From contig OY764159.1 in assembly GCA_963668175.1 (NCBI GenBank), positions 4,352,001 to 4,416,000 on the forward strand: 64,000 bases of DNA. Direction: 5' to 3'. Below are positions 1-64,000 of this stretch, one piece after another. The DNA comes from Syntrophales bacterium (GTDB taxonomy: Bacteria; Desulfobacterota; Syntrophia; Syntrophales; PHBD01). Position numbers and translations under genes: made by a program. The notes under the pieces are model-generated. The model was given only the letters and a program-made list of their open reading frames with translations. It ran no database searches and had not been told where the DNA came from. Position 1 is the stretch's first letter, and every line of letters starts with the position of its first letter.

Positions 1-50
1 TATCTGATATGCTGCCTACCGCTCAGACGTCCAATAAGGAGAAAGGCCAC

Positions 51-1175
51 ATGGAGCAGAAAGGCTTTCAGGAAAATCCCATCGTAGAAATGTCCAGAGA
101 CATGTTTGTAAGCAGTTTCAACGCGATGAAGGTTTTTCAGGAGCATATGGTCGATCTCTACCTATCTGCCATACCGGTTATTCCTGATGAACTGAGGGTG
201 TTCATCAAGCACCTTCTGAGCATACACCACAAGGGCAGGGAGATGATTCTCGCTCAGATCGTCCAGGAATACGAAAAGGCCGGTTTTCTCTTTCCCCATG
301 AAAAAGCGGAAACGGCCGCCTCAGTGGTTATGAAGGATGTCGAAGAGAAAATTCTCGGCAAAATGGATTTCGGCTTCAATCCGAATGTCCTCAAGGTCTT
401 AAGCAATCCCAACAGCAGCCAGCGGGATATCGAAGCCTTAAAAGGCCGCATCAGCCCCGAGGTCCTGGCCTGCATCATGAATATCGCCAACTCCGCCTAT
501 TTCGGGACCTTGAAGAAAGGCAAGGTAAAAACGTTTTATGAAGCCGTCATGCTCCTGGGCATGAAGCATACGGAAGTTCTCATTCTCTATTTTTCCCTCT
601 TCATTCTCGTGAAGGACAAGGATGCGGAACTGATCCTCGCCAAGAGCTTCGCCCGCTATGTTTTGGGAGGACAAGTCTATGCCAGGGATTTAGGCCTTAA
701 TGCCGAGGCAACCTTTGTCGTGGAACTGGGATGCCTCTTTATGGACATCGGCAAAATCATCCTCTATCTGTACAAGGCAAAGTATCCGGAAGATTACGAG
801 CGCTTCCATATCGACGAGGAATTCATCGACCGTCACCATGCCGTTATAGGCAGGAGAATCTGCAGCAAGCTGGACATTCCCGAAGACCTCAGCCGGATCA
901 TCTTTCACAGGCATTTCGTCCTGGATGCCAAGCATATTTCCTTGTCGGGAATTCTGAAGACCGTCTACGCCATCGTCGAGTCTCTCTTCAAAGAAAACGG
1001 GGATCAGATTGTCATTATGTCCCCCATGCCCGATGACCGGGAGATGCTCATTCACTCCTTCGGGGTCGTCATGAGAGACCTCTTCCAGGCGGCTGGTTTA
1101 TCCCGTTACCTGACGATCATCCACACACAGCCGCCATCCCTGCTTGAGGAATCCGCTGAAACGAACAATGACTGA
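51..1175 (+). CDS. HDOD domain protein with N-terminal phasin-like helical segment
   Basis: HDOD motifs 'IMNIANSAYFG', 'EAVMLLG', 'LFMDIGKIIL' (HD degenerate to MD), 'HHAVIG'. AAGGAG upstream of ATG 51; the ORF track starts at 9. Confidence 0.8.
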   Translation: MEQKGFQENPIVEMSRDMFVSSFNAMKVFQEHMVDLYLSAIPVIPDELRVFIKHLLSIHHKGREMILAQIVQEYEKAGFLFPHEKAETAASVVMKDVEEKILGKMDFGFNPNVLKVLSNPNSSQRDIEALKGRISPEVLACIMNIANSAYFGTLKKGKVKTFYEAVMLLGMKHTEVLILYFSLFILVKDKDAELILAKSFARYVLGGQVYARDLGLNAEATFVVELGCLFMDIGKIILYLYKAKYPEDYERFHIDEEFIDRHHAVIGRRICSKLDIPEDLSRIIFHRHFVLDAKHISLSGILKTVYAIVESLFKENGDQIVIMSPMPDDREMLIHSFGVVMRDLFQAAGLSRYLTIIHTQPPSLLEESAETNND

Positions 1176-1201
1176 AAGGGGCTATGCCCGTTTCTATCGG
1201 A

Positions 1202-1417
1202 TCATTTTTCGGTTCTTCTTTCGTTTCCCTTATGTTTATACCATCGTCTGGCAATGATCTCGGCGAATACATAGATGCCGATGGCGGGTCCCAGGATGTT
1301 GGCGAAGAAAGCGAGGGGATTGCTGCGGAGAAGTCCCTGGGTGTACAGGACGGTCAGATAAAAGACGGACAGAATAGTGAAAAGAATCCAAGTCAAACGT
1401 GACTTCGGCGGTTTCAT
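1202..1417 (-). CDS. small hypothetical membrane protein (2 TM)
   Basis: 71 aa with two hydrophobic stretches and a basic C-terminus; GGAGG upstream at somewhat long spacing. Confidence 0.55.
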   Translation of the reverse strand: MKPPKSRLTWILFTILSVFYLTVLYTQGLLRSNPLAFFANILGPAIGIYVFAEIIARRWYKHKGNERRTEK

Positions 1418-1644
1418 GGCTTATCCATTACCTCCGGTTCAATATCTCTATCATCATTTCCTCCGGCAGACAATCGATATTCGTTTGTCGTCCAATGAAT
1501 ACGTTGACGACGGCTGCACGGACAAGCCAATACATGATCGGTACTTGAGAAAACATCCCTTCCATTTGACATTCACCAGACCGTACCTAATTTAAACTTC
1601 AGGAAGATCGTCTTGAAGAAAAGCAAGAAAACCATTCAAGGCGA

Positions 1645-2679
1645 ATGAAGAAAGCGGTGATTGCCATGTCGACACACAGCGGAAGCGTAAAAACAGCGAC
1701 TTTTGCCGGCGGTTGTTTCTGGTGCCTGGAAGCCGACCTGAAAAAAATTCCGGGCGTCATAAAGGTCGTTTCCGGCTATACGGGGGGCAGCAAAACAAAC
1801 CCGACCTACGAAGAAGTCTGTGCGGGCCGCACGGGACACGTTGAAGCCGTACAAGTGACGTACGATCCGTCGAGAATCGATTACGAACAGCTACTTGACG
1901 CGTTCTTTCGGCACATCGATCCGACCGACGCAGGGGGCCAGTTCGTCGACCGGGGCGGGCAATACAGAACAGCCGTCTTCTATCATAGCGAAGAACAGCG
2001 GATGGCCGCCGAAGCGTCTAAAGCAAGACTCAATCAGTCCGGGCAGTTCAGTAAACCGGTCGTTACAGAAATCGTCGAAGCGACGACATTTTATGAGGCA
2101 GAGCCCTACCATCAGGACTATGAGAAAAAGAACCCCCTCAGATATAAATTCTACCGCCAGGGATCGGGACGGGACAGTTTCCTGAACGAAACGTGGAATG
2201 AACGCGGTGCAGTGGCCGGAAGATCATCCGGGAGCGACTATGAGAAGCCGGACGACGGGCTGTTGAAACAGAAGCTCTCGGGTATGCAGTACGAAGTGAC
2301 GCAGCACTGCGGAACGGAGCCGCCATTTCGCAACGAATACTGGGACAACAAGCGGGATGGCATTTATGTGGACGTCGTCTCCGGCGAGCCTCTTTTCAGT
2401 TCCCTCGATAAATTCGACTCCGGCACAGGCTGGCCCAGCTTTACCAGACCTCTGGAACGAGGTAATGTTGTGGAAAAAATTGATCGCAGCCACGGCATGA
2501 CCCGCACGGAAACAAGAAGCAGGCACGCCGATTCCCACATCGGCCACGTCTTTCCCGACGGCCCCGCACCCACAGGTCTCAGGTACTGCATCAATTCAGC
2601 CGCTTTGCGTTTCATCCCCAAAGAGGATTTAGCCCAGGAGGGTTACGGGCAATATCTGGGGCTGTTTGACCGACGCTGA
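1645..2679 (+). CDS. msrAB: bifunctional peptide-methionine sulfoxide reductase MsrA/MsrB
   Basis: MsrA 'GGCFWC', 'GYTGG', 'AEPYHQDY'; MsrB 'GTEPPF', 'SGTGWPSF', 'GHVFPDGP', 'RYCINSAAL'. Confidence 0.97.
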
Positions 2680-2719
2680 TTAAACGTCCCGCCGGTTATT
2701 TTCAGGAGATAGTGACTTC

Positions 2720-3166
2720 ATGAAGCCGTGGATGAAATATGCCGCTCCGTCCATTCTGGCGGTCTTATTGGCGTGCACAGGAGGCAGGCCGACCGACATC
2801 GGCGTCAGGGACGGCAGGCTTGCCCCGTGCCCCGATTCGCCGAATTGCGTCTCCTCCCAGGCAAGCGACGGCAAGCATCGGATCGACCCCCTGCGCTACG
2901 AGGGGACAGAGGAGAAGGCCAAAGAGAGGCTGCTCGCTATCCTTAAAGGCATAGGGCGATCGAACATCGTTCTGGACGATAAGCATTACCTCCATGCGGA
3001 ATTCACGTCCACCCTCTTCCGTTTCGTGGATGACGGCGAATTCCTCTTTAACGACAAGGAAAAAACGATCCAGATAAGATCGGCTGCCCGTTCAGGGTAT
3101 TACGACTTCGGCGTCAACAGGCGTAGGATGGAGGTGATCAGATCAGGGCTCGTCAGTCAGCCATAA
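2720..3166 (+). CDS. DUF1499 family lipoprotein
   Basis: Lipobox 'LLAC'; 'LAPCPDSPNCVSSQ', 'FRFVDD', 'RSAARSGYYDFGVNRRR'. Confidence 0.9.
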   Translation: MKPWMKYAAPSILAVLLACTGGRPTDIGVRDGRLAPCPDSPNCVSSQASDGKHRIDPLRYEGTEEKAKERLLAILKGIGRSNIVLDDKHYLHAEFTSTLFRFVDDGEFLFNDKEKTIQIRSAARSGYYDFGVNRRRMEVIRSGLVSQP

Positions 3167-3212
3167 CGTTCTCCAAGAAATAGCCCTTCCATAAAATCTT
3201 TTCTGAAAAAAC

Positions 3213-3258
3213 TTGACACGGGTTTGTTTTCGGGTTATAAAGTTTCCTATCAGGATAC
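3213..3258 (+). promoter_or_regulatory. sigma70 promoter plus adjacent palindromic operator candidate
   Basis: TTGACA(3213-3218)-17 nt-TATAAA(3236-3241), followed by imperfect palindrome GTTTCCT-ATC-AGGATAC (3242-3258). Confidence 0.7.
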
Positions 3259-3338
3259 CTCGAGTGCCCATCTTTGGCACATGTAAACATATAGTTATAT
3301 ATTCCGGGTTAAAATATAACCATTAACTATATACCATC

Positions 3339-3932
3339 ATGAAACCCGTATCTACCATTATCGAATCCGACATCGGCAAGCGTATCAAGCTTCTCAGAAC
3401 CGACAAGGGCATCACGCTCGACCAGTTGGCTAAACAAACTGGTTTTACCAAGGGTTATCTCTCAAAAGTCGAAAAATCGGAAAAAGCACCCCCGGTTTCG
3501 ACGCTGGGCCTCATCGCCGGAAACCTGGGGACGACGATATCCGTTCTTCTAGGCGAAGGGAACAACGCCATACCCATCAGTCTGGTCAAGAAAGGAGAAC
3601 GACCCCTGATTGCCAGAAACGGCACGGCCTTCGGCTATTCCTACGAAGCCGTGGCACACACCTTCCCCGGCAAAGTCATGGAGCCGTTCGTCTTGACGCT
3701 GCCTGTCAACCCCAAGAAGAAGACGCTCTATCAACATCAGGGGCAGGAGATTCTCTTTGTCCTCGAAGGAACGATGAAGTTCTTACACGGGTCGGACATA
3801 TTCATCGTCGAAGAGGGGGACTGCGTCTATTTCGACTCCCGCATTCCCCATTTCGGCGAATCCGTGGGCACGAAAGAAGTTAAATGTTTTATGGTCATTT
3901 ATAACCCTGTGGACAGGGAGAAGGCGTCTTAA
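3339..3932 (+). CDS. XRE-family HTH / cupin transcriptional regulator
   Basis: N-terminal HTH 'ITLDQLAKQTGFTKGYLSKVE'; C-terminal cupin 'HQGQEILFVLEG...EGDCVYFDSRIPH'. Confidence 0.93.
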   Translation: MKPVSTIIESDIGKRIKLLRTDKGITLDQLAKQTGFTKGYLSKVEKSEKAPPVSTLGLIAGNLGTTISVLLGEGNNAIPISLVKKGERPLIARNGTAFGYSYEAVAHTFPGKVMEPFVLTLPVNPKKKTLYQHQGQEILFVLEGTMKFLHGSDIFIVEEGDCVYFDSRIPHFGESVGTKEVKCFMVIYNPVDREKAS

Positions 3933-3936
3933 AGCG

Positions 3937-4890
3937 ATGAATATCCAGGACATCCGTCGAATCGGCGTTCTCGGGGCCGGCCTTATGGGACACGGCATCG
4001 CGCAGGTCTTTGCCACGGCAGGCTATAGAGTATCCGTCTTCGATGCAGACAGGGCCACCCGGCTTTCGGCCAAAAACAGAATTGCCGCCAACTTCGATAC
4101 GTTCATCAAGCTTGATCTGGCCAAGCCTGAAGACAGGGATCGGTGCCTGGAAAACATCGCCGTAGCCGAGGATATCCCATCATTATGCGAGGGCGCCCAC
4201 GTCATCATCGAAGCCATCGCGGAAGACATGGCCGTCAAAAAGAAAACCTACGGGGAACTTGAGAAATATGCGTCTTCCGATACGATCCTGACCAGCAACA
4301 CATCCGCCCTGAGCATCACTGACATCGGCGAAGCGCTAGTCCACAAAAAACGCTTTTTGGGCACGCATTTCTGGAACCCGCCCCATATCGTCCCCTGTGT
4401 CGAGGTTATCATGGGAAAAGACACGGGCGAAGAGGCCTTTGAAACGATTTACAGCCTCATGGGAAAAGTGGATAAAGTGCCTGTCCGGGTGCTTAAGGAC
4501 ATACCGGGGTTCCTCGGAAACCGCCTCCAGCACGCCATGTGGCGTGAAGCCATATCATTGAGAGAACAAAATATCGCCAGCGCCGAAGACATCGACAAGG
4601 TGGTAAAATACGGATTCGGAGTCCGTATGCCGTTCATCGGCCCCCTCGAAACAGCCGATCTCGCCGGTCTGGCCCTCACATACGACATTCAGAAATATCT
4701 ATTTCCTTACCTCGAGTCTTCTCCGGAGCCATCAGCCGCCCTTTCCAATCTCGTTGCTGCCGGAGCGACAGGCGTAAAAACCGGGCGGGGGTTTTACGAA
4801 TGGTCTCCTGACAAGATTCAGCAACTCATCAGTCAAAGGGACACGGTGCTTCTTAGGATAATCCATGAAATCGTCAAGTCGGTCAAGTAA
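3937..4890 (+). CDS. 3-hydroxyacyl-CoA dehydrogenase family protein
   Basis: Rossmann 'GAGLMGHGIA', 'EAIAED', 'SNTS', 'HFWNPPH', 'PGFLGNRLQ', 'GPLETADLAG'. Confidence 0.92.
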   Translation: MNIQDIRRIGVLGAGLMGHGIAQVFATAGYRVSVFDADRATRLSAKNRIAANFDTFIKLDLAKPEDRDRCLENIAVAEDIPSLCEGAHVIIEAIAEDMAVKKKTYGELEKYASSDTILTSNTSALSITDIGEALVHKKRFLGTHFWNPPHIVPCVEVIMGKDTGEEAFETIYSLMGKVDKVPVRVLKDIPGFLGNRLQHAMWREAISLREQNIASAEDIDKVVKYGFGVRMPFIGPLETADLAGLALTYDIQKYLFPYLESSPEPSAALSNLVAAGATGVKTGRGFYEWSPDKIQQLISQRDTVLLRIIHEIVKSVK

Positions 4891-4951
4891 GACTGACGAT
4901 TTGTGGATTTTATTCGTCAAGCAGTGAAAACAGATACGATGAGGTGAACGT

Positions 4952-5812
4952 ATGGGAGATATCCCTGTCTTCTTCCTGCACGGGCTTGCCTATGCCGGTC
5001 TCCTTTTCCTCGTTTCCGCGGGATTGACCCTGGTGTTCGGCATGATGAACGTTCTCAACTTCGCCCATGCCGCCATGTACATGCTGGGCGCCTATTTTTC
5101 CTTCACGATGCTCCAGATGACGGGCCAATTCTGGCTTTCGCTGATGGTTTGTCCTCTTCTTTTGTTCATCATCGGAGCCCTTATCGAGCGGTTTCTGCTC
5201 CGCCGCGTCCACGTCCACGGGCATCTGCACGAACTGCTTCTGACCTTCGGGCTCGCGTACATCATCACGGAACTCGTAAAATGGACGTGGGGCAATTACC
5301 CTCTGGCCGTCAATATCGGCGGATACCTGGGAGACACGATTGAAATTTTCGGGTTCGTTTATCCCGTTTACCGGATATTCATCTTTGTCTGCGGCGTCTT
5401 CGTGGGAGGCGTCATGGCCCTGATCCTCTATAAAACGCGGCTGGGAATTATTCTGCGTGCCGCCGTCAACGACGGAGAGATGGTCAATGCCTTGGGTATC
5501 AATGTCCCGCTGGTCTTTACAGGCGTCTTCGCATTCGGCGCCGCCCTTTCGGGCTTCGCCGGCGTCATCGCAGGCCCCCTCCTGACCACCTACCCGGGCA
5601 TGGCCGCAGAAATCCTCATCGACGCCTTCGTCGTCATCGTCGTCGGCGGGTTCGGCAGTCTGGGAGGCGCCGTAATCGCCTCGTTCATCATCGGGGAGCT
5701 CCAGTCATTCGGTGTGCTCCTCTTCCCGAAGCTCTCGCTGGCCCTGGTCTATCTCCTTATGGCCGCCGTATTGATCATTAAACCATCCGGACTTTTTGGC
5801 GAGGAAGAATAA
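4952..5812 (+). CDS. branched-chain amino acid-type ABC transporter permease (LivH-like)
   Basis: 'GLTLVFGMMNVLNFAH', 'TRLGIILRA', 'VVIVVGGFGS', 'KPSGLFG'. Confidence 0.93.
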   Translation: MGDIPVFFLHGLAYAGLLFLVSAGLTLVFGMMNVLNFAHAAMYMLGAYFSFTMLQMTGQFWLSLMVCPLLLFIIGALIERFLLRRVHVHGHLHELLLTFGLAYIITELVKWTWGNYPLAVNIGGYLGDTIEIFGFVYPVYRIFIFVCGVFVGGVMALILYKTRLGIILRAAVNDGEMVNALGINVPLVFTGVFAFGAALSGFAGVIAGPLLTTYPGMAAEILIDAFVVIVVGGFGSLGGAVIASFIIGELQSFGVLLFPKLSLALVYLLMAAVLIIKPSGLFGEEE

Positions 5813-6810
5813 TGATGAAGAAAACGACACCTTACCTGTTTATAATCGCTCTTTTCGCCCTGGGAGCCGCGGCACCCTTCGTCATTAAGCCGTACCATCT
5901 CAACATGCTGACGGAGATCATCGTCTTCGCCCTTTTTGCCGTCAGCTACAACCTCCTTCTGGGATACGCCGGGCTCCTCTCCTTCGGACATGCCATGTTC
6001 TTCGGCACAGGCGCCTTCACGGTGGCCGTGGCGATGATCCACATCCCCGGACTCTCCATGTGGAATGCCATTCTTCTGGCCGTCGCCGTGACGACCGCCG
6101 TCGGCTTCATCATCGGGGGTTTGCTCCTTCGTCATAAGGGTTCCTATTTCGCCCTGCTGACGTTGGCTTTCAATTCCCTCTTCTACGCCGTTGCAACCAA
6201 ATGGAACGAAATCACCGGCGGCGACGACGGACTAAGCATCACCCGCCCCGATCTCAACCTCGGATTCACGGACATCTCCATGTCGGGACTGACGGAATTC
6301 TATTACTTCACCCTTATCGTCATCGGGATCACGATCGTCTTCGCATGGTATTTCACCAAGACAGCCATGGGACAGACCATTCTTTTGATGCGGGAAAACG
6401 AGGAACGGATGAAGTTTATGGGATACAACACGAACATCAGCCGCCTGATTCTCTTCACATTCACTGGCGCGCTGGCGGGACTGGCAGGGGCCTTCTATAC
6501 CCTCCACTTTCAGTTTGTCTCCATCTCCGCCATCAGCGGCGATATGACGACGACGGTTTTGCTCATGACCTTTGTGGGAGGCGCCGGCACCTTCTGGGGT
6601 CCGATGCTGGGGACTTTTGTCTATATCATTCTGCAGAATTATCTGAGCGACATAACGGACCGCTGGCCGCTCTTCATGGGCATCATCTTTATCATGATGG
6701 TTCTCTTCATTCCCGGGGGACTCTCCCAGGTCATCCTGTCGATCAAGAGGCTTTTTAGCGGCAACGGCGGCAAGAACAGACCGATTGCGACGGAGGAAAT
6801 GTCTTCATGA
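5812..6810 (+). CDS. branched-chain amino acid-type ABC transporter permease (LivM-like)
   Basis: 'NLLLGYAGLLSFGHAMFFG', 'YFALLTLAF', 'TGGDDG', 'GGAGTFWGP'. Confidence 0.93.
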   Translation: MMKKTTPYLFIIALFALGAAAPFVIKPYHLNMLTEIIVFALFAVSYNLLLGYAGLLSFGHAMFFGTGAFTVAVAMIHIPGLSMWNAILLAVAVTTAVGFIIGGLLLRHKGSYFALLTLAFNSLFYAVATKWNEITGGDDGLSITRPDLNLGFTDISMSGLTEFYYFTLIVIGITIVFAWYFTKTAMGQTILLMRENEERMKFMGYNTNISRLILFTFTGALAGLAGAFYTLHFQFVSISAISGDMTTTVLLMTFVGGAGTFWGPMLGTFVYIILQNYLSDITDRWPLFMGIIFIMMVLFIPGGLSQVILSIKRLFSGNGGKNRPIATEEMSS

Positions 6811-7550
6811 GCGATTACCTTCACGTCAAAGACATCCACAAAGACTTCTCGGGGCTCAAGGTGCTTACAGGCGTCGATTTCAAAGTACAGGAAAAGGAAC
6901 GGCATGCGGTCATCGGTCCGAACGGGGCCGGCAAAACGACGCTTTTCAACATCATCAGCGGAAAATTCAGGGCTTCATCGGGCGCTATTTTACTCAAAGG
7001 CCGGGACATTTGCGGAAAACCTGCGCACGTCCTGAATCGCCACGGGCTGGCGCGTTCTTTCCAAATCACCAACGTTTTTCAGGAATTGAGCGTATTCGAC
7101 AATATCCTGTCCGGCGTCAGGTCCAGGCATGGACTGCGCTATCATTTTTTCCGCCAGCCGGGCCACAACCGCAAAATCAACGAACTTACAGAAGACATTG
7201 CAGAAAAAGTCGGGCTTGCCGATGTCATGCACATGCCTGTCAGCGCCTTATCCTACGGACAGCAGCGCGCCCTCGAAATCGCCATCACCCTTTCGACGGA
7301 GCCTGAACTCATCCTCCTCGATGAACCGACCGCCGGCATGACCCGCGAAGAGACCAGCCACGCCATCCGGATGATCGACCAGGTCACTGCCGGCCGCACC
7401 CTGATCATCATCGAGCATGACATGGACGTGGTCTTTTCGCTGGCCGATACGATTTCGGTTCTTCATTACGGGACAATCCTCGTTTCGGGAAAGCCAGACG
7501 AGATCCGCAACGATCAGCGGGTAAAAGACGCCTACCTTGGAGACGGCTGA
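6807..7550 (+). CDS. ABC transporter ATP-binding protein (LivG-like)
   Basis: Walker A 'GPNGAGKTT', 'LSYGQQRALE', Walker B 'LLDEPTAG', 'IEHDM'. Confidence 0.95.
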   Translation: MSDYLHVKDIHKDFSGLKVLTGVDFKVQEKERHAVIGPNGAGKTTLFNIISGKFRASSGAILLKGRDICGKPAHVLNRHGLARSFQITNVFQELSVFDNILSGVRSRHGLRYHFFRQPGHNRKINELTEDIAEKVGLADVMHMPVSALSYGQQRALEIAITLSTEPELILLDEPTAGMTREETSHAIRMIDQVTAGRTLIIIEHDMDVVFSLADTISVLHYGTILVSGKPDEIRNDQRVKDAYLGDG

Positions 7551-7552
7551 CT

Positions 7553-8263
7553 ATGCTGGAAATCAAGAACATTCAAAGCTACTACGGAAAGAGTCATATC
7601 CTGCAGGGCGTATCCATGACCCTGAAGGAAGGGGAACTGGTCTGCCTGCTCGGACGTAATGGCGTCGGAAAGACGACGACCTTAAAGAGCATCATGGGAC
7701 TCGTCAAACCGACGGAAGGCAGCATCCGTTTTCGGGATCAGGAACTCATTGGGAAACAGCCTTATGAAGTCGCCCGACTCGGCGTCGGATATGTCCCGGA
7801 AGACAGGCGCATCTTCAGGAGTCTCACCGTCCATGAGAACCTTCTTATCGGAATAAAAAGCGCAGACAAGAATAACGGAACGAATACGCCGTGGACCGTC
7901 GAAAAGGTCTACGAAATATTTCCCCGCCTGAAAGAGCGGCGGGAAAACAAAGGCGGACATCTTTCCGGAGGGGAACAGCAGATGTTGACCGTGGCCAGGA
8001 CACTGATGGGAAACCCGAATCTTATCCTCGTCGATGAACCTACGGAAGGCCTGGCGCCGCTCATCGTAAGGGATGTTTTGGAGATGCTTGCCACGGTGCG
8101 TAATGCAGGTGTGACGGTCCTGATGGTGGAACAGAATTTCAAGGCTTCCATCAAAGTCGCGGACCGCTTTTATATTATGGGAAAAGGTCACATCGTCTTT
8201 GAAGGAGACACGGCAGCCCTGCTTGCGGCTGAAGATGTGCGAAAGAATTATCTGGAGGTTTAA
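7553..8263 (+). CDS. ABC transporter ATP-binding protein (LivF-like)
   Basis: 'GRNGVGKTT', 'LSGGEQQML', 'DEPTEGLAP', 'VEQN'. Confidence 0.95.
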   Translation: MLEIKNIQSYYGKSHILQGVSMTLKEGELVCLLGRNGVGKTTTLKSIMGLVKPTEGSIRFRDQELIGKQPYEVARLGVGYVPEDRRIFRSLTVHENLLIGIKSADKNNGTNTPWTVEKVYEIFPRLKERRENKGGHLSGGEQQMLTVARTLMGNPNLILVDEPTEGLAPLIVRDVLEMLATVRNAGVTVLMVEQNFKASIKVADRFYIMGKGHIVFEGDTAALLAAEDVRKNYLEV

Positions 8264-8295
8264 GGACAACGAAATCGTTTAACGGAGGTGGACAA

Positions 8296-9513
8296 ATGAA
8301 GAGGAAGATGATGTGTGGTTTTATGGTTTTTTCCATGCTGCTGTTCCTTTCAACGCCGGCGATGGCTGCAGCGGCCCAGGATACAATCAAGATCGGCGGC
8401 ACGGAACCGCTTTCGGGCACTTTTAAGGACATCGGCGAACGCTACCTGGAAGGTGTCCAGTACGCCGCCAAGGTCATCAATGAAAGCGGAGGACTCCTGG
8501 GGAAAAAGGTCGAAGTCATCCCCATCGACTCGGAATTGAAACCGGACGTGGCGACCCGGAAGGCGCAAAACCTGATCCTCAAGGACGGCGTTAAGTTCTT
8601 CTGCGGCGGCACGGGCAGCTCCGTGGGCGCGGCCATGGCCCAATTGGCCGAGAAACAGAATGTCATTATGTTTACTTACGGCATGGACGCATCCAGCATG
8701 ACCGGTGACAAATGCAACAAGAATTTCTTCCGTCCCGGCGGCAGCACTGACGGCAGGTCTTTCGCCCTGGCCCAGTTGGTTGCCAAAAAAGGCTACAAGA
8801 AAGTCGGTATCATAGCCCAGGACTACTCCTTCGGGAAAGAGGCCGTGGCGGCATTCAAGAAGAAAATAGCCCAGATCAGCCCCTCCACCAAAATCGTCGC
8901 CGAAATATATCATCCCGCCGGCACGAAAGACTACGCCCCTTATGCAAGCCAGCTCATTGCCGCCAAACCCGACGTCATCTTCACGCCCAACTGGGGCAAC
9001 GACCTGACGCTCCTTCTCAAGCAGGGACGCCCCATGGGATTGAAGCAGAAAGTATTCTCCTACTACATCAACGACGAGGTCATGATCAAGACTCTGGGTG
9101 ACGACAAACTCATCATCGGCGACATGGGAGCGGAAATCTACACACTGTCGATCCCCACCAAGAAGAACCAGGAATTCATCGCCAAATTCTATAAGGACAA
9201 GGGATATTATCCGACCTGGCTCCGTGGGAAATCCTTTATTGCCACGATGTTCTGGGCGGAAGCCGTCAAGAAAGCCGGTACGACGGACGTAGCGGCCGTC
9301 ATCAAGGCATGGGAAGGACTTACTTATGACGGGCCCGCCGGAAAATGGACGATGCGGGCGTGCGATCACCAGGCCCAAGTCCCTTATTGGTATGTGGAAA
9401 TCGTAAAAAACAACAAATTCTTCAAGGAGCATGCCTTCGAGGGACCGGCGACCATGATCCCGGCGAAGGATGTAGAGGTGCCTTGCAACCAGACCGGATG
9501 CAAGATGAAGTAG
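8296..9513 (+). CDS. ABC transporter substrate-binding protein (Liv/type I family)
   Basis: Signal peptide; 'IKIGGTEPLSG', 'INESGGLLGKKVE', 'DYSFG', 'RACDHQ'; GGAGG RBS. Confidence 0.92.
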   Translation: MKRKMMCGFMVFSMLLFLSTPAMAAAAQDTIKIGGTEPLSGTFKDIGERYLEGVQYAAKVINESGGLLGKKVEVIPIDSELKPDVATRKAQNLILKDGVKFFCGGTGSSVGAAMAQLAEKQNVIMFTYGMDASSMTGDKCNKNFFRPGGSTDGRSFALAQLVAKKGYKKVGIIAQDYSFGKEAVAAFKKKIAQISPSTKIVAEIYHPAGTKDYAPYASQLIAAKPDVIFTPNWGNDLTLLLKQGRPMGLKQKVFSYYINDEVMIKTLGDDKLIIGDMGAEIYTLSIPTKKNQEFIAKFYKDKGYYPTWLRGKSFIATMFWAEAVKKAGTTDVAAVIKAWEGLTYDGPAGKWTMRACDHQAQVPYWYVEIVKNNKFFKEHAFEGPATMIPAKDVEVPCNQTGCKMK

Positions 9514-9549
9514 GAAAAGATGTAACCCGATCAGAACCATCAGTACGGA

Positions 9550-9579
9550 CGGGCCGGCATCGCAACGATCGCCGGCCCG
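9550..9579 (+). other. intra-operon GC-rich hairpin after the SBP gene
   Basis: CGGGCCGGC(9550-9558)/GCCGGCCCG(9571-9579) with inner ATCG/CGAT; no U-tract, so more likely an mRNA stabiliser than a terminator. Confidence 0.5.
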
Positions 9580-9610
9580 CCTGTCCCTATTTACAGGAAA
9601 GAGTATCTTT

Positions 9611-10573
9611 ATGACTACGATGATCACCGGCGGAACCGGCTTCATCGGTTCCTATCTGGCGCGTTTGCTTATTGAGGCGGGAGAAAAACCCGTTATATTC
9701 GATATCGCGCCTGTGCAAGGGCCTTTGCTCGAGTTGTCCGGACGATTTATATTCGAGCAGGGAACCATTTTTTATCTTCCGGTCCTGATGGACGTCGTGG
9801 AGCGTCACGGCGTCGACCGGATTTTTCACCTGGGGGGCATGCTCTCCTTGCCGTCGGAAAACAATCCCCATGCGGCCTTCGACGCCAACGTCGTCGGGAC
9901 ATGGAACGTCCTGGAGGCAGCCCGGATCAAGAAAATGACCCAGGTCATATACGGCAGCACCATCGCTACCTACAGCAAGGACATTATCGGCAGCGTTATT
10001 GATGACCGTACGATTCAGCGGCCGACCAGCCTCTATGGCATCACTAAGACCTTCGGCGAACTGACCGGCCGATACTATCAGCGCCGGTGGGGTGTCGATT
10101 TCCGGGGGCTCAGACTGCCCTCGACCGTCGGACCGGGCGCCAAGACGGCCCATATGTCGATCTACAACGCCTGGGCCATCGAATATGCCATCAAGGGCAT
10201 GCCTTACGTGCTCAAATGTTATCCGGATACACGCTGCCCCGTCGTTTATTATAAAGATGCCGCCAGGGCGTTGTTCGAGGTTGCCGCGGCTGAGCCGGCC
10301 AGGATCGAAACCCGCGTCTACAACATCGCCGGCGTTGTCCCGCCGTTCTCTGCCCAGGAACTGGTTTCCGCCGTAGAGGGCCGGATTCCGGCGGCACAGT
10401 TGTCTTTTGAGCCCGATCCCGTCATCGCCGAACTGCTCAAGGAACTCGGGGCGCTGCAGATCAGCGACGATTGCGCACAAACGGAATGGGGATGGCGATC
10501 AGGCTATTCCCTGGAGACCATGATACAGGATTTCATAAGCGAGTTTAAAGTCAACAAACGATACTACCTGTAA
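9611..10573 (+). CDS. extended SDR NAD-dependent epimerase/dehydrogenase (L-threonine 3-dehydrogenase-like)
   Basis: 'TGGTGFIG', 'FHLGGMLS', YxxxK 'YGITK', 'GVDFRGLRLP'. Confidence 0.85.
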   Translation: MTTMITGGTGFIGSYLARLLIEAGEKPVIFDIAPVQGPLLELSGRFIFEQGTIFYLPVLMDVVERHGVDRIFHLGGMLSLPSENNPHAAFDANVVGTWNVLEAARIKKMTQVIYGSTIATYSKDIIGSVIDDRTIQRPTSLYGITKTFGELTGRYYQRRWGVDFRGLRLPSTVGPGAKTAHMSIYNAWAIEYAIKGMPYVLKCYPDTRCPVVYYKDAARALFEVAAAEPARIETRVYNIAGVVPPFSAQELVSAVEGRIPAAQLSFEPDPVIAELLKELGALQISDDCAQTEWGWRSGYSLETMIQDFISEFKVNKRYYL

Positions 10574-10592
10574 TAAAAAGAAGGAAAGGATT

Positions 10593-11513
10593 ATGAGCAA
10601 GAGAATATTTACAGCAGCCCTCACGGGCGCCATCCACACGCCCAGCATGTCGCCTTACCTGCCGCAGACGCCCGAGCAGCTTATTGAAGAAGCCGTCCGT
10701 GTCTACGAGGCGGGGGGAGCCGTGGCCCATATCCATGTCCGCGACCCGAAGACGGGTCTTCCCAATGCCGACCAGGCCATCTATCGCCAGATTGCCGAAG
10801 AGGTCAAGAAACGATGCAACATCATCATGTGCTTCACGACGGGCGGGAAGCTCGGCGAACCCGTCGAAAACAGGGTGCGCGTGGCCTCCAATCTCCAGCC
10901 GGAAATGACATCGCTCAACGCCGGCTCCCTGAACTTCGCCCTTTTCCACATCAAAGACAACGTTACCGACTGGAAGTACGACTGGGAAGAGACTTATCTT
11001 GAAAACACGGAGGATTTCATTTTCCCAAATACTTTCAAAACGATGCGTCAATATCTCGAAGTTATGTACACCCACGGGACCAAACCGGAATTTGAGATTT
11101 ACGACGTCGGAATGATCAACAATCTGGCCTTCCTGATCGATAAGGGCGTCGCGAAAAGGCCTATTTATCTCCAGTTCGTCATGGGCATTCTCGGCGGCAT
11201 CCCCGCAACACTGGAAAACCTGATCATCCTCGTGGACACGGCTCGCAAGCAGATCGGGGATTTTGAATTTTCCGTGTGCGCCGCCGGCAAGTTCCAGATG
11301 CCCATGTGCACCGGGTCCCTGATTCTGGGAGGCCACGCAAGGGTCGGCCTGGAAGACAGCCTGTACCTGGAGAAAGGCGTCCTGGCGAAAAGCAGCGCCG
11401 AGCAGATGGCCAAAATCATCCGTATTGCTGGGGAACTGGGTATTGAACCGGCAACACCGGATGAAGCAAGGAAGATATTGGGTTTAAAAGGACCAGGCCA
11501 GGTCAATTTTTAA
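10593..11513 (+). CDS. beta-keto acid cleavage enzyme (BKACE/DUF849, Kce family)
   Basis: 'AALTGA', 'AGGAVAHIHVRDP', 'SLNAGSLNF', 'KPEFEIYD', 'GGHARVGLEDSL'. Confidence 0.95.
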   Translation: MSKRIFTAALTGAIHTPSMSPYLPQTPEQLIEEAVRVYEAGGAVAHIHVRDPKTGLPNADQAIYRQIAEEVKKRCNIIMCFTTGGKLGEPVENRVRVASNLQPEMTSLNAGSLNFALFHIKDNVTDWKYDWEETYLENTEDFIFPNTFKTMRQYLEVMYTHGTKPEFEIYDVGMINNLAFLIDKGVAKRPIYLQFVMGILGGIPATLENLIILVDTARKQIGDFEFSVCAAGKFQMPMCTGSLILGGHARVGLEDSLYLEKGVLAKSSAEQMAKIIRIAGELGIEPATPDEARKILGLKGPGQVNF

Positions 11514-11586
11514 CGCCGGTAGTCGTTTTTTTCATAAACATTCGCGAGACGAACAGATAATACGTCGACGGACACGGTCGTTCATC

Positions 11587-11616
11587 GGGAAGGGACATCG
11601 TCCCTTCCCTCTTTCT
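11587..11616 (+). terminator. intrinsic terminator after the BKACE operon
   Basis: GGGAAGGGAC-ATC-GTCCCTTCCC followed by TCTTTCT; lies between convergent genes. Confidence 0.7.
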
Positions 11617-11631
11617 GCCGCGGAACACTGG

Positions 11632-12369
11632 TTAGGGCGGTGTGCCTCTGACTTCACCCGAAGAATTGTCCCGCCTCTTAGGCGAATGCCGCTGCTTCCA
11701 CCACATACCGACGCCGATCACTCCAACGACACAGAAGACTTCCACGCCATATTGAAGAAATTTCGACGGATTCAACACTTTCAGAACAAAGGGGTCAGTC
11801 ATCATCATCTCCCCCCCTACACGCCCCAGGATAGCCGCCCCGATATAAATGATGATCGGGTACCGGTCCATCAATCTGGAAAGCAGGTTACTGGCGAAAA
11901 CCACGAAGGGGATACTTAAACCGAGACCGAAGATCAGAAGAAACGGATTTCCTTTGGAGGCGGCTGCAACGGCGAGGACATTGTCCGTGGACATGGTAAT
12001 ATCGGCGATGACAATCACCCATATGGCTTGCCAGAGATTCCTGGCTTCCTTCTGCCCGTTCTCATCGACCCCGGCTTCCAGAAACAGTTTGACGGCGATC
12101 CAGAGAATAACGATGCCGCCGGCCAGTTTGACATAGGATATCTGGAGCAATTGCGCGGCGAAAAAGGTGAGGATGACCCTGAGAACGACGGCGGCCCCTG
12201 CCCCAAACGTAATACCCTTGAGGCGCTGCGCCTTGGGAAGGACCCGGACCGCCATGGCAATGACAACGGCGTTATCTCCGGCCAGAACGAGGTCGATAAT
12301 GATAATGCTGACGAAACCAAAGACGAAATCCTTATTGAATATCGTCTGTGTTAGAAGATCGAGGTCCAA
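11632..12369 (-). CDS. TerC/YjbE family membrane protein
   Basis: 'IDLVLAGDNAVVIAMA', 'ADITMSTDNVLAVAAA', 'FGLGLSIP'; TTG start. Confidence 0.93.
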   Translation of the reverse strand: MDLDLLTQTIFNKDFVFGFVSIIIIDLVLAGDNAVVIAMAVRVLPKAQRLKGITFGAGAAVVLRVILTFFAAQLLQISYVKLAGGIVILWIAVKLFLEAGVDENGQKEARNLWQAIWVIVIADITMSTDNVLAVAAASKGNPFLLIFGLGLSIPFVVFASNLLSRLMDRYPIIIYIGAAILGRVGGEMMMTDPFVLKVLNPSKFLQYGVEVFCVVGVIGVGMWWKQRHSPKRRDNSSGEVRGTPP

Positions 12370-12414
12370 TGGCGAAGTCCCTTGCCGGAAAAGTCTATTG
12401 TTTATTCATTACGC

Positions 12415-12443
12415 ACCATAGGTAAAATAAGCGACAGTGTCAA
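12415..12443 (-). promoter_or_regulatory. sigma70 promoter candidate for terC
   Basis: Minus strand TTGACA-17 nt-TATGGT about 45 nt upstream of the start. Confidence 0.55.
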
Positions 12444-12719
12444 CCGAAAGGACATTGCGATTGAGGTCGGAATATCCCTTTGCGAATTATTACAGGACGC
12501 TTGACTCACAAGAAACCCATCCTTTCTTAAATATAGACAGCAGCAGGATTCGGAAAACACGGTCGGTACAGCAACCAGAGTCGGAGGGATTCAATGTATG
12601 GCGAAGGCTTGGGAATAATGCTATCCCGCAGGACTAAAATATTGTATGAAGTATCCAATTGAACAGATCATATCGCCAACATTCCGTATCATCGTTATTG
12701 AGGGAAACGAGATAGAATC

Positions 12720-13589
12720 ATGAGCGTCCTGTTCTTCATCCATCCCGATCCCAATTACGTTCCCGATCTTCTCCTCCACGCTTTTCGAAAGATTATCGGG
12801 CCGGATGCCGTCGAGTTTCCCAGGAAGGACTGCCTCTACAGCGAAGTCGTGGGCTTTGCCGGAACGCCGGACAAAGAAACATCCCCCCGTTGGTTTCCGT
12901 CCGATGACTGAAAGGTCGATCGTGACGATGTATTCGGGAAAGTCGCCAAGGGCTATTTCGAATATATCTTCTGCGATATCAGAGTATTTTCCAAACTGCA
13001 GGAAAACCTTACCAAATGGCCCCGTGGTCTCGTCGTCATCGATGGTGAAGACGTTCCCGTGCCCATTCCCATCGGGCCTTACGCCGTCTGCCGCCGGGAA
13101 ACGGACGGCACGGATTTCAGCATCCCGCTGCCGTTGGCCATGCCGGAAGAAATCCTCGATTGGATTGTATCATTCGACGGGGAAGCAAAGGTCCACTCGG
13201 TCGGTTTCCTGGGAGGCATCGAGGATCAAAAAGAGGAACGGGGATACTTCCTGGACGCGCTGAAACGACGATACAACGACTGCCTGCTCAAGAGCTACAT
13301 CCAGGAGGGAGGCGACTTGAATCCGCCAGGCCAAGTGAGCAGACGCGATTATTACCGATATCTGCAACGATGCCGGATTGTCCTGAATCTTAAAGGAGCC
13401 GGCTGCGATACGTTCCGCTTCTGGGAAAATACCGCCTGCAACGCCGTCCATATCTCCCAGAGAATGCCGCTTCTGATACCGAATGATTTCGTCGAAAAAC
13501 AGCATCTGTTCCGGTTCACCGATAACGCGGAACTTTTTGAGACGATCGACGGGATTCTGGACGGAGCAGTCGTTCTTCATTTTATCTGA
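12720..13589 (+). pseudogene. glycosyltransferase-like gene interrupted by an in-frame TGA
   Basis: ORFs 12720..12911 and 13059..13589 are in the same frame, separated only by TGA 12909-12911. The C-terminal part has GT-B-type 'RCRIVLNLKGAGCDTFRFWE'. The 3' end overlaps the convergent gene. Confidence 0.7.
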
Positions 13590-14431
13590 ACCCCGATTAC
13601 ATTGGGAATCGGCCATTGCATTTCATTCATGTCGTCCTGCTTCATGCCCGTTTCATAGCTTCCGGATATATCAAGGTTAAGGTTCCGGGATCTCACGGAC
13701 ATGCTCGCCACGGGGCCGCCCTCCATGTGCATCAATTTCATCACAGCCAATCCCGATGATTTTACAATTTCGTTGAAATCCACCATGGAATAGGGTGACC
13801 GGCAGAACAGAAAAAGGATGCGCCCCGATTTATCCATGCCCACAGCCGCCTCGCTCCACTTTTTGTCAGACTTCCCCCAGACATTGACGCCGTCGCCCTT
13901 CATTAATCGCAGATTCTGAATGACGACATTGTAATCCTGCACTTTCTTCATGGCCTCCGGTTCATCGAGATCAATCATGATCGCCTGGGGAATATCGGTC
14001 TTGCGGGATTCGAAGGCCAGGACTGATTTATAGCCTCTGCTCCACCGTTTATTCTGAATGTAGGTCCCGTTTTGCAGATAGCCTACGTTGGTCAGGAAAT
14101 CTTTGCTGTACATCCCCGCATTGATAGCAGCAAGCAGACCAAAATCTCTGCACCAGGCTGCCGCGGTACGGCTTTTGTTATCGTGCTCAGAAGCAAGCAG
14201 GAGTTTGAGTCTGGCAAGATTTGGATCTATCCGGAGGACGTGTATCCTGGCGCCGGATCTGTCCCCTTCAGGTTTGATTTCCAGAAGGCAGTACTCCACC
14301 CCTTTGCCCACGATACGACACCTGTCCTCCAATTGGGGGATAAGCTTCGATTGCGTCCATGCCGCGTCACAAAAAAGCAGGACCGCCATCACGGAGCAAA
14401 GAAGATGGATGATTCCAAGCCTGCTGTTCAT
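13577..14431 (-). CDS. phosphodiester glycosidase (NAGPA/DUF2233-like) family exported protein
   Basis: Signal peptide; 'HVLRIDP', 'AAINAGMY', 'AAVGMDKSGRILF', 'MHMEGG', 'PIPNVIGV'. Confidence 0.75.
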   Translation of the reverse strand: MNSRLGIIHLLCSVMAVLLFCDAAWTQSKLIPQLEDRCRIVGKGVEYCLLEIKPEGDRSGARIHVLRIDPNLARLKLLLASEHDNKSRTAAAWCRDFGLLAAINAGMYSKDFLTNVGYLQNGTYIQNKRWSRGYKSVLAFESRKTDIPQAIMIDLDEPEAMKKVQDYNVVIQNLRLMKGDGVNVWGKSDKKWSEAAVGMDKSGRILFLFCRSPYSMVDFNEIVKSSGLAVMKLMHMEGGPVASMSVRSRNLNLDISGSYETGMKQDDMNEMQWPIPNVIGVQIK

Positions 14432-14905
14432 CGGAATGCTTTGGTTAAAATGATATTATCAATGTGTTGCGTCAAATGGCTATGAGGTTCAAACACAGCT
14501 TTACACGATAGTCATCGGAACAATATCGTCTGTGCCCGTACTTTTATATAATGGATAGCAGAATATCGAGCGGTTGCACAAGGAAAGAGTTATTGCGGCT
14601 GGAATTTTATTCCTTCGTCGATATCCTTATGGTTTCATTTGAAACATCCTCACGGATTTGTTTCGAAGTGATATTCATAAAGTCAGTTCGTTGAAAGGGC
14701 GCCCTAAGGGGAAAAATCGGACGGAGTCCGTGGGGATATCACATGAAATGAACATCCCCCTCTCCCGGCGCAACAAATGATGCAACCTTTTCTGACTCCA
14801 CGGTCTTGTAAGCGAACAAACGGGAAATCGATCTCTGTGAGTCCCATGGCCTACGATTCGATTCATTTTTACGCTGTTTTGAGGACTTTGCACAACAGGT
14901 TCAGA

Positions 14906-16189
14906 TTATGAAATGTTGTCCCCTTTTTTCAATCTGTCTACCGCCGGTTCATGATAGAGGACATCTTCCCCGTAGAGCGCTGCTATCTGTTCTTCGCTGT
15001 ATCCCAGAATGTTCGCCAGTACATCCGTATTATGTTCACCCAGAATGGGGGCATGCCCCCGGACACAGGACGGCGTCTCGGACATCTTCAGGGGACTGCC
15101 GTACATTTTCATGGGACCGATAAAGGGCTGGTCGACAACACACATCATGTCCCTCGCCTTGATTTGGGGATCCGTATCCGCCAATTCACGGATGCCCCGG
15201 ACACGCAGGCAGGGAATATCCGCTTCATCAAGCATACGTTCCACTTCCTCGACCGAATCCTGCGCCATGATCCATTCTTCCAGGGTCTGATGAATCAGGG
15301 GAGCGTTGTCGGTAGTGCAGCGTGTCGAAACATCCTTCATCCGGGGATCGGTGAGCAGCCAGGCATACTTTTCTCCCATGAGATTCACCAGGGGTGTCCA
15401 CCGGCTGTCCGTCAGGCAGGCAATGCAGATCAGACCGCCGTTTTTCCCCTTGTAAATTCCGTAGGGGGCATAGCCGGGATGCTGACGGCCGACGGGCGGC
15501 AGTTCGACATACGATCCGACGGCCTGGCCGATTAAATACCAGGGAAGCGAATTTTCATGAAGGGAAAAGAGGCAGTCCATCATCGAAATATCGATATTCT
15601 GCCCGACGCCGCTTATCTGTTTTGTATAAAGCGCTCCCAGGATGGCGGTGCACGCGTGCATGCTTGCCACTGTGTCGCCGATAGAGACGGGAGCAATGAT
15701 CGGCGGATCGCTCTGGGATGTCCAGCCGCTTGCACTCTGAGCAATGATGTCATAACCGGGCTTGTGGCTGTACGGCCCCCAGTGACCGAAACAGGAGATG
15801 GAACAGTAGATGATATTCGCCTTGATCTTCTTGACCGATTCGTAATTCAACCCTAGTCGATCCATAACGCCGGGAGCAAAATTCTCAACCAGGACATCGC
15901 TTTTCTCGATCAATTCATGAATAACGGCCATTCCTTTCGCACTTTTCAGGTTCACACAGATGCTTCTCTTGCCCCGGTTGACGTTGATGGCGTACGAACT
16001 CTGCATGACGCCGTCGTGAACGACATGATAGGGAAGCCACCGTTCATTGGCGCCAGACTTGTATTGTTCCACCTTGATGACATCGGCGCCCATATCGGCC
16101 AAGGTTTTCGTTGCATGGGGACCTGCCAGCACCCAGGTGAAATCGAGAACCGTAACCCCATTCAAACATCCCGGTTTCATACTCTCCAC
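14906..16189 (-). CDS. class III CoA-transferase (CaiB/BaiF family)
   Basis: 'VLDFTWVLAGP', 'LADMGADVIKVE', 'NRGKRS', 'ENFAPG', 'GYDIIAQ', 'APILGEH'. Confidence 0.95.
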   Translation of the reverse strand: MESMKPGCLNGVTVLDFTWVLAGPHATKTLADMGADVIKVEQYKSGANERWLPYHVVHDGVMQSSYAINVNRGKRSICVNLKSAKGMAVIHELIEKSDVLVENFAPGVMDRLGLNYESVKKIKANIIYCSISCFGHWGPYSHKPGYDIIAQSASGWTSQSDPPIIAPVSIGDTVASMHACTAILGALYTKQISGVGQNIDISMMDCLFSLHENSLPWYLIGQAVGSYVELPPVGRQHPGYAPYGIYKGKNGGLICIACLTDSRWTPLVNLMGEKYAWLLTDPRMKDVSTRCTTDNAPLIHQTLEEWIMAQDSVEEVERMLDEADIPCLRVRGIRELADTDPQIKARDMMCVVDQPFIGPMKMYGSPLKMSETPSCVRGHAPILGEHNTDVLANILGYSEEQIAALYGEDVLYHEPAVDRLKKGDNIS

Positions 16190-16389
16190 GACAAACCTCC
16201 TGAATTATACATTATTCGTAACTCACCGATTCTCCGGACGGCAGAAAGGGCGATCAGTATCATACGATTTCGTCTGTTCCTGACCGATATGACAAAAGCA
16301 CGCAGAGATGAAATCCTGACATAGGAATTGTGCGAGATAACCGATCAGGTGAAAAACGCCTTTTGTTCCCAATGGAAGAACAGAAGTCT

Positions 16390-16428
16390 AAAAAAAATAG
16401 GGGAAAGCGGCGATCGCTTCCCCCCTTT
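16390..16428 (-). terminator. intrinsic terminator downstream of tRNA-Thr
   Basis: GGGGAAAGCG/CGCTTCCCC stem; the plus-strand A-run 16390-16397 is a U-tract on the minus strand. Confidence 0.7.
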
Positions 16429-16437
16429 GTCGATTTA

Positions 16438-16513
<76 letters not shown>

Positions 16514-16548
16514 CTGCGACTGCTTTGATTGGTCAGTCGGAGCGAACG

Positions 16549-16577
16549 TATTTATCGCAACTGCCAATCCTTGTCAA
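16549..16577 (-). promoter_or_regulatory. sigma70 promoter of tRNA-Thr
   Basis: Minus strand TTGACA-17 nt-TAAATA. Confidence 0.6.
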
Positions 16578-16640
16578 GAATTATGCGCAGCACAATCTCT
16601 CTTTCCATGCGAAAATCAATAGCCTTTGATCTTCTCGGCC

Positions 16641-16668
16641 TTGACTTTCGTCGGCGGTCTGGTATGAT
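16641..16668 (+). promoter_or_regulatory. sigma70 promoter candidate for the cyclase cluster
   Basis: TTGACT-16 nt-TATGAT with an extended -10 TG. Confidence 0.55.
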
Positions 16669-16776
16669 CTCGCAAAATTCGACAAGAATTGCGGCTAAGT
16701 AGAAAACAAGGCGGCGGCGATCAGCGGAAGCCTTTCCGACCTGTTCGTCGAATCGCCCAATCACAACGAGGGCGCC

Positions 16777-19023
16777 ATGAACGAGAAAATCAAGAAATTA
16801 TTCTCCATTTCTCCCCTGAAAATAACATCATTCATTATATTCGTTGCCCTGGCCTTCTACATCGGCAATGTATCCTTCCTGCAGTTCATGGAACTCAAAG
16901 CCCTCGACCTGAGAATGAAATCGCGGGGCAAGCTGAAATCCGGCGGAGAAACCGTCATTGCCGTGGTGGATGAAAAGAGTCTGAAGGAGATCGGCCGCTG
17001 GCCATGGCCCCGAACAACGGTGGCCAAACTTGTCGATACACTGAAATCCTGTGGGGCCAAAGCCGTCGGCTTCGATATCGTGTTTGCCGAACCCGATCAA
17101 AACTCCAGCCTCAAGACCATTAAGTCATTAACCCATGAAGCGAAGGAAAGAGGGATCAAGGATCGCGGCCTCTACGGCCTTCTTGCCAAAGAACGTATGG
17201 CGGCCGACACGGACGCCGCCTTGGCTCACTCCATCAAGAAGGCCGGAAACGTCACCGTTGGTTACTTTTTCCATCTCTCCAGGGCCGATGTGGGCCATTT
17301 GAGTGAAAAACAGAAAGAGATATCGAAGGAAAGTATCGCCGGTTCCCGATATCAGATGGTCCAGGCCGACGCGAATCTCCATGAAGACATGCTGATCAGG
17401 GCCTATGCAGCGGAAGCCAATCTGCCGGAAATATCGGCGGCGGCGCAGGTCTCGGGGTATTTTAACGCTTACCCCGATGAAGACGGCGTCATCCGCTGGA
17501 CGCCCCTGATTACGAAAATGGGGGACGACTATTACCATTCCCTGGCTATAGGCATGCTGCTCCAGTATTTCGATTGGCCAACTTTGACCGTAAAACTGGG
17601 GGAAGGCGTCGAATCGATCAAGCTCGACACAATTGAAATCCCGACGGACGAAAGCGGCCGGATGCTCATCAATTATCTCGGCCCCGCCAAAACCTTTCCC
17701 CATTATTCGATTTCAGACATCCTTAACAAGCGTCTGTCTCCGGAGCTCTTCAAGGACAAGATCGTCCTCGTCGGCGTTACGGCTACCGGTGTCTACGACC
17801 TCCGTGTTACACCCTTCAGTACCGTCTATCCCGGAGTGGAAATCCATGCCAATGTCATCGACAACATCCTGCATCGTAACTTTCTCAAACATGCCCTCTG
17901 GACCAAGGTGTTGGATCTCCTGTCCATCATATGCTTCGGTCTTGTCATGGGCATAGCCGTCCCCCGCTTCAGGGCCGTCCAGGGAATAGTCCTGTGCCTG
18001 GGACTCCTCATTGTTTTCGTGGTCGTCAATACCTTTATTTTCGGCCACTACAATATCTGGCTGAACCTGATCTATCCCACACTGACCATGATGACGATCT
18101 ACCTCGGCATTACCATCTACCGTTATGTCACTGAAGAAAAGGAGAAGAAGAAGATTCGCGGTGCCTTCCAGTACTATTTGACCGCTTCCGTCATCAACGA
18201 GATGCTTAAGGACCCGTCGAAGCTGAAGCTCGGAGGCGACAAGAAGAACCTGTCCGTCCTGTTCTCCGATATCCGCGGATTCACAACCGTCTCGGAAAAA
18301 TTGACGCCGGAGGAGCTGGTCCATTTGCTGAACGAATACCTCACGGCCATGACGGATATCGTCTTCAAATACGACGGGCTCCTGGACAAATACATGGGTG
18401 ACGCAATCATGGCCGTCTACGGAGCGCCCCTGGACCAACCGGACCATCCATTGCGCGCGTGCCGGACAGCCCTGGACATGATCGAGGCATTGAAGAAGCT
18501 CCAGGGGAAATGGTCAGCCGAGGGAAGGCCGGTTCTCAATATCGGCGTCGGCATCAACACGGGGGAGATGGTCGTCGGCAATATGGGATCGCAGATGCGC
18601 TTCGATTATACCGTCATGGGCGACAGCGTGAATCTGGGCTCCCGTTTGGAAGGCATCAATAAGGAATATGGGACGAATATCGTCATCAGCGAGTTCACTT
18701 ACGAAGCTGTAAAGGATACCCTGTTGTGCCGGGAACTGGACTCCGTCCGGGTGAAGGGCAAAAAACTCCCCGTCAAGATCTATGAACTGGTCGGTGTCAG
18801 AGACGAAGCACCCAAGTGGGAGCAATTCCTCGCCCATTTCAACGACGGACTGGCCAAGTATAAAGGGATGCAATGGGACGAGGCCGTCGCCGCCTTCCGC
18901 AAGGCCCTGGAAATCAGGCCCGGCGATCCGCCGACGGAGATGTACGTCGACAGATGCCTTGAACTGAAGGGACATCCGCCTCAGGGTACATGGGACGGCG
19001 TATTTACAATGACGAGAAAATAA
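16777..19023 (+). CDS. CHASE2-domain class III adenylate cyclase
   Basis: CHASE2 'IGRWPWPR', 'GFDIVFAEP', 'PGVEIHA'; three TM; cyclase 'FSDIRGFT', 'KYMGDAIM' (Lys indicates ATP specificity), 'DYTVMGDSVNLGSRLEG'; TPR-like tail. Confidence 0.95.
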   Translation: MNEKIKKLFSISPLKITSFIIFVALAFYIGNVSFLQFMELKALDLRMKSRGKLKSGGETVIAVVDEKSLKEIGRWPWPRTTVAKLVDTLKSCGAKAVGFDIVFAEPDQNSSLKTIKSLTHEAKERGIKDRGLYGLLAKERMAADTDAALAHSIKKAGNVTVGYFFHLSRADVGHLSEKQKEISKESIAGSRYQMVQADANLHEDMLIRAYAAEANLPEISAAAQVSGYFNAYPDEDGVIRWTPLITKMGDDYYHSLAIGMLLQYFDWPTLTVKLGEGVESIKLDTIEIPTDESGRMLINYLGPAKTFPHYSISDILNKRLSPELFKDKIVLVGVTATGVYDLRVTPFSTVYPGVEIHANVIDNILHRNFLKHALWTKVLDLLSIICFGLVMGIAVPRFRAVQGIVLCLGLLIVFVVVNTFIFGHYNIWLNLIYPTLTMMTIYLGITIYRYVTEEKEKKKIRGAFQYYLTASVINEMLKDPSKLKLGGDKKNLSVLFSDIRGFTTVSEKLTPEELVHLLNEYLTAMTDIVFKYDGLLDKYMGDAIMAVYGAPLDQPDHPLRACRTALDMIEALKKLQGKWSAEGRPVLNIGVGINTGEMVVGNMGSQMRFDYTVMGDSVNLGSRLEGINKEYGTNIVISEFTYEAVKDTLLCRELDSVRVKGKKLPVKIYELVGVRDEAPKWEQFLAHFNDGLAKYKGMQWDEAVAAFRKALEIRPGDPPTEMYVDRCLELKGHPPQGTWDGVFTMTRK

Positions 19024-19040
19024 TCGGTCGGAAAGGAATC

Positions 19041-20999
19041 ATGGCGAGAAAAGAAGAATTGCAATACCGGAGCTGGATTGAGGTCGATCTCGACAATTTT
19101 ACCGGCAACTGGCTCGAAATGAAGAGGCTCGTCACGGAGGACGTTTCGATCATGCAGGTCGTCAAGGCCGATGCCTACGGCCATGGCGCGATAGAAATTT
19201 CCAACGTCGCCCTTAAAAACGGGGCGTCCATGTTGGGCGTGGCCAACGCCGACGAGGGCGTTCAACTCCGCGTCAGCGGCATAACGGCGCCTGTCGTCAT
19301 CCTGAGCCCATCGCCGGCTTCGGAAATCAGCCAGATCATCAAATACAACCTCACGCCGTCCGTGTCCGACCTCGGCTTCGCCAGAGAACTTCAGAAGAGG
19401 AGCAGGAAAGCCAATATCACAACGCCCGTTCATATCGAGGTGGACACGGGGATGGGCCGCGGCGGCACCATGCAGCACGAAGCCTTCAACATGATCCAGG
19501 AACTTACAGCCCTGCCCAACATCTACGTCGAGGGCATCTTCACCCATCTTTCCTCAAGTGAAATGCTCGACGACTACAACGAAATGCAATGGCTGCTCTT
19601 TAAAGATCTTCTGGCAAAACTCGATGCGAGCGGCATTGCCATCCCCCTCCGACACATGTCGAATAGCGGCGCGGTCCTCAATTACAGAAAATTCAACCTG
19701 AACATGGTCCGGCCGGGGCTCATGTCCTACGGCGCCCACCCGGGCGATGAAACCAAAGAACTGGCCAGACTGTCGCCGGTCATGAGTTTTAAGAGCCGGA
19801 TCGTCCTGCTCAAGGAATTTCCCTCCGGCTACAGTATCGGCTACGGTCGCACCTTTATCACGAACAAGCCGACCCGGATCGCCACCATCCCCGTGGGTTA
19901 CGGCGACGGATACGGACGCATCCTTTCCAACCAGGGGGAGGCCCTCATCGGGGGGAAGCGCTGTCCCCTCGTCGGCCTGATTTCCATGGACATGTGCACC
20001 GTCGACGTTACCGCCGTCACGGACTGCAAGATAGGCGACGAGGTCGTTCTGATGGGTAAGCAGGGCGATGAATGCATCACGGCGGACGACATTGCCGCCC
20101 GGGAGGGTACTATCAGTTACGAGGTCTTGTGCGCTCTGGGGAAGCGCGCCCCCAGGGTCTTCCTGCACAAGGGAAGGACCGACGCCGTGGAACCGCGGCT
20201 GAGACGGATTTTCATTCCCGACGAGGAAAAATCCATCACCCGGATCGACAGCATCGTACGCCACTGCTTTCAGACCAGGGCGCAAAACGCCGAAATGGGC
20301 GACGCCATCTACTACGAAATGTTCGAAACCCTCTTCGGCAAGGAAGACCGCCAACTGGAATTGAGAACGAACTTCCGCTATGATATCAACGTCTGTGAAT
20401 TCACGGATGACGAAGCGCTGCAGGAAAAGAACGCCGGCGATTTTCTCCGGGTTGCAACCCACATCTGTTACAACAAAACGATCCGCGAGTCCGTTTTCAT
20501 GATCGGCTGCGCCCTCAACAACGAGCAACTGGAAGCCTTCTTCGAGGACAAGCGCTGCGAATACCGGTGGCTCCTCAACCGGGGCGACGAACCGATTACA
20601 GAAAAAGATTTCCGCGTTACCGCCGTGCGCATCGACAACGAAGACATCCCCTTCATCAAGACCGAAAACACGGATCGCGGCTACGAAGTCTGGTGCGGCG
20701 GAGATCAGTTGAAAAAGAAACTCAACAAACAGGTCAAAGTGGAAATCGAGATCGTCACCAAAAAGCTCAAAAGCAACAACCTTTTTTCCGTCTATCTTGT
20801 CTACCCCACGCGGGGCCTCGATATTTCTTTCAATTATGAAAAGGCGAATTTCAAACGGGTCCGGGAGGTCAGTTTCTTCGCCGGCAAGCATCCTTACCCG
20901 GAAACATCGAGGGAGAGGGGAAAATCCATCACCGTTAAGATCGGGGAAGACGAGTGGATATTCCCCAACAGCGGTGTAACCTTCATTTGGGATCTATAG
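19041..20999 (+). CDS. alr: alanine racemase with ~275-aa C-terminal extension
   Basis: PLP Lys motif 'VVKADAYGHG', 'VDTGMGRGG', 'VRPGLMSYG', catalytic Tyr 'SIGYG', 'GYGDGY', 'TISYEVLC'; AAGGA RBS before ATG 19041. Confidence 0.9.
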   Translation: MARKEELQYRSWIEVDLDNFTGNWLEMKRLVTEDVSIMQVVKADAYGHGAIEISNVALKNGASMLGVANADEGVQLRVSGITAPVVILSPSPASEISQIIKYNLTPSVSDLGFARELQKRSRKANITTPVHIEVDTGMGRGGTMQHEAFNMIQELTALPNIYVEGIFTHLSSSEMLDDYNEMQWLLFKDLLAKLDASGIAIPLRHMSNSGAVLNYRKFNLNMVRPGLMSYGAHPGDETKELARLSPVMSFKSRIVLLKEFPSGYSIGYGRTFITNKPTRIATIPVGYGDGYGRILSNQGEALIGGKRCPLVGLISMDMCTVDVTAVTDCKIGDEVVLMGKQGDECITADDIAAREGTISYEVLCALGKRAPRVFLHKGRTDAVEPRLRRIFIPDEEKSITRIDSIVRHCFQTRAQNAEMGDAIYYEMFETLFGKEDRQLELRTNFRYDINVCEFTDDEALQEKNAGDFLRVATHICYNKTIRESVFMIGCALNNEQLEAFFEDKRCEYRWLLNRGDEPITEKDFRVTAVRIDNEDIPFIKTENTDRGYEVWCGGDQLKKKLNKQVKVEIEIVTKKLKSNNLFSVYLVYPTRGLDISFNYEKANFKRVREVSFFAGKHPYPETSRERGKSITVKIGEDEWIFPNSGVTFIWDL

Positions 21000-21034
21000 A
21001 CTCAATCCTTCTATTCTAAAAGGTGTGGTGCCTC

Positions 21035-21724
21035 ATGATGCAGAAAACAGAAGAGAGGGAAACCTATCTCCAGCCGACGGCGTTCATCGATTCCGACTCG
21101 GCAGCAACAATATCTTTCGCCGAGGCGGCCTCCGCGTCGGCGTCCACGGAGACGGAAAAAGCCATCAGGCTCTATTATGCCGTCCGCGACGGCATCCGCT
21201 ATGACCCTTACCGGATAGATCTTACTCGCAACGGTTTGAAGGCAAGCACGATCCTTAGCAGAGGTTACGGGTATTGCGTGGCAAAAGCCATCGTCCTTGC
21301 CGCCGCGGCCCGGTCCGTGGGAATTCCCAGCCGTCTCGGATTCGCCAACGTCCGCAACCACCTGATCACGGAAAGACTGCGGCAACTCATGAAGACCGAT
21401 GACTTCATCTTCCACGGATACACCGAACTCCATCTCGACGGCCGCTGGCTCAAGGCAACGCCTACATTCAACCTCGACCTATGCAATCGTTTCGGCGTAA
21501 AGCCCCTGGATTTCGACGGAAAGACCGACGCCCTGCTCCATCCGTTCGACGCCAAGGGAAACAAGCACATGGAATACACATGCGATCACGGGCATTTCGC
21601 CGATGTGCCCTACGAGCGTATCCTCGCGATTTTCCGGACGCACTACCCTTTCTACTTCGAGCAGAAGGATTTCAAGGCTGGAGACTTCGAGAGGGAGGCC
21701 CAAGAGGAACACAGAACGCCCTGA
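21035..21724 (+). CDS. transglutaminase-like family protein
   Basis: 'VRDGIRYDPY', catalytic Cys 'GYCVAKA', 'FHGYTEL', 'GRWLKATP'. Confidence 0.9.
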   Translation: MMQKTEERETYLQPTAFIDSDSAATISFAEAASASASTETEKAIRLYYAVRDGIRYDPYRIDLTRNGLKASTILSRGYGYCVAKAIVLAAAARSVGIPSRLGFANVRNHLITERLRQLMKTDDFIFHGYTELHLDGRWLKATPTFNLDLCNRFGVKPLDFDGKTDALLHPFDAKGNKHMEYTCDHGHFADVPYERILAIFRTHYPFYFEQKDFKAGDFEREAQEEHRTP

Positions 21725-21748
21725 TATTCTTCGAAGATACGGGAATGC

Positions 21749-22177
21749 CTACTTCACGCCCGAAACCTGGACCAGAATGCGGCGGTTTCGCGGGCGGTTA
21801 TCGAAATCGATGAAGACGATCTGCTGCCAAGTACCGAGCATCAGACGGCCGCTGCTGACGGGCACCGTCAGCGATGGACCGAGCAGAGCCGCCCGGACAT
21901 GCGCATAACCGTTGCCGTCGCCCCACCGGTCGTCATGACGGTAGTATTTTCCCATGGGTGCCAGTTCTTCGACCGCTTCGAGCAAATCCTTAACCACACC
22001 CGCTTCGTATTCGATCGTCGTAACGGCCCCTGTCGAACCGGGGACAAACACCAGGACCTGACCGTCCCTTATCCCCGCTCCCCTGACCGCTTCGGCCACC
22101 TGCTGCGTAATATCGGCAACTTCGGCGTTTCCGGCCGTATTTAAAGACAAATGCGTACTTACGACTTCAAAGGCCAT
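21749..22177 (-). CDS. yjbQ: YjbQ/UPF0047 family protein (secondary thiamine-phosphate synthase)
   Basis: 'GSTGAVTTIEYE', 'HD...GNGYAHVRAALLG', 'LGTWQQIVFIDFD..PR.R'. Confidence 0.92.
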   Translation of the reverse strand: MAFEVVSTHLSLNTAGNAEVADITQQVAEAVRGAGIRDGQVLVFVPGSTGAVTTIEYEAGVVKDLLEAVEELAPMGKYYRHDDRWGDGNGYAHVRAALLGPSLTVPVSSGRLMLGTWQQIVFIDFDNRPRNRRILVQVSGVK

Positions 22178-22268
22178 ATCCTTCTCCGGCGCTCACAAGG
22201 CCATGGGACGGATTGCTTTGTCCTGTACCCGTTCATCCGGCAAATATCCGTATTCCCATGGCCTGCAA

Positions 22269-22412
22269 TTACTTCTGACTGTCTTCCTGGTATCCCGTTA
22301 TATAATCGGATTTGTCGTGCAGCGTCTTCAGGTAGAGCAGAAGGAATTCCTCCGACGATGAACGGTCTTTCTGTTCCAATTGCTTCATCAAACCCAACTC
22401 CTGCTTAGACAT
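22269..22412 (-). CDS. small hypothetical protein (47 aa)
   Basis: ATG 22412 preceded by GGGGAGGG; co-oriented with yjbQ; no recognisable family. Confidence 0.45.
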   Translation of the reverse strand: MSKQELGLMKQLEQKDRSSSEEFLLLYLKTLHDKSDYITGYQEDSQK

Positions 22413-22685
22413 GATTCCCTCCCCCAGCAAATATTTTTCGGAACGGCAGATGATCACCGGAAGGTTTACCGTCTCTCTCCTTCGGCATTACGCACGACCG
22501 TTATCCCTCTCCCGTTCCTTTTAAACCCTTGTCGAAGACATTACAATCGAAAAACACCGACGGCGGGACGTAAAACTTGTCCATGGCCATTCACAAGGAC
22601 AAGGGGAAAACGCTTGACATTCGACCGGGTCGGACAGATCAACTCATCCTTGACAATAGTCATTTGGCTATGTTAGGGACGCTCA

Positions 22686-22836
22686 ATATGGGTAATCCAC
22701 GAGGATGCAAGGGAAGGCGGTGAAAATCCGCCACGGACCCGCCGCTGTGATCGGGAACGAATGCCGCAACAGCCACTTTCTTGAGATGGGAAGGCGCGGC
22801 AGGAGGATGATCCGAAAGTCAGAAGACCTGCTCATA
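22686..22836 (+). ncRNA. cobalamin (AdoCbl) riboswitch
   Basis: 'AAGGGAA.GCGGTGAAAATCCGC.ACGG.CCCGCCGCTGTGA', 'GCCACT...GGGAAGG', B12 box 'AGTCAGAAGACCTGC'; directly upstream of cob genes. Confidence 0.95.
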
Positions 22837-22897
22837 CACAAAAAGATGCCTTGATTTCCGAGGAACCGATTCGAGGCATTGTCGCGGATGAAAAACG

Positions 22898-22937
22898 GCA
22901 TCCATGGATCCAAAATCATGCATCCATGGATTTTTTT
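22898..22937 (+). terminator. riboswitch-associated attenuator hairpin
   Basis: Palindrome ATCCATGGAT at 22900-22909 and 22922-22931, then T7 (22931-22937). Confidence 0.6.
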
Positions 22938-23585
22938 ATGGCGGATACGGCAAAAATGCGGAGGCTCATCCTGGTTCGCCACGGCGATACGGGCGACCAA
23001 TTCCGTCGGCGATACATCGGCAGTACGGATATTCCTCTAAGCATCCGGGGACGCCAGCAGGCAGCCGCCTTAAAGAAGATGCTCGGCCGGAACCTGCCAG
23101 CTGTTCGCTTGTCCAGTCCTTTGCTCCGCTGCCGGGAAACGGCCGATATCCTGATGGAAGGAATACCGGGCAGATTCAACATCGATCCGGACTTGAGGGA
23201 AATCGATTTCGGCCAGTGGGAAAAGATGACCTTCGGTGAAATTTTGGCGGCATCGCCGCACGATGTTGCCCGCTGGACGGAATTCGACCCCGATTTCGCC
23301 TTTCCCCGGGGCGAGTCTATCCGCGACTTTCAAGCCAGACTCAAGCGTTTCGCTGAGACACTCGCGGCTACAGACGCCGATTCCGTCCTGGCCGTCACTC
23401 ACGGCGGCGTCATCCGTTTCCTTATCTGCCAGTTTCTGCAACTTTCGCCCTGGCAGTACATTCTGTTCGAAGTAAAACCCGCATCTGTAACGGTGATCCA
23501 GGTTAGTGAAGGCAAAGGCACCCTTGCCGGACTGAATCTGACCGCCGAACCCCACCCCGGTTTACTCTTCCCCGGGACTGTTTAA
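22938..23585 (+). CDS. cobC: histidine phosphatase, alpha-ribazole phosphatase CobC-like
   Basis: 'LVRHG', 'SSPLLRC', 'LREIDFGQWE', 'VTHGGVIR'; cob context; start may be ATG 22938 or 22956. Confidence 0.85.
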   Translation: MADTAKMRRLILVRHGDTGDQFRRRYIGSTDIPLSIRGRQQAAALKKMLGRNLPAVRLSSPLLRCRETADILMEGIPGRFNIDPDLREIDFGQWEKMTFGEILAASPHDVARWTEFDPDFAFPRGESIRDFQARLKRFAETLAATDADSVLAVTHGGVIRFLICQFLQLSPWQYILFEVKPASVTVIQVSEGKGTLAGLNLTAEPHPGLLFPGTV

Positions 23586-23599
23586 AGGAGACTGTCCGT

Positions 23600-24148
23600 A
23601 TGGCGGAGATCATCCTGGTTACCGGCGGCTGTCGCAGCGGCAAAAGCAAATATGCCCAGAAAATCGCCGAATCCGATCCGGGCTCCAAGACCTACATTGC
23701 CACCTGTCCCTGCCTGGACGAGGAAATGGCCGAACGGATCCGAAAACACAAAGAGGCGCGCAATTCGTCCTGGTTGACCGTCGAAGAGACGCTGGACCTT
23801 ACCGGGGCATTGAGCCTGTCGGCGGCAAATTCTGTCATTCTCGTGGATTGTCTCACCTTGTGGATCAACAACCTCCTCTATGATGCGGACGTTAAGGGAA
23901 GAGAATTCAGTGAAGAGGACATGGTCCGGCAGTGCCGGAAAGTGCTCGATTCGTGTTCGCTGATATCCGGCAAAGTCATCTTCGTCACCAACGAAACCGG
24001 TATGGGCATTGTCCCTGCCGACGCGCTGACCAGGCGTTTTCGCGATATAGCGGGGCGCTGTAATCAAACCATCGCGGAGAAGGCCGATTCCGTTGTTTTC
24101 ATGGTTAGCGGTATACCACTCACTTTAAAAGGAGATATCTGCAAATGA
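23600..24148 (+). CDS. cobU: adenosylcobinamide kinase / guanylyltransferase
   Basis: 'TGGCRSGKS', 'DEEMAERIRKH', 'VDCLTLW', 'VTNETGMGIVP', 'RFRDIAG'. Confidence 0.96.
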   Translation: MAEIILVTGGCRSGKSKYAQKIAESDPGSKTYIATCPCLDEEMAERIRKHKEARNSSWLTVEETLDLTGALSLSAANSVILVDCLTLWINNLLYDADVKGREFSEEDMVRQCRKVLDSCSLISGKVIFVTNETGMGIVPADALTRRFRDIAGRCNQTIAEKADSVVFMVSGIPLTLKGDICK

Positions 24149-25209
24149 CCCTGTTGGAAAAAACCATTGCCGGAATCACGCCGGCCGATCCGAAGACTCG
24201 CACCAAAGCCCGGGCAAGGCTGGAACAGCTGACGATGCCCTATTGGGCTCTGGGACGCCTGATGGATCTCGCCGAGGAGTTGGCGGCCATGACGGGCTCC
24301 ATGAACCCTCCCGTTGCCCGCAAGACGGTCGTTACCATGGCGGGAGACCACGGCGTGACCGCTCAGGGAGTCAGTAAATATCCGGCCGAAGTCACGCTCC
24401 AGATGGTCCGTAATTTCGTGAACGGCGGCGCCGGAATCAACGCCCTTGCCCGTCTGGCAGGGGCCAGAGTCGTCGTCGTCGACATGGGCGTTGCCGGAGA
24501 CCTGAGTGATCTTGTTCATGCGGGAAAGATCATGTCCCGACGAATCGGTGCGGGAACGAAAGACATGGCTTCCGGACCGGCCATGACCCGCGATGAAGCC
24601 ATCCGCTGCCTGGAAGCGGGAATCGAAATAGCGACCGCACTCAGCCCCGATACGGATATTTTCGGCACGGGTGAAATGGGCATAGGCAATACGTCGCCGA
24701 GCAGCGCCATCGTTTCCATCTTCGGCCGGACACCGGTAGCCGACGTCACCGGAAAGGGGACCGGCGTCGACGACAAGGCGCTCGCGCACAAGGTCGCCGT
24801 TATTGAAAGAGCCATCCGGCTAAACCGGCCTGATGACGGTGACCCCATCGACGTCCTGGCCAAGGTGGGCGGTTTTGAAATCGGGGGCCTGGCCGGCTTG
24901 ATCCTCGGCGCCGCCGCGATGAAGAAACCTGTTCTCGTGGACGGCTTCATATCCACGGCCGGGGCGCTCATCGCGTCCCGCTTGGCTCCCCTGTGTTGCG
25001 ATTACATCATCGCCTCCCACCGGAGCATGGAAAAGGGACACCGCATCGCCCTCAATACCCTCGGCAAAGCCCCCCTTCTCGATCTGGATCTCAGGCTGGG
25101 GGAAGGAACCGGCGCCGCCCTGGCCATGCATCTCGTCGAAGCGGCCGTCAAAATCCTCACGGAAGTCGCAACATTCGAAGAGGCATCCGTCTCGAAAGCG
25201 AATTCATGA
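24145..25209 (+). CDS. cobT: nicotinate-nucleotide--dimethylbenzimidazole phosphoribosyltransferase
   Basis: 'AGDHGV', 'GEMGIGNT', 'GGFEIG', 'DGFI', 'LRLGEGTGA'. Confidence 0.97.
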   Translation: MTLLEKTIAGITPADPKTRTKARARLEQLTMPYWALGRLMDLAEELAAMTGSMNPPVARKTVVTMAGDHGVTAQGVSKYPAEVTLQMVRNFVNGGAGINALARLAGARVVVVDMGVAGDLSDLVHAGKIMSRRIGAGTKDMASGPAMTRDEAIRCLEAGIEIATALSPDTDIFGTGEMGIGNTSPSSAIVSIFGRTPVADVTGKGTGVDDKALAHKVAVIERAIRLNRPDDGDPIDVLAKVGGFEIGGLAGLILGAAAMKKPVLVDGFISTAGALIASRLAPLCCDYIIASHRSMEKGHRIALNTLGKAPLLDLDLRLGEGTGAALAMHLVEAAVKILTEVATFEEASVSKANS

Positions 25210-25964
25210 AACCATTCTTCGCCGCCCTTCAATTCTTGACCGTCGTTCCCCTGCCTCAAGGCTGGTCCGGCGACCAACGCGCCCTGTCGAAGAGTGTCAC
25301 GTTCTTCCCCATTATCGGCCTTCTGATCGGCATTTCGGCCGCAGCGATCGACATCGTCTTGAACGCCCTCCTGCCCCAGCTTCCGGCGAGCGTTATCGTG
25401 GTGATCTATCTTATGGCCGTCTCGGGCGGATTCCACATGGACGGGCTGGCGGACACAGCAGACGGATTCTTCAGCTCCCGTCCCCGCGATAAAATCCTCG
25501 ACATCATGCGCGACAGCCGCACCGGCGCCATGGGCGTCATGGCCATCGTATCCGTCTTTGTCCTGAAGGTATCGCTGCTCGCCGGGATCCCTTCCCCCTT
25601 GCGCGTGTCGACCCTTATCCTGATGCCGGTCGCCGGCCGGTGCGCCCTGACCGTCGTCATGACAATTCTCCCCTATGCCAGGCAGGAAGGAGGGCTCGCC
25701 AGCCTCTTTCAGTCATCCCGTTCATGGCACCAGATACCCTGGGTGCTGGTTGTTCTCATCGCCTCAAGCTGGATTGCCGTTCAATGGACCGGCATCGTCG
25801 CCGCGGCCTTTTCCGTGTTCGTCATGCTGGCCTTTTCCGCCTACAGTCGGCAAAAGATCGGCGGGTTCACGGGCGACACGCTGGGGGCTGCCTGTGAACT
25901 GACGGAACTGGCGCCGGCCATTGTCGTTTTGATATCCTTAAAAATCGGACTTGCGACATGGTGA
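25206..25964 (+). CDS. cobS: adenosylcobinamide-GDP ribazoletransferase (cobalamin synthase)
   Basis: 'ALQFLT', 'GGFHMDGLADTADG', 'IMRDSRTGAMG', 'GGFTGDTLGA'; ATG 25206 overlaps the cobT stop. Confidence 0.96.
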   Translation: MKPFFAALQFLTVVPLPQGWSGDQRALSKSVTFFPIIGLLIGISAAAIDIVLNALLPQLPASVIVVIYLMAVSGGFHMDGLADTADGFFSSRPRDKILDIMRDSRTGAMGVMAIVSVFVLKVSLLAGIPSPLRVSTLILMPVAGRCALTVVMTILPYARQEGGLASLFQSSRSWHQIPWVLVVLIASSWIAVQWTGIVAAAFSVFVMLAFSAYSRQKIGGFTGDTLGAACELTELAPAIVVLISLKIGLATW

Positions 25965-26917
25965 ACTGGCCGTGGGGTTCAGAATACCAGATCGCCGCCG
26001 CCCTGCTCCTTGATTTCCTGCTGGGCGATCCGCGGTGGCTTCCCCATCCCGTAAGGCTGATCGGCCGTTTCGCCGCCTGGCTGGAAACCCCTTTTCGCCG
26101 GATGTTCCGTCATGCCGGCGCCGCCGGTATCGCGGCCGCTCTCACCGTTCTTTCCGCCACGGGAATACTGACCTGCCTTGTGATGCGAGGCGCGGCCAGC
26201 ATCCATCCCTTGCTGGGCGACATCGTATCCATCCTGATTCTCTATACCTGCTTTGCCGCAAGGGACCTTGTCGGACACGCCCTCTCCGTCCACGCAGCCC
26301 TGAAGCGGGGCCGTATCGAGGAGGCGCGGCAAAAAGTCTCGTACATCGTCGGCCGCGACACCGATAAGCTTGACGGAACCGCCGTTATCAGGGCGACGGT
26401 CGAGAGTGTCGCCGAAAGCACCGTTGACGGCGTCACGGCCCCTTTGTTCTATGCCCTTCTGGGCGGCCCCCTGGCGGCTATCCTCTATAAGGCCGTAAGC
26501 ACGCTGGACTCCACTTTCGGCTATAAGAACGAACGGTATCGTGATTTCGGCCGGGCATCGGCCCGCCTGGACGATCTGGTTAACTATCTTCCCGCACGTC
26601 TCACGGCCGTTATCATCCCGACGGCGGCCCTGATATTGGGACAAAGGCCTATCCAGGCCGTCAGGATAGCCTTGCGAGACGGAAGGAGGCACGCCAGCCC
26701 GAATTCGGGATGGTCCGAAGCGGCTTTTGCCGGAGCATTGGGTATCCAGTTGGGCGGACCGGTCACAAGGGCGGGCAAACCGTCCATAATGCCGCTCATG
26801 GGCGACCCCGTTCGCCCTTTGGTCAACTCGGACATTATACGGGCTTCCTTCCTGATGCTGGCCACGTGCCTTCTTTTTACCGTCGCTTTGATCGGCCTGA
26901 AATGGCTTGTTTCATGA
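25958..26917 (+). CDS. cbiB: adenosylcobinamide-phosphate synthase
   Basis: 'GDPRWLPHPV', 'IVGRDT', 'ESVAESTVDG', 'TLDSTFGYKN', 'SPNSGWSEAAFAGAL'. Confidence 0.95.
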   Translation: MVNWPWGSEYQIAAALLLDFLLGDPRWLPHPVRLIGRFAAWLETPFRRMFRHAGAAGIAAALTVLSATGILTCLVMRGAASIHPLLGDIVSILILYTCFAARDLVGHALSVHAALKRGRIEEARQKVSYIVGRDTDKLDGTAVIRATVESVAESTVDGVTAPLFYALLGGPLAAILYKAVSTLDSTFGYKNERYRDFGRASARLDDLVNYLPARLTAVIIPTAALILGQRPIQAVRIALRDGRRHASPNSGWSEAAFAGALGIQLGGPVTRAGKPSIMPLMGDPVRPLVNSDIIRASFLMLATCLLFTVALIGLKWLVS

Positions 26918-27033
26918 CGACAGACGGTACGCCGACAACACGCCTCCTAGCCGACGGTCATTGGCATTGAATTTTTACAGGCAATGCGCTATGCATCGAA
27001 GCGGTTGATTCCAGCGTACGAAGGAGCCGAATC

Positions 27034-28641
27034 ATGAAGATTAAATTTCTAGGGGCAGCAAGAACCGTTACGGGTTCATGTTATCTTTTGGAAACCAAAG
27101 GACGCCGCTTTGCCATCGACTGCGGCATGCATCAAGGCAACGCCGAAATTGAGAAGCGCAATTGGGATACGGATATTTACGAGGCGGCGGAGATCGAATT
27201 TTTCCTGATAACGCATGCCCATATCGACCATTCCGGGCTATTGCCGAGAATCGTCCAGAAAGGATTCCGCGGTCCCATCTACACCACGCCGCCCACTATG
27301 GATCTCCTGAAAATCATGCTCCTGGACAGCGCCCATATCCAGGAGATGGAGGCCCAGTGGAAGAGCAAAAAGCAGCTTCGTCACGGCGGCAAGCAGATCA
27401 AGCCCCTCTATACCCAGAAAGACGCCGAAGCATCGGCGTCCCTCTTCAAGCCCATTGCCTACAATGCGCCCTTCGAACCGATCCCGGGGGTAACCATCAC
27501 ATTGCGGGATGCCGGCCATATTCTCGGCGCCGCCCTCATCGAAATCCGTTTCGAGGAAGACGGTGCTCCCAATAAACTTGTCTTTTCGGGGGACATCGGG
27601 CGTCCATCTCAGTTGATGATGGAAGACCCGTCGGTCGTCGAAGAAGCCGATTTTCTCTTCCTGGAATCGACGTACGGCAACCGCAACCATAAGAACGAAG
27701 CGGACAGCCTTGACGAACTCGCCCACGCGATCGACTACAGTTATACCCGGGGAGAGAAGGTCATCATCCCGGCCTTCGCCGTGGAAAGGACCCAGGAGAT
27801 GATCTATTCGCTCCATCTCCTTAACACGTCCGGTCGCCTGCCGAAGGATATGCCGGTCTACGTCGACAGTCCGCTGGCGATCCAGGCCACAGAGATATTC
27901 AATCGCTACCAGGCCTATTTTGACGAAGACGCCAAGACCCTTCTGAGGAAGGGCGACGATCCCCTGAAGCTGCCCCACCTGCACTACACGCTGACCACCC
28001 AGGAGTCGATGGCCATCAACACGACGGCCGGTCCCGCCGTCGTCATCTCGGCCAGCGGCATGGCCGACGCGGGGCGGATCAAGCACCATCTACGGCATAA
28101 TATATGGCGTGAAGGGGCAAGCATCGTCTTCGTCGGGTTCCAGGCCCAAGGCACCATGGGACGGAAGATCATCGACGGTGCGCAGAAAGTCAGGCTCTTT
28201 AACGAAGATGTCGCCGTTAAAGCCAGGATTTTTACGATCAACGGCTTTTCCGCCCATGCCGGTCAAAGCCAGATTCTCGACTGGCTCGGCCATTTCCGCA
28301 GGAACGGGATGAAGATTTTCCTGGTCCACGGAGAATATACGGCACAGCAAACCCTGGCTGAACTGATCAAGGAGCGCTTCGGTTTTGAGGTTGTCATCCC
28401 AGAGTATCTCGAAGAGACGGTCCTGAAAGCGGGCGAAGTGCTGCAGCCGGTGAAATATCCCGAGCAGGCCGCCCCCCGGATCGACTGGAATTTTCTCCTG
28501 GACGACCTGCAGGCCAAACTGTCCCGGCTGCGCGAGCGTCAGGCCAAGATCGAGGGCAAGCCCTGGGTGGAGCAGACCGATCTTCGCGACCGCGTTCTGG
28601 AGATCAGCCGCGGCATCACCGAACTTGTTACGGAGACTTGA
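27034..28641 (+). CDS. MBL-fold beta-CASP ribonuclease family protein
   Basis: 'GAARTVTGS', 'THAHIDHSG', 'AGHILG', 'SGDIG', 'ESTYG', 'FSAHA', 'LVHGE'. Confidence 0.94.
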   Translation: MKIKFLGAARTVTGSCYLLETKGRRFAIDCGMHQGNAEIEKRNWDTDIYEAAEIEFFLITHAHIDHSGLLPRIVQKGFRGPIYTTPPTMDLLKIMLLDSAHIQEMEAQWKSKKQLRHGGKQIKPLYTQKDAEASASLFKPIAYNAPFEPIPGVTITLRDAGHILGAALIEIRFEEDGAPNKLVFSGDIGRPSQLMMEDPSVVEEADFLFLESTYGNRNHKNEADSLDELAHAIDYSYTRGEKVIIPAFAVERTQEMIYSLHLLNTSGRLPKDMPVYVDSPLAIQATEIFNRYQAYFDEDAKTLLRKGDDPLKLPHLHYTLTTQESMAINTTAGPAVVISASGMADAGRIKHHLRHNIWREGASIVFVGFQAQGTMGRKIIDGAQKVRLFNEDVAVKARIFTINGFSAHAGQSQILDWLGHFRRNGMKIFLVHGEYTAQQTLAELIKERFGFEVVIPEYLEETVLKAGEVLQPVKYPEQAAPRIDWNFLLDDLQAKLSRLRERQAKIEGKPWVEQTDLRDRVLEISRGITELVTET

Positions 28642-28781
28642 TCTCCATCGCCGTACCGGAGGAGGACGCAATATCAACCGCGTCGGACATACTTCTTTCG
28701 ATTGCTATTTTCCATACTTCATAATATGATGAAGCCACTGGTATTACGGCCCTAATCGGTATCTTTCCCAGAGGTGATCTC

Positions 28782-29531
28782 ATGGCAAGGAACATCGCAT
28801 TTACGAACCAGAAGGGCGGCGTCGGCAAGACAACGGCCGCAGTGGGATTGGCATCCGGTTTAACGCTGAAGGGCAAGAAGGTTCTCCTTGTGGACCTCGA
28901 CGCCCAGGGAAATGCCTCTGCGGCCGCCGGTCTCATCATTGAGAACGAAGGCAAAACGATCAAGGATCTTTTTCTGGAAGGGAAAAGTGCCGCCGATTAC
29001 ATCACCAAGACCGGCATCGCGGACATCATCCCCTCCAACAATTCCCTGAAGGACATAGAAATTGAGATCATGAACGGGATGAAGTTCGACCTTCTCAAGA
29101 AGGCCATGAAACCCATCCGGGATACCTACGATTATGTCCTCCTCGACTGTCCGCCCAGCATCAATGTCTTCACCAAGAATGCACTCGCCTTGGCCGACGA
29201 GGTTATCATCCCCGTCGACATGGGATTCTTCTCCCTTCTCGGCTTAAAGCAGCTCCTGGAAGAGATCGTACGCATCAAGAGGGACATGAACCGGTCTCTT
29301 AAGCTGCGCGGCGTCCTGGTCTGCAAATTCGACCGGAGGACGGCCCTTTCCGACCAGGTCCTGGAAACGATGAAGACGAGTTTCCCGAACCAGTTGTTCA
29401 GGACCATGATCCGCGTCAACATCGATTTGGTCAAATCGCAAATCGCCCAGCAAAGCATCTTCGAATATAACCCCAGAAGCACAGGGGCAGAGGATTTTCT
29501 TGCACTAACGGAGGAAATAATCCATGGCTAG
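28782..29531 (+). CDS. parA: ParA/Soj family ATPase (orphan)
   Basis: Deviant Walker A 'NQKGGVGKTT', 'VDLDAQGNA', 'LDCPPS', 'DRRT'; no parB adjacent. Confidence 0.93.
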   Translation: MARNIAFTNQKGGVGKTTAAVGLASGLTLKGKKVLLVDLDAQGNASAAAGLIIENEGKTIKDLFLEGKSAADYITKTGIADIIPSNNSLKDIEIEIMNGMKFDLLKKAMKPIRDTYDYVLLDCPPSINVFTKNALALADEVIIPVDMGFFSLLGLKQLLEEIVRIKRDMNRSLKLRGVLVCKFDRRTALSDQVLETMKTSFPNQLFRTMIRVNIDLVKSQIAQQSIFEYNPRSTGAEDFLALTEEIIHG

Positions 29532-29964
29532 CAAGCGAAGCAAAGAGGATATTGCCGAAAGGTTAAGCGCCCTTAAGCCCAGCGTACCCACCAGCACCCG
29601 GGCCGTCAAGGCCAAAAAGCAGCCGGCCCCGAAGACCGTCAAGACGGCGAAGGCTGCGCCGCCTGTTGCAGCGGCGAAAAAGACTGCGGCACCGGCCAAG
29701 AAGCCTGTAGCGCCGGCCGAAAAACCTGCGGCCCCGAAAGCCGAACCAATCCGGCAGGATGCCCCGGAAAAAGCGGCGGCACCGGCGACCGCCAAGGCCG
29801 CGTTCCCCGGTGTCGAGGCCATGGGGACGCATATCGAAAAGTCTTTGCGTTTACCCTGGATGATGTTCGATGTCTGGCGGGGGGTTGCTCAGGCTTATTA
29901 CGGCATGGCGGAATCGCAGATGAAGTTCCTCGTCAATATGACGTCCTGGAGGATGAAGCTCTAG
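29524..29964 (+). CDS. hypothetical Ala/Lys/Pro-rich protein, putative ParA partner
   Basis: Overlaps the parA 3' end; GGAGG RBS inside parA; basic N-terminus, AKP-rich middle, hydrophobic aromatic C-terminal helix. Confidence 0.75.
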   Translation: MASKRSKEDIAERLSALKPSVPTSTRAVKAKKQPAPKTVKTAKAAPPVAAAKKTAAPAKKPVAPAEKPAAPKAEPIRQDAPEKAAAPATAKAAFPGVEAMGTHIEKSLRLPWMMFDVWRGVAQAYYGMAESQMKFLVNMTSWRMKL

Positions 29965-29983
29965 AGCCTGCCGAGCGGTTCCG

Positions 29984-30436
29984 TCACACGTAATCGCCGC
30001 GGTTGAACTTAATCACTTCCACCGTCGAAGCGACCAGGAGCCGGTTCAGGACGTCCTTGAGGTTATCGCCCTCGGGGAGCGTGTCGAGAACGGGGATCAG
30101 GTTCTGCGTCTCTTCCTCCATCTTGCTGACGAGCGGTGAGACCTGTTTTAAGGTGACGGTCGAATCCTCCATCTGATTCTGATAGGATTCAAGGATATTC
30201 ATGAAGCGGTTGATCCGCTCGACTGTCGCGGCCCTGTCGCCCTGATCCGCCTTTTCCAAAGCTATCCTCGATATGCCGTCCAAGGGGGGCACAACGGAAG
30301 CCCTGTTGCCGGCAGCCGAAGATGCGTCCATAGCTTCCTTGAGAATGTTCCCGAAATTTTCATTCCTGGCGCCGGTCGCCTTTTTGGACGACAAGTCGCC
30401 GGCTACATCATGAATTTCCTTTGGTGTTATTTTCAT
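29984..30436 (-). CDS. hypothetical protein (helical, ends KFNRGDYV)
   Basis: 150 aa with AAGGAG RBS; 'MKI' start and flexible N-terminus; no family recognised with certainty. Confidence 0.75.
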   Translation of the reverse strand: MKITPKEIHDVAGDLSSKKATGARNENFGNILKEAMDASSAAGNRASVVPPLDGISRIALEKADQGDRAATVERINRFMNILESYQNQMEDSTVTLKQVSPLVSKMEEETQNLIPVLDTLPEGDNLKDVLNRLLVASTVEVIKFNRGDYV

Positions 30437-30502
30437 TGGGAATATCTCCTTCTTAGGAATCCGCTCCTCGTGCCGCCGATATTGTTCTTCCCCTTAAAAG
30501 AC

Positions 30503-30530
30503 TTATCGGCATAAATATCATTTTATTAAA
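30503..30530 (-). promoter_or_regulatory. sigma28 (FliA)-type promoter candidate
   Basis: Perfect -10 GCCGATAA on the minus strand (30503-30510) with AT-rich TTAA/TAAT 14-15 nt upstream. Confidence 0.55.
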
Positions 30531-30635
30531 TACTTTATCATTTTTATTTTTCAGGTACAATCCCGACTATATTATAGGTGGGTCCTGTATGCCGGCGTGA
30601 GGCGGCCTCCGCGTCCCGCCCCGGGAGCGGACATG

Positions 30636-30669
30636 AAAAGGCGAATTTTTATAGACATTTTCGCCTTTT
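30636..30669. repeat. 10-bp inverted repeat (terminator or operator)
   Basis: AAAAGGCGAA(30636-30645)/TTCGCCTTTT(30660-30669), immediately before TTGACA at 30673. Confidence 0.6.
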
Positions 30670-30846
30670 ATCTTGACAGCCTCCAAGCTTTCTGGTTATG
30701 TGCACCGCTGCAGCGGACGGACAATTCACCGCAGAAGGTCTTTTCAGCCGGATCGACCGGGTTGACAACCGCGGCGGATGAGAGTTCGGAAATCACCCAG
30801 AATGGAAGCACGATCCCTGCGGACCGGGGAAAGGAAATACCGATCT

Positions 30847-31716
30847 ATGGAGCATGAACACAAACAGGAAGACATCGCGGGCGGCCAGGCCATCATCGAA
30901 GGCGTCATGATGCGCCACGGCAACAAGATCGCTTCGGCCGTCAGGCGTCCCGACAAGGAGATTGTCGTCAAGGAGCAGGATTACATCCCCCTTTCCAAAC
31001 GTATAAAATTACTAGGCTATCCGATAATCCGGGGATTTGTAACCTTGATTGAAATGATGATCATCGGCGTCAAGAGCCTCATGTTCTCTGCGGAAATGGC
31101 CCTGGAGGCAACCGAGGAGAAGCCCAAGGGTTGGGAGATGTCCGTTTCCATGGTCATCAGTTTTTCGCTGGCCATCCTGCTTTTTATCGTCATTCCCGCC
31201 TATTGCTTCACACAGCTTAAAAGCTTCATCGACAACACTATATTACTGAATATCGTCGAGGGCCTGATACGCATGGGAATCTTCCTGGGATTTCTCTGCA
31301 CGACCCTGTTGATGGAAGACATGAAACGGGTCTTCATGTACCACGGAGCGGAACACATGACGGTCTTTGCCTGGGAAGCGGGTCAGGAGCTGACGATCGA
31401 CAATATCAGGAAGCACTCCACCCGCCATCCCCGATGCGGCACGAGCTTCATTCTGGTCGTCATGATCACGTCGATCATTGTCTTTTCGCTCCTCGGACGT
31501 CCGGATTTCCTCGAACGAGTACTCTACAAAATTGTTCTCCTTCCTTTCATCGCCGGCATCTCTTACGAAGTCATCCGCTATACGGGAAAACACCGGAACT
31601 GGCATTGGGTACAATTCCTGAGCTGGCCGGGACTCATGCTGCAAAAGATCACGACAAGGGAACCGACCGACGACCAGATCGAAGTCGCCGTCGAAGCCAT
31701 GAAGCGCGTCATCTAG
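30847..31716 (+). CDS. DUF1385 (YqhQ-like) membrane protein
   Basis: 'GGQAIIEGVMMR', 'YHGAEH', 'HPRCGTSF', 'LQKITTREP...QIEVA'. Confidence 0.93.
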   Translation: MEHEHKQEDIAGGQAIIEGVMMRHGNKIASAVRRPDKEIVVKEQDYIPLSKRIKLLGYPIIRGFVTLIEMMIIGVKSLMFSAEMALEATEEKPKGWEMSVSMVISFSLAILLFIVIPAYCFTQLKSFIDNTILLNIVEGLIRMGIFLGFLCTTLLMEDMKRVFMYHGAEHMTVFAWEAGQELTIDNIRKHSTRHPRCGTSFILVVMITSIIVFSLLGRPDFLERVLYKIVLLPFIAGISYEVIRYTGKHRNWHWVQFLSWPGLMLQKITTREPTDDQIEVAVEAMKRVI

Positions 31717-31720
31717 CGAT

Positions 31721-32212
31721 TTAGTGGGGTCTCATCGTTTTGACCAGGTTGGTCGTGATCAACCCGAAAAACCCCTCTTCTATGGATTGATAAAACCAGC
31801 CCATGTGAAGCATGCAGTTGGAACAGAGGCAAACGGACCAGGCGAACCCCGGAAACCAGGTGAACTCGAAGACGGGGGCGCCGTAAACCGCACATCCGCC
31901 GGCAGTGGAGAAACAGCCGATCTGGAAGGTAACGCCGGCCGGATTGGTAAACGTATGTTCATGCCGTCCGCTGACCGTCACGGCATATTCGGCCAGAGTT
32001 ATCTCCTGCCCGCACCGCCGGCAGAGAATGGGATGCCTCCCCTCCCTAAGACGGACATCATCCTCCTCCTCGGGGAGCACAGAAGCCGCCGGTTTGCCGG
32101 CCGTCTTCTTCAGAAGCTCAAACGGATGGGGACACAATAGATGGGGGTTAAAAAAACTCCCGGATATGCTTGGTATCCCGATAGGATGGCAGGCTTCCGT
32201 CTGTGTATTCAT
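31721..32212 (-). CDS. bacterial cereblon (CULT domain) protein
   Basis: Zn CxxC pairs 'CRRC' and 'CSNC'; 'FTNPAG..F.IGCF', 'EFTWFPGFAW', 'HMGWFY', 'FFGLI'. Confidence 0.92.
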   Translation of the reverse strand: MNTQTEACHPIGIPSISGSFFNPHLLCPHPFELLKKTAGKPAASVLPEEEDDVRLREGRHPILCRRCGQEITLAEYAVTVSGRHEHTFTNPAGVTFQIGCFSTAGGCAVYGAPVFEFTWFPGFAWSVCLCSNCMLHMGWFYQSIEEGFFGLITTNLVKTMRPH

Positions 32213-32385
32213 CGGAACGAAGAACCTCCTTTTTCGTTTATCGCAAGGCCAGGGCTTCCGACCTCGAGTCGTAAGTTATAACGAAAAGGCGACGGCGCGA
32301 AACGGGCACGACATGGTCGGCGCAAAGGCGGTCTATCGATTCTTCCCTAAGATTGTCAGTATGTTAAAGGACTGATACGGCCTTG

Positions 32386-34974
32386 TCAAGGCCCTGGAAG
32401 GATATATGGGCGTCCGAGACTAATCTTTTCCCCAATGACGTCCGTCAGACTGCCTTTCAGGTCTTCGATTTTCTGCAAATCGGTAATTTTCATCTTATCG
32501 CGGTCCGTCACATAAAAGACGTCCACCGCCTGGTCAATCCGCGTCGACAACCGGGCCATATGGATATTGATGCCGTTTTCACTGAAGCAGCGGGCGATTT
32601 TGTGGAGGAGACCGAAATTGTCCGCCGTATCGATTTCGACGACGGTATAGAGACGGGAAAGGCTGTTGTCGATGCCGATATTGATCGACGGCACCGTGGC
32701 GGCCAAACGCAGCGGCTCCGGCGGATATCGCAGGATACGATCCCGCATGAGCGAGTCGGCGGTCGCCTCCTCCCGGGACAGCATACCCCACTTGTGATAC
32801 AGATTGCCGATCCGGTCCGCGCTTGAGATCCGGGGTTTGTCCGGCGCTTCGAGATGAAAAATATCCAACACCTTGCCGTCCGTCGTGGAATAGATACGGG
32901 CGTTTAAAACATTGAATCCTTCAGAGGAAATGCACCCGATGACGTCGCTTAAGAACCCTATCCTGTCGCTGCCGCAGACCGTCAGTCGCTCAAAGCCCAC
33001 AAACATCTCATGGTGAAGCCGAAAGGCATCTCCCTCAACCTCCATGAGCCATGACCGATGCCTTTTTCTATCCTCGGGAGTGTTGTCCTGAAGATAGGCC
33101 GTATCGGTAATGGCAACGAGGGAAAGCTCCGAAGATACGTCTTGTTCCCGCTTGATTGTCTCCGTTACAATGCCATCCCGAAGAGGCTTACCACCACCGT
33201 GAAGAGCGGCAAGCGTTCCTTCGTAGAGCTGTTCCAGCTGATAGGCCTTCCATTCCGTCCAGGTACGGCGTCCGACGCTGCGGATGTCGGCGATGGTCAG
33301 GAGGTAGAGGAGATCGAGCATGTCCTTGTCCCCCAGTACCTCGGCAAATTCGCGGATGTGGTAATCCTCCGGCTCGCGGGACAGGGAAAGATCGGACATG
33401 TCCAGATGATGATAGACGAGAAAGCAGGTCTTCTTCGTTTCCTCGGCACTCATGCCCAGACGCTCGCAGACATTCGCGGCAATGACGGCGCCGCTGTGGG
33501 CATGATTCCCCGGAAGCGACTTGCCGATATCGTGAAGAAGAAGGGCCAATCTCAGGACAAGGGGGTGCGAGAGGCTTCCGTACAGGAGGCGGATATGGTC
33601 GTCGGGGTCATGGGCAAAGGCGTCCGCCGTCTGAAAACATTGTAATGTGTGCTGGTCGATGGTGAATTCGTGATAGGAATCGTATTCGACTTTACAGGTC
33701 AGGGCTGCAAATTGGGGAATCAACCTGCCCAGAAGCCCTGTCTCGTGCATCATCGCCATGGCCTGGCCGATCGGTTCCGGACATTCCATGATATCCCTGA
33801 AAACCGCACCCATGGACTGTGTTCTAAAGTCTTTGGCCTCACCACGGGCGACAATCCCGCGGAGACGGTTACGGAGTTCCACGCTGAGCGTGGCCTTATG
33901 AAGGATCGCATACTTGAATACGCCCAGCGACCATAAGGCCGACCCCACGGAGGGATCATGAGACCGGGTGGAAAAGAGAATGCCGTCCAGGACGGCAATG
34001 CCGGGACCGAGATGATTGGCGCTCAACCTCCGTCGCACGTCGTACCAGATATTCCGGCCGGACGAATCCTGCTCGAGGAAGGCCAGGAGGATCATACGGA
34101 TATCCCGCACTGTCCGGAAGAATTGTTCCATGAGACGGCCGGCGCCATCGGGACCGAAACCGTGCTGCTCGGCGATCGCCGGCTGCAGAGATGTCTCCAG
34201 CACGTCCAGGCGGCGCTTGCAGAGCCAATGGAGCTCCGCCCTGAGACCCATGAGGAAGCCGTAACCGGCTTCAAGCTGGCCGGCCTGGGACATCAGGTAG
34301 TTCGACTTGATGTGCAGGTCCCGGAAGTTGCGCACGCCGTTTCTCACGCGTTCGGCCCAGAGCAGCCTCTGACAGTCGCGGAGGCAGCAGATGCCGTTCT
34401 TCAGGTGAGGCTCTACCCGGTAGATAGCGTTTTCCAGGGAGAATATCCCTTCCCGGAGGGCCTGATTTATTTCGTTCAGGTAGTTTTTCTTCTCCCTTTC
34501 GAAGTAGGGTTTCACAATACCGCTCTGCAGTTTTTCATAGAGCGCCCACTGCCCGGCCAGGTAGCGGCCTTCCAGCAAAGCCGTATCCGTGGAAATGTCC
34601 TGACCGATGATGTCCGCACACTCGGAAAGGGTCCGAACAACGCACCCCATGGTCAGTCCGATATCCCAAAAGAGGTGGATGGCCTGATCGAGGCAGGCCT
34701 TGTCGCTTCCGTTCTCAAGGAGAATAAGAATATCCACGTCGGAGTATGGACATAACTCCTTGCGGCCGTATCCGCCCAGAGCTACGAGACAGACACCGAG
34801 GTGCGGAACCGCAGACTCGACCTGGGAACCGAATATTTCGCCCAGGATCAGGTCGACTTCCTGGGCGTAATCACGAACGGTCTTGAGCGGTTCGAGGCGG
34901 ATACGATCCGAATCGAAAAGCTGCGTCCTGGCGTCGGCCAGGCGGGTTCGATAGGCGGCAACCGATTCATGCAT
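32386..34974 (-). CDS. glnD: PII uridylyltransferase / uridylyl-removing enzyme
   Basis: NTase 'ALGGYGRKELCPYSDVD', HD 'LLHDIGK', 'YHEFTIDQH', two C-terminal ACT domains ('DRIGFL', 'DNFGLL...DVFYV'). Confidence 0.93.
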   Translation of the reverse strand: MHESVAAYRTRLADARTQLFDSDRIRLEPLKTVRDYAQEVDLILGEIFGSQVESAVPHLGVCLVALGGYGRKELCPYSDVDILILLENGSDKACLDQAIHLFWDIGLTMGCVVRTLSECADIIGQDISTDTALLEGRYLAGQWALYEKLQSGIVKPYFEREKKNYLNEINQALREGIFSLENAIYRVEPHLKNGICCLRDCQRLLWAERVRNGVRNFRDLHIKSNYLMSQAGQLEAGYGFLMGLRAELHWLCKRRLDVLETSLQPAIAEQHGFGPDGAGRLMEQFFRTVRDIRMILLAFLEQDSSGRNIWYDVRRRLSANHLGPGIAVLDGILFSTRSHDPSVGSALWSLGVFKYAILHKATLSVELRNRLRGIVARGEAKDFRTQSMGAVFRDIMECPEPIGQAMAMMHETGLLGRLIPQFAALTCKVEYDSYHEFTIDQHTLQCFQTADAFAHDPDDHIRLLYGSLSHPLVLRLALLLHDIGKSLPGNHAHSGAVIAANVCERLGMSAEETKKTCFLVYHHLDMSDLSLSREPEDYHIREFAEVLGDKDMLDLLYLLTIADIRSVGRRTWTEWKAYQLEQLYEGTLAALHGGGKPLRDGIVTETIKREQDVSSELSLVAITDTAYLQDNTPEDRKRHRSWLMEVEGDAFRLHHEMFVGFERLTVCGSDRIGFLSDVIGCISSEGFNVLNARIYSTTDGKVLDIFHLEAPDKPRISSADRIGNLYHKWGMLSREEATADSLMRDRILRYPPEPLRLAATVPSINIGIDNSLSRLYTVVEIDTADNFGLLHKIARCFSENGINIHMARLSTRIDQAVDVFYVTDRDKMKITDLQKIEDLKGSLTDVIGEKISLGRPYILPGP

Positions 34975-34980
34975 ACATTA

Positions 34981-35328
34981 TTACAGCGCTTCGGAACCCC
35001 GTTCCCGGGTCCGGATGCGCATGGCGTCTTCCAGCGGCAGGATGAAGATTTTACCGTCGCCGATCTTTCCCTCCACGCCCGTGCGCGCGGCATCGGCTAT
35101 GGCATTCACGGTTGATTCGACGTACTTCTCGTCTACGGCAATCTCCAGCTTCACCTTCCGGATGAAATTGATCTGATATTCGTGCCCCCGGTACGATTCC
35201 GTATGCCCTTTCTGCCGGCCGACCCCTTGAACATCGGAGACGGTTAACCGAAAAACTTCGATATGGCTCAGTGCTTCCTTGACAGCTTCCAGACGGGTGG
35301 GCTGAATGATGGCAATAATATATTTCAT
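34981..35328 (-). CDS. glnK: nitrogen regulatory protein PII (GlnK/GlnB)
   Basis: 'GVGRQKGHTESYRGHEY' (T-loop Tyr), 'KVKLEI', 'IGDGKIF', 'RIRTRE'; named glnK because it follows amt. Confidence 0.93.
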   Translation of the reverse strand: MKYIIAIIQPTRLEAVKEALSHIEVFRLTVSDVQGVGRQKGHTESYRGHEYQINFIRKVKLEIAVDEKYVESTVNAIADAARTGVEGKIGDGKIFILPLEDAMRIRTRERGSEAL

Positions 35329-35405
35329 GTTCTTCCTCCTTCATCAGTGTAGTGTGGGGAACATCCCAAAAGATTATAGAGAGTCGTGCGCCCGTTTTCC
35401 ACCAT

Positions 35406-36647
35406 TTATGAAGTCCGGACGTCGTGTTCCGGATACGCTGAAATATTGTGAACGCTCAGGTCTGCGCCGCGCATCTCCTCCTCGTTGCTCAACCTGATAC
35501 CCACGGAACTCTTCAGTCCTATATAAACCAAAGTCCCGACCACGAGCGCCATGATGACGGCGGCGAGACTTCCCGCCACCTGGGCTCCAAATGTCACGCC
35601 CCCCATGCCGCCGAGAAAGGTCTGCCCGAAAATACCCGTGGCCACGCCTCCCCACGTACCTGTAACGCCGTGGAGCGGCCACACTCCCAGCACATCGTCT
35701 ATTTTCATCTTTTCCGTCTCCCATTGGAATCCGAAGATGAAAATGATCGAGGCGATGCCGCCGATGAAAAAAGCACCGAAAGGATGGACGACATCCGATC
35801 CTGAACAGATGGCGATCAACCCCGCCAAGGCCCCGTTATGGATGAATCCGGGATCATTCTTGGAAAAGACAAGCGCGAAGAGGACCCCCCCGACCATGGC
35901 GAAAAGCGAATTGACCGCCACGAGTCCGCTTATGCCGTTGATATCCTGGGCGCTCATGACGTTGAATCCGAACCAGCCGACGCAGAGGATCCAGCTCCCC
36001 AGGGAAAGGAAGGGGATATTGGAGACCGGGATACCCTGGCTGATCCCGTAAGTCCAGCGGCCGATCCGCTGCCCCAGAATGATCACCGCAGGCAATGCGA
36101 GCCAGCCGCCCATGGAATGCACGACGACGGACCCGGCGTAATCGTGGAATTTAGCACCTAAATTTTGATTGAGCCAATCCTGAAAGAATGAAAACTGCCC
36201 CCAAATGATTGACTCAAACAGGGGGTAGCATAATCCCGCGAGGATGGCTCCGGCCAGAAGCTGGGGCCAGAATTTGGCCCTCTCGGCGATGCCGCCGGAA
36301 ATAATGGCGGGAATGCAGGCGGCGAACGTCGTCAGGAAGAAACAGTGGACAAGATCGAATCCCCTGGCCCCAAGGACGACTTTACCGTTGAAGAGGTTGG
36401 AGAGCGTCCCGGCATCCATCCAGAAATTGATGCCGTAGGCAATGGGAAAACCGACCAGAAAATAGACAACCGTTGAAACGGACCAGTCGGTTATGATCTT
36501 GACCAGGGCGTTGACCTGATTCTTGCGCCGCACCGTTCCGACTTCCAGAAATGCGAATCCGGCATGCATGGCAAAGATCATGACGGCGCCCAGCATCAGA
36601 AAGAGGGTGTTGCTCGAAAATTGCAGACTTTGTAATGTTTCGTTCAT
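35406..36647 (-). CDS. amt: ammonium transporter
   Basis: 'HAGFAFLEVGTVR', 'ISGGIAER', 'DYAGSVVVH', 'GWFGFN', 'DDVLGVWPLHG'; GGAGG RBS before ATG 36647. Confidence 0.96.
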   Translation of the reverse strand: MNETLQSLQFSSNTLFLMLGAVMIFAMHAGFAFLEVGTVRRKNQVNALVKIITDWSVSTVVYFLVGFPIAYGINFWMDAGTLSNLFNGKVVLGARGFDLVHCFFLTTFAACIPAIISGGIAERAKFWPQLLAGAILAGLCYPLFESIIWGQFSFFQDWLNQNLGAKFHDYAGSVVVHSMGGWLALPAVIILGQRIGRWTYGISQGIPVSNIPFLSLGSWILCVGWFGFNVMSAQDINGISGLVAVNSLFAMVGGVLFALVFSKNDPGFIHNGALAGLIAICSGSDVVHPFGAFFIGGIASIIFIFGFQWETEKMKIDDVLGVWPLHGVTGTWGGVATGIFGQTFLGGMGGVTFGAQVAGSLAAVIMALVVGTLVYIGLKSSVGIRLSNEEEMRGADLSVHNISAYPEHDVRTS

Positions 36648-36711
36648 GAGGCCTCCCGTCAAAGATAATATGTGGGAGAAACGGATTCTCAACCACCTTG
36701 TTCTGCCTTTT

Positions 36712-36727
36712 AGCAACATCGAGGCCA
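36712..36727 (-). promoter_or_regulatory. sigma54 (-24/-12) promoter of amt-glnK-glnD
   Basis: Minus strand TGGC-CTCGATG-TTGCT with canonical GG-N10-GC spacing, about 65 nt upstream of amt. Confidence 0.75.
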
Positions 36728-37174
36728 CTTCTCGGCACGGCAGAGCAAGTTTTGGGAAGGACGGGAGGAAAGCCGTCACAGCATTGACTTAAGAGAGAAA
36801 GAAATAAAAAAAAGAGGAAGATAGACAGCCTAGAAACGGGGCATGGCCCCCCCATTTATCTTACAATTATGTTCAATCGTGGGATAACGAAAAACAAATT
36901 TGTATCCCGAATGTTTTTTTCAAAACAAACAGACGTACCGGGGGTTCGACTTGAGAAAATTACAGTCCCCACAGTGTATTTCCTCTCAAACCGGAAGGCC
37001 GCAATTCATGCTCAGTCCACAGGGATAGACTCCGGAACAAGGGATAGTTGATAAAAGGGATTGGCCGGCAGCGGTGAGGTTTTAAGACATATCCAGGATT
37101 CATCCCTGCCGGGAAGGCCGGCAACTGCCATTCTTTTTGACTGGAACTGGGCCGAGGGTGAACTTTCCCGGTTC

Positions 37175-38761
37175 TTATTTACGGTTCCAGATCGCCAGGG
37201 TATCCGGCGATCCCTGGGCGCGAATGCCGTTGTCCGTCAGAATCTCTTCCGTTGCGGCAACCATCTCCTTGTGAGGAAAGACCAGCGTTTCACCGCCCCG
37301 CTGGGCGAATTCGAACTTGGTCATGTCCTCCCGGGTATCACGCAAGACCTCAACGAGATGACGGAGATTCTTGATGGGCTTGTCGTTGACGGTCTTGACC
37401 ACGCCGGCGACCGGATTGGAGTAACCGATGGCAAGCTTGTTCGGAAAGAAGGGAGAGGAAACCACGACCAGTTCTTCGCCTTCGAATGCCGGCGCATCAC
37501 TCATCCTTGTGACGAGGGGACTTGCAACGGCGATCCTGCTCGGCAGAATGCCTGCGGTAAGAAACTGCACCGTGGCGGTCGAAAAGACAAGCGGCCCGTA
37601 AATAAAATAGGACGGATAACTGCCGACCAGGGGCTTTATCAGCATCGGGCGAGAAGAAGAAACCGGCACCTGGACCATCATGGTTTTGCCTGCCCTGACC
37701 ACAGTCAGCGGAACCATGCCGTTTTTTGCTACTTTCTGGATCAGATAATGAAACCGGACGCGAATGTTGTCATTTAACTTAATCATGCCCTGATTGTCGA
37801 TCGGGGTTTTGTCAATTCCGGTAATGATATCCCATTTCCTCAAAGGGTAGTTCTTATCGGTTCGATAAGGCTCGTGGACGACGATACCTTCGACCGTCTT
37901 GTCCACCTTGAGAAATTTCCTCAGGGTCGGATTTTCGAGGGTCTGGAGTTCGTCGAACATGGCCGGTTTGCCTTCATAATTTCCTTTATTATCGGCTATA
38001 TCCCGGAGAAACAATTCTATCTCCTCACAGGGGATAATGTAGCCTATATTCTGCGCACCGCCGCCAAGCCGACTGAAGGCGAGACCGATCATCTTGCCGC
38101 CCACCACAGCCGGACCGCCGCTGTTGCCCGGATTGATAGCGGCATCGATCTGAATCCTCAGACCGGAACCTGTATAGTTATAACTCGCAAATTCGATGCG
38201 GGAGACGATACCCTTCGTGATCGACAGACTGGTGCCGCCGATGGGAAATCCGTAAGCTATGACGGTATCCCTTATCTCCGGCAAAGTGTTTGCACGGGCC
38301 AGCGGCGGGTACTTGCCGAACAACGTTTCATCCTCAAGTTTAAGGATGGCAAGGTCTATATCCGGAGCAATGGCCTCGACCCTGGCCGATATTTTGTCGC
38401 TGGCCTGGTTGGCCTGAACCTGTACCTGGCTCGCATAAAGAACGACATGGGCATTCGTCAAGATGCGCTTACCTTCGATGATGACGCCGCTGCCCGTGAC
38501 TTCCTGCGGTGCTTGTTTGGACCATGGTTTGTATAGATCGGGATTACGCTTCGTCGCAAAAATCTTTACGACGGAATTTTCGACCTGGGTGGATTCTGCG
38601 GCAGAAGGCGTTTTGTCTGCCTTAGCGCCGCCGGGGGAAAGCTCAGCGCCGACACCGACCGACAAAACCGGGCCGGATATGGATACGATGACAAAAAAAG
38701 CCACTAGCAGTGCGAGCTTCATATGGAAGCGATTCAGTCCGAAAGTACCGATTCTTTTCAT
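37175..38761 (-). CDS. HtrA/DegP-like serine protease with PDZ domains (Deg2/Do-like type)
   Basis: 'GSGVII', 'LTNAHVV', 'DLAILK', 'QIDAAINPGNSGGP'; signal peptide; start uncertain (38761 or 38722). Confidence 0.92.
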   Translation of the reverse strand: MKRIGTFGLNRFHMKLALLVAFFVIVSISGPVLSVGVGAELSPGGAKADKTPSAAESTQVENSVVKIFATKRNPDLYKPWSKQAPQEVTGSGVIIEGKRILTNAHVVLYASQVQVQANQASDKISARVEAIAPDIDLAILKLEDETLFGKYPPLARANTLPEIRDTVIAYGFPIGGTSLSITKGIVSRIEFASYNYTGSGLRIQIDAAINPGNSGGPAVVGGKMIGLAFSRLGGGAQNIGYIIPCEEIELFLRDIADNKGNYEGKPAMFDELQTLENPTLRKFLKVDKTVEGIVVHEPYRTDKNYPLRKWDIITGIDKTPIDNQGMIKLNDNIRVRFHYLIQKVAKNGMVPLTVVRAGKTMMVQVPVSSSRPMLIKPLVGSYPSYFIYGPLVFSTATVQFLTAGILPSRIAVASPLVTRMSDAPAFEGEELVVVSSPFFPNKLAIGYSNPVAGVVKTVNDKPIKNLRHLVEVLRDTREDMTKFEFAQRGGETLVFPHKEMVAATEEILTDNGIRAQGSPDTLAIWNRK

Positions 38762-38968
38762 ACGATGCCCATAACATAGCGAAATCGTTTCGTCAAACAA
38801 TATTCGGCATTTGCGTGGAGGCATCCATCCTTCGCACGGGAAGCGCCTGCGCCCCCTCCTCGATAAGGCATCCCGTCCACCCCCATCATGTGGCGAAAAG
38901 ACCGGTCCGGAGACGGTTTCCGGCCTTCATCTCATGGAATCCTCCGGCGTCATCACCGGTAAAATGCC

Positions 38969-38997
38969 TTGACTTACGATCCTGCAACCACTAAAAT
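38969..38997 (+). promoter_or_regulatory. sigma70 promoter candidate for rpoH
   Basis: TTGACT-17 nt-TAAAAT. Confidence 0.6.
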
Positions 38998-39035
38998 TTT
39001 AGGAAGTATATTGCAACGATTAAGGAGAATATAAT

Positions 39036-39896
39036 TTGGACGCACCAGCAGTTACAGGGACATTAGATGTTTATATCGCTGAAATTAACCGATTCGACGT
39101 ACTGACCGCAGAGCAGGAATTCAGCCTTGCCGTTAAATTTAAAAAATACAATGACATGGAGGCAGCGGAAAAGCTTGTTGTCTCCAACCTGCGGTTTGTA
39201 GTGCGGATTGCGCACGAATATCGCAATTACGGAATGAAGCTGGCCGATTTAATCCAGGAAGGTAACATCGGCCTCATGCATGCGGTCAAGAAATTCGATC
39301 CCTATAAGGGGTACCGCCTGATCTCGTATGCCGTGTGGTGGATCAGGGCCTATATTCAGAACTACATCATCAAGAGTTGGAGTCTCGTCAAGATCGGCAC
39401 GACCCAGACCCAGAGAAAGCTTTTTTTCAAACTCAATCAAGCCAAAAAGAAGTTGGAAGCCCTGTCCCAGAAAAATCCCGAATTCGGAGAAATCGCCGAA
39501 TCTCTTGGCGTCAAGAAAGTCGAGATTGAAGAAATGGATCTCCGCTTGACGAACCGCGACGTCTCGCTGGATGCCGCCATCAACGAAGACGGCGACACAA
39601 CCCATATGGACTATCTTACCTTCGACGGAGAGGACCAGGAAACGGCCTTGATCAAAAAAGAGGAAATGGATCTGATTAAAGACAATATTGCCGGCGCATT
39701 GGCGAATCTAAGCGAGAAGGAAAGCTATATCATCAAAAACCGTATCATGGCCGACGATCCCGAAACGCTTCAGGAGATCGGCAACCGTTACCGTATCACG
39801 CGGGAAAGAGCCCGGCAGATCGAGAAGCAGGCGTTGAAGAAGCTGGCCTTGGCCCTTCCCTATCTGGGCAAGGAGCCGGAGTTGCTGGAGGGCTAG
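39036..39896 (+). CDS. rpoH: RNA polymerase sigma-32 factor
   Basis: 'DLIQEGNIGLM', 'SYAVWWIRA', RpoH box 'QRKLFFKL', 'TRERARQIE'; TTG start with AAGGAG. Confidence 0.93.
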   Translation: MDAPAVTGTLDVYIAEINRFDVLTAEQEFSLAVKFKKYNDMEAAEKLVVSNLRFVVRIAHEYRNYGMKLADLIQEGNIGLMHAVKKFDPYKGYRLISYAVWWIRAYIQNYIIKSWSLVKIGTTQTQRKLFFKLNQAKKKLEALSQKNPEFGEIAESLGVKKVEIEEMDLRLTNRDVSLDAAINEDGDTTHMDYLTFDGEDQETALIKKEEMDLIKDNIAGALANLSEKESYIIKNRIMADDPETLQEIGNRYRITRERARQIEKQALKKLALALPYLGKEPELLEG

Positions 39897-41248
39897 TCGG
39901 CAACATCCCCCCGGGCAAGGTTTTCGAACGCCGTATACTTTTCAAGAAAGGCCAGCTTGATAGTGCCTGTCGGCCCGTTACGCTGTTTGCCGATGATGAT
40001 TTCGGCGATACCTTTTTCGGGATTATCCTCCGATCGGTTATAAACCTCATCCCGATAGATGAAGGCGATGACGTCCGCATCCTGCTCGATGGCGCCCGAC
40101 TCCCTGAGGTCGGCCATCTGGGGCCGCTTGTTCGTCCGGTCTTCGACCTTTCTGTTCAACTGGGAGAGGGCGATGACGGGGACGTTCAGTTCCTTGGCCA
40201 GGGCCTTCAGCGACCGGCTTATTTCCGATATTTCCTGCTCCCGCGAATCCTTGAAGCCGCCGCTGCGCATGAGCTGGAGATAATCGACGATCACAAGCCC
40301 CAATCCCTGATCCGCCTTGAGTCGCCTCGCCTTGGCCTTCATTTCCAGAACCGTGATGGCCGGCGTATCGTCTATAAAAATAAGCGATTCCGAAAGCTTG
40401 CTCGCCGCGGAAATCAGCTTCGGCCAATCCGTCTCTCCCAGGAAACCCTTTCTGATGCGCTGGGAATCCACTTTGGCCTCCGAAGCCAGCATACGGATGG
40501 CCAACTGCTCCTTGGACATTTCCAGGGAAAAGATGGCTACGGGTGTCCTGCTGTCCAGGGCCGCATTTTTTGCGATATCGAGCGCAAAGGCCGTCTTCCC
40601 CATACTGGGACGCCCGGCGATGATAATGAGATCGGATTTCTGCAGACCGGAAGTCTTATCGTCGATTTTTTCGAATCCCGTAGGAACACCGGTGACCAGT
40701 TCCTTTTTCTCGTAAAGTTTTTCAATGGTCTTGATCCCCTCCTTGATAAGGGTTTTGAAGGGATAAAAGGAGGGTCTGACCTTGTTCTCCGATATTTCGA
40801 AAATGGCGTGTTCCGCTTCATCGAGCACGGTGTCGATATCGGCACTCATGTTGTAGCTGTTGTTCAGGATGCCGGTGGCGGCCTCGATGAGGCCCCGCAG
40901 GATGGCTTTTTCCTTAACGATCTTGGAATAATAGGCGATATTGGCCGCCGAGGGCACATTATCCACCAGGGAGGCAAGATAAACCCTGCCTCCAACCTGA
41001 TCGAGCAGTTTTTTGTCTTTTAAATTATTGCTGAGCGTAACGACGTCGCAAGGCTCGTTCCTTTCGGACAATTCGAGTACCGCGGCAAAGATTTTGCGAT
41101 GCACGTCGCTGTAGAAGTCATTGGTATTCAGGATCTCCAAGACATTGTTCAAGGCTTGATTATCGAGCAGTATTCCCCCCAGAATCGATTGCTCCGCTTC
41201 CAGATTCTGCGGCGGAACCTTGAACGAAGATGTATCGGGATCTTTCAT
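39893..41248 (-). CDS. dnaB: replicative DNA helicase
   Basis: 'PPQNLEAEQS', 'GRPSMGKT', 'VDYLQLM', 'LSQLNR', 'DLRESGAIEQDAD', 'KQRNGPTG'. Confidence 0.98.
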   Translation of the reverse strand: MKDPDTSSFKVPPQNLEAEQSILGGILLDNQALNNVLEILNTNDFYSDVHRKIFAAVLELSERNEPCDVVTLSNNLKDKKLLDQVGGRVYLASLVDNVPSAANIAYYSKIVKEKAILRGLIEAATGILNNSYNMSADIDTVLDEAEHAIFEISENKVRPSFYPFKTLIKEGIKTIEKLYEKKELVTGVPTGFEKIDDKTSGLQKSDLIIIAGRPSMGKTAFALDIAKNAALDSRTPVAIFSLEMSKEQLAIRMLASEAKVDSQRIRKGFLGETDWPKLISAASKLSESLIFIDDTPAITVLEMKAKARRLKADQGLGLVIVDYLQLMRSGGFKDSREQEISEISRSLKALAKELNVPVIALSQLNRKVEDRTNKRPQMADLRESGAIEQDADVIAFIYRDEVYNRSEDNPEKGIAEIIIGKQRNGPTGTIKLAFLEKYTAFENLARGDVAD

Positions 41249-41256
41249 TACGTTAC

Positions 41257-41703
41257 CTAGGATTCAGCAACGACAGAAACCTTGATTTCCGCTGCGACAC
41301 CGCCGGGGAATTTAATCTTGACGGGGAATTCGCCGAGCGCTTTGATCGGTTCTTCAAGCACAATCCACCGTTTGTCCACATCGATCCCATTCTCTTTGAG
41401 AACGGCTTCTATGTCTTTCGCATGAACCGAACCGAATAACTTGTCCTGTTCTCCGATCCGCCGTTTGATCGTGCAGACGACGCCGGCGGCCTTGGCGGCC
41501 ATGGCTTCGGCTGTTTTCTTCTGTTTTTCCAGTTTCTGCAAAACGATTTTCTTCTCTTGCTCAATGACTTTTACGTTACGGCCGCTGGCCTCAACGGCCA
41601 ATCCCTTGGGGACCAGGTAATTTCTAGCATATCCGTCCGCTACCTTGACGGCGTCCCCGGCCTTTCCCAAGGATTCAATGTCTTCTTTCAATATCACTTT
41701 CAT
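41257..41703 (-). CDS. rplI: 50S ribosomal protein L9
   Basis: 'MKVILKEDI..LGKAGD.VKVADGYARNYL', 'KLFGSV'. Confidence 0.97.
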   Translation of the reverse strand: MKVILKEDIESLGKAGDAVKVADGYARNYLVPKGLAVEASGRNVKVIEQEKKIVLQKLEKQKKTAEAMAAKAAGVVCTIKRRIGEQDKLFGSVHAKDIEAVLKENGIDVDKRWIVLEEPIKALGEFPVKIKFPGGVAAEIKVSVVAES

Positions 41704-41723
41704 TCCGCACCTCCTTATGCTGA

Positions 41724-42710
41724 TCAAACATCAATGGTTTTGTCTTTCTTGCGAATAAGCTTCCTGAAATCAATCCACAGATCGAAAAGCCCGACCATGG
41801 CAATAATCAATATCAGATACTGTATCGTAAATACGAGCAGATAGAACGCATATCTAAAGAACCAAGGGACCCGCCTTTCCTTGAAGAGATAGCCGACAAT
41901 GGCAAAGCCCTGCAGCAGATAAACGAACATGCAAATGATGAGAACATTGAGGCCTGTCGTCTCAATCCAGGGCGGCGCCGGCATCAGTATGGCCCCGACA
42001 AGACACATCCCCGAGATAATGAGTACCCAGACAAACTTTTCAGGGGCCTTCCAAACGGAAAGGTCTCCAAAGTCGGGATAGGGAAGCTGCCTTAACTGAA
42101 GAAAGGCCTTTCCCGATATCACATTCATGATGACCGTCAAAGCGACCGTGATGAGAAACAGGGCCGGGAAAATCATCGTAAACAACTCCGTGATCTTGGG
42201 CAAATCAGTCTTGATCATGGCGATCATTTCCTGAGAAAGCCCCTGGCTCTCGTAGTATTGTATATTTTCCTGAATCACGGCACTTATATTCTTTTCAACC
42301 AGCGACCACGGCATCTGCCCGGAGACATGACTCTGATAGCCCAGAAAAAGAAGAAACAGACCGAGAATCGCAACCACGGGGAAGATAACGGCCGCCTCTA
42401 CCGAACTTCGCCTGCGGAATATTTCCGACAGGGTAACGCCTATAAATCCCATGGCGAAAAAGACCAGCAGATGCCATTCCGTATGCATGAAAACAAGGGT
42501 GATGAATACAAGAACCGCCGACAGGGAGAATACAACGGCCCCACCTCCGCGGCCCAACTTCGAGAAATAATAGAGAAGCGGCAGAGGTGTAAATACGATG
42601 ATCACGGACCCGATAAAGGGGATAAAGGAAGCCGCTAGAAAAAACAGGGCAGATACAGCCGCACCCGTGACGATATTCTTCAAGAAAAAAGCAACGTGCC
42701 CTTTATTCAA
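41724..42710 (-). CDS. YybS/DUF2232 family membrane protein
   Basis: Multi-TM, 'PLPL', 'LQGFAIV', 'GLFDLWIDFRK'; canonical position between rpsR and rplI. Confidence 0.88.
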   Translation of the reverse strand: MNKGHVAFFLKNIVTGAAVSALFFLAASFIPFIGSVIIVFTPLPLLYYFSKLGRGGGAVVFSLSAVLVFITLVFMHTEWHLLVFFAMGFIGVTLSEIFRRRSSVEAAVIFPVVAILGLFLLFLGYQSHVSGQMPWSLVEKNISAVIQENIQYYESQGLSQEMIAMIKTDLPKITELFTMIFPALFLITVALTVIMNVISGKAFLQLRQLPYPDFGDLSVWKAPEKFVWVLIISGMCLVGAILMPAPPWIETTGLNVLIICMFVYLLQGFAIVGYLFKERRVPWFFRYAFYLLVFTIQYLILIIAMVGLFDLWIDFRKLIRKKDKTIDV

Positions 42711-42942
42711 GACCGGTATCCATCGCTTTTGTATGCCGCGCCGCTGATTGCTACGAACCGTTGGTCGCCGGACACCGATTTAACGATATCGGGAATAAGC
42801 CCCGCTAAAAAGACAAAACACCGCCATGCTGAAACCATATGCTGCAAACTGCCCGCAACAACGGTCATTTTCTGGTGTCTGTTTATCGTAAAACCGTCGG
42901 TCCTGCAACGCCCCTGCACCAAGAGCAGGACGGCCCGTGAAA

Positions 42943-43212
42943 TTAATTCTCGCTGACGGCGAAGGGCATCAGAGCTATCGTCCTGGCCCGTTTAATCGCC
43001 ACAGTGACTTCGCGCTGATGGGAGGAACAATTTCCAGTAATGCGCCTCGGCATGATCTTTCCGCGTTCCGTCGTATAGTCCTTAAGGATTTGAGGGTCCT
43101 TGTAGTCAATTTTGATCTCGGAATCTGTACAGAACCGGCAGAATTTTCTCCTGTGGAAAAATTTCTTCTGGGGTCTTGACGGCCGGTTTGTCGTTCTGGT
43201 TGGCTCGCTCAT
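42943..43212 (-). CDS. rpsR: 30S ribosomal protein S18
   Basis: 'RKFCRFC', 'IDYKD', '[12 protein letters not shown]', 'AIKRAR'; Zn-ligand-containing form. Confidence 0.98.
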
Positions 43213-43215
43213 GGA

Positions 43216-43614
43216 TTATTCCTTCCCTTCTACTGTTTCAGGGGTTTTTGCTGGCTCCGTTGCTGGTGCCTCTTCGGCCTTTTCCGCTTTCGCGGCGATT
43301 TCTTTCTGCAACGCCTCAAGATCGGCATGGGGTGACGTGACAATCGTCATGTACTTCAAGACTTTGTCGTCGATCTTGAAATTTCTTTCCAATTCTTTGA
43401 CAATGGCGCTGCTACCGGCATAATCGAACAGAACATAATATCCCCGGGTCTGTTTCTTGATTTCATAAGCCAGTCGCTTCTTACCCCATCGGTCAACCTT
43501 TACGACGAGCCCTTTCAGGCCGTCTATGATCGAAACCGCCCGATCAATGAGGGCGCTCACGTCCTCATCGGACAAATCCGCCGCAGCTATAAAAACCGTC
43601 TCGTATCTCCTCAA
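43216..43614 (-). CDS. rpsF: 30S ribosomal protein S6
   Basis: 'RRYETVFI', 'WGKKRLAYEIKK', 'GYY'; TTG start at 43614 after GGAGG. Confidence 0.96.
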   Translation of the reverse strand: MRRYETVFIAAADLSDEDVSALIDRAVSIIDGLKGLVVKVDRWGKKRLAYEIKKQTRGYYVLFDYAGSSAIVKELERNFKIDDKVLKYMTIVTSPHADLEALQKEIAAKAEKAEEAPATEPAKTPETVEGKE

Positions 43615-43620
43615 AATCTT

Positions 43621-43666
43621 CCTCCTCTCGGCTCTAAAGTCCGGATACGGGGTCCGGACAAGGAGT
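43621..43666 (-). promoter_or_regulatory. S6:S18 ribosomal protein leader RNA
   Basis: Minus strand CTCCTTG-[TCCGGA hairpin]-TTTAGAGCCG-AGAGGAGG: anti-SD CTCCT pairs with the SD, and a CCG precedes it as in the known S6:S18 leader. Confidence 0.65.
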
Positions 43667-43827
43667 CCTCTTTTTTTAAAGGATAGCGTATTATAACATC
43701 CATGTCCATAAATCAAGCATTTTATCGCCTTCATAATAGCGGGTGTAAACCATGGCGGTGCGTTCATTTTCGGCAATATGGAAGATTATTCCGCCCGCTC
43801 TCTTAGGCCGGAACGACGAATTCTGCC

Positions 43828-43856
43828 TTGACACCGAATAGATTCTCTATTAGACC
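43828..43856 (+). promoter_or_regulatory. sigma70 promoter candidate for greA
   Basis: TTGACA-17 nt-TAGACC. Confidence 0.45.
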
Positions 43857-43917
43857 TTAAACCATCAAGACAACATCCATATATGATTTGGAGAGGCAGC
43901 ATAAGAGAGGGAAAATC

Positions 43918-44400
43918 ATGGACAAAATTCCTATAACCAAAACAGGTTTCAATAAACTGAAGAAAGAACTGGAGCATCTGAAGACGGTTGAAATGCCGGA
44001 AAACATACGGGATATCGAAACGGCCAGGGGACACGGCGACCTGTCGGAAAACGCCGAGTACACGGCGGCCAAGGAGAGACAGGCCTTTATTCACGGCAAG
44101 GTACAGGAACTGGAGAAAAACCTCTCTATGTCAAAGATCATCGATATTGAGAACCTCTCCACGGAAAAGATCGTTTTCGGCGCTTCTGTCACGATCGAAG
44201 ACATCAATACAGGCGAGAGCATTACCTATCAACTCGTCGGGCCCTTTGAATCCGATATCAACAAGAACCAGATCTCCGTAACCTCGCCTATCGGCAAGGC
44301 GCTTATCGGCAAGAAGATCGGAGAAGAGGTGCGAGTCAAAACCCCGGGAGGCGTCCGTGAATTCGAAGTCGTCGATATTTTTATGAGCGATCCCCTTTAA
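43918..44400 (+). CDS. greA: transcription elongation factor GreA
   Basis: 'ARGHGDLSENAEY', 'ISVTSPIGKALIGK', 'TPGG'. Confidence 0.97.
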   Translation: MDKIPITKTGFNKLKKELEHLKTVEMPENIRDIETARGHGDLSENAEYTAAKERQAFIHGKVQELEKNLSMSKIIDIENLSTEKIVFGASVTIEDINTGESITYQLVGPFESDINKNQISVTSPIGKALIGKKIGEEVRVKTPGGVREFEVVDIFMSDPL

Positions 44401-44434
44401 TCAGGTTATCTTTGTAAACATTTTCAAACGCAAT

Positions 44435-44472
44435 AAAAAAGCCGGAAGTTCATCCTTCCGGCTTTCTTCTTT
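44435..44472. terminator. bidirectional intrinsic terminator between greA and atpC
   Basis: AAAAAAGCCGGAAG-TTCATC-CTTCCGGCTTTCTTCTTT. Confidence 0.85.
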
Positions 44473-44493
44473 CCACAACGGTGTGGTTTATTT

Positions 44494-44910
44494 CTAACTT
44501 GCGGAATGTCTGTCTAACGCGGCCAACCTGGCGATCGCCCGGGCCAGCGCTGCTTTTTCCTTTTCGAACTCGATGTCTTCCTTCGTCATCTTCGACAAAC
44601 TGGATTCGGCCCTTTCTTTCGCTTTTTGGGCCCTCTCCCTGTCGATCATGTCGGACCGTTCCGCCGTCTCCACCAGGACGATCACCTTGGAAGACGTCAC
44701 TTCCGCGTAACCCATACTGACCGCGTAAAAGGTCTTCTTATTATCCTGGGTATAGTTGAGCACCCCTGCATCCAGAGATGAGAGGAGCGAGGCGTGTCCG
44801 CGGAGGACCCCGAATTCTCCCTCCGAACCCGGAATGGTCACTTCTTCGATCTTACCGCTGAATGCCATCTTTTCAGGGGTTACTATCTCCAGCATCAATT
44901 CATCAGCCAT
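44494..44910 (-). CDS. atpC: ATP synthase epsilon subunit
   Basis: 'LEIVTPE', '[14 protein letters not shown]', 'GYAEV'. Confidence 0.96.
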
Positions 44911-44933
44911 TATCTTCGAACCTCCGACCTATC

Positions 44934-46367
<1,434 letters not shown>

Positions 46368-46395
46368 TTATCCTCGCAGTCTTTCCCGGTCCTGC

Positions 46396-47271
46396 CTAAG
46401 ACTTTGCCAGAGCCTCGGTACCGCCGACGATATCCATCAATTCGGCCGTAATCGCAGCTTGTCTCGCCTTGTTGAATTTCAAGCTCAAGCTCGAGATCAA
46501 CTCATCACAGTTCTTGGTCGCATTGTCCATCGCCGCCATACGGGCACCGTTTTCCCCGGCATTCGTCTCCAAAAGCGCCCGGAAGATCAGGACATGGACG
46601 TACATATTGAGGAGCTTGTCCAGAAGGACTTCCTCCGAAGGTTCATAAATGTAATCCAATCTCGCATCGGCCGAGACTTCTTCCTCCGACCCCACGGTGG
46701 GGAGGGGGAACAAGCGGACCACGGACGGTTTTTGCACCGAGACATTCCGGAATTCGTTGTAGATAAGATACAACTCATCGTACTCCCCGGCGACGAACGG
46801 CGGAATGAGATCATCGCTGATCTGCGCGGCAAGAGATATCGTGAATCTGGCCAGCGCGTCGGTCCGCTCGTTCATGATCGGCATTTTCTTCCGGAAAAAG
46901 TCGCGCCCCTTGCGGCCAACCGGGACGAGAACGACATCCTTTCCTTCGGCTTTCTTCGTCGAGATGAACCGCTCCGACGCTTTGATCAGGTTCGTATTGA
47001 AACCGCCGCAGAGCCCGCGGTCGGAAGTCATGCAGATAACCCTGATCTTCTTCGGGTCTCTGACCGCCAGGAGCGGGTGCGAATCCGTCGATACGCGCAG
47101 GGCCAGGCTGCTCATGACGTCCATAAACTTAATGGCATAAGGCCTGAAGTTCTCCATCCTCTGCTGGGCAGCTTTAAACTTGGCAGCGGCCACCATATTC
47201 ATGGCCTTGGTGATCTGCTTCGTCTTACGAACCGCTGCAATCTTGACTTTAATGTCCTTTAACGCGGCCAT
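46396..47271 (-). CDS. atpG: ATP synthase gamma subunit
   Basis: 'ITKAMNMVAAAK', 'SDRGLCGGFN', 'ARMAAMDNAT', 'RQAAITAEL'. Confidence 0.98.
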   Translation of the reverse strand: MAALKDIKVKIAAVRKTKQITKAMNMVAAAKFKAAQQRMENFRPYAIKFMDVMSSLALRVSTDSHPLLAVRDPKKIRVICMTSDRGLCGGFNTNLIKASERFISTKKAEGKDVVLVPVGRKGRDFFRKKMPIMNERTDALARFTISLAAQISDDLIPPFVAGEYDELYLIYNEFRNVSVQKPSVVRLFPLPTVGSEEEVSADARLDYIYEPSEEVLLDKLLNMYVHVLIFRALLETNAGENGARMAAMDNATKNCDELISSLSLKFNKARQAAITAELMDIVGGTEALAKS

Positions 47272-47326
47272 TAAAATACACTCCCTTTAATCTTATTTGA
47301 AACCTCAATTAGAATACCTTGCAAGA

Positions 47327-48841
47327 TCAAGCCGCGACGAATACGGAATCGAATTCAGTCATGACATCCCGCATCTTCTTTTCCAGTTCCGGACTGATGA
47401 TCTTCTTATCATCGATCTCCTTCAGGATGTCGGGATACTTGCTTTTCACAAAACTGATCAGCTGAGGTTCATATTCCTTCAATTTTTCGACTTCGTATTT
47501 ATCCAGGAACCCCTTTGTGCCGGCAAACAGAATCGCAACCTGCTCTCCCAGGGACATGGGCTGGAACTGTGGTTGCTTCAGGATTTCGACGAGTCTGACG
47601 CCTCGGTCCAGCTGGGCCTGGGTCGCCTTGTCCAGGTCGCTGCCGAACTGGGCGAATGCCGCCAGTTCGCGGTATTGAGCAAGGTCCAGTTTCAATGTTC
47701 CGGCCACCTGTTTCATGGCCTTGACCTGGGCGGCGCCGCCGACGCGGGAAACCGACAGACCGACGTTGATGGCCGGACGGATACCCGAATAGAAGAGGCT
47801 CGGTTCAAGGTAAACCTGACCGTCGGTAATCGAAATAACGTTCGTTGGAATGTAGGCGGACACGTCGCCGGCCTGCGTTTCAATGATCGGCAGAGCCGTA
47901 AGGGACCCGCTGCCGAGTTCCTTGCTGACGCGGGCCGCGCGCTCCAGCAGACGCGAATGGTTGTAGAAAATGTCTCCAGGATAGGCCTCGCGCCCGGGAG
48001 GACGTCTCAGAAGCAGGGAGATCTGCCGGTAGGCAACGGCCTGTTTGGAAAGATCATCGTAGATAATCAAGGCGTCTTCGCTCTTGTCCCGGAAGTATTC
48101 GCCGATGCTGCATCCTGCGTATGCGGCGATGTACTGCAGGGTCGCCGGGTCGCTGGCGCAGGCGGAAACGACGCAGGTATAGGACATGGCGTCGTATTTT
48201 CTCAAATTTTCCACCACCTGGGCGACGGTCGATTTCTTCTGGCCGATGGCGACATAGATACATTTGACACCCGTATCTTTTTGCCTGAGGATGGAGTCTA
48301 TACAGATGGCCGTTTTCCCGATTTGCCGGTCGCCGATGACCAGTTCGCGCTGCCCGCGGCCGATCGGCGTCATGGCATCAACGGCCTTCAAACCCGTATA
48401 CATGGGCTGATTGACCGGCTGTCTTTGAATAACGCCGGGGGCGACCATCTCGATTCTGCGGAACTCGTTCGTTTCGATCGGCCCTTTGCCGTCAATCGGC
48501 TTTCCGGTGGCATCAATGACACGCCCGAGAACGGCTTCACCGACCGGCACCTGGGCGATTTTTCCCGTACGTTTGACGATATCGCCTTCCTTAATGTGGG
48601 TGACTTCGCCGAGAACGGCAACACCGACGTTGTCCGTTTCCAGGTTAAGAACCATGCCGAGGATTCCGCCGGGGAACTCGAGAAGCTCCATGGCCATCGC
48701 ATTTTCAACGCCATATACCCTGGCAATACCATCGCCGACGGACAGGACCGTACCGGTCTCGCTCACGTCGAGCTTCTTTTCATAGTCTTTGATCTGCTTG
48801 GATATAATTTGACTGATTTCTTCTGCCCTGATTGCGTCCAT
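47327..48841 (-). CDS. atpA: ATP synthase alpha subunit
   Basis: 'GDGIAR', 'GDRQIGKT', '[10 protein letters not shown]', 'ITDGQ'. Confidence 0.99.
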
Positions 48842-48844
48842 GCT

Positions 48845-49390
48845 TTATATCTCCTCCCCTAAGAGATTGTTTATATTGTTGAGTTGAGCCCTGATGCTTC
48901 CGTCATAAAGGGTATCGCCAACCCGAACGACGATTCCTCCCAGAAGAGATACATCTTCCGCGATGCTCATGTCCACCTGTTTTCCGGTCAGTTCCTCCAG
49001 CTTTTTCTGAAGCATGCCTTTCAATTCGGACGACAGCGGAAACGCAGTGCTGACACTCACCCTGACCCTCTTCAGTGTATCGTCCATGTAAATACGGTAA
49101 CAGTCCTCAATATCGGGCAGGATCCCGATCCTTCCCTTGTCAACGAGGAGATTGAGAAAGTTTGTCGTGATGGGAGACAGCTGAATTTTCTGCAGCAGCG
49201 AGGCGACAACGGATTTCTTATCGGCCTGGTCAAAGACAGGATTCGCAAGAAATTCCTTCAGGTCCGCGCTTTCTTTGATGATGCCTGAAAATTTATTCAG
49301 CTCGTCATAATACTTTTCGTATAGCCCTTCTTCTGCGGCTATCTCGAAAAAAGCCCTCGCATACCGCTTTGCAATATCGCTGCCGATCAA
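48845..49390 (-). CDS. atpH: ATP synthase delta subunit
   Basis: 'IAKRYARA', 'LLGGIVVRVGD..YDGS'. Confidence 0.96.
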   Translation of the reverse strand: MIGSDIAKRYARAFFEIAAEEGLYEKYYDELNKFSGIIKESADLKEFLANPVFDQADKKSVVASLLQKIQLSPITTNFLNLLVDKGRIGILPDIEDCYRIYMDDTLKRVRVSVSTAFPLSSELKGMLQKKLEELTGKQVDMSIAEDVSLLGGIVVRVGDTLYDGSIRAQLNNINNLLGEEI

Positions 49391-49995
49391 TGTTTGGTCA
49401 CCACCTTATCTAAGTATTCCCGAACCATGGCATCATGGTCAGCGGTCGTTATGCTTCTCTTTAAAATATCTTCGGCCATCTGTACCGATAGTTTCGCAGC
49501 TTCGAGCCTCAACTGGCTGCTTGCTTTCTTGAACTCCTGTTCCATTCTGGCCTGGGCATCTTCTTTGATCTTCGCGGCCGCCTTCTTGGCATCTTCGATG
49601 ATCCTTTCTTTCTCGATCAATCCCTGGGCCTTGATGGATTCGGCGATATCGGCGATTTCATCCGTGGCCTTTTCGAGCTTGGCGGCATACTCCTTATATT
49701 TGTTTTCGGCATCCGCCTTCGCTGCTGCGGCAGCTTCCAGAGAGGTCTTGATATTCTTTCTTCTCTCGACAAAGAATGACTTAAGCTTAGGGGCAAGCAT
49801 CCAATAAAGGAAGCCCATTAAAATGACAAAGTTGAGCGTGCGCCAGGCGAAATCCTTCCAGTTGGTCGCCTCTTCGTGACCGCCTCCGCCTTCGGCGTAT
49901 GCGCATACTGCCATAAATGTCACAAGCGAAAGAGGATAAACAACGCGGAGCAGTAATTGTTTCAGCAAATCCGTTTTATGAACCTTCGCACGCAT
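49387..49995 (-). CDS. atpF: ATP synthase F0 subunit b
   Basis: TM 'WRTLNFVIL' followed by a long coiled coil; operon position. Confidence 0.92.
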   Translation of the reverse strand: MRAKVHKTDLLKQLLLRVVYPLSLVTFMAVCAYAEGGGGHEEATNWKDFAWRTLNFVILMGFLYWMLAPKLKSFFVERRKNIKTSLEAAAAAKADAENKYKEYAAKLEKATDEIADIAESIKAQGLIEKERIIEDAKKAAAKIKEDAQARMEQEFKKASSQLRLEAAKLSVQMAEDILKRSITTADHDAMVREYLDKVVTKH

Positions 49996-50420
49996 TAGAC
50001 ACTCCTTCCCAGTACCTTTTCTGCAATCTCTTTGGATATTTTCTGGGATTGGCCGGTTAAGATCTTCCTGGCTTCCTCAACTTCTTTCGTCAGCTTCTCA
50101 TTAAAGCTTTCAATGATCTTGGGAATTTCACCCCTGACGGCATCAATGATGCCCTTCGCCTTTTCCGACCCTTCAGTCATGGCCTGGGTCTTGAGCTCCA
50201 TCGCTGCGAGCTTTGCCTGCCGGGACTTCTCCTCGTATTCGAGCATCTTCTTTTCGGCGTCCTCGTTAAGGCGTTTGATCTCTTCCTGAGAATCGTCAAA
50301 CTGCTTTTGTCTTTTTTCGATGATTCCCAAGATGGGTTTGTAAAGCAACAAATTGAGGATAAAGATTAAAAGAAGGAAATTGATGATCTGGAGTATTACG
50401 GTATAATCGATGCTGACCAC
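49995..50420 (-). CDS. ATP synthase F0 subunit b'
   Basis: 'QIINFLLLIFILNLLLYKPIL..IEKR', coiled coil, 'IAEKVLGR'. Confidence 0.92.
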   Translation of the reverse strand: MVSIDYTVILQIINFLLLIFILNLLLYKPILGIIEKRQKQFDDSQEEIKRLNEDAEKKMLEYEEKSRQAKLAAMELKTQAMTEGSEKAKGIIDAVRGEIPKIIESFNEKLTKEVEEARKILTGQSQKISKEIAEKVLGRSV

Positions 50421-50670
50421 GGCCCATTACCTCGTCTCGATGATAAAAAAAAACCGAGTGAAGATTCTTTATCCACCCGGCAAGTTCCATGTAGCAGCTT
50501 CCAACCTCAACACTTTTTTTCACCTCAGACGACCAGGGGAAAATATCCCCATAACTGAGCGAATACTAGGCGTTTCGCTAGTCTCCATCTGCAAAGGCGC
50601 GGTTTACTAATCATAACTCTCGCTCGTTGTCAAGCAGTTTTTGGGTGCTATTTTTCAATCCCATTACCCA

Positions 50671-51078
50671 TTATTTCTTCAGATGATCGGAAAGACTGCC
50701 AGTTCTGCTTTCCGCAGCGATATGCGTCCCGGCGGCATCGCTCACCATGCGTGAATAACCCTCGAAAATGCCTCCTTCTTCAATGGCAATCGACGAGGTT
50801 TTAATGTTGCCGAAGAGCCTGCCGGTTGCAAATATTTTAATTTTGTCCTTAACATCGATTGTCCCGATCACGTCGCCGCTGATGTACAGACTGCCGACGT
50901 CGATATCCGCCTTGATCTGGGCGCCTTCACCAATCACGAGTGTGCCCGTGCCAACGATTTCCCCGTCGAAATCACCATCAATCCGGATGGACCCCTCAAA
51001 ATTCAAATTGCCTTTGAATGATGATCCTCTTCCTAAAAAGGCTTCAATTTCGTTATTCCTTTTCTTACTGCCGAACAT
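50671..51078 (-). CDS. bactofilin (polymer-forming cytoskeletal protein)
   Basis: 'FKGNLNFEGSIRIDG.FDGEI', 'LVIGEGA', 'GNI...IAIEEGGIFEG'. Confidence 0.92.
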   Translation of the reverse strand: MFGSKKRNNEIEAFLGRGSSFKGNLNFEGSIRIDGDFDGEIVGTGTLVIGEGAQIKADIDVGSLYISGDVIGTIDVKDKIKIFATGRLFGNIKTSSIAIEEGGIFEGYSRMVSDAAGTHIAAESRTGSLSDHLKK

Positions 51079-51180
51079 AGCCGATAGCCTCCTTTGAATG
51101 ACTGGTTCGAAGACGGCTTTTCATCATCGCCGAAAAGTGCCGGGCATTGAGACTCGCTTCGGTTTTAGAACCGCTTTCGC

Positions 51181-52296
51181 TTATGCCTTGGGCTGAAGGA
51201 TAAACCTCCTCATACTGACATTCATCAACAATCCTATACTCGTCATCATGACAATCATGGAAGATCCTCCATAACTCAGGAAAGGAAGAGGAATGCCGAC
51301 AACAGGGAGTATGCCCAGAACCATTCCCATATTGATGAACAATTCCCAGAAAATGAATATGGTGATGCTGTAAGCGATCAAGGTGCCCAGATAATCCCGG
51401 GAATGTAGCGCTATCTTTAATCCCCAGAGTACGAGGGACAGAAAGAGAAAGACCAGGACCATTCCTCCCAGAAACCCCCACTCCTCCGCATAGACGGAAA
51501 AGATGAAATCGGTCTGCTGCTCCGGCAGAAATTTCAGCTGTGTCTGGGTCCCTTTTAAGAAACCTTTACCGAATATTCCACCCGAACCGATAGCGATCAT
51601 GGATTGAATAATATGGTAGCCCGAACCGAGAGGGTCCCTCTCCGGCGACAGGAACGTCAGAATCCGCTCCTTCTGATAATCCTTGAGAAAGAACCACGTC
51701 AATGGGGCCAGCAAAAGACATACGGATGAACCGATGAACAGCGATTTCCATTTGATGCCGATGAAGAAACTCAGGGACACGAAGATAATCAGCAAAACGA
51801 GAGCCGTTCCCAGGTCAGGCTGCTTCATAATCAATAAAAACGGCACGGCCGTGATAGCCATAGGGATGGCAAGGTCTCTCAGCCGGTAAGACTCGCTGGC
51901 CTTGTAATCGTCAAAATACCGGGCCAGAGCGAGAATAAGTGTCAGTTTCATCAATTCCGAAGGCTGGAGGGAAAATCCGGGAAGAGAAATCCAGCGCTGC
52001 GACCCGCGGGCTTCATTGCCGATCAAAAAGACCGCAATGAGCAGGATCAAGGAACCTCCGTATATCAAATACGCATAACGGGAAATGGATCGGTAATCTA
52101 TACTGAACGCGACAATCATGAAGACCAGGCCCAGCGCTATCCATTGCGCCTGCTTGATATAGAGGGGCGTCTGCCTCATATCCCCGAAACTGAAGCCGGT
52201 ACTGTAGATGTTCAGGAGCCCTATGACGCTGATCGATATGACGATCGCCAGGAGGGTCCAGTCGAAATTTAAGAAAAGGCGGCGGTCTATTTTCAT
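51181..52296 (-). CDS. rodA: rod shape-determining protein RodA
   Basis: 'GSQRWI', 'QPSELMK', 'QPDLGT', 'GYHIIQS', 'PEQQTDFIF', 'PFLSYGGS'. Confidence 0.97.
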   Translation of the reverse strand: MKIDRRLFLNFDWTLLAIVISISVIGLLNIYSTGFSFGDMRQTPLYIKQAQWIALGLVFMIVAFSIDYRSISRYAYLIYGGSLILLIAVFLIGNEARGSQRWISLPGFSLQPSELMKLTLILALARYFDDYKASESYRLRDLAIPMAITAVPFLLIMKQPDLGTALVLLIIFVSLSFFIGIKWKSLFIGSSVCLLLAPLTWFFLKDYQKERILTFLSPERDPLGSGYHIIQSMIAIGSGGIFGKGFLKGTQTQLKFLPEQQTDFIFSVYAEEWGFLGGMVLVFLFLSLVLWGLKIALHSRDYLGTLIAYSITIFIFWELFINMGMVLGILPVVGIPLPFLSYGGSSMIVMMTSIGLLMNVSMRRFILQPKA

Positions 52297-52314
52297 CAAA
52301 CCTCCGATACCCGT

Positions 52315-54210
52315 CTACTGCCCGCCGGCAGCATGTTCACCTGCATTTTTGACAATCGGCTGCTTCATCTGCGGATTCTGTTTTTTCTGAAAATAGGCAT
52401 CGACAATTTTTCTTGCCACGGGCCCTGCCGCCGATCCGCCGTGGCCCGCATTCTCGGCGATAACGGCGATGGCGATCTCCGGATTTTTGTACGGCGCGTA
52501 GCAGACAAAAAGGGCGTGATCGCGGAATCTTGCGCCGATGGCCTTGTTTTTTCGCGATTTCTCATCTTCGGGCAACCCGATGACCTGAGCCGTACCGGTC
52601 TTACCGCTGACATCGGCTTCTTTCCTTCTCAAGGCCGAACCCGTACCCCCGCTCTCATTGACGACCCCCCAGAGCGCCCGCTTCAGGATATCCATATTTT
52701 CCGGACTGATCTTTAACATCGACAGCTTTTCGGGGGGAAATGTTTTGACGATCTGACCGTCGACCGATTCAATCTGCTTGACAATCCTGGGTCGCCAGAC
52801 GGTCCCTCCATTGGCCAGGGTAGCATATGCGTTCGCCAACTGCAGCGGCGTTACCGTATTGAAGCCCTGACCGATGGAGATGGAGATGGTTTCACCCAAC
52901 TGCCAGGGAATCTTGAACCGGCCCAGTTTCCATTTCTTGGTAGGGATCAGGCCGCTCTTTTCCCGGGGAAGGTCCACGCCGGTCGGGGCTCCGAATCCAA
53001 ATGCGCGGGCGTATTCGGCAATCGTGTCCACCCCGAGGAGTTTCCCGACATTATAGAAATAAACGTCGCAGGACTCGACAAGGGCTCGGTGAAGGCTGAT
53101 CCTGCCGTGGCCCTTCTTGCTCCAGCAGCGGTAGGTCCGGTTGCCCAATTCAAAATAACCCGGGCAGTTGAAGGAGGTGGACGGCTCCACGATTCCTTCT
53201 TCGAGGGCCGCAGCGGCAACGACGAGTTTATAGGTTGAACCGGGAGGATACTGTCCAGATATAGCCCTGTTTTCAAGGGGATGATATGGATCGGTGGACA
53301 ACTTCTTCCAATCCTTGGGCGAGATGCCGCCGCGAAAGAGATTCGGATCGAAGGACGGTGAGCTGACCAAAGCGAGAATGGAACCGTCGCGCACATCCAG
53401 GACAACCACGGCTCCCGGCTTGCCTTCCAGCGCATTCCAGGCCGTCTCCTGAAGGAAGGCATCGATCGTAAGAACCACATTATTCCCCGATACCGGAACG
53501 ATTTTTCCGATAACCCTGATTTCCTTCCCGACGACATTGACCTCTACCTGCTCCGCACCGTTCTTTCCGCGAAGATACGCATCGAGATATTTTTCGATGC
53601 CGTATTTACCCACCATATCACCGCCGGTATACTGACTATTGTTGTCCCTTTCCAATTCCTCCGGGCTCACTTCGCCCATATAGCCGATGACATGGGACAT
53701 TTTTTCTCCGCCGAGGTACTGTCTCACGGGAACGATGTCGGAAACGACACCCGGCAGTTCCAGGGCATGCGATTCTATCAGCGCCAACTTCTCCCGGCTG
53801 ACATTTTTTTCGATTTTTATCGGCTCTATGGATCGTTGCCTTTTGGTCAACAGAATCTCCGGAGAAAAAGGCAGGGATCGCTCGGCATAGATGCTTTCCA
53901 ATCGCTTCGCCACGTCCTGAACGTTTTTCGCCTGGTTGGGTACGAAGAGGATATCGAAGGACGGCTGGTTATCGACGAGAACATTGCGGTTCGTATCCAT
54001 AATAACGCCCCTGATTGCCCTGATGGTTCTCAACCGGACGCTGTTGCTCTCCGAGCGATGGCCCATCTCATCCCCTTTGATGACCTGGAGGTACCACATC
54101 CGGACCACCAGAACCATTAACATGACGGTAACAAAGACGATGAGGATCCTGAATCTCGACCGGTATTCACCGGGTTCATGACCATTAAGCCGACCGACGG
54201 ACTCCGCCAT
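52315..54210 (-). CDS. mrdA: penicillin-binding protein 2
   Basis: 'PPGSTYK' (SxxK), 'SCDVYFY', 'KTGTAQ'; mre operon context. Confidence 0.96.
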   Translation of the reverse strand: MAESVGRLNGHEPGEYRSRFRILIVFVTVMLMVLVVRMWYLQVIKGDEMGHRSESNSVRLRTIRAIRGVIMDTNRNVLVDNQPSFDILFVPNQAKNVQDVAKRLESIYAERSLPFSPEILLTKRQRSIEPIKIEKNVSREKLALIESHALELPGVVSDIVPVRQYLGGEKMSHVIGYMGEVSPEELERDNNSQYTGGDMVGKYGIEKYLDAYLRGKNGAEQVEVNVVGKEIRVIGKIVPVSGNNVVLTIDAFLQETAWNALEGKPGAVVVLDVRDGSILALVSSPSFDPNLFRGGISPKDWKKLSTDPYHPLENRAISGQYPPGSTYKLVVAAAALEEGIVEPSTSFNCPGYFELGNRTYRCWSKKGHGRISLHRALVESCDVYFYNVGKLLGVDTIAEYARAFGFGAPTGVDLPREKSGLIPTKKWKLGRFKIPWQLGETISISIGQGFNTVTPLQLANAYATLANGGTVWRPRIVKQIESVDGQIVKTFPPEKLSMLKISPENMDILKRALWGVVNESGGTGSALRRKEADVSGKTGTAQVIGLPEDEKSRKNKAIGARFRDHALFVCYAPYKNPEIAIAVIAENAGHGGSAAGPVARKIVDAYFQKKQNPQMKQPIVKNAGEHAAGGQ

Positions 54211-54688
54211 GGAACCATTCCTCAAACCGATGACACAGCGTAAAAAAAGCCGGGCTTATCAGGCTCAGAATAACCGCCTGGGGAAGATAGATCGACAGTC
54301 CGGCGACAAGGACATTGGCATCAAAAATCAATTGATAGATAAGCACCAGGGCCAGCATCTTGACGACGGTACATACCATCGTAAAAGCCATGATGAAAGT
54401 GATCTTGGTTTTGTAAACCCGCGGAGCAACCTGCATGGTAACGAAAAACATAACGACATAGATCATCGTGTAAATCCCGGTGACGGAAGCAGTCAGTGAA
54501 TCCAGCATAAATCCGAGTACAAAACTCATGAGGCAGCCTTTCCATGTATCCATGTAAAGACCGGCATAGATCACACACAGAAAAGTTATTTCGAGGCTAA
54601 TTGTATTGAACAGCAACGCTTCCAGAATGGATGTCTGAAATATAACCAGCAGTAAAGCCAATACAGGCAAGGTGAAATAATAAATCAC
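54185..54688 (-). CDS. mreD: rod shape-determining protein MreD
   Basis: Small polytopic membrane protein ('LGFMLD') between mreC and mrdA; GTG start inferred. Confidence 0.8.
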   Translation of the reverse strand: MIYYFTLPVLALLLVIFQTSILEALLFNTISLEITFLCVIYAGLYMDTWKGCLMSFVLGFMLDSLTASVTGIYTMIYVVMFFVTMQVAPRVYKTKITFIMAFTMVCTVVKMLALVLIYQLIFDANVLVAGLSIYLPQAVILSLISPAFFTLCHRFEEWFHGGVRRSA

Positions 54689-54851
54689 AAGCCGACCCCA
54701 TTGGAAGACCGGTAAGCTGCCATAGACGGCTGAACACACAAAATCCCGTCCGAAAAAGGACCATTTGAATGCCGCAGAGAGAATGGAGAAGCATTCTTTC
54801 TGAACAAAGTGGAATGGCTCCCCGGAGTATTGCTTTCTTCTTCGTTAACCA

Positions 54852-55673
54852 TCATGGTTCCTTTGCTTTTCCGAGGACGAGAACCTCTTCCAGCGACGAA
54901 AAATCGACGGCGGGCGTGACAATGATCTTCTGAAACAGACCGCCTTCCTTTTTGTCTACGCGATTCACGGTCCCCAGAAGCAACCCTTTGGGGAAGACGC
55001 CGGCGATTCCTGATGAGATGACAACGTCACCGGCCTTGATATCTTCAAGCGTGCTGACATACTTGAGATGGCATCCGGAAACACCGGACCCTTGGAGAAT
55101 TCCTTGCGCTCTGCTGGCCTGGAGGGCGGCATCGATATTGCTCTTCTCGTCGATCAGAAGCAGGACTCTGGCCGTATGCCACGACGTCTCAATGATGCGG
55201 CCGACGACGCCCCGATCGGATATGACGGGCAAACCCACCTTGATTCCATTGGCCGATCCCCGGTTGATCAGGATCGTTTTGAACAGCGACGCCTGATTCT
55301 GGTCGATCACCCTGGCGGCAATGCCGTTACGGTCGACATTCTCCTTCAAGGCAAGCAGTTTTTGCAGACGCTGGGCCTCAAGATATCCTTCCTGGTACTG
55401 AATCAGCCTTTCCTGCAGGAGTCTGTTTTCTTTCTTAAGGCGGGTGTTTTCCTCTCCCAGCCCTATCAGGAAGATATACCGTTTCCAGGCATCGCGTAAA
55501 GTGAACAGACCGCCTGTAATTCCATCCTCCAAAGGATAAGCCGTTTCAAGAACGAGTTTTCTTATGAAACTGTTTTCAAACGGCCTTTTAACACTGAACG
55601 TGAGGATTATCAGAGAAAGGACGATGAAGATGGATACCACGACGATCGGCTGATTTTTCTTTGGGAATAGCAT
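54852..55673 (-). CDS. mreC: rod shape-determining protein MreC
   Basis: TM, coiled coil 'ENTRLKKEN', 'INRGS..GI', 'GVVGRI', 'SSG..GVFPKGL'. Confidence 0.96.
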   Translation of the reverse strand: MLFPKKNQPIVVVSIFIVLSLIILTFSVKRPFENSFIRKLVLETAYPLEDGITGGLFTLRDAWKRYIFLIGLGEENTRLKKENRLLQERLIQYQEGYLEAQRLQKLLALKENVDRNGIAARVIDQNQASLFKTILINRGSANGIKVGLPVISDRGVVGRIIETSWHTARVLLLIDEKSNIDAALQASRAQGILQGSGVSGCHLKYVSTLEDIKAGDVVISSGIAGVFPKGLLLGTVNRVDKKEGGLFQKIIVTPAVDFSSLEEVLVLGKAKEP

Positions 55674-55773
55674 CTCTTTCCTGCAAGGATGTCTCTGGGA
55701 AACAACCCTTCAGGGAGCGCCCCTGAAACGGTCTATGGGTTAACGATCATCCGGATTTGACGAAACCATACAA

Positions 55774-56883
<1,110 letters not shown>

Positions 56884-57177
56884 TTATTTTTATAGCCTAA
56901 TCAAACACTTTTTCAAAGCACAAGCCCGGCTTCGATCTGTCGCGATAACCCGGACCTTGTCCTTTCCTCTCTTATCCGGGATTTTGACCTAAAAAGAGGT
57001 ATCATGTGTACTTTCCGCCAGGCATCGTCTTTATATATCTTCAAAGATGAATTGGGAACGGAGAAAAGACGGACAAGCGAGCCTCCCTGGGATAAACAGA
57101 GAGATGACAGCCGCCATGGAGAATACATCCATCGACCATGTCTCTCGACCGGCATGTGCAGCGGTTATGTCCGTCCT

Positions 57178-58449
<1,272 letters not shown>

Positions 58450-58452
58450 ATG

Positions 58453-59265
58453 TCACACATCCTTTCTTTGAACACGGTTTAATAACGGTGCCAGGTGGTT
58501 CGTAGGACCATGACCGGCGCCTATGCGAAGCGCATGCATCACTGCCTCGGTGATATACGCTTTGGCTTCTCTCACTGCCACGGCGAGCGTTAGTCCACTC
58601 GCGAGGAAGGTCGCGATCGCGGCGGAATAGGTACAACCCGTCCCGTGCGTGTCTTTGGTGTCGATCCGACGGGAGGTGAATTCGTGCCAGGCCGTCCCGT
58701 CATAGAGGACGTCCGTTGCTTCCCCGGCCAAGTGTCCCCCTTTGATCAGGACCGCACGTGCTCCTATTTGATGAATCGCTGCGGCGGCTTTTCTCATATC
58801 CTCAACCGTCTTGATTTCCACGCCCGTGATTTCTTCCGCTTCGGGTATATTCGGCGTAATCAAAAAAGCAAGGGGAAGCAATTCCCGTATAAGGGTCGCC
58901 TTGGCTTCGTCCCGGATCAGCGACCGCCCCCCTTTTGCCACCATGACAGGATCGACTACCAGTATATCGATCTTATACTGGCGGATTTTATCGGCCACTG
59001 CCTTGATAATTGTTGAATTGGCCATCATGCCCGTCTTGGCCGCATCCACGCCGATATCGGAGGCGACGGCATCGAACTGGCTTTTCACAAACTCAGGAGG
59101 AACTTCGTGAACATCCGTGACCCCCAGAGTATTCTGGGCCGTCAGCGCCGTTACGACAGTCATCCCGAAACCTCCCAGGACCGTGATCGTTTTCAGATCG
59201 GCCTGGATACCGGCGCCGCCCCCGGAGTCGGAGCCGGCAATACTTAATATCCTCTTCGGTTTCAT
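58453..59265 (-). CDS. thiD: hydroxymethylpyrimidine/phosphomethylpyrimidine kinase
   Basis: '[18 protein letters not shown]', 'VDPVM', 'TPNIPEAE', 'KGGH', 'THGTGCT'. Confidence 0.97.
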
Positions 59266-59942
59266 AATTCCTGCTCCGCTGCCGGGAATATGCCCGGTTT
59301 ATAGTACCGAATGCCCAGGAGATAGCCCGACTTGACGGCGATCAGACCCTGGGCCGCCTTAAGGCGATTGCTGATTCCCACGGGATGCCCCAGTTTCATC
59401 ACCCCTCCCTCCATAGGGTATTCGAAGCCCTCCAGCGTGATGCCTTCGACAGACAACGTGAGGGGAAAGAAGGATACCGTCTGCCCTACTTCACCTTCGA
59501 GCCTGTAATTCTTGTGTACCAGAAAAATGTCGCCCCATTCGTTGACCAGAGCGACGGGGATCCCTTTTTCGGCGCCGGAGACAAGCAGGGAGATATTGGC
59601 CAGGGTATGGTCAAGCCGCCCTCCGGTCGCGCCGAAGATGTGGATCGATTCCGGTTCCTGCAGGAAGGCATACGCGAGGGCCAGTTCCGTGTCGGTCTCA
59701 TCCTTCCGCTCGGGATAACGGATGAAGCGGCAACCTTCTTCCTCAAAAAAGCGCATTAATTCAAGGCCAAGGGAATCCATATCGCCGATGATCGCTTCCG
59801 GCACCAAGCCGAGGCGATACAGATGAAGGGCGCCGCGATCGGCGCAGATCAGATCCGATCGTTCTGCAAAGGCAAGGCGGTCTTTCAGAAATAAAGGGTC
59901 CCGGATTTCTCCGCCGGAAATGATAAAAATTCTCTTTTTCAA
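59262..59942 (-). CDS. thiN: thiamine diphosphokinase
   Basis: 'CADRGA', 'IGDMDS', '[10 protein letters not shown]', 'GATGGRLDH', 'GFEYP', 'GISN'; TTG start inferred. Confidence 0.92.
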
Positions 59943-59954
59943 AGGACAACGCTC

Positions 59955-59991
59955 AAAAAAAAAGGCCATTTCCCCGATCCGGTTATGGCCC
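59955..59991 (-). terminator. TPP riboswitch attenuator terminator
   Basis: Minus strand GGCCAT...ATGGCC followed by T9. Confidence 0.75.
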
Positions 59992-60012
59992 ATTAAAGTT
60001 TTATTCTGGCTG

Positions 60013-60083
60013 CCACTCCCTGCGCCGGCATTATCCGGATCAGGTTCAAAGGGTATCTTCTCAGCCGGATCGGCACCCCTGTA
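60013..60083 (-). ncRNA. TPP riboswitch
   Basis: Minus strand 'AGGGGTGCC...GGCTGAGA...ACCCTTTGAACCTGATCCGGATAATGCCGGCGCAGGGAG'; upstream of thi genes. Confidence 0.96.
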
Positions 60084-60115
60084 TGAATGATTGTTATCTT
60101 ATGCCTCGAAGGAAA

Positions 60116-60904
60116 TCAATGATAATTTGTATTTATCGAATCGCGAATCCCGAAGAGGGTTTTGGCGTTTTCGGACGTTATCCGTTCCACGTCTTCCGTG
60201 GATATTTTCTTTATTTCCGATATTTTACGGGCCGTATGGACGACATAGGCCGGCTCGTTGCGGCTGCCCCTGTGAGGCTGAGGCGTCAGGAAGGGGCAAT
60301 CGGTCTCCACCAGAATTCGCTCCATGGGAACATATCGCACAACCTCCGTTATCCTCGCCGCCTTGGGGTAAGTGACCGGCCCGGGAATGGAAATATAAAA
60401 ACCCATATCGAGACACTGCTTGGCCATGACCGTATCGCCGGAGAAGCAGTGGATGACACCGCCCCGCTCCCGTTTTCCGGCCTTCAAAATCTGCACGGTT
60501 TCCTCATGGGCGTCGCGATCATGAATGATGACGGGAAGCTGCAACTCACCGGCTATCTCAAGCTGCTCTCCAAAACGGCGGATCTGTATCTGCCGCGGAG
60601 AACGGTTGCGGTAAAAATCGAGTCCGATTTCTCCTAAAGCCACGACTTTATCGCAAAGCGCCAGTGTCTTGAGCGTCCGATAGGTATTACCGTCAATCCC
60701 TTTGACATCGTGAGGGTGGATGCCGATGGCGGCATATACCTCCTGATATTTCTCGGACAGCGAAACGGCCTTATGGCAATCCTCCAGGTTGGTCCCGACG
60801 GTGATGATGATGCCGATTCCGGCCTGCCTGGCTCGCGCCAGGACGTCATCCCGGTCATGTTCGAAATCCCCCATCTCCAGATGGGCATGCGAATCGATGA
60901 GCAT
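60116..60904 (-). CDS. tatD: TatD family hydrolase
   Basis: 'IDSHAH', 'GIHPH', 'GEIGLD', 'IIHDR', 'HCFSG', 'ETDCPFL', 'RNEP'. Confidence 0.96.
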   Translation of the reverse strand: MLIDSHAHLEMGDFEHDRDDVLARARQAGIGIIITVGTNLEDCHKAVSLSEKYQEVYAAIGIHPHDVKGIDGNTYRTLKTLALCDKVVALGEIGLDFYRNRSPRQIQIRRFGEQLEIAGELQLPVIIHDRDAHEETVQILKAGKRERGGVIHCFSGDTVMAKQCLDMGFYISIPGPVTYPKAARITEVVRYVPMERILVETDCPFLTPQPHRGSRNEPAYVVHTARKISEIKKISTEDVERITSENAKTLFGIRDSINTNYH

Positions 60905-60916
60905 GTCGGGTATTCC

Positions 60917-61099
60917 CTACGGCCGCTTTCCCAACTCGACAACGAATTCCTCCGCATTATCGGAAGCATCCGGAATGCTGTCGATATATCCCTTCAGATC
61001 ATCCGCGGCCAGGGTCCTTTCACGCAGCATTTTTTCGATAATTCTCTTGTCCGTATCCCCTTCAAATGTGGCTTGTTCCAGTTGCTTTTTCTTGTTCAT
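60917..61099 (-). CDS. small hypothetical protein (60 aa)
   Basis: ATG 61099 after GAGGAAAGG; '[10 protein letters not shown]...[13 protein letters not shown]'; stop lies 12 nt before tatD. Confidence 0.65.
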
Positions 61100-61362
61100 A
61101 CCTTTCCTCGCAAAACAATATCGCCTCAGCAAGGCGTTTTGACGTTTCATTTGCCGGCACAACCGGCGGCGGACGGCGGTCATGCCTTTGCCTTTCCGGG
61201 CCTGAACATAGATCAGAACTGGGGGATTCTGTCAACCATTTTTCAAAGCACCGAAGCGGAAACATATTGACATCCTTAGTTGAATCCGCTAATTCGCAGG
61301 TCATGTCAACAAACGGATTACCGGAAGGAAAAGCGGGCCACGGTCCGCCACGTGAGGAGCAC

Positions 61363-61848
61363 ATGGACAAACAACCCAAACAGATCATCATCTACACGGA
61401 CGGCGCATGCCTCGGCAATCCCGGACCCGGCGGTTTCGGCGTCATCCTCGCCTACGGGAAAGAGAAGAAAGAACTGTCAGGCGGGTACTCGCTGACGACC
61501 AACAACCGCATGGAACTAACGGCCGCTATTGTAGGTCTCGAGGCCTTGAAATCAAGATGTTCCGTTACGATCTGGACGGATTCACAGTACCTCGTGAATG
61601 CCATGAACAACGGATGGGCGAGAAAATGGAAGGCCAAGGGCTGGATGCGGACAAAATCGGAAAAAGCCCTTAACGCCGATCTGTGGGAGAGGCTGCTTGC
61701 CTTATGCGAACGTCATGATGTCCGTTTTCACTGGATTCGAGGCCACGCAGGCCATCCGGAGAATGAACGGTGCGACCGTCTGGCCACGGAAGCGGCCAAA
61801 GGTCGGGATCTGCCACGCGACGGGGGATACGAAACGCATAAAATGTAG
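61363..61848 (+). CDS. rnhA: ribonuclease HI
   Basis: '[14 protein letters not shown]', 'TTNNRMEL', 'TDSQY', 'NADLW', '[12 protein letters not shown]'. Confidence 0.98.
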
Positions 61849-61875
61849 GATTTAAAAGAGATACCCGGGATCATC

Positions 61876-62265
61876 ATGGTATACCGACTGCTCGCCGACA
61901 TCCTGGTGATGATTCACGCGGCCTTCGTGCTGTACGCCCTTTTCGGAGGTCTCCTGGCACTCAGATGGCGATGGGCCGCAGGGCTTCATCTTCCGGCGGC
62001 GATTTGGGCGGCCGCGGTCGAATTTGCAGACGCAACCTGCCCCCTGACCGCGTGGGAGAATATGCTCCGAGCGCAGGCCCGCGCCTCCGTCTACCAAACC
62101 GGCTTCGTGGAACATTATATCCTGCCGATCCTTTATCCGGAGGCACTGAATGAAGACATTCAGCTCGTTCTCGGCGCCATTGTCCTTATCGTGAATGCAA
62201 GCATCTACGGTCTGGTCATCAAGCGATCATTTTTGAAAAGAATGAAGGGGCAGACGAATTTCTGA
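61876..62265 (+). CDS. DUF2784 family membrane protein
   Basis: 'LADILVMIH..FV', 'LHLPA..W', 'CPLTAWEN.LR', 'GFVEHY'. Confidence 0.9.
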   Translation: MVYRLLADILVMIHAAFVLYALFGGLLALRWRWAAGLHLPAAIWAAAVEFADATCPLTAWENMLRAQARASVYQTGFVEHYILPILYPEALNEDIQLVLGAIVLIVNASIYGLVIKRSFLKRMKGQTNF

Positions 62266-62334
62266 TGCTCCCGGCGTCGGAGATAAGCCTGCCTGCGTCA
62301 CGGCGCTTCGCTGCGCAAGCGGCACCGATATCGA

Positions 62335-63537
62335 TTAGTACCGAAATTCCCCGCCGTCGTAAATAATCTGCCGCTCCCCCGTTTTAAGAACGGCCGTCAC
62401 CGTCTTTTTTTCCGTATTGACCAGGTCCCAGTGCAGGGCGGAATCGTTAAAGCCGAGACGCCGGCGCAGATCTTTCGTCAATTCTTTCGGATTGCCGCTG
62501 TACGTATCGGAATAGGAAGATCCCACGGCGATATGGCAGTTGCCGTATCGGCCGCCGTGGTTTTCGTCGAAGAGGGTATCGGCCATGAAACGGTCGATGC
62601 GGGAAAAGCGGCGGTCCGTCAGGGAAAACTCGCCCAGGGCCTTTGCGCCCCGATCCATGGCGATCTGTTTCTTGGCAAACGCCTCTCCCGATTTCGCCGT
62701 CAATGTCCTCGCCACGCCTTTTTCAAAGGTAATCCGGATATCCTCCACGTAATTGCCGCTCCGGAAAGACGGCAGGTTCGCAAAATACGTCCCTTCCGTA
62801 CCTCTCCAGTCGGGTGAAAGGAACAATTCGAAGCTGGGGATGTTGTGCCCCGAAATCCCGATCCATCGCCTCTTTTCTCCCGGCGTGATCCGGAGATCGA
62901 TCGTCCCCGATTCTACGATGAATGCCTTGACGGGAAGGCCGTTCAGCCATTTCTTGATCTCGCCTACGACCTTGTAGATCCACTGCCAGCGCTCGACGGG
63001 GTTTTCTTCGTCGAGATAACAGGCCCGGATGATCTGTTCCGAATAACGTCTGAGACTCGACTTGGCCTGCCTGGCCAGTTCAGGGGTCGGAGCGGTACAG
63101 AGCGTCCAGCTGTAAACGCCCTGCTCTTCACGTCTGTCGAGGATATCCCGCAACGGTTTTCTGGCCACCAGAAACTTCCCGATCTTCGCCGGATCGATAT
63201 CCCGCAAATGCGTGATGGAATCGGGGGCCCGCAGAAAGATCCTTCCGTTGAGATGGGCCATCATCTCCTTCTCTCCGGGAGGAACAAAGAGCAGTTGCTG
63301 GCCCTTGGACCTTTCATAGAAGGTCTGTTCCATCGTGCAGGTCCAAACCGGCCGTTGAACGGGATTCATACCCATATCGATCAGTTTTGCATACAGGACC
63401 TCGGCAAGCTTTACCGCCGCCGTTTCATACTGAAGCAGAACGACGTCGCCCTTCCGAAAGCGTCCCTTTCTCGCTGTTTTCAGTCCCCAAAGGAGAACGT
63501 CCGCATAACGGTCCAACTGAATGTCCGTAAGTACCAT
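62335..63537 (-). CDS. aminopeptidase, M29 (thermophilic metalloprotease) family
   Basis: 'YADVL', 'NIPSFELF.SP', 'GEFSL', 'TLFDEN', 'HIAVG', 'NDSALHWD'. Confidence 0.9.
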   Translation of the reverse strand: MVLTDIQLDRYADVLLWGLKTARKGRFRKGDVVLLQYETAAVKLAEVLYAKLIDMGMNPVQRPVWTCTMEQTFYERSKGQQLLFVPPGEKEMMAHLNGRIFLRAPDSITHLRDIDPAKIGKFLVARKPLRDILDRREEQGVYSWTLCTAPTPELARQAKSSLRRYSEQIIRACYLDEENPVERWQWIYKVVGEIKKWLNGLPVKAFIVESGTIDLRITPGEKRRWIGISGHNIPSFELFLSPDWRGTEGTYFANLPSFRSGNYVEDIRITFEKGVARTLTAKSGEAFAKKQIAMDRGAKALGEFSLTDRRFSRIDRFMADTLFDENHGGRYGNCHIAVGSSYSDTYSGNPKELTKDLRRRLGFNDSALHWDLVNTEKKTVTAVLKTGERQIIYDGGEFRY

Positions 63538-63708
63538 ATCGACCACCTTTCCGTTCTGATGGATGACCTGTATATATGAACAGGGATGCGGATGCAAGCG
63601 GGACCTGCCGAGCTGCGGTGGAAACGCCGGCGACGACCGGTTTCGGCGGATTCGCTTCCCGAGCCGGAAGAATGGAATGGCCGGTGACGGAATCGACCGG
63701 GCCGGTCT

Positions 63709-64000
63709 CTACATCCTGAGGGAATCGACGATGTTCATGCGGGCGGCGCGGAAGGCGGGAAGTACGCCCCCGAGAAGGCCCATAACGAGGGCAAAAGTCA
63801 AAGAGGCGATGATGATACCGGTGCTTAAGGTAAAACTGAACGCCAATTCGGCAAAGGTTTGAAAATTGATGGTCGAGACGGTGATGAACTGCATGAACGA
63901 TGCGAAGAAAAGCCCGACGCAGCCTCCGGCAAATCCCAGCATCAGCGACTCTACGAGGAAAGCGATAAGGATGCTCCTCCTCTGAAATCCCAGAGCCCGC
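63709..64000 (-). CDS. ABC transporter permease (FtsX/MacB-like), 3' part; gene continues beyond the window
   Basis: Open frame to the window edge: 'RALGFQRRSILIAFLVESL...GG', C-terminal 'LPAFRAARMNIVDSLR'. Confidence 0.85.
   Translation of the reverse strand, partial: RALGFQRRSILIAFLVESLMLGFAGGCVGLFFASFMQFITVSTINFQTFAELAFSFTLSTGIIIASLTFALVMGLLGGVLPAFRAARMNIVDSLRM

What the first reader, a model, noticed from the sequence alone, without database searches (positions are those of the whole stretch)
28782..29964. Orphan ParA coupled to a small tripartite AKP-rich protein: candidate cargo (granule/organelle) positioning system
Seen: a ParA/Soj ATPase with an intact deviant Walker A overlaps the start of a 146-aa ORF, with no parB and no parS-like palindrome noticed nearby. 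The partner has three parts: a basic N-terminal peptide (MASKRSKEDIAERL), a histone-H1-like Ala/Lys/Pro tract (AAAKKTAAPAKKPVAPAEKPAAPK), and an aromatic amphipathic C-terminal helix ending ...SWRMKL. Known: ParA/MinD ATPases position non-DNA cargo via small adaptors with basic N-termini (McdA/McdB for carboxysomes, where McdB has a C-terminal Trp; ParC/ParP; PomXYZ). AKP tracts tether PHA granules to the nucleoid in PhaF/PhaM. Inference: a two-gene module that positions a storage granule or protein assembly in an anaerobe. The cargo is not identifiable from this window.
Basis: partly seen in the sequence, partly recalled or inferred. Interest (0 to 1): 0.72.

Follow-up and report, generated by a model that had tools for sequence, protein, structure and literature searches.

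The report
Extra ParA with novel three-part adaptor
A second, non-chromosomal ParA positioning ATPase is always paired with a small unannotated protein built from a ParB-like docking peptide, a lysine/proline/alanine-rich tail and an aromatic helix, which looks like a new cargo-positioning pair whose cargo is still unknown.

Summary
ParA (28782-29531, KGGVGKT) overlaps by 8 nt a 146-aa ORF (29524-29964) that matches no Pfam, NCBIfam, PHROGs or PDB entry. The genome's only ParB and its canonical ParA lie about 3.8 Mb away, so this ParA is an extra copy (40% identical to the chromosomal one).

The pair is real and conserved. In a sample of 201 genomes of the order (named relatives are Syntrophales), 25 carry this ParA clade, and 25 of 25 have the partner directly downstream. 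Flanking genes differ between genera, so this is a self-contained two-gene module.

All partners share three parts:
- an invariant N-terminal peptide with the hydrophobic spacing of ParB's ParA-binding motif;
- a disordered linker with net charge +2 to +22;
- an aromatic-rich C-terminal region, modelled by AlphaFold2 as one long helix in the two partners folded, with Trp in the last 6 residues in 22 of 25.

The ParA clade carries Lys in the ParB-peptide pocket. It also carries Asp where R238E abolishes DNA binding in M. xanthus ParA.

Best reading: a ParA plus ATPase-activating adaptor, built like PomX or McdB. The cargo is unidentified. PHA synthase is present in 25 of 25 carriers, but also in 84 of 176 non-carriers. 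BMC shell genes were not found in this genome. I rate it a new variant of a known kind, of moderate interest.

The parts
28702..28730 (+). sigma-70-like promoter (TTGCTA, 17 nt, TATGAT) for the two-gene operon
   Evidence: Consensus scan. The block ...TTGCTATTTT...CTTCATAWTATGAT is conserved in the two closest relatives L003 and L014. Function is inferred.
28771..28778 (+). Shine-Dalgarno-like GAGGTGAT before parA
   Evidence: Read from the sequence.
28782..29531 (+). extra (non-chromosomal) ParA/Soj-type ATPase, 249 aa
   Evidence: Pfam AAA_31 E 2e-53. Best solved relative is 8RAY, M. xanthus ParA, E 9e-47. 40% identical to the genome's own chromosomal ParA. The clade is 63-84% identical across the 25 genomes and locus L014.
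28812..28832 (+). deviant Walker A, KGGVGKT (residues 11-17)
   Evidence: Sequence; invariant in alignment A3.
29175..29177 (+). Lys132, at the pocket position that is Leu155 in M. xanthus ParA and Leu in the own chromosomal ParA
   Evidence: Mapped through the 8RAY alignment (chain offset +19 taken from D60A = A41). K in 12 of 12 clade ParAs aligned, L in the chromosomal ParA. The pocket residues are named in PMC12462528 (passages).
29424..29426 (+). Asp215, at the position of Arg238 of M. xanthus ParA (TtSoj R211, BsSoj R218)
   Evidence: Alignment to 8RAY and 1WCV. D in 12 of 12 clade ParAs aligned, R in the chromosomal ParA. R238E lacks non-specific DNA binding (bioRxiv 10.1101/2025.03.14.642875, passages). 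Basic patch residues from PMC6393308 (passages).
29510..29515 (+). Shine-Dalgarno GGAGGA for the partner, inside the end of parA
   Evidence: Sequence.
29524..29964 (+). partner ORF, 146 aa, unannotated family; start overlaps the parA stop by 8 nt
   Evidence: 7 relatives among 5.8 billion clusters; 8 representatives among 1.84 billion. Follows the ParA in 25 of 25 clade genomes.
29524..29601 (+). N-terminal docking peptide (residues 1-26), M-x-K-[KR]..[DE][IL]x[ED][KR]L[SN]AL.P..PT.TR; predicted short helix at residues 5-15
   Evidence: Invariant columns in A2 and in the 25 partners. AF2 helix 5-15 in the window protein and 6-15 in a g7 partner. It is the only instance of the motif in the genome.
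29602..29814 (+). disordered Ala/Lys/Pro-rich polycationic linker (about residues 27-97) with 21-nt (7-aa) repeats
   Evidence: A 35%, K 20%, P 18%, net charge +11. pLDDT about 50 with no secondary structure. 21-nt direct repeats at 29661-29736. Linker net charge is +2 to +22 in all 25 partners.
29815..29961 (+). aromatic-rich C-terminal helix (residues 98-146) ending SWRMKL
   Evidence: AF2 gives a single helix 98-145, with 10-residue block means of pLDDT 91-96 over residues 111-140. A g7 partner has the same build (helix 86-127). 7 aromatic residues in the last 50. Helical hydrophobic moment 0.4-0.58 over residues about 99-119.

Best explanation
This is a lineage-specific, self-contained ParA positioning module. 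It consists of a duplicated chromosomal-type ParA and a newly evolved ATPase-activating adaptor, translated from one operon.

Proposed mechanism:
1. The ATP-bound ParA dimer presents the hydrophobic cleft at its dimer edge that chromosomal ParA uses for ParB's N-terminal peptide.
2. The adaptor's invariant N-terminal helix (residues about 5-18) docks there and stimulates ATP hydrolysis. It has hydrophobic residues at i, i+4 and i+7, as in ParB. The charge pattern is changed: acidic at i+2 and basic at i+3 in the peptide, and Leu to Lys at pocket position 132 in ParA. That change would insulate the pair from the cell's own ParB and ParA.
3. The polycationic A/K/P-rich disordered linker acts as a long flexible tether that can also bind a polyanion (nucleoid DNA, or polyphosphate).
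4. The aromatic C-terminal helix, with its near-terminal Trp, binds the cargo and/or self-associates.

ATP-driven cycling of ParA would then space or segregate whatever the C-terminal helix holds.

Shown: gene anatomy, strict co-conservation of the pair, the domain layout, the residue substitutions, and the absence of ParB, parS and known DNA-binding folds. Inferred: docking, ATPase stimulation, polyanion binding, cargo binding, and the identity of the cargo (unknown).
For: ParA identity and its closeness to chromosomal ParA. It is an extra copy: the canonical parAB is at 563 kb and is the only ParB_N match in the genome.

Co-conservation: the ParA clade is in 25 of 201 sampled genomes of the order (f1 8/8, f4 1/1, f5 13/19, f14 2/10). 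The partner has the N-terminal motif and starts at the same overlapping position in 25 of 25. It was also seen in 2 metagenome loci and 2 named Syntrophales MAG contigs. Nothing this close turned up in a 401-genome sample of the phylum at E <= 1e-70.

Flanks differ between genera, so only the pair is conserved. The ParA evolves slowly (63-84% identity) and the partner fast (23-61%). The same pattern is described for PomZ versus PomX (PMC7993993, passages).

N-peptide: invariant columns. Its hydrophobic spacing i, i+4, i+7 matches ParB L11, L15, L18 (PMC12462528, passages) and the own ParB's SLGKGLGAIFP. The pocket substitution K132 is clade-wide.

Architecture: AF2 gives a short N-helix, a disordered linker and one confident long C-terminal helix in two distant members. 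The linker is net positive in 25 of 25 and the C-terminal region is aromatic-rich in 25 of 25. Native composition: GC3 0.73 and 0.71 versus 0.72 for the neighbouring gene.
Against: No binding or ATPase stimulation has been shown, and the cargo is unknown. No conserved neighbour points to a cargo. The likeness to the ParB motif is a pattern match over about 10 residues, with the key positive residue shifted by one position, and it was not tested statistically.

The canonical DNA-binding Arg is Asp in this clade and a second patch Arg is Val. ParA may therefore not use the nucleoid as its matrix in the usual way, although neighbouring positions gained basic residues (R211, K218).

The C-terminal regions of the three subfamilies are only weakly related by profile-profile comparison (E 0.0038-0.17, probability under 10%). 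One common cargo is therefore not assured. Heptad periodicity is no better than shuffles in most members: in 21 of 25, at least 25 of 500 shuffles reach the observed score. Self-association through a coiled coil is thus unsupported.
Confidence: 0.6

Rival explanations
1. Storage-granule positioning. The C-terminal aromatic helix binds PHA granules, or the polycationic tract binds polyphosphate granules. The same adaptor links them to ParA, giving an ATP-driven version of the PhaF/PhaM/AlgP nucleoid tethers.
For: The linker has histone-H1-like A/K/P composition. PhaM, PhaF and AlgP use histone-like domains to tether PHB or polyP granules to the nucleoid. The 2025 review lists ATP dependence and the spacing component of those systems as unknown (PMC13052382, passages). 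PhaC_N matches occur in 25 of 25 module-carrying genomes. Five carriers that had only weak PhaC_N matches have class III PhaC above the curated cut-off (5 of 5). The own genome has PhaC at 0.91 Mb and 3.79 Mb.
Against: PhaC_N is also found in 84 of 176 non-carriers, including whole families without the module (f11 16/18, f19 11/11). One 100%-complete g7 genome (G154) has PhaC but not the module. No pha or ppk gene lies next to the pair in any genus. No phasin or other family matched the partner, even at E up to 10. Related genomes are not independent, so 25 of 25 is weak evidence.
Confidence: 0.17
2. A PomX-like self-organising scaffold. The adaptor itself assembles into a nucleoid-associated cluster, through its C-terminal helix together with polycation-DNA interaction. 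ParA positions that cluster to mark a cell site such as the division plane.
For: The modular build matches PomX: a conserved charged N-peptide that activates the ATPase, an Ala/Pro-rich unstructured region and a C-terminal helical self-interaction domain (PMC7993993, passages). MinE was not found in this genome. MinC was found only in one family (f21, 7 of 7) of 201 sampled genomes. An M23 peptidase gene lies directly upstream on the same strand in 4 of the 9 g7 loci read (family checked for two of them).
Against: The partner is about a third of PomX's size, and a PomY equivalent was not looked for. The profile search returned only proteins of 181 aa or fewer and no PomX-sized relative. Min is missing from nearly the whole order, so its absence is not linked to the module. 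Heptad periodicity is not significant. The M23 neighbour is not conserved outside part of g7.
Confidence: 0.12
3. A DNA-directed system. The adaptor binds DNA non-specifically through its H1-like tract (or specifically through a site I did not see), and the pair helps to segregate or organise the chromosome alongside ParABS.
For: The ParA descends from chromosomal ParA. The linker is strongly cationic. The adaptor peptide resembles ParB's.
Against: No HTH, RHH or ParB fold was found: AF2 gives only helices and disorder, and Pfam, NCBIfam and PDB gave no hits. There is no iterated repeat or parS near the operon. The upstream conserved block reads as a promoter. The locus is core chromosome rather than a plasmid or island (synteny with L041; GC3).
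Confidence: 0.08
4. Not a positioning system. The small protein is a regulator or decoy that titrates this ParA or the chromosomal ParA, or the ParA serves as an assembly chaperone for another machine.
For: The ParB-like peptide could in principle contact the chromosomal ParA. The genome holds several other ParA/MinD-type ATPases with non-positioning roles.
Against: The strict 1:1 translational coupling and the clade-specific pocket change (K132) argue for a dedicated pair. The flagellar export gene flhA was not found in one 97%-complete carrier (G003) and is common in non-carriers.
Confidence: 0.03

Closest known systems
Chromosomal ParABS (Soj/Spo0J; M. xanthus ParA-ParB, PDB 8RAY; T. thermophilus Soj 1WCV)
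   Same: The ATPase is of this type: best PDB match E 9e-47, and 40% identity to the own chromosomal ParA. The adaptor's N-terminal peptide keeps ParB's hydrophobic spacing i, i+4, i+7.
   Different: There is no ParB domain and no parS. The adaptor is a 146-aa protein of no known family. Pocket Leu155 is Lys here, and the DNA-binding Arg238 is Asp. In the peptide, the positive residue is moved by one position and the i+8 hydrophobic residue is lost.
PomXYZ of Myxococcus xanthus (PomZ ParA-like ATPase; PomX activating scaffold)
   Same: The adaptor has the same layout: a conserved charged N-terminal peptide, an Ala/Pro-rich unstructured region and a C-terminal helical domain. The ATPase is conserved and the adaptor divergent (PMC7993993, passages).
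   Different: 146 aa against 404 aa. The linker is also Lys-rich. No second activator (PomY) is known for it. No sequence relationship was detected. No link to division is shown.
McdAB carboxysome positioning (McdA/McdB)
   Same: A two-gene ParA plus small, largely disordered adaptor. The adaptor has a basic N-terminus and Trp near the C-terminal end (22 of 25 partners have Trp in the last 6 residues; McdB features from PMC11321042, passages).
   Different: No BMC shell gene was found in this genome. The Trp is flanked by Arg/Lys rather than the acidic residues or the R(V/I)WPD motif of McdB. The ParA is far closer to chromosomal ParA than to McdA (6NON, E 6e-14).
PhaF / PhaM / AlgP histone-H1-like granule tethers
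   Same: An A/K/P-rich polycationic tract is joined to a helical amphipathic segment (PMC13052382, passages).
   Different: Those proteins work without a ParA and carry phasin or other granule-binding domains. Here no phasin family matches, the order of modules differs, and no pha or polyP genes are adjacent.
Type Ib plasmid partition (ParF-ParG of TP228 and relatives)
   Same: A small ParA-type ATPase, followed by a small adaptor whose flexible N-terminal tail activates the ATPase.
   Different: ParG has a ribbon-helix-helix DNA-binding domain and iterated centromere repeats upstream. Neither was found here. The ATPase is Soj-like and only distantly matches ParF (4DZZ, E 2.6e-11).

Membership tests
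ParA/MinD deviant Walker A ATPases | Deviant Walker A KGGxxK[ST] with the signature lysine | tested here: met
   KGGVGKT at residues 11-17, invariant in 13 of 13 aligned sequences; AAA_31 E 2e-53.
ParA/MinD deviant Walker A ATPases | Walker A' and Walker B aspartates | tested here: met
   D38/D40 (LLVDLDAQGN) and D122 (LLDCPPS) are invariant in A3 and aligned to 8RAY and 1WCV.
Chromosomal ParABS | Adjacent ParB with a ParB_N/Srx CTPase domain | tested here: not met
   The single ParB_N match in the genome is at 563 kb, next to the other ParA.
Chromosomal ParABS | parS centromere | tested here: not met
Chromosomal ParABS | Conserved DNA-binding arginine (Mx R238, Bs R218, Tt R211) | tested here: not met
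   Asp215 in the window and in 12 of 12 clade members aligned; Arg in the own chromosomal ParA.
McdAB | Invariant Trp in the C-terminal motif of McdB, with nearby acidic residues (alpha type: R(V/I)WPD) | tested here: inconclusive
   Trp lies in the last 6 residues in 22 of 25 partners, but it is flanked by R/K (WRMKL, WGRF, WPGGR) and not by D/E. The criteria come from PMC11321042 (passages).
McdAB | Carboxysome or other BMC shell genes in the genome | tested here: not met
   PF00936 has no match in the complete genome; the control genomes E. coli and S. elongatus were detected.
PomXYZ | PomX-type adaptor: N-peptide, A/P-rich disordered region and a self-polymerising C-terminal coiled coil | tested here: inconclusive
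   The layout is analogous. Heptad periodicity is not above shuffles in most members. Polymerisation cannot be tested here. No sequence relatives longer than 181 aa were found.
PomXYZ | A second activator (PomY) and a link to FtsZ | not tested
   No PomY sequence was at hand. No conserved third gene lies next to the pair.
Type Ib ParA + RHH centromere-binding protein (ParFG-like) | Ribbon-helix-helix DNA-binding domain in the adaptor | tested here: not met
   AF2 predicts no strand, only a continuous helix. There is no RHH family hit at E up to 10 and no PDB profile hit. These are monomer models only.
Type Ib ParA + RHH centromere-binding protein (ParFG-like) | Iterated centromere or operator repeats upstream of parA | tested here: not met
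   No intergenic repeat family was found. The conserved upstream block fits a promoter.
PhaF/PhaM/AlgP-type H1-like tethers | Histone-H1-like A/K/P repeat tract | tested here: met
   Met by composition only: A 35%, K 20%, P 18%, net charge +11, with 7-aa repeats.
PhaF/PhaM/AlgP-type H1-like tethers | Phasin or granule-binding domain, or a pha-locus context | tested here: not met
   No phasin or other Pfam match. PhaC genes lie at 0.91 and 3.79 Mb, against 4.38 Mb for the module.

The most novel reading that the evidence does not exclude
The pair is the energy-consuming spacing machine that reviews of bacterial organelle positioning list as missing for storage granules. A ParA ATPase would work with a single adaptor that fuses a ParB-like activation peptide, a histone-H1-like polyanion-binding tether and a granule-binding aromatic helix, so that PHA or polyphosphate granules are actively equi-positioned in Syntrophales. 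A bolder variant: because the ATPase has Asp at its canonical DNA-binding arginine, contact with the nucleoid has been handed from the ATPase to the adaptor's H1-like tract, which would invert the usual division of labour in ParA systems.
Probability: 0.15. Interest if true: 0.85.

Novelty: new variant of a known kind. Interest (0 to 1): 0.55.

Why it matters
ParA/MinD ATPases are the general positioning engines of bacteria, yet only a handful of adaptor types and cargos are known (ParB, MinE, McdB, PomX/Y, ParP/TlpT). This module adds an adaptor family with no detectable relatives outside a few Syntrophales lineages.

It shows in a compact form how such adaptors may be built: a ParB-like docking peptide grafted onto a disordered polycation and a short aromatic helix. 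The matched changes in the peptide and in the ParA pocket (Leu to Lys) offer a natural experiment on how paralogous ParA systems avoid cross-talk. The Asp at the DNA-binding arginine raises the question of what this ATPase uses as its matrix.

If the cargo proves to be a PHA or polyphosphate granule, it would answer an open question stated in a 2025 review: whether positioning of those granules needs energy.

Tried and rejected
1. Complex prediction of a ParA dimer with ATP/Mg and partner residues 1-40 gave no verdict (score 0.01, mark 0.32). It is evidence neither for nor against binding.
2. ESM Atlas look-ups of the whole partner and of its C-terminal 54 residues gave no usable hit.
3. The partner had no hits in Pfam at E up to 10 on the isolated N- and C-terminal parts (only chance-level Tom22 and TTI1 rows), nor in NCBIfam, PHROGs or a PDB sequence profile.
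4. RHH (ParG-like) idea for the C-terminal region: I raised it from the sequence pattern xLRLPxxxF and rejected it because AF2 gives one continuous helix in two subfamilies.
5. Coiled-coil idea: I thought I saw a/d heptads in the g7 helix by eye. The shuffle test does not support it. In only 4 of 25 partners do fewer than 25 of 500 shuffles reach the observed score.
6. Upstream palindrome CTTCATAATATGATGAAG as a centromere or operator: it coincides with the conserved -10 region of a promoter and is not repeated.
7. Other clients of the docking peptide, or paralogues of the C-terminal helix, in the same genome: none found.
8. Cargo by co-occurrence:
   - BMC shell genes: no match in this genome.
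   - PhaC: compatible but not specific.
   - MinC: found in one family only, so there is no anticorrelation.
   - FlhA: widespread, and not found in one near-complete carrier.
   - CheW: present with 12 matches in the own genome, not pursued.
9. The genome-contig scan with the partner profile found nothing.
10. Expression: only one RNA run held a 0.05 share of the sampled words. I did not lay it, so it is no evidence.
11. Structural library searches were not run. The models consist of one helix plus disorder (mean pLDDT 62-65), which gives meaningless fold matches.
12. My neighbourhood comparison used a crude longest-ORF caller that sometimes picked antisense ORFs over parA. Only the qualitative result is used: flanks are shared between the window and L041 and not with the other genera.
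Full report
WHAT IS THERE.

The window holds a 249-aa ParA/Soj-type ATPase (28782-29531, +) with an intact deviant Walker A, KGGVGKT (Pfam AAA_31 E 2e-53). A 146-aa ORF (29524-29964, +) starts at an ATG that overlaps the ParA stop codon by 8 nt (ATGGCTAG). It has its own GGAGGA 8 nt upstream of that ATG.

A sigma-70-like promoter (TTGCTA, 17 nt, TATGAT; 28702-28730) precedes parA and is conserved in the two closest relatives. Downstream, a convergent gene ends 20 nt after the partner. The two genes therefore look like a two-gene operon; co-transcription is inferred, not shown.

The genome is one 4.57-Mb contig. Its only ParB_N match and a canonical ParA lie at 563-564 kb, whereas the window is at 4.352-4.416 Mb. 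The only parS-like site within 2 mismatches is at 516 kb. So the ParA of the finding is an extra copy without ParB or parS, 40% identical to the chromosomal ParA. GC3 of both genes (0.73, 0.71) equals that of the neighbouring gene (0.72), and the flanks are core genes (cobalamin synthesis, a beta-CASP RNase, glnD/glnB). This is native chromosome, not a mobile element.

IS THE PARTNER REAL, AND IS THE PAIR CONSERVED?

The partner matches nothing in Pfam, NCBIfam, PHROGs or a PDB sequence profile. Relatives are few: 7 among 5.8 billion clusters and 8 representatives among 1.84 billion. Within its lineage, however, it is strictly conserved.

- Searching 201 sampled genomes of the same order with the ParA at E <= 1e-70 finds one copy in each of 25 genomes: f1 8/8, f4 1/1, f5 13/19 (genus g7 13/15) and f14 2/10.
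- A 401-genome sample of the phylum finds none besides the own genome. Only 14 of those genomes were from the order, and none was from a carrier family.
- In 25 of 25 loci the gene directly after this ParA encodes a protein with the same N-terminal motif. In all 23 loci that hold the full 1,500-nt upstream flank it starts at the same locus position as in the window, so its start overlaps the ParA stop.
- The partner profile alone had detected only 20 of these. The other five (genus g2) have longer, more diverged partners.
- The same pair is on two metagenome contigs and on two named MAG contigs titled uncultured Syntrophaceae and Syntrophales bacterium. That places the lineage in the Syntrophales.

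Beyond the pair, gene order is shared only between the window and its closest relative (L041). The other genera have different flanks (made with a crude ORF caller). The module is therefore self-contained, and no neighbouring gene points to a cargo.

ANATOMY OF THE PARTNER.

All 25 partners have three parts.

1. An N-terminal peptide of about 25 residues with invariant columns: M1, L14, A16, L17, P19, P22, T23, T25 and R26 in alignment A2. The consensus is MAKK...DIMEKLSALKPSxPTxTR. AlphaFold2 makes a short helix of residues 5-15 (window protein) or 6-15 (a g7 member).
2. A disordered linker of 42-171 residues, rich in Ala, Lys and Pro in the window's protein and most others. The window has A 35%, K 20% and P 18%, with 21-nt (7-aa) repeats. 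Net charge is +2 to +22 in every member.
3. A C-terminal region of about 50 residues with 5-11 aromatic residues. In two distant members it is predicted as one long helix, with 10-residue block means of pLDDT 91-96 over residues 111-140 of the window protein. Trp lies within the last 6 residues in 22 of 25.

The helix is moderately amphipathic over residues about 99-119, with a hydrophobic moment of 0.4-0.58. A heptad test against shuffles is not significant in most members, so I do not call it a coiled coil.

The C-terminal regions of the three main subfamilies are only weakly related by profile-profile comparison: E 0.0056, 0.17 and 0.0038, all with probability under 10%. Two of the three alignments put the same short core, hydrophobic-hydrophobic-[DE]-x-W, in register (MFDVW with YESW; MFDVW with WFDGW). 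The third aligns the preceding stretch and places YESW against FDGW, one position out of that register. Common descent of this part is plausible but not shown.

THE DOCKING PEPTIDE AND THE ParA POCKET.

The best solved relative of the ATPase is M. xanthus chromosomal ParA (8RAY, E 9e-47), well ahead of McdA (6NON, 6e-14) and ParF (4DZZ, 2.6e-11). For that ParA, the paper that reports 8RAY shows the following (bioRxiv 10.1101/2025.03.14.642875 and PMC12462528; passages only):

- ParB's N-terminal motif binds a hydrophobic cleft at the dimer edge.
- ParB L11, L15, L18 and I19 and ParA V116, L150, L152, L155, L187 and L192 were each tested by substitution with serine. Every ParB change abolished ParA binding, and single ParA changes markedly reduced it.
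- A positive residue (R13) sits between the hydrophobic ones.

The own ParB has exactly this pattern (SLGKGLGAIFP). The partner keeps hydrophobic residues at i, i+4 and i+7 (I10, L14, L17). It has K/R/N/Q at i+8, an acidic or polar residue at i+2 and an invariant K/R at i+3.

I mapped the pocket through the 8RAY alignment. The chain offset is +19, fixed by D60A = A41.

| M. xanthus ParA | This ParA | Note |
|---|---|---|
| V116 | I94 | variable in the clade |
| L150 | I127 | I or F |
| L152 | V129 | - |
| L155 | K132 | K in 12 of 12 clade members aligned; L in the own chromosomal ParA |
| L187 | R164 | variable |
| L192 | M169 | M or L |

 My inference is that the peptide docks as ParB's does. 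The paired charge changes, Lys in the pocket and Glu/Asp at i+2 of the peptide, would keep this pair separate from ParAB. This is a pattern argument. The one complex prediction I could run gave no verdict and is not evidence either way.

THE DNA-BINDING PATCH.

The basic patch of Soj-type ParAs is TtSoj R182/R194/R208/R211, which is BsSoj R189/K201/R215/R218 (PMC6393308, passages). M. xanthus R238E lacks non-specific DNA binding.

In this ParA the four positions are R186, K198, V212 and D215. The motif IPRNVRLSE of chromosomal ParAs reads IRVN(I/V)D(L/I)VK here. D215 is present in all 12 clade members aligned. Two neighbouring positions are basic instead (R211, K218). Sequence alone therefore cannot say whether nucleoid binding is lost, weakened or re-wired. 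Set beside the polycationic linker of the partner, this is the most unusual feature of the system.

WHAT COULD THE CARGO BE?

- No BMC shell gene was found in this genome.
- PHA synthase is present. PhaC_N matches occur at 0.91 and 3.79 Mb and in 25 of 25 carriers. Five carriers with only weak PhaC_N matches have class III PhaC above the curated cut-off.
- But PhaC_N is also in 84 of 176 non-carriers, and related genomes are not independent.
- MinE was not found in the genome. MinC is found only in one family of the order (7 of 201), so the lack of Min is not linked to the module.
- FlhA is widespread (112 of 201) and was not found in one 97%-complete carrier.
- The docking motif occurs nowhere else in the genome, and the C-terminal helix has no paralogue.

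The cargo is therefore open.

COMPARISON WITH KNOWN SYSTEMS.

By descent the ATPase is a chromosomal-type ParA. By architecture the adaptor is closest to PomX, which has a conserved charged N-peptide at residues 1-22, an Ala/Pro-rich unstructured region and a C-terminal helical self-interaction domain. As here, PomZ is conserved and PomX divergent (PMC7993993, passages). It also resembles McdB: small, largely disordered, with a basic N-terminus and an invariant C-terminal Trp (PMC11321042, passages). It is a member of neither family, because defining features were tested and not met or were inconclusive (see the membership table).

The A/K/P tract resembles the histone-like DNA-binding domains of PhaM, PhaF and AlgP, which tether PHB or polyphosphate granules to the nucleoid without any ParA. 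A 2025 review lists ATP dependence and the spacing factor of those systems as unknown, and speculates about a carboxysome-like mechanism (PMC13052382, passages).

I did not find this pair described. I therefore make no claim about print beyond that.

Earlier notes of this scan list several other orphan ParA plus small-adaptor pairs in other genomes. Such modules are recurrent, which tempers the surprise.

VERDICT.

The interpretation as a cargo-positioning ParA/adaptor pair is the best-supported reading (about 0.6). The specific storage-granule cargo is possible but unproven (about 0.15-0.2). It is a new variant of a known kind: a new adaptor family, a re-tuned ParB-type docking interface, and a ParA with Asp at the canonical DNA-binding arginine. 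Interest is moderate (0.55).

Noticed in passing
window 29984-30436 (-): A 150-aa protein (MKITPKEI...VIKFNRGDYV) lies convergent to the pair. It is conserved at the same place in L003, L014 and L041 but not in the other genera. It has no Pfam, NCBIfam or PHROGs match.
   Followed up: partly
window 27034-28641 (+): A beta-CASP / metallo-beta-lactamase RNase sits directly upstream. Its best NCBIfam row is the type VII CRISPR Cas14 model at 412 bits, far below that model's 800-bit cut-off, so it is an ordinary beta-CASP RNase rather than Cas14. The gene is syntenic in the closest relatives.
   Followed up: no
window 29661-29736: The linker coding region holds three 21-nt direct repeats (7-aa units of the type AAPAKKPV). 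This suggests that linker length changes by repeat expansion. Linker length ranges from 42 to 171 residues among relatives.
   Followed up: partly
window 31721-32212 (-): A 163-aa Cys-rich protein with a weak Yippee/Mis18-like zinc-binding match (E 0.008, below cut-off). It is unannotated otherwise.
   Followed up: no
L004, L005, L009, L010 (genus g7), directly upstream of parA on the same strand: A Peptidase_M23 gene precedes the module in 4 of the 9 g7 loci read. The family was checked for L009 and L010 (E 7e-32 and 2e-35). It is not present in the other g7 loci or in other genera.
   Followed up: partly
order-wide sample (G001-G200): MinC_C was found in only one family of the order (f21, 7 of 7) among 201 sampled genomes, and MinE was not found in this genome. 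Most Syntrophales sampled appear to lack a Min system.
   Followed up: partly
G000:C1 about 320 kb, 3.968 Mb, 4.162 Mb, 4.534 Mb, 1.212 Mb: Other ParA/MinD-type ATPases of the genome: an AAA_31 match (305-aa ORF) that lies between flhF and fliA and was not itself scanned; a MinD-like one beside a GGDEF cyclase; a second MinD-like one beside a SagB-type dehydrogenase; an XrtA-associated tyrosine autokinase; and an ArsA/Get3-type ATPase.
   Followed up: partly
L038 (G003, genus g6): The partner in this small (1.8-Mb) genome keeps the docking peptide (KLGALKTNTPTKTR) but ends in an acidic tail (net charge -5 in the last 50 residues) with no Trp among its last 6 residues. This may be a case of C-terminal domain replacement.
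   Followed up: no
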